Shown: positions 1-6,859 of the stretch, in pieces | Layout: every line of letters starts with the position of its first letter | How positions within the stretch are numbered: position 1 is the stretch's first letter | Origin: an uncultured Bacteroidota bacterium | GTDB taxonomy: Bacteria > Bacteroidota > Bacteroidia > Chitinophagales > Chitinophagaceae | Length of the DNA stretch: 6,859 nucleotides | NCBI GenBank assembly: GCA_903825065.1 | Contig: CAIJZG010000261.1 | Location: forward strand, 1 to 6,859 | Direction of reading: 5' to 3' | Made by a program: the position numbers and the translations under genes | Notes under the pieces: model-generated | The model's database searches: none | The model's input: the letters and a program-made list of their open reading frames with translations, nothing else | Told to the model about the DNA's origin: nothing

Positions 1-38
1 CTAACAGCGTTAGATGTATTTTTGAAACAATTAAATCG

Positions 39-83
39 CAATGCTTGACCAATAAATCCGCTAAGCACATGGATAAAGCATTG
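39..83. repeat. Inverted pair CAATGCTT (39-46) / AAGCATTG (76-83) bracketing both candidate start codons of the first gene
   Basis: Read directly: CAATGCTTG at 39-47 and AAGCATTG at 76-83, separated by 29 nt. The TTG start (45) and ATG start (69) lie inside the pair. The same arm sequence recurs at 3357-3380 and 6660-6685. Confidence 0.4.
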
Positions 84-1193
84 ATCGAGCCTAAATCCTA
101 CCAAAACCCCAAACTTAATTACAGAAATACTCCAGCAAAAAGAAGATTAACTTATAGCTATGAGCGTGGTGAATTAATACTTAGCCCAATTGACTATGAG
201 GACAATGATGGCAGGATTGTTGGGGGCATGGTAACAATAGCAAAACCTAAAACAAAAATATTTGAACACGCTTATTCAGATTTATACATGCCCTTAATAG
301 ATAGGCGTGTGATTGAGCAAAGGTTGATTGCTCCAAACGATATAAATTTATTTAAACCATCTAGTGATGCAACTTTCAATCGTTATTACAAGTTTGATGG
401 GGATCTAAGCCACTTGATAAGATTGGACAGCAAGTTAAACAATGGTGATTTCATATTTTTAAATTTTTATGGATTTGGTGAAGATGACCCCAGCAAATTA
501 CTGCCCCAAGTAATTTACGATCAAGAACATGAATTAAAAATAACAAAGATATTCTTGCCTGTAAACGAAGTTGTAAAAATAGCAGATTTACTTGCCAAAA
601 AATGGATTAACGATATTGGTGAAAATATTAATAGGACACAGCATAGGTTTTGGGAATTGATGTTCAGGAGAGATGGTATTCAGATAGCTTTTGATGAACA
701 TATAGGCGATTTTGAACGCGATGATTTGGTTTTATTTGATATGCCACTGAGCGTAGATCCTGATTTTAGTGGGCTTTTTTTTACACATGAGTTAGCTCCA
801 TTATTAATAACTTTAGCTGAGCTTGATATTAATAGTGAAATTGAAGTTCAATTAAATGATGCTGGTATGGTGTTTAAATATGCAACTGATGCGGCTGACT
901 ACACAGTTGCAATACCAAAATGGGATGGATTGAATGACAACAGACATGTGGAGTTTTTAAATCTATATACGCCTGAGCGATGCGGAGTGAGAGTTGATGA
1001 ATTTGAATTTGATGAATATGATTTAGGAGACGAATTTTACAAAGGACTTGAGTTGCTGGGATTAAAAGATAAATCAGAAGCTGAAGCAATCTATAAAAAG
1101 CAAATAATTAATGAGCAAAGTGAGCTAGCTGATGGATTCCCAGAGTTGAGTGGCAATATTAATTGGATTACGGACGATACATCGGATGAGTAG
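45..1193 (+). CDS. Hypothetical protein, 382 aa (374 aa if the ATG at 69 is used); upstream partner of the DpdA-like gene
   Basis: Long uninterrupted ORF. TTG at 45 or in-frame ATG at 69, with no convincing Shine-Dalgarno for either. The TAG stop at 1191-1193 lies 2 nt before the ATG of the next gene. No P-loop, ParB box or nuclease motif that I trust. Acidic/aromatic C-terminal third (DEFEFDEYDLGDEFY, terminal DDTSDE). Confidence 0.75.
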   Translation: MTNKSAKHMDKALIEPKSYQNPKLNYRNTPAKRRLTYSYERGELILSPIDYEDNDGRIVGGMVTIAKPKTKIFEHAYSDLYMPLIDRRVIEQRLIAPNDINLFKPSSDATFNRYYKFDGDLSHLIRLDSKLNNGDFIFLNFYGFGEDDPSKLLPQVIYDQEHELKITKIFLPVNEVVKIADLLAKKWINDIGENINRTQHRFWELMFRRDGIQIAFDEHIGDFERDDLVLFDMPLSVDPDFSGLFFTHELAPLLITLAELDINSEIEVQLNDAGMVFKYATDAADYTVAIPKWDGLNDNRHVEFLNLYTPERCGVRVDEFEFDEYDLGDEFYKGLELLGLKDKSEAEAIYKKQIINEQSELADGFPELSGNINWITDDTSDE

Positions 1194-1195
1194 CA

Positions 1196-2509
1196 ATGCC
1201 TCAGTCATTTAATACAAAAGAATACGCAGTTTATTTGCCTGCAATTAACTCAGGTTACGCCAACTTTTTAACTAAGAAAATTCCAGCTGACAGATCATTT
1301 CCCAATGGTTTAGACATAAAAGATTTTTGCGTATGGAACAAAAAGAGTAAGTTGTTTTATCACCCTTTCCTATTGCACTCAATTGGTAACTTTAGTGCAC
1401 TATCAACTATTAATAACTCTGTAACTCAAGCCGGCAGAAATGACTTCACATTTGTAGGCGACAGTGGTGGCTACCAGATTGGCAGTGGTGCTCTAGCAGG
1501 TTTTAAAGGATTGCACAAAGGTATGAGTGCACAAGATGCCATGACAGTTTGGGCTGGTGCGTATGATGTTAAAAAATGGATAGTAAGTTGGTTGGATGCT
1601 TATGCCGATTACGCAATGACATTGGATATGCCGTTATGGGCGACTGACCCCAAACAGGGTAAAGATTCCCCATTTAATAAATGCACTGTCTCAGAACTCC
1701 TAGCTATGACAGTGGACAACCTTAAATTTATTGATGTACACGGTAGAAAAAGAACAAAATGGTTGAATGTTGTACAAGGACTAGATGAACAGAGCACAAA
1801 AGATTGGTGGGATGGCGTAAAGTTCTTTAAATGCTCAGGTTATGCACTAGCTGGTGGCGCAGGCGCAAAAGGTGGATTAGCTCAAGTAATACGCACAACA
1901 CGCATGATGCATGACGAGGGACATTTAAGGTCCGGTCAAGATTGGCTTCATGCGCTGGGCGTGTCCACTCCCGTATGGGCAATTATGCTTACCAAAATTC
2001 AAAATTGCCTGCGTAAAGATAATCCAAATTTAACTATTAGCTATGACAGCTCAAGTCCATTTCAAACTGCTGGCAAGTTTGAACAGCCCAATTACACAGT
2101 GCCCTACACAAATAAAATAAGTAGCTGGAATATTAAAACTGCCAAATCCAATACCATCCAACGTTTTAGTTTTGTAGGTAGCACTGACCCCTTCCCATAC
2201 AACTCTCCTCTAGGCCAATTAATGAGTTTGGGGCATATAAACGTTAGGGAAGAGTTGTACAGCAAGAAGCAATTTGACACTATCAGCAACATGCTTCTGA
2301 CCAATCACAATATTTGGGTGTACTTGGATGCTTTTGAAAGAGCAAATGACGAGACGTTTAAAAACAAACAAATGAGCAACGTACCACAGAGGTACATTGA
2401 TGCTATTACAGTTATTGATGATGTGTTTAACAGTTCAAATTGGCACAGCATCCTAGTACAAAACCAAGCATTACTTGATTCCGTAGCCGCTTCACAATAC
2501 AAAACATAG
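1196..2509 (+). CDS. TGT-superfamily base-exchange enzyme (queuine/archaeosine tRNA-ribosyltransferase fold), divergent DpdA-like, 437 aa
   Basis: ATG at 1196 preceded by GGATGAG. TGT motifs occur in canonical order: FVGDSGGYQ (aa 86-94, nt 1460-1477 for DSGGYQ; E. coli Tgt has LTDSGGFQ), YAMTLDMP (aa 139-146; VMIFDEC), LNVVQG (aa 190-195; FGIIQG), GYALAGG (aa 215-221; GYAVGG), HALGVSTP (aa 252-259; YLMGVGKP), SYDSSSP (aa 282-288, Asp284 at nt 2045-2047; MFDCVMP), LLTNHNIWVY (aa 367-376; LNTIHNLRYY). There is no CxCxxC...H zinc motif and no Cys after residue 271. Confidence 0.85.
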   Translation: MPQSFNTKEYAVYLPAINSGYANFLTKKIPADRSFPNGLDIKDFCVWNKKSKLFYHPFLLHSIGNFSALSTINNSVTQAGRNDFTFVGDSGGYQIGSGALAGFKGLHKGMSAQDAMTVWAGAYDVKKWIVSWLDAYADYAMTLDMPLWATDPKQGKDSPFNKCTVSELLAMTVDNLKFIDVHGRKRTKWLNVVQGLDEQSTKDWWDGVKFFKCSGYALAGGAGAKGGLAQVIRTTRMMHDEGHLRSGQDWLHALGVSTPVWAIMLTKIQNCLRKDNPNLTISYDSSSPFQTAGKFEQPNYTVPYTNKISSWNIKTAKSNTIQRFSFVGSTDPFPYNSPLGQLMSLGHINVREELYSKKQFDTISNMLLTNHNIWVYLDAFERANDETFKNKQMSNVPQRYIDAITVIDDVFNSSNWHSILVQNQALLDSVAASQYKT

Positions 2510-2516
2510 GGCAAAT

Positions 2517-2534
2517 ATCTCACAATTGTGAGAT
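2517..2534. repeat. Perfect 18-bp palindrome ATCTCACAATTGTGAGAT between convergent stop codons; possible weak bidirectional terminator or protein-binding site
   Basis: Read directly. The left stop TAG ends at 2509 and the right stop (TTA on +) begins at 2535, so the palindrome nearly fills the 25-nt gap. As RNA it gives a 7-bp stem with a 4-nt loop. The flanks are only weakly T-rich (TTATAT on +, ATTTG on -). Confidence 0.45.
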
Positions 2535-3110
2535 TTATATAAGCTCTACAGCCGCCCTTTTCTGGTCATCATTTGCATCGATGTAAACCATGGTTGTTTG
2601 TATGGACCTATGCCCAGCTAAGCTAGCCAGCACCCTTATTCCAACCCCTTTTGATGCCAAAGTTGTGATGAATGATCTCCTTGGGCTGTGGGATGTAGCG
2701 CCATCTATACATGCACCCTTAAAAAGATAATAGTAATACTGACAAAGCGTGTTGGGCGTAAACCCATCACTGGACTTCTTCTGAGAGTAAATCAGTTTTT
2801 TGCTTAAATCCGCAGATTTAAATTGTTTGATGTAACTATGTAGCTCTTTAAAAAGCTGATTGTTTATAAAAATACTGCGACCTTCACCACCCTTTGTTTG
2901 GTCTGGGCGCAAGTAAATTTCGCGCTTAATATTACCCTGCTCATCAAGCATATCGCAAAAACGCAAGCTCGCTGCCTCACTAACGCGAATTCCTGTATTG
3001 AACATTAAAATCACAAGCAATCTATTTCTAGCCGCATGTCGTTTTGTGCTGATGTAATTCAGCGTTCTTTTTAATTCTTGTGGGGTCAGTGTTTTGGCTC
3101 GTTTTGTCAT
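2535..3110 (-). CDS. Small tyrosine recombinase, catalytic domain only (191 aa), FimB/FimE-like in size and layout
   Basis: The track ORF starts at TTG 3116. The ATG at 3110 has GAGG (3117-3120) 6 nt upstream, so 3110 is preferred. The catalytic set is present: Arg in NTGIRVSEA, Lys in TKGGEGRSIFI, HxxR in SHSPRRSF, and GHRSIQTTMVY with His and the Tyr nucleophile. The N-terminal LTPQELKRTL...HAARNRLLVILMFNTGIRVSE resembles the FimB pattern as I recall it. No N-terminal arm-binding or SAM-like domain. Confidence 0.85.
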   Translation of the reverse strand: MTKRAKTLTPQELKRTLNYISTKRHAARNRLLVILMFNTGIRVSEAASLRFCDMLDEQGNIKREIYLRPDQTKGGEGRSIFINNQLFKELHSYIKQFKSADLSKKLIYSQKKSSDGFTPNTLCQYYYYLFKGACIDGATSHSPRRSFITTLASKGVGIRVLASLAGHRSIQTTMVYIDANDDQKRAAVELI

Positions 3111-3116
3111 TTTCAA

Positions 3117-3356
3117 CCTCTAAATATAATGTTTTAGTAGCTTCAAGCCTATATCCTTTTATTTAAAAGTCGAGTGCCTTGTTGCTAAAAATATTTAGTT
3201 GAAAATAATCAATGATCACAACAACTTAGCACCTTCTGTAGGAAAATGTAATGATCTAGTTGTTTCTAAACATTTTCAATTCAAGTGTTTCTTTGTAGTT
3301 ACTTGTTTGATTTTTCTTGTCTTTATGGTCTGTCGTTTTAAGTCAAAGCCATATAA
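3117..3356 (-). promoter_or_regulatory. AT-rich noncoding leader and promoter region of the small recombinase; possible cis site (oriT, ori or recombination site)
   Basis: No ORF longer than about 10 codons on either strand. SD GAGG at 3117-3120. Imperfect direct repeat GAAAAT-n-AATGATC at 3201-3217 and 3242-3256. Several TGTTT(C/G) words at 3260-3330. I could not place a convincing -35/-10 pair. Confidence 0.35.
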
Positions 3357-3380
3357 CTAAGCATTGCTTCCAATGCTTAG
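3357..3380 (-). terminator. Hairpin CTAAGCATTG-CTTC-CAATGCTTAG, 23 nt downstream of the 179-aa gene; candidate terminator or recombinase-type core site
   Basis: Perfect 10-bp stem with a 4-nt loop, read directly. On the - strand it is followed by TTATATGGCTTT, a modest U-tract. The arms share AAGCATT/AATGCTT with the sites at 39-83 and 6660-6685. Confidence 0.45.
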
Positions 3381-3402
3381 CCAACAACTACCCAAAGCAA
3401 CT

Positions 3403-3942
3403 TCAGTCAGCTTTGAGTGCGAGATAAGGTATTTGTGTATTTTCAAAATCCCAACAGCCTGTGTTCCCAAACTGAGCCTCTTTAGTGCCGTAATTTAATA
3501 AGTGTGATTGAGTGTTAGCTAACGGTTCTGTAATGTAAATATCGTTTTTTTGCTTTGCTTTGTCTACCCAGCAGTAAGTCCATAGTGTTTTTATATCTTC
3601 TGTTGTAAGTGCTTTGGGTAAGTTGCCTAGGTAAATGTTGTAGTGAATTGACTTTTTTGGATTTGATACTTCTCTAGTGCCTTCTATTGTGGGTATTAGT
3701 AATGGCGAATACAACATTGGCTTACGTATTGCGCCATTTCCATATAGCTCTTTGTTAAAACAGTTTCTTGCATGCCTGAAATCTTTACGCAAATTAAATG
3801 TCATTCTTTCAATGTCGTTTGCCTGTTTGTGATACGCAAAGTAATGGCTTTGCGCAACTACATAGTGCGTTATGTGCTTTTCTTGTTGATTTAAAAATTC
3901 CCTAATTGTTTCCATATTTTTTTGCATGTATTTATTTATCAA
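3403..3942 (-). CDS. Hypothetical protein, 179 aa, with HUH-endonuclease (Rep/YagK-YfjJ-like) motif arrangement
   Basis: Clean ORF. The track start is TTG 3942. Alternative ATGs begin at 3927 and 3915, and none has a clear SD. Motif layout: IPTIEGT...SIHYNIYLG (aa 83-106, an HUH-like H-Y-N) and LLNYGTKEA (aa 148-156, a Y-x-x-K like Rep motif 3). This is a pattern match only. Confidence 0.7.
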   Translation of the reverse strand: MINKYMQKNMETIREFLNQQEKHITHYVVAQSHYFAYHKQANDIERMTFNLRKDFRHARNCFNKELYGNGAIRKPMLYSPLLIPTIEGTREVSNPKKSIHYNIYLGNLPKALTTEDIKTLWTYCWVDKAKQKNDIYITEPLANTQSHLLNYGTKEAQFGNTGCWDFENTQIPYLALKAD

Positions 3943-4081
3943 ATCTAATAAAAAGTATTAGCAAATGTGAATTCCTTACATAAGTGTTGTGGAAATGTGG
4001 CGAAATCATTGCCTTTTCTGGTCGACTCCTTAAATGACCGATGCCAGACTGAAGACTCGATAAACAACTTAGGAGTTTTAA
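3943..4081. promoter_or_regulatory. Divergent intergenic control region between the 179-aa and 147-aa genes
   Basis: 139 bp between divergently oriented starts. Strong SD AGGAG at 4071-4075, 6 nt before ATG 4082. AT-rich inverted repeat CTAATA-aaaag-TATTAG at 3945-3961. No confident -35/-10 assignment. Confidence 0.4.
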
Positions 4082-4525
4082 ATGTCAGTATTAACAACCC
4101 TCAAGCTAGTTACTAGCAAGCGTCCCGCAGTATTGAGTCCCATCGTGCAACGTAGAAACAAGTTGGCAGCCAAAGTACATGAGCAATTGGAACTATGCCA
4201 AGCTAAAAAAGCTGGTCAGCAATACGCACCTACAAAGATGCGCACCTTTGTAAACGCTACTACTGGCGAGCAAGTGACCAAGGAAGTTGCAAAACGAGTT
4301 CGTGAGTGGTTTTACGTTGCTGATAGCGGCAAGATTAACTTGACCATCCGCTACGGCTCAAAAACACTTGCACTTAACAAGAAAGGTGCAAACGCTATTG
4401 AGCTTTCTACAGGTGATGAGCTTATAGCTACATTGACCAGCTTGAAAACAGCAATTTTGGCTGGCGATTTTGACGAGGCAATTAACGATGCTAGTAATGC
4501 TACTCGTACAGCATTTGGAAAATAA
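4082..4525 (+). CDS. Conserved island-associated hypothetical protein, 147 aa
   Basis: Excellent SD and spacing. The sequence (MSVLTTLKLVTSKRP...VQRRNKL...YAPTK...INLTIRYGSK...) resembles a family of uncharacterised proteins that I recall seeing next to integrases in proteobacterial islands. I cannot name the family with certainty. Confidence 0.8.
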   Translation: MSVLTTLKLVTSKRPAVLSPIVQRRNKLAAKVHEQLELCQAKKAGQQYAPTKMRTFVNATTGEQVTKEVAKRVREWFYVADSGKINLTIRYGSKTLALNKKGANAIELSTGDELIATLTSLKTAILAGDFDEAINDASNATRTAFGK

Positions 4526-4531
4526 CAAGCT

Positions 4532-4561
4532 GGGGTTGGCGTAACTGCCGACCTCACTTTT
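4532..4561 (+). terminator. Candidate intrinsic terminator or attenuator after the 147-aa gene
   Basis: GGGGTTGGC (4532-4540) pairs with GCCGACCTC (4547-4555). This gives 9 bp including two G-U pairs, with the 6-nt loop GTAACT, followed by ACTTTT. Confidence 0.45.
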
Positions 4562-4572
4562 AAACTTAAAAT

Positions 4573-4719
4573 ATGAATACCTACCAAGCAAACGTACGAA
4601 TTAACAACACCGTTGTACAAACACGTGTCCAAGCCGCAAGTGAGTACCAAGCAAAGCTATTGCTGGCTTCACAATACGGCGCCAGCAACATCATCGGGTT
4701 TGTGCAGTTAGTTCATTAA
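4573..4719 (+). CDS. Small ORF, 48 aa (MNTYQANVRINNTVVQTRVQAASEYQAKLLLASQYGASNIIGFVQLVH), not in the supplied ORF track
   Basis: Hand-translated from ATG 4573 to TAA 4717-4719. It fills the gap between two same-strand genes. No SD is visible, and its start lies just after a terminator-like hairpin. Confidence 0.3.
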   Translation: MNTYQANVRINNTVVQTRVQAASEYQAKLLLASQYGASNIIGFVQLVH

Positions 4720-4759
4720 CAACCCTCCCCCTTATAAATACATTAAAGGGGTATACACC

Positions 4760-5059
4760 ATGTTAATGAGCGAAATCACAAGCAAAAAGGATATAGCTAT
4801 GCTGTTGGAAGTAACAATCTATCCAAGTATTCTGGAAACCAGACGTCGTACCACGTGGCGTAAATTGATTAAGGGTAGGCCAGTACCCCTGCTACCCAGC
4901 ACCCCAAAATTAAAAGTGCAACACAACACCCAGCAAAATTTAGTGCACCAGCAAGCTCAGGTCATCGACCAGTTACAGCAAGCCCTAGCACCTAAGTTGG
5001 CGCCCAACACCATACGCCCAGTAAGATCAACGCATACCCAAATGGCATCTGCAACCTGA
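4760..5059 (+). CDS. Hypothetical small protein, 99 aa; excisionase or regulator suspected only from its position next to the integrase
   Basis: SD AAGGGG at 4746-4751, 8 nt before the ATG. The N-terminal 45 aa are basic and plausibly helical. The C-terminal half is Q/P-rich and low in complexity. No AlpA or Xis motif recognised. Confidence 0.55.
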   Translation: MLMSEITSKKDIAMLLEVTIYPSILETRRRTTWRKLIKGRPVPLLPSTPKLKVQHNTQQNLVHQQAQVIDQLQQALAPKLAPNTIRPVRSTHTQMASAT

Positions 5060-5086
5060 AATTTTGAGTCGTCAAGAAAATTACGT

Positions 5087-5132
5087 AGGGGTACTTAAAC
5101 TTTTCAGGGTGTGTTTTACCCTCTGTACCCCT
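5087..5132 (+). terminator. Nested stem-loop downstream of the 99-aa gene (candidate terminator or structured RNA)
   Basis: The outer stem pairs AGGGGTAC (5087-5094) with GTACCCCT (5125-5132). The inner hairpin is AGGGT (5106-5110), loop GTGTTTT, ACCCT (5118-5122). It is followed by TGCTTTACTG, with no strong U-tract. Confidence 0.35.
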
Positions 5133-5412
5133 TGCTTTACTGTAATTGTAAAAAACAGCTCGAGCATACTCCGAGACGCCTGTATTCATAAAAATCAGTT
5201 TGATTAAAAAAACAATTCATTTTGAATAAACGGGCTATGTTTTTATACGATGCATTCGCTGTTTCAAAGTACTCCTGAAACGGACGAGATCAAGCAATAA
5301 GCTATTTCTTTTTCACAATTGATATCTGGGTAGCTGGCTTAGAAATTCCTAATTTTCAAAGCGTTGATTTGGTGGAAGGTGACATGGTAATTATTTTTCA
5401 GTCAGAACAACC

Positions 5413-5429
5413 CGTTACTTGAAGTAACG
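5413..5429 (-). terminator. Short palindrome CGTTACTTGAAGTAACG 8 nt downstream of the integrase stop; weak terminator candidate
   Basis: Stem CGTTAC/GTAACG with a 5-nt loop. On the - strand it is followed by GGTTGTTCTG, only moderately T-rich. Confidence 0.3.
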
Positions 5430-5436
5430 CCTGGTA

Positions 5437-6666
5437 CTACGCCAACTTGTCCGCTGCCATAGTTGCAGTCATTTTGCTGTAATGGCGTTCAATCATGCCT
5501 ACGCTTGTACCCATTTGCTTGGCTAGGGTATGAATATCAATGCCCCTTGCCAGTGACTGAGTGGCATAGGTATGGCGAAGGCTGTATAAAGTTCTGGTCT
5601 GCCCAGCACCATCTTCCAGTAACCCACTCTTTTGCATCAAATTTCGGAAGATATTGGGCATATGGCTTAGGGTGTCACCATTTGGGCGTTTAAAAACCGG
5701 CTTGTCTAGCTTGGCATCAATGATTTCAGTCAAGTTCTTATAGGGTAACCCTTGCCAGACCAGTAGTCGTTCCAATACTTCCACTACCTCGTGTCTAGCA
5801 ATCAAATATCTTGGCCCTGTCTTGCCACTGACCCAAATACGAACATATCGTTTGCCATCCATCCAATGCCATTGAATATGTCGCCATCTTAGGGGTAGGG
5901 CTTCAGTGCCATGTCTAATTCCTGTAGCCAATAAGAACTCCACATATGCAATGCAAAGCCGTCTCATCTCAGCAGTATGTTCTGTATAGCTACTGGTCAA
6001 CCAAGTTGGAAAATATGCTCTCAGTTGCTCAATTTCTTCATTTGTAAAGGCTGGGCGGGGTGTGCTTTTAGTTCCCTTAGAGTTAAGAATGGGAATCGCG
6101 CGATTTAGCCCAACAGCACCTGATTCTCTTCCGTAGTTAATCACTCGTATATAAGCACTGGCGTGATTACGTTTGGTACTGGCCATTGGCATTTTTCCCA
6201 TCTCCGCTTCACGCCAAGATTCAAAGTCAGCCAAGTCATCTACTGTTATTGTCTCAATTTCCTTTGCCCCAAAGAAAGGAATTAAGTATTTGTTGATGGC
6301 AAAGGTATAGTCCCTGTATGTACGCTTACCTGTCTTGTTTTCCATCATCCTGGCCATATTTCCAATTTCAGCCAATGCGACTTGTCTAAATGTCTTCCTT
6401 AATATGGCTAATCCAGCATCAGTCTTGGCTCTGGTGGCTTCGTAGATGGCTATTGATTGCACCTTTGCTGAGGCCAAATCATCAGTGCCGGTACTGGCAG
6501 TATGCCAGTTGCCATTAGCCAACTTAAATCTACATTGCCACTGGTGACTTCGCTTTCGCTTAAAAAGCGTCAACGCACCATTGAGCAATGTATGTGTTTT
6601 GGAGTTGTCCGTTGCGGTTGGACTTGATTGAGCAAAGATTTGTTGAAGTGATGACATTGCAAGCAT
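5437..6666 (-). CDS. int: Tyrosine-type site-specific integrase, 409 aa
   Basis: Full-length ORF with an N-terminal RKRSHQWQCRFKLANGNWHTASTG island-integrase-type arm region. The catalytic domain has Arg in LATGIRHGTEA, LYSLRHTYATQ (Arg-II), and MGTSVGMIERHYSK (Tyr nucleophile). A second in-frame ATG begins at 6657. No clear SD. Confidence 0.9.
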   Translation of the reverse strand: MLAMSSLQQIFAQSSPTATDNSKTHTLLNGALTLFKRKRSHQWQCRFKLANGNWHTASTGTDDLASAKVQSIAIYEATRAKTDAGLAILRKTFRQVALAEIGNMARMMENKTGKRTYRDYTFAINKYLIPFFGAKEIETITVDDLADFESWREAEMGKMPMASTKRNHASAYIRVINYGRESGAVGLNRAIPILNSKGTKSTPRPAFTNEEIEQLRAYFPTWLTSSYTEHTAEMRRLCIAYVEFLLATGIRHGTEALPLRWRHIQWHWMDGKRYVRIWVSGKTGPRYLIARHEVVEVLERLLVWQGLPYKNLTEIIDAKLDKPVFKRPNGDTLSHMPNIFRNLMQKSGLLEDGAGQTRTLYSLRHTYATQSLARGIDIHTLAKQMGTSVGMIERHYSKMTATMAADKLA

Positions 6667-6685
6667 TTGTGTAAAACAATGCTTG
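6660..6685. repeat. Inverted repeat CAAGCATT-n10-AATGCTTG overlapping the integrase start codon
   Basis: Read directly: CAAGCATT at 6660-6667, spacer TGTGTAAAAC, AATGCTTG at 6678-6685. The integrase ATG (CAT on +) is at 6664-6666, inside the left arm. Confidence 0.45.
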
Positions 6686-6859
6686 TAATTTTGTTTTCAT
6701 CGCAGAAATAAAGCGACCAAAAACAGTTATTTTATCATTTTGATGACTGTAGATGCTATTAGATTTGCATCATTTTCCATGAACTGCCACTAAAACTGTT
6801 GCAGATAAAGCACGGTATTTTGTAGTGCTTAAAGTAATGTTTTTTAACGGTCTATACAC

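Follow-up and report, generated by a model that had tools for sequence, protein, structure and literature searches.

The window, by which we mean the whole 6,859-nucleotide stretch analysed, opens with two adjacent genes on the forward strand: a partner gene (ORF1) that is cut by the left edge, and ORF2, which encodes a putative transglycosylase of the TGT/DpdA superfamily (Table 1). A preliminary description of this DNA had read ORF1 as a 382-residue protein starting at TTG 45. This TTG proved to be an internal codon of a frame that stays open up to the window edge (base 3). The translation aligns with the C-terminal part of a 658-residue protein, P0121. Full-length homologues of the partner comprise 509-690 residues. 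The extent of ORF2 and the short spacer before it were read as described. The junction reads ...GAT GAG TAG CA ATG..., with a Shine-Dalgarno-like GGAtGAG stretch upstream. Of 48 bacterial loci that could be assessed, 41 have the partner gene immediately upstream of the TGT-like gene (41 to 44 when counted as synteny), at gaps of mostly -4, -1 or +2 to +7 nt. Gaps of this size are typical of translational coupling. The two genes are co-transcribed and probably translationally coupled, in agreement with the co-expression first proposed.

Table 1. Features of the window, with the basis of each assignment.
Feature	Position	Strand	Basis
Partner gene (ORF1), 3' part: C-terminal 396 codons (residues 263-658)	3..1193	+	Open frame; 99% identity to P0121
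Predicted two-domain PCNA-like sliding-clamp fold region of partner, residues ~310-570	144..926	+	AF2 and Foldseek
Operon junction: partner TAG, 2-nt spacer CA, ATG of TGT-like gene	1191..1198	+	Sequence
ORF2 (ATG to TAG), 437-aa zinc-less TGT/DpdA-superfamily transglycosylase homologue, predicted TIM barrel	1196..2509	+	AF2, Foldseek, hhalign
DSGGYQ motif with D89 and Y93	1460..1477	+	Conservation, profile alignment
TLDMP motif	1619..1633		
D144 in TLDMP	1625..1627	+	Conservation, profile alignment
VVQG motif	1769..1780		
GYALAGG motif	1838..1858		
LGVSTP motif	within 1946..1972		
H252 in LHALG	1949..1951	+	Conservation, profile alignment
YDSSSP motif	2042..2059		
D284 in ISYDSSSP	2045..2047	+	Conservation, profile alignment
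HNIWVY motif	2306..2323		
Perfect 18-nt palindrome ATCTCACAA-TTGTGAGAT	2517..2534	none	Sequence
193-aa catalytic-domain-only tyrosine recombinase (small recombinase)	2535..3116	-	Pfam Phage_integrase E 1.4e-24
179-aa protein with degenerate HUH-type Rep/relaxase motifs	3403..3942	-	Motif-level evidence only
DUF6641 protein	4082..4525	+	Pfam PF20346 E 2.7e-10; phrog_31551 E 3.5e-18
409-aa tyrosine integrase of the element	5437..6666	-	Pfam Phage_integrase and Phage_int_SAM_3

The pair had been described as island-borne and placed between recombinase genes. Both recombinase genes of this window in fact lie to its right, and the pair is not variable cargo: it is conserved backbone of a family of integrative elements of approximately 10-13 kb, together with the integrase, the small recombinase, the DUF6641 protein and the Rep-like protein. 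Two copies of the element in one genome (87% identity) have the pair in common and differ in the stretch from the small recombinase to the integrase. The integrase cluster was found in 37 of 65 loci and forms one end of a repeated element in Pseudohongiella. The small recombinase gene, a conserved neighbour of the pair, is present in 45 of the 65, and a serine resolvase takes the same position in loci L001, L008 and L064; the DUF6641 gene, also conserved backbone, occurs in 34. The Rep-like protein gave no above-threshold Pfam match; alignment with clusters c8 and c17 revealed a conserved H-x-H motif and a tyrosine, and its gene recurs in the backbone. The palindrome, which is also kept in L008 and L001, lies where the TGT-like and small recombinase genes converge, between their stop codons. 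Of 52 island loci, 25% have a stem of at least 9 bp downstream of the TGT-like gene, compared with 0.9% of control windows, and candidate roles for the palindrome are a protein-binding site, an origin or a bidirectional terminator.

As the preliminary description had stated, no queC/D/E, folE, dpdB/C, helicase or nuclease genes were detected in the window with Pfam, PADLOC and NCBIfam; que and folE genes were also missing from the related island loci, and no clamp-loader gene was found in the element. A canonical dpd cluster to the left had been named as an outcome that would speak against a new system. In a near-identical contig the left flank holds no dpd genes, and the only gene there, the left neighbour of the pair, encodes an 80-residue HTH_17 protein.

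All seven TGT motifs originally listed for ORF2 were located in the order given. Searches with the sequence itself returned no match in Pfam, NCBIfam, PADLOC, PHROG or PDB, with nothing even at E<=10 against PF01702 or the NCBIfam and PADLOC DpdA models; the suggested comparison with TGT and DpdA profiles was thus negative with these libraries but positive by profile-profile and structure comparison. The AF2 model of ORF2 (pLDDT 94.3) retrieved bacterial TGT as its top 13 PDB matches in Foldseek (E 2e-8 to 3e-6, TM up to 0.52), with generic TIM barrels trailing by at least 100-fold. In BFVD it matched a phage 'tRNA guanine transglycosylase' (E 2e-11) and R9TGF0 of Vibrio phage nt-1 (E 3e-7), whose length equals that of DpdA2. 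In hhalign the ORF2 family aligned with the DpdA2 profile at 97.8% probability (E 7.5e-13, 185 columns), with nt-1 DpdA2 alone at 94.6% and with E. coli Tgt at 90% (E 1.7e-6). Because these two profile alignments place five of the seven motifs on Tgt and DpdA2 motifs at such E-values, the motifs exceed chance expectation, the alignable part being about half of ORF2 (barrel core, residues ~85-300). When 106 relatives of ORF2 were scanned with Pfam, TGT was the sole family matched by more than one of them (four relatives, all below threshold, best E 0.0045). As judged from profiles and the modelled structure, the two approaches that recover the relationship, ORF2 is a divergent enzyme of the TGT/DpdA superfamily, as had been proposed.

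By profile, the closest known subfamily is the phage enzyme DpdA2 rather than bacterial DpdA. DpdA2, whose type member is Vibrio phage nt-1 YP_008125322, was the best profile-profile match. ORF2 and DpdA2 are alike in length (437 and 464 residues), have the motifs DSGGxQ, xDxxP, QG, HxLG and ISYDSS in common, go unrecognised by the PADLOC DpdA models and lack the CxCx2C...H zinc motif, DpdA2 being an accepted subfamily. ORF2 contains no CxCxxC motif, the family has no conserved cysteine, and of the zinc site of TGT and bacterial DpdA (CxCx2Cx22-25H) only H371, in an HN motif, is kept (87%). ORF2 and DpdA2 nevertheless show no BLAST-level similarity (E > 1; blastp E 2.8): tblastn of ORF2 against phages did not recover nt-1, and tblastn of DpdA2 recovered none of the PA5oct-type homologues described below. 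Their settings also differ, with DpdA2 genes located inside the FolE/QueC/QueD/QueE/QueF clusters of lytic phages and ORF2 in a que-less integrative element beside a partner of predicted clamp fold. Tgt (PF01702) provided the best solved-structure match and has the catalytic aspartate triad in common with ORF2, and the Z. mobilis TGT motif DSGG[FY]Q is identical; ORF2, however, lacks the zinc subdomain, has a histidine for the tyrosine that pairs with the nucleophile, and resides on a mobile element. Bacterial DpdA (S. Montevideo; PDB 7UI4), likewise a TIM-barrel transglycosylase of genomic islands, has the three aspartates in common with ORF2 but retains the zinc site and fell outside the top 50 structural matches.

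D89, S90, G92, H252 and D284 are invariant among 106-123 diverse relatives, and D144, Q94 and G195 are conserved in at least 90% (relatives at 22-45% identity). All three active-site aspartates expected of the superfamily are therefore present, including the D89 and D284 singled out earlier. From the alignments, D89 is predicted to be the general acid/base, corresponding to D102 of Z. mobilis TGT and D95 of S. Montevideo DpdA; its motif DSGGYQ aligns with TDSGGFQ in Tgt and DSGGLQ in DpdA2, and within it Y93 would by analogy form the base-stacking gate. D144 is the predicted base-recognition aspartate (TGT D156, DpdA D130), and the surrounding TLDMP aligns with FDEC in Tgt and FDEIP in DpdA2. 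The putative nucleophile is D284, which would form the covalent ribosyl-enzyme intermediate (TGT D280, DpdA D256), with ISYDSSSP aligned to MFDCV in Tgt and ISYDSS in DpdA2. H252 is predicted to pair with this nucleophile: LHALG aligns with RYLMG in Tgt and VHMLG in DpdA2, and the position is tyrosine in TGT, histidine in DpdA2 and His226 in Cap10. The roles of the DpdA residues, and the essentiality of those that match ORF2's, have been described (PMC10164549), as has the D248/H226 catalytic pair of Cap10 (bioRxiv 10.1101/2025.04.06.647259).

The partner had been called neither ParB-like nor P-loop, and it indeed lacks ParB and P-loop features and any detectable NTPase motif. The AF2 model of P0121 is of moderate confidence only (overall pLDDT 62.7, pTM 0.49), with pLDDT of 75-92 over residues 440-580 and lower values over 310-440. 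Nevertheless, every one of its top 50 Foldseek matches in the PDB was a PCNA or a beta-clamp (best E 5e-7; TM ~0.53 per PCNA length), there were 288 matches at E<=1e-3, and the alignment of about 320 columns covered a whole PCNA protomer. The C-terminal half of the partner, the portion that the window covers, thus has a two-domain PCNA/sliding-clamp fold in the model, which gives the accessory factor anticipated earlier a predicted identity. Elsewhere the model shows a helical domain at the N-terminus, disordered linkers and, at the C-terminus, an acidic tail. The partner has no sequence similarity to any clamp, and it is about 2.5 times longer than PCNA, beta-clamps or gp45-type clamps. It also differs from these in being encoded beside a base-exchange enzyme, not a polymerase or clamp loader. 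Homologues of the partner are 16-28% identical, and it diverges much faster than the enzyme; this would also fit a role in specificity or one facing an antagonist.

A tRNA or protein substrate was considered for ORF2, either as a mobile-element Tgt altering host tRNA or as a Cap10-like enzyme acting on a deazaguanine conjugated to the partner. tRNA enzymes are its best PDB matches, and it is tightly coupled to one specific partner protein. Cap10 of type IV CBASS, likewise a TGT-fold enzyme with a dedicated protein partner and an Asp/His pair like H252/D284, acts on a deazaguanylated protein and is itself among the structural matches (9ntn_A), albeit weakly (E 3e-3). However, no QueC-like Cap9 and no CD-NTase bearing M(G/S)G(G/S)GG was found in the window or related loci, Cap11 is also absent here, and the partner begins MNTDQTDE, without this acceptor motif. 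No conservation was detected of the insertions and zinc subdomain with which TGT binds the anticodon arm of tRNA, the DpdA2 profile match is stronger than that of Tgt, and the predicted fold of the partner is that of a DNA clamp. We regard an RNA or protein substrate as very unlikely.

Several observations point to DNA rather than tRNA, the first being the modelled PCNA/beta-clamp fold of the partner. The second comes from phage relatives of ORF2. In all eight phage-type loci the gene directly upstream encodes a protein of about 245 residues labelled PCNA or sliding clamp by other annotators, and in PA5oct-like jumbo phages the phage branch of the family lies directly downstream of this clamp gene. 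A third is PA5oct itself, which carries a family member (E 8e-26); its DNA resists restriction enzymes at G-containing sites and is reported to be G-modified, and the phage has QueE/QueD-like genes and no DpdA named so far (PMC12191111). The DpdA2 relatives, moreover, occur in preQ0 clusters of phages with dPreQ0 or dG+ DNA (PMC6884629), and the GT-like gene beside the phage-clade enzyme has a homologue (E 1e-31) in phage X1, where it abuts a DpdA2-like gene. In sequence, the clamp-like protein of the phages (c7) is not significantly related to the partner (probability 2.9%). In phage Phosso the enzyme and c7 genes lie 170 kb apart, and adjacency to c7 in phages may reflect a replication-gene neighbourhood alone.

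Clamp folds are classically replication factors. The pair might accordingly serve replication or transfer of the element. The clamp would then aid processivity or loading in rolling-circle replication driven by the small HUH Rep-like protein, and ORF2 would be a DNA glycosylase or an enzyme that attaches covalently to DNA, for example opening a palindromic origin by a nick or an abasic site, with no new base inserted. The backbone status of the pair is compatible with this, as are the Rep-like protein, the resolvase-type small recombinase and the recurrent palindrome conserved in the element, and the location of the jumbo-phage homologue in a DNA polymerase/clamp module. To our knowledge, however, no member of the TGT superfamily acts as a replication initiator. 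Conservation of D144, Q194 and the glycine-rich loop along with the nucleophile fits base exchange better than simple excision, and the genes of the nearest relatives are linked to preQ0 pathways. A resemblance of DpdA to the AP endonuclease Endo IV, which speaks for such a role, has been noted (PMC10164549). Against it, PA5oct-type phages appear G-modified (PMC12191111). Overall we consider a replication role quite unlikely.

A compact operon of two genes on an island with an integrase is typical of defence systems, and the pair has this form. On infection, ORF2 could use base exchange to damage invading DNA or host tRNA or to mark it anew, with the clamp-like partner as sensor or targeting subunit. 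The faster divergence of the partner resembles an arms race, and the TGT family is already represented in immunity by Cap10 (bioRxiv 10.1101/2025.04.06.647259) and by DpdA of the Dpd system (PMC10164549). Neither protein, however, is matched by PADLOC, and the pair is an invariant part of the element whose variable, cargo-like region lies elsewhere. The suggestion that ORF1 might be the effector or sensor of a modification-dependent defence was not borne out: the searches detected neither a nuclease or NTPase domain nor any other effector domain in the partner, and the neighbourhood has no conserved restriction module. The same enzyme family also occurs in phage genomes, which fits counter-defence better than defence. 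An anti-phage system or toxin is, in our view, unlikely.

We give about an even chance to a two-component DNA base-exchange module in the element backbone, a clamp-tethered DNA-guanine transglycosylase that draws on 7-deazaguanine precursors of the host. [quoted passage not shown] The inserted base would most simply be preQ0 of the host queuosine pathway, a guess prompted by the lack of que genes on the element. The partner, we infer, may hold or slide the enzyme on duplex DNA or couple it to replication of the element. Its role would parallel that of DpdB, the ParB-like ATPase that bacterial DpdA requires for preQ0 insertion into double-stranded DNA (PMC10164549). The logic is two-component in both cases, but the partner here is PCNA-like, not ParB-like; dpdC and dpdD-K are absent, and neither the window proteins nor the full-length partner matched a Dpd model in PADLOC or NCBIfam. 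The benefit might be self-marking, a restriction protection of element and host DNA like that conferred by orphan modification enzymes on mobile elements.

A more specific version of this base-exchange reading is possible, though we hold it tentatively: the element's own PCNA-like clamp would carry a zinc-less DpdA-type enzyme, rather than a polymerase, along duplex DNA for processive and possibly replication-coupled replacement of guanine by a 7-deazaguanine or an unknown base, and PA5oct-like jumbo phages would have their 'missing' DNA transglycosylase in the same enzyme family, paired with the phage clamp. If true, the system would represent a sixth lineage of DpdA and a new solution, based on a clamp, to the problem of how TGT-fold enzymes reach double-stranded DNA. 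The partner, with its predicted sliding-clamp fold, is previously undescribed, and points to a new route by which DNA-modifying chemistry may be brought onto DNA.

The reading frame of the TGT/DpdA-like enzyme (ORF2) was confirmed from its ATG to its TAG, encoding 437 amino acids, and the seven TGT motifs listed for it in the preliminary description were all found, with their coordinates verified. The 2-nt gap to the stop codon of the preceding gene was likewise borne out (junction GAT GAG TAG CA ATG), with a GGAtGAG stretch lying 5' of the ORF2 start at this junction. The preceding gene (ORF1, hereafter the partner), described as encoding 382 aa, had been given the wrong limits: its reading frame stays open from base 3 up to the edge of the window. 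Its translation corresponds to residues 263 to 658 of P0121, a 99%-identical full-length homologue of 658 aa, and full-length homologues comprise 509 to 690 aa. Thus, ORF1 is the C-terminal 60% of a gene cut by the window. A near-identical metagenomic contig supplies the left flank, where an 80-aa HTH_17 gene (opposite strand), the 658-aa gene, the 437-aa gene and the small recombinase follow one another. This flank contains no dpd cluster, and we reject the possibility of a complete Dpd system just beyond the window. Scans of the window for tRNAs, Rfam families, promoters and terminators yielded nothing informative.

Searches with ORF2, both as a single sequence and as a 50-sequence profile, returned no match in Pfam (even at E ≤ 10), NCBIfam, PADLOC, PHROGs or PDB sequences. 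Taken literally, the anticipated match to TGT/DpdA profiles therefore failed in Pfam, NCBIfam and PADLOC, but it was recovered by structure, profile-profile comparison and residue conservation, which agree in placing ORF2 within the TGT/DpdA superfamily. The 13 best PDB matches of its AlphaFold2 model (pLDDT 94.3) were bacterial tRNA-guanine transglycosylases (E 2e-8 to 3e-6, TM up to 0.52), with unrelated TIM barrels appearing only from E 5e-4. Matches among viral models were uncharacterised phage proteins (TM up to 0.77), together with an annotated phage "tRNA guanine transglycosylase" (E 2e-11) and the 464-aa protein R9TGF0 of Vibrio phage nt-1 (E 3e-7). A 106-sequence ORF2-family profile was then compared with three targets: E. 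coli Tgt (probability 90%, E 1.7e-6), the nt-1 member of DpdA2, a phage DNA 7-deazaguanine transglycosylase subfamily (94.6%, E 7e-8), and a six-member DpdA2 profile (97.8%, E 7.5e-13). In all three alignments DSGGYQ, TLDMP, VVQG, GYALAGG, LHALGVSTP and ISYDSSSP were paired with the matching catalytic motifs. No Pfam family other than TGT was matched by more than a single relative, and the TGT matches were weak (4 of 106 family members, best E 0.0045). The family comprises at least 941 clusters (E ≤ 1e-3, clustering at 50% identity), whose members are annotated only as "hypothetical protein".

Among 106 to 123 relatives of 22 to 45% identity, D89, S90, G92, H252 and D284 are invariant, while conservation reaches at least 90% at D144, Q94, G91, G195 and N372. 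By alignment, D89, D144 and D284 correspond to the general acid/base, the base-recognition aspartate and the nucleophile, respectively, all three of which are invariant in TGT and DpdA; DpdA requires the acid/base and nucleophile aspartates for guanine exchange (PMC10164549). Where TGT has a tyrosine paired with the nucleophile, ORF2 has H252 instead, and a histidine occupies the same position in DpdA2 and Cap10. The CxCx2C...H zinc site is absent from ORF2, and neither the protein nor its family possesses conserved cysteines. DpdA2 similarly lacks this motif and is similarly missed by PADLOC. We nevertheless refuse membership of DpdA2 because BLAST-level similarity is lacking, the alignment extends only over residues ~85 to 300, and the genomic context differs. 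ORF2 is accordingly placed in a lineage of its own within the superfamily, new and zinc-less, with DpdA2 as its nearest named relative. Modification of tRNA, or of protein in the manner of Cap10, whose histidine ORF2 shares, is a very improbable alternative, and a Cap10-type system was rejected because Cap9, a CD-NTase and a Gly-rich acceptor N-terminus are all absent.

The partner yielded nothing usable from Pfam, NCBIfam, PADLOC, PHROGs or PDB sequences in single-sequence and profile searches, and no relatives beyond its own family. It evolves rapidly, with few invariant residues and an identity across loci of 16 to 28% versus 30 to 50% for the enzyme, and its alignment is shallow because a further large-database search with the partner profile added only three, divergent, partners. 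The AlphaFold model is of moderate quality (pLDDT 62.7), with residues 440 to 580 predicted well. Its top 50 Foldseek matches, from a total of 288 at E ≤ 1e-3, were exclusively PCNA and beta-clamp structures, the best having an E of 5e-7 over ~320 aligned columns and a TM of ~0.53 normalised to the whole PCNA protomer. The clamp-fold region maps inside the window and is hence the part of the protein seen in the preliminary description. In the model, the N-terminal ~300 residues form a helical domain and an alpha/beta segment, and the C-terminal tail is acidic. This divergence would fit a defence or toxin system of two genes in which the rapidly changing partner is the sensor; the speculation that ORF1 is a restriction effector found no support, the islands examined contain no recurrent nuclease or helicase, and we judge such a system unlikely.

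ORFs were called and clustered in 58 genome loci plus several metagenome and phage loci. The hosts are mostly freshwater Burkholderiales (Polynucleobacter, Limnohabitans), Pseudohongiella, Rhodobacterales and Rhizobiales, and the closest genome match (72%) is a Polynucleobacter MAG. The predicted co-occurrence of the two genes held: among the 48 non-phage loci with enough upstream sequence, the partner lies immediately upstream on the same strand in 41 and nearby in 44, the gaps being mostly -4, -1 or +2 to +7 nt. The pair is probably translationally coupled, and is kept down to ~30% enzyme identity. With it travel a ~190-aa tyrosine recombinase consisting only of the catalytic domain (45/65 loci), a ~420-aa integrase (37/65), DUF6641 (34/65), DUF6876 and a ~180 to 200-aa protein with HUH-type Rep motifs. 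In Pseudohongiella, a ~12.7-kb element is present twice on each of two chromosomes; the copies, 82 to 87% identical within one chromosome, share the pair, everything upstream and the integrase and differ in the segment between the small recombinase and the integrase. The pair therefore belongs to the backbone of an integrative element and not to its variable cargo, which leaves the earlier picture of cargo between recombinases unsupported. The islands examined hold no que or folE genes, and a generic repeat search detected no att-like repeats in the window. The variable segment of the Pseudohongiella elements looks like a cargo hotspot.

Coordinates of the pair, its neighbours and the comparison loci
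Feature	Location	Strand	Description
Partner gene (ORF1), C-terminal part	window 3-1193		frame open to window edge
Partner clamp-fold region	window 144-926		residues ~310-570, predicted structure
ORF2	window 1196-2509	+	ATG 1196 to TAG 2509, 437 aa
Palindrome	window 2517-2534		ATCTCACAATTGTGAGAT, perfect, 18 nt
Small recombinase	window 2535-3116	-	193 aa, tyrosine-recombinase catalytic domain only
HUH-like ORF	window 3403-3942	-	179 aa
DUF6641 protein	window 4082-4525	+	phrog_31551, E 3.5e-18
Integrase	window 5437-6666	-	
Small-recombinase position, other elements	L001 9941-10522; L008 4731-5312		
Pseudohongiella element copies	L014/L016 (OZ253535.1); L015/L042 (OZ254078.1)		~12.7 kb
PA5oct cluster	L006 (MK797984.1) 3894-10729		homologue EST35_0316
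Xanthomonas phage X1	L076 1-2409		GT-like and DpdA2-like genes

Several neighbours of the pair bear on the nature of the element. The DUF6641 protein matches an uncharacterised phage protein family, which hints at phage or satellite ancestry of the element. Two further protein clusters that recur in the islands align with the 179-aa ORF (18 sequences), and shared among them are a motif I resembling 'TLTLK', an H-x-H motif II, which reads HYN in the window, and a conserved tyrosine in Y-x-T-K-E; this motif set, that of small HUH Rep/relaxase endonucleases, suggests rolling-circle replication or mobilisation of the element. A role of the pair itself in replication or transfer, with the enzyme acting as a glycosylase or a covalent DNA-attachment enzyme, would suit such neighbours and is quite improbable in our estimation; the chemistry of the pair is most likely of a known kind, DpdA-type base exchange. 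The palindrome lies where ORF2 and the small recombinase gene converge, between their stop codons. Similar palindromes of up to 37 nt, with a loop of zero or one nt, follow closely after the TGT-like gene at 25% of the island loci, compared with 0.9% of control windows, and include two sequence families common to different hosts; instead of a terminator, the palindrome could represent an operator, a recombination site or an origin. In three loci the position of the small recombinase is occupied by a serine resolvase of 193 aa, which points to a resolvase- or invertase-type function fillable by either class. The small recombinase was rejected as a phase-variation invertase of the operon, there being no flanking inverted repeats. 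In the four most divergent bacterial homologues (L062 to L064 and L007, Azospirillum pAB510d) no partner is detectable. Other large proteins (579 to 708 aa), with no similarity to the partner, adjoin the enzyme there, and the small recombinase and DUF6641 are still nearby; these proteins may be analogous accessories beyond the reach of sequence comparison.

Distant ORF2 homologues were found in PA5oct-like and other jumbo phages (26% identity, E 8e-26). Directly upstream of the enzyme in all eight phage-type loci is a ~245-aa protein (cluster c7) labelled "proliferating cell nuclear antigen" or "DNA polymerase III sliding clamp beta" by other annotators. The clamp label rests on those annotations, since the c7 profile found nothing in PDB sequences; an hhalign comparison of c7 with the partner was co-linear though not significant. 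An annotated QueE lies 3 kb from the enzyme in PA5oct, the DNA of which reportedly resists cutting at several G-containing restriction sites and carries QueE/QueD-like genes, no transglycosylase having been named (PMC12191111). Additionally, homology (E 1e-21 to 1e-31) connects a GT-like gene beside the phage-clade enzyme with a gene of Xanthomonas phage X1 that abuts a DpdA2-like gene. Together, these three observations link the ORF2 family to DNA guanine modification independently of fold. The guanine modification of PA5oct-like therapeutic jumbo phages is reportedly detected by END nucleases. In PA5oct, the homologue is flanked by clamp-like, GT1-like and epimerase-like proteins, a phosphoribosyltransferase and a radical-SAM 'QueE'; the group may amount to a full, as yet undescribed cluster for guanine hypermodification in a phage whose DNA is reportedly G-modified. 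In phage X1, the GT-like protein adjoins a DpdA2-like 'queuine tRNA-ribosyltransferase' beside QueE; the GT-like family may be an unrecognised accessory shared by phage 7-deazaguanine systems. Genes upstream of the DpdA2-like genes in phages BUCT-ZZ01 and X1 are neither partner- nor clamp-like.

The best-supported model, which we hold with about even confidence, is a DNA-guanine transglycosylase working with a clamp-fold partner. D284, held by H252, would be the nucleophile of a TGT/DpdA double displacement, with D89 as acid/base and D144 and Q194 recognising the base; the base inserted would be a host-derived 7-deazaguanine, preQ0 being the simplest choice. The partner might keep the enzyme on duplex DNA, tethered or sliding, or might link it to replication of the element, in a role functionally analogous to that of the ParB-like ATPase DpdB, which bacterial DpdA requires (PMC10164549). 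The likely pay-off would be protection or self-marking of the element. Of this model, the analysis establishes the homology, the residue conservation, the clamp fold, the synteny and the place in the backbone, whereas the substrate, the donor base, the tethering and the benefit are inferences. The preliminary description is supported in its core idea of a new accessory factor joined to a divergent DpdA/TGT-like enzyme.

Modification of DNA by 7-deazaguanines is a layer of the arms race between phages and hosts that has come to light only recently, and five DpdA subfamilies are known. In the literature searched, including a V. cholerae WASA paper and a 2026 7-deazapurine genome-mining preprint, we found no description of the ORF2 family; nor was the clamp-fold partner or the element described in that literature. 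What is new is the lineage itself, its loss of the zinc site, its obligatory clamp-fold accessory and its place in the backbone of an integrative element. The locus defines a large uncharacterised family that curated models miss, and provides a candidate transglycosylase for PA5oct-like therapeutic jumbo phages. The family's ties to clamp-fold proteins in two independent contexts offer a mechanistic idea, tethering or sliding on DNA, for the way in which a TIM-barrel base-exchange enzyme might reach a guanine inside duplex DNA. The model, built on sequence comparison and on predicted structures, the partner's being of moderate quality, should interest researchers on DNA modification and on mobile elements. 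In abundant freshwater bacteria (Polynucleobacter, Limnohabitans), modification of DNA bases may belong to the core biology of small integrative elements and, if so, would affect restriction barriers as well as sequencing and epigenomic readouts in these communities.

Follow-up and report, generated by a model that had tools for sequence, protein, structure and literature searches.

Two forms of 7-deazaguanine system have been described for DNA, namely DpdA together with the ATPase DpdB, and the stand-alone DpdA of phages. The DNA analysed here raises the question of what kind of protein is encoded directly upstream of a candidate DpdA-like guanine transglycosylase (ORF2), and what it could contribute to that enzyme. 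The answer bears on how such an enzyme locates guanines in duplex DNA and deals with so many of them. The window, by which we mean the whole analysed stretch of 6,859 nucleotides, is an entire contig, and its edge cuts the upstream gene, ORF1. An earlier note, made from the sequence alone, had described ORF1 as a 382-aa partner protein with local patterns of a DnaN-type sliding clamp and an acidic tail.

Results

ORF1 is the C-terminal part of a longer protein

The frame of ORF1 is open up to window base 3, and its translation differs by one mismatch over 396 residues from P0002, a 99%-identical database protein of 658 aa. The window begins at P0002 residue 263, and the 5′ 262 codons of ORF1 lie beyond the contig end. 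Close homologues measure 644-664 aa in 19/19 cases. Because of the open frame, the 658 aa of P0002 and the lengths of these homologues, TTG-45 is not the start of ORF1. The window encodes 396 residues, the C-terminal portion of a protein of 658 aa that has no Pfam match (Table 1). The argument that 382 aa is a clamp-like length, compared with the 366 aa of E. coli DnaN, is void because the figure of 382 aa is an artefact of contig truncation.

The ORF1 family comprises about 270 clusters at 50% identity. As modelled, the full-length protein opens with a helical domain at the N-terminus, followed by an acidic linker and a small α/β domain; a two-domain clamp module comes next, and an acidic-aromatic tail ends the chain. 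In the ESM Atlas the N-terminal 258 residues matched unnamed clusters only, and a fold search with the N-terminal helical domain returned nothing above Z 5.1.

Table 1. Features of the ORF1-ORF2 module and of the island backbone, with their positions in the window
Feature	Position	Strand	Details
ORF1, 3′ part	3..1193	+	Residues 263-658 of the 658-aa protein, with TAG stop at 1191-1193
Predicted clamp domain 1	3..506	+	Residues 263-430; AF2 pLDDT mostly above 80
Predicted clamp domain 2	507..986	+	Residues 431-590; AF2 and VIA-align; ends with strand YTVAIPKW
Acidic/aromatic C-terminal tail	987..1190	+	Residues 591-658; net charge -14; helix at 605-639
DEFEFDEYDLGDEFY	996-1040	+	Part of the acidic/aromatic tail
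PIP-box-like peptide QSELADGF	1116..1139	+	Residues 634-641; regex match; lead only
ORF2, candidate DpdA-like guanine transglycosylase	1196..2509	+	437 aa; TGT fold
LLDSV peptide, ORF2 C-terminus	2471..2485	+	Residues 426-430; conserved; possible clamp-docking motif, lead only
Small tyrosine recombinase, island backbone	2535..3116	-	Pfam Phage_integrase, E 1.4e-24; homologue in 39/58 loci
DUF6641 protein, island backbone	4082..4525	+	Pfam, E 2.7e-10; in 32 loci
Island integrase, tyrosine recombinase with N-terminal SAM-like domain	5437..6666	-	Pfam; in 33 loci

ORF1 is a dedicated partner of ORF2 on genomic islands

The ATG of ORF2 lies 2 nt past the ORF1 stop, with a Shine-Dalgarno-like GGATGAG within the end of ORF1. 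Among 58 genome loci gathered via ORF2, a member of the ORF1 family stands directly upstream of ORF2 on the same strand in 45, and the paired loci span Alpha-, Beta- and Gammaproteobacteria, Bacteroidota and Geobacteraceae. The gap between the ORF1 stop and the ORF2 start is -11 to +20 nt in 40/44 loci, and the pairwise identity matrices of the two proteins indicate co-divergence (r 0.87, Mantel p 0.001). Based on synteny, translational coupling and co-divergence, ORF1 is a dedicated partner of the TGT-fold ORF2, in keeping with the partnership that the earlier note had assumed. For the farthest ORF2 relatives (L056-L058), the proteins of 666-708 aa encoded upstream were considered as distant kin of ORF1 and rejected, with an hhalign probability of 0.1%.

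Genomic islands that bear an integrase carry this two-gene module, and their conserved backbone includes DUF6876 in addition to the genes in Table 1. A search of 40 related genomes recovered neither ORF1 nor the DUF6641 gene nor the whole island, and P0002 had no tblastn match among 72,556 plasmids. The island lacks the dpdC-K restriction genes and genes for preQ0 synthesis. No AAA+ or RFC-like clamp-loader gene is present in the window, nor was one seen among the partly annotated neighbours in the related loci; a loader could still be supplied by the host. In the host genome (81% complete), tgt and QueD are present, QueC has a weak match only, and QueF was not found.

ORF1 is predicted to contain a two-domain sliding-clamp fold

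Full-length P0002 was modelled with AlphaFold2 (AF2) on an alignment of 79 diverse homologues, giving a pTM of 0.75 and a pLDDT of 84 overall and mostly over 85 in the clamp region. In the model, the clamp module covers residues 259-572 (window 3-932) and is complete, its first domain starting at about residue 259, just outside the contig. The best VIA-align match was Rad9 (Z 13.2, rmsd 3.9, 238/254 Rad9 residues aligned); the model range 259-572 aligned with Rad9, PCNA and DnaN at Z 12-13, and 518 chains were found at Z of at least 8. The top 50 Foldseek matches in the PDB were all PCNA, 9-1-1 or β clamps with a probability of 1.00. In a separate fold search of 48,161 PDB representatives, 38 matches at Z 8.2-12.7 were all clamps or clamp-fold processivity factors, after which the next representatives fell to Z of at most 6. 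Among the BFVD viral models, the named top matches were viral clamps, and several other top matches were unnamed. P567, W463, Q431 and T557 are near-invariant among the 79 diverse homologues.

This region of ORF1 is therefore predicted with high confidence to adopt a sliding-clamp fold, and the clamp-like β-α-β pseudo-symmetry that the earlier note had proposed to look for was found in tandem domains. Its clamp reading of the region held at the level of the fold (AF2, Foldseek, VIA-align) and not as to type, as the modelled module has two clamp domains rather than three and is PCNA-like, not DnaN-like. The two stretches that had caught the eye lie where they were placed in the 45-1193 translation (ELKITK...KKW at aa 163-187, GIQIAFDE from 211, AIPKW at 289-293). 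They correspond to the first strand-helix and the remainder of predicted clamp domain 2, up to YTVAIPKW; the relation to DnaN that had been read into them is not detectable at the sequence level. DnaN chains do occur among the structural matches, but they align over only two of their three domains. A free-standing 382-aa, three-domain DnaN β clamp can be set aside almost completely, given the true length of 658 aa and the presence of only two clamp domains.

A close comparison is with PCNA and Rad9-Hus1-Rad1 (9-1-1), which share with the ORF1 model tandem clamp domains of about 300 residues (Z 12-13, about 235/255 aligned) and, in the case of PCNA, four helices packed on two β-sheets. Unlike them, ORF1 is without detectable sequence similarity to these proteins, carries about 260 additional N-terminal residues and an acidic tail, has no cognate loader alongside and has a base-exchange enzyme, not polymerase or checkpoint machinery, as its coupled partner.

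Sequence searches, acidic tail and charge of ORF1

No family was found in Pfam, NCBIfam, PADLOC or PHROG for ORF1, full-length P0002 or any of the 79 members; there was no ParB Pfam match in ORF1 or P0002, and the clamp families DNA_pol3_beta, PCNA_N/C and gp45 were matched by 0/79 family members. A profile of the family found no clamp at E of at most 10 among all PDB sequences, and phmmer against the PDB likewise found none, which leaves the by-eye DnaN likeness without statistical support. The Pfam, NCBIfam, PADLOC and PHROG searches did not assign ORF1 to any other family either, such as a nuclease or a phage structural protein. Regex scans of the full-length protein found no Walker A, ParB GxxR or HNH motif, as had been claimed, and the accompanying statement that there is no clear PD-(D/E)xK motif needs the qualification that one loose match occurs in the β-strand region of the clamp.

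The acidic tail is genuine and a trait of the family, with a net charge of -5 or below in 49/79 diverse members. Within the 45-1193 translation, DEFEFDEYDLGDEFY stands at aa 318-332 and DDTSDE at 377-382, as originally reported. Disorder is predicted at residues 594-604 and 644-658, the close ORF1 subfamily retains F596, E597 and F598 without variation, and Q634, L637 and P642 are invariant in alignment A1. ORF1 showed no canonical PIP box or β-binding motif, just a degenerate Qxx[L]xxxF.

In ring-forming clamps, helices line the channel. The four ORF1 helices that match them have mean net charges of +0.3, +0.8, -0.1 and -0.5 across 79 sequences, as counted from the sequence, and each has a conserved acidic residue. 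By these counts the helices are not net basic, which would be another difference from PCNA and 9-1-1. Clamp domain 1 has a mean net charge of +4.0 across the family and domain 2 is negative, reaching -16 in the full-length protein. With the ring-lining-equivalent helices near zero charge and domain 2 at -16, ORF1 would be a poor fit to a canonical basic DNA channel.

ORF2 is a predicted TGT-fold enzyme outside the named DpdA subfamilies

The ORF2 model (pLDDT 94) matched tRNA-guanine transglycosylases with a Foldseek E of 5e-9 and a VIA Z of 21.7, the latter over 308 residues aligned with T. maritima TGT. A DSGGFQ motif and the aspartates are conserved, with D89, S90, G92, Q94, D144 and D284 invariant in 55 sequences. 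From the order of the motifs, these aspartates would be equivalent to the catalytic ones of TGT, namely the DSGG motif Asp, a base-binding Asp and a nucleophile Asp. ORF2 had no match to Pfam TGT (PF01702) at E of at most 0.1. In a tblastn search of 50,697 phage records, it matched only PA5oct-like phages, Phosso and one Vibrio phage, and no other phage DpdA. At its C-terminus, L[LFI][DNSAE]x[FV], a pattern defined post hoc, is present in 21/41 island-type ORF2 tails against 1.2 expected from shuffles.

A probable phage sliding clamp is encoded next to ORF2 relatives

A comparable arrangement was found in phages, where a stand-alone 243-aa protein, c7 (phrog_12062), is encoded by a gene abutting that of an ORF2 relative. 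It lies directly upstream of a distant ORF2 relative in 21/24 IMG/VR contigs and in 6 phage-like genome loci. In two phage records c7 bears the annotation PCNA or sliding clamp, its closest clusters in the ESM Atlas are those of gp45-type clamps, and its gene adjoins PolB; c7 is probably the replicative clamp of the phage. In PA5oct-like phages the order is polB, PCNA, a small ORF and the 540-aa ORF2 homologue, with QueE further on, and ORF2 matches the homologue in these phages with an hhalign probability of 100% (E 9e-40). PA5oct DNA is resistant to G-site restriction enzymes (PMC12191111), and the phage is said to carry a system for deazaguanine synthesis and incorporation (PMC7824862).

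The ORF1 clamp module and c7 align colinearly over 205 columns with an hhalign E of 2.5e-4 and a probability of 43% after trimming and enrichment, compared with 14% before, a weak link that is no more than suggestive of homology. The gp45/PCNA-type c7 systems of marine phage contigs and PA5oct-like jumbo phages share with the islands the order of a clamp gene followed, often abutting, by an ORF2-family gene whose product has the same catalytic motifs. ORF1 differs in being 2.7 times longer than c7, in its location on non-viral islands and in having no polymerase neighbour; the clamp identity of c7 itself comes from annotation and the ESM Atlas. An F..LF[DE]-like C-terminal motif occurs in 17/20 phage ORF2-type tails. 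In phage Phosso, the clamp gene and the ORF2 homologue are far apart, and the adjacency elsewhere could in part come from synteny of the replication module. The island pair most likely descends from the phage layout, with the transglycosylase gene placed immediately after the sliding clamp gene of the phage itself.

Discussion

We propose that ORF1 serves as a clamp-fold DNA platform for the DpdA-like transglycosylase ORF2 in 7-deazaguanine exchange, a proposal to which we give an even chance. The clamp-fold module of ORF1 would associate with DNA and bind ORF2, possibly via the conserved C-terminal peptide of the latter. Bound in such a complex, ORF2 would be held on double-stranded DNA, its presumed substrate, and would there swap guanine for what is expected to be a 7-deazaguanine base across long stretches. 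The acidic tail of ORF1 would probably act in regulation or docking, as is seen with the acidic tails of single-strand-binding proteins. ORF1 may also form a ring or track along DNA.

In this proposal, ORF1, having another fold and no NTPase, would take the role that DpdB has for bacterial DpdA. The bacterial Dpd system, also located on a horizontally transferred island, likewise combines a TGT-superfamily enzyme with a non-catalytic partner dedicated to it, but that partner is a ParB-like ATPase, in contrast to the predicted clamp fold of ORF1, which has no ParB or NTPase motif (PMC10164549). ORF2 also differs from its Dpd counterpart in lying outside Pfam TGT and, by BLAST, outside the named DpdA subfamilies. 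The pairing of a clamp with a TGT-fold enzyme in both islands and phages points to clamp-tethered, possibly replication-coupled base exchange. A more far-reaching version is tentative and, taken as a whole, somewhat unlikely: ORF1 would be a ring or open clamp that needs no loader and moves the base-exchange enzyme along duplex DNA, a processivity clamp for hypermodification that evolved from phage replicative clamps, and deazaguanine insertion in the phages would be coupled to the fork via a clamp-binding peptide at the C-terminus of the transglycosylase.

The charge distribution of ORF1 can also be read in terms of an adaptor that does not encircle DNA, either a monomer or dimer like UL42/UL44 or a scaffold like 9-1-1, which would bind ORF2 together with one DNA face or a host replisome component and would not form a sliding ring. 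The herpesvirus proteins UL42, UL44, BMRF1 and PF-8, all among the structural matches (Z 8.2-10.8), are clamp folds that operate as monomers or open dimers without a loader, a setting like that of ORF1, where the island encodes none. They differ in tethering a DNA polymerase and in binding DNA via a basic face, a feature that ORF1 may lack. The ring-lining-equivalent helices that are not basic and the uneven charge of the two clamp domains, positive in the first and negative in the second, agree with an adaptor, and DNA binding or oligomerisation could come from the extra N-terminal domains of ORF1. However, the top structural matches are the ring-forming subunits of 9-1-1 and PCNA, with more than 90% of the target covered, and the phage counterpart c7 appears to be a genuine replicative clamp. 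On balance, we consider a non-encircling adaptor unlikely.

The substrate of ORF2 has to be weighed separately, since TGT-family enzymes are able to modify proteins, as Cap10 does (10.1101/2025.04.06.647259) and TIM-B is proposed to do (10.64898/2026.10.19.760177). ORF2 could accordingly be a protein-directed deazaguanine transferase, with ORF1 as its substrate or as the regulated effector of a two-gene immune module, and DNA would remain unmodified. The type IV CBASS protein Cap10 and the TIM-B pairs resemble the present module in placing a TGT-related TIM barrel beside one variable partner in mobile or defence contexts; the layout of an upstream partner and a TGT-like gene is similar to that of the effector-TIM-B pairs (10.64898/2026.10.19.760177) and Cap10 (10.1101/2025.04.06.647259), and related islands have the defence-type neighbours DUF4917/SIR2-like and C5 methylase. 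In those systems the known or proposed targets are proteins or small molecules, and the partners can be recognised as effectors, whereas ORF1 is predicted to have a clamp fold, and Pfam, PADLOC, PHROGs and the fold search found no toxin, nuclease or other effector domain in it, its N-terminal 258 residues being without an assigned fold. The phage relatives of ORF2, in contrast, belong to DNA-modification and replication modules, standing beside PolB, the replicative clamp and QueE in phages with modified G (PMC12191111). Phage P4, although present in the phage collection, gave no match to ORF2, and the Dam methylase that follows ORF2 in a distant ORF2 subfamily fits a DNA-modification module. 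A protein-directed transferase is for us an improbable explanation.

A role in replication or maintenance of the island, with ORF1 as a processivity or recruitment factor for the host polymerase and ORF2 in an unrelated role, would agree with the co-occurrence of the pair with the conserved backbone (small recombinase, DUF6641, DUF6876 and integrase) and with the failure to find the whole island in the 40 related genomes, but it is very improbable, as the islands encode no polymerase, primase or helicase and ORF1 is translationally coupled to a TGT-like gene and not to a replication gene.

The clamp-fold platform for ORF2 would have consequences beyond this contig. A TGT fold is paired with a predicted clamp fold in two settings, with a fusion-type protein of about 650 aa on the islands and with the phage's own sliding clamp, and this suggests a previously undescribed, clamp-assisted insertion of modified guanines into DNA. 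If this is true, the ORF2 homologue of PA5oct-like jumbo phages would be a candidate for the enzyme that incorporates their unexplained modified G. In addition, ORF1 adds a cryptic, Pfam-less family of predicted clamps to the few bacterial cases in which the clamp fold serves outside replication.

The 5' boundary of ORF1

The ORF1 reading frame is open up to window base 3, the window comprises the whole of contig C261 (from an assembly of 345 contigs that is 81% complete), and the nearest database protein, P0002, which has 1 mismatch to the window-encoded ORF1 in 396 residues, is 658 aa long. TTG-45 is therefore an internal codon and not the start of ORF1, and the N-terminal 262 residues are absent from the window, which starts at P0002 residue 263 (window base = 3 + 3 x (residue - 263)). 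An earlier note on this DNA had argued that a protein of 382 aa is close to DnaN in size; this length argument is an artefact of truncation, as the frame is open to base 3 and the close homologues of ORF1 all have 644-664 aa. The strings that the note quoted are all in place in the translation of 45-1193 (its amino acid number = residue - 276), and, as the note stated, the ORF1 protein has no Walker A, ParB GxxR or HNH motif over its whole length. With the complete contig spanning 1-6859 and ORF1 running off its 5' end, a feature described as lying over the ORF1 start at 39-83 falls within coding sequence.

A predicted sliding-clamp fold

Curated profile libraries (Pfam, NCBIfam, PADLOC, PHROGs) gave no match for ORF1 or for any of 79 diverse relatives, and PDB sequences searched with ORF1 and its family profile gave no informative match. 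The close-family profile matched 270 clusters among 1.84 billion representatives, and 79 of these clusters formed the alignment for a full-length AlphaFold2 model of P0002, which is confident (pLDDT 84, pTM 0.75). Foldseek against the PDB returned PCNA, 9-1-1 or beta clamps throughout the top 50 (probability 1.00, E about 2e-6), and re-scoring with VIA-align placed 518 chains at Z>=8, with human Rad9 at Z 13.2 (rmsd 3.9, 238/254 residues). A wider VIA-align search of 48,161 representatives, run without the Foldseek prefilter, yielded 38 matches at Z 8.2-12.7, the next being at Z<=6; every one of the 38 is a sliding clamp or a processivity factor of clamp fold, from the 9-1-1, PCNA, DnaN, ASFV clamp, UL44, gp45, PF-8, BMRF1 and UL42 families. 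In BFVD, the named top Foldseek matches are viral clamps, and several top matches are unnamed.

The model thus bears out the clamp resemblance for which the earlier note had proposed AlphaFold2 and Foldseek as a check, a resemblance that was structurally right but had no sequence statistic behind it. Of the two stretches that it singled out, the first is the strand-plus-helix at the opening of clamp domain 2 and the second is the remainder of that domain through the final strand YTVAIPKW. Its assignment to the DnaN type does not stand: in the model the module is made of two clamp domains (259-430 and 431-590), and is therefore of the PCNA/9-1-1 type and not three-domain DnaN. ORF1 belongs to the clamp superfamily by predicted fold and fails by sequence profile. 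For its N-terminal 258 residues, which lie beyond the window, the ESM Atlas and a fold search gave no assignable fold.

Features of ORF1, ORF2 and related loci
Feature	Location	Strand	Remark
Helical N-terminal domain	residues 1-143		AlphaFold2 model of P0002
Acidic linker, disordered	residues about 144-184		AlphaFold2 model of P0002
Small alpha/beta domain	residues 185-258		AlphaFold2 model of P0002
Beta-rich region	residues 259-590		AlphaFold2 model of P0002; four helices at 263-273, 360-371, 449-470, 523-535
Acidic tail, C-terminal	after residue 590		AlphaFold2 model of P0002
Degenerate PIP-like QSELADGF in ORF1 tail	window 1116-1139
ORF2	window 1196-2509	+	TGT-fold model, pLDDT 94
C-terminal LLDx[FV]-type peptide of ORF2	window 2471-2485	+
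Island backbone genes	window 2535-6666		also in L002-L046
Inserted 203-244-aa gene	L019:7356-7967, L022:429-1094, L027:4281-4892, L029:7240-7974		between ORF1 and the TGT-like gene; no Pfam match
666-708-aa upstream partner	L056:3923-6049, L057:1621-3732, L058:5983-7983		most distant island-borne ORF2 relatives
Cargo/flank features of related islands	L021:3825-6185; L004:2399-3454; L002:15-1190, 7145-8335
540-aa TGT-like gene	L060:7075-8697		phage vB_Pa-PAC2; same gene in PA5oct
tgt / QueD/PTPS / QueC-like matches	C148:2902-3972, C338:4034-4438, C2:2008-2421, C181:7913-8095		other contigs of the same genome

ORF2 and its coupling to ORF1

The ORF2 model matches tRNA-guanine transglycosylases (Foldseek E 5e-9; VIA Z 21.7 over 308 residues), although the Pfam TGT profile does not match the protein, and a GDSGGFQIG motif, D144 and an S282/D284 motif are invariant in 55 homologues. 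A scan of 185,579 species genomes found 58 loci with ORF2 relatives, 45 of which have an ORF1-family gene immediately upstream on the same strand; in those without one, either the contig is truncated or the ORF2 relative shares at most 30% identity. The two genes are translationally coupled, the distance from ORF1 stop to ORF2 start being -11 to +20 nt in 40/44 loci and 2 nt in the window, where a Shine-Dalgarno-like GGATGAG lies within the ORF1 3' end. They also co-diverge (pairwise identity matrices, r 0.87, Mantel p 0.001), with ORF1 diverging faster (mean identity 24% vs 41%). Four loci have a gene inserted between the two, whose product may be a third subunit in this sub-lineage.

Among the island-borne relatives of ORF2, the most distant ones have an upstream partner of 666-708 aa that is unrelated to ORF1 (hhalign probability 0.1%); one of these loci (L057) has a D12-class adenine methyltransferase directly downstream.

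A phage parallel

In phage-like loci with distant ORF2 relatives (L047, L049-L052, L055) the upstream gene is not ORF1 but c7, of 243 aa, which in most cases follows a family-B DNA polymerase gene; c7 lies directly upstream of the ORF2 relative, often abutting it, in 21 of 24 IMG/VR contigs (L065-L088). The family is phrog_12062, a PHROG of unknown function. Its annotation in two phage records ('proliferating cell nuclear antigen' in vB_Pa-PAC2, 'sliding clamp beta' in Phosso) and its nearest ESM Atlas clusters, gp45-slide_C and sliding-clamp, point to c7 being a sliding clamp of phages. The ORF1 clamp module and the c7 profile are colinear over 205 columns, reaching both C-termini (E 2.5e-4, probability 43%), which is suggestive, though not proof, of common descent.

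An F..LF[DE]-type motif lies within the last 45 residues in 17 of 20 unique phage-type ORF2 tails and LLDx[FV] in 21 of 41 island-type tails (homologues in L002-L046), some of which end in QQLLDNFKG, fitting Qxx[L]xxF; these patterns were defined post hoc and serve as leads only. T4/RB69-family polymerases carry C-terminal clamp-binding peptides, which the phage and island tails resemble, as they do PIP or beta motifs. The island LLDx[FV] peptide could serve to dock ORF2 onto the ORF1 clamp module.

PA5oct-like jumbo phages have the order polB, PCNA-like gene, 87-aa ORF and 540-aa 'hypothetical protein', with a glycosyltransferase and QueE further downstream. By hhalign (100%, E 9e-40) the 540-aa protein is homologous to ORF2, and it is a candidate for the enzyme that incorporates the modified G reported for PA5oct. 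The DNA of this phage resists restriction enzymes in a pattern pointing to modified G, and QueE and QueD-like genes are present (PMC12191111); a 'deazaguanine synthesis/incorporation system' was credited to it in an earlier survey (PMC7824862).

Island setting and host genome

The ORF1-ORF2 pair travels with a conserved backbone of a small tyrosine recombinase (about 200 aa, catalytic domain only), DUF6641, DUF6876 and an integrase (about 430 aa). This backbone is kept across Proteobacteria classes, and island hosts include Polynucleobacter, Limnohabitans, Rhodobacterales and Pseudohongiella. A search of 40 related genomes found neither ORF1 nor the DUF6641 gene, ORF1 was unmatched in the plasmid collection, and IMG/VR gave no copy above 31% identity to ORF2. 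GC content is 0.35 over ORF1 (window 1-1000) against 0.44-0.46 over the integrase (5500-6500), consistent with a mosaic origin of module and backbone.

Defence-type or restriction-modification cargo often lies beside the pair. Related islands have, beside ORF1, either a DUF4917/SIR2-like gene or a C5 cytosine methylase that adjoins a 370-aa gene. The L002 element sits between two porin genes or gene fragments and may have inserted into a porin locus.

The organism's own genome encodes a canonical tgt and two QueD/PTPS genes, with a weak partial match for QueC (24 bits); no QueF was detected in the assembly, which is 81% complete.

Proposed mechanism

In the bacterial Dpd system the partner DpdB is an ATPase (PMC10164549). 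ORF1 would stand in its place, as a clamp-fold DNA platform keeping the DpdA-like transglycosylase ORF2 on duplex DNA; the pair is not a Dpd member, because DpdB and DpdC-K are missing here. The truncation of ORF1, the two predicted folds, the synteny, the translational coupling and the co-divergence are results of the analysis, and a physical ORF1-ORF2 complex, DNA tracking, action on DNA and the nature of the base are inferred.

How ORF1 would hold DNA has a serious variant, a UL42/UL44-like mode without a ring, because the four would-be ring-lining helices have a net charge of about zero family-wide, an R...E or K-E pair being conserved in each, clamp domain 2 of ORF1 itself has a net charge of -16, and no clamp loader is encoded near ORF1 (window genes by Pfam). 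That ORF2 acts on protein, like the TGT-related barrels of Cap10, which modifies proteins (10.1101/2025.04.06.647259), and TIM-B, which is proposed to (10.64898/2026.10.19.760177), appears improbable, because Pfam, PADLOC, PHROGs and the fold search found no effector domain in ORF1 and the setting of the ORF2 relatives in phages suggests DNA.

The acidic tail of ORF1 is kept as a property, with a net charge of -5 or lower in 49/79 family tails. Such tails are docking or autoinhibitory elements in single-strand-binding proteins, and that of ORF1 may act in the same way. Within it, Q634, L637 and P642 are invariant in the close subfamily, and the peptide QSELADGF could either occupy the clamp pocket by folding back or attach to another clamp.

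The searchable literature yielded no account of a TGT/DpdA-type enzyme with a clamp-fold partner. We propose that the ORF1-ORF2 pair works like a clamp-tethered DNA-modifying enzyme, and ORF1 together with a TGT may be characteristic of this element family and not incidental cargo.
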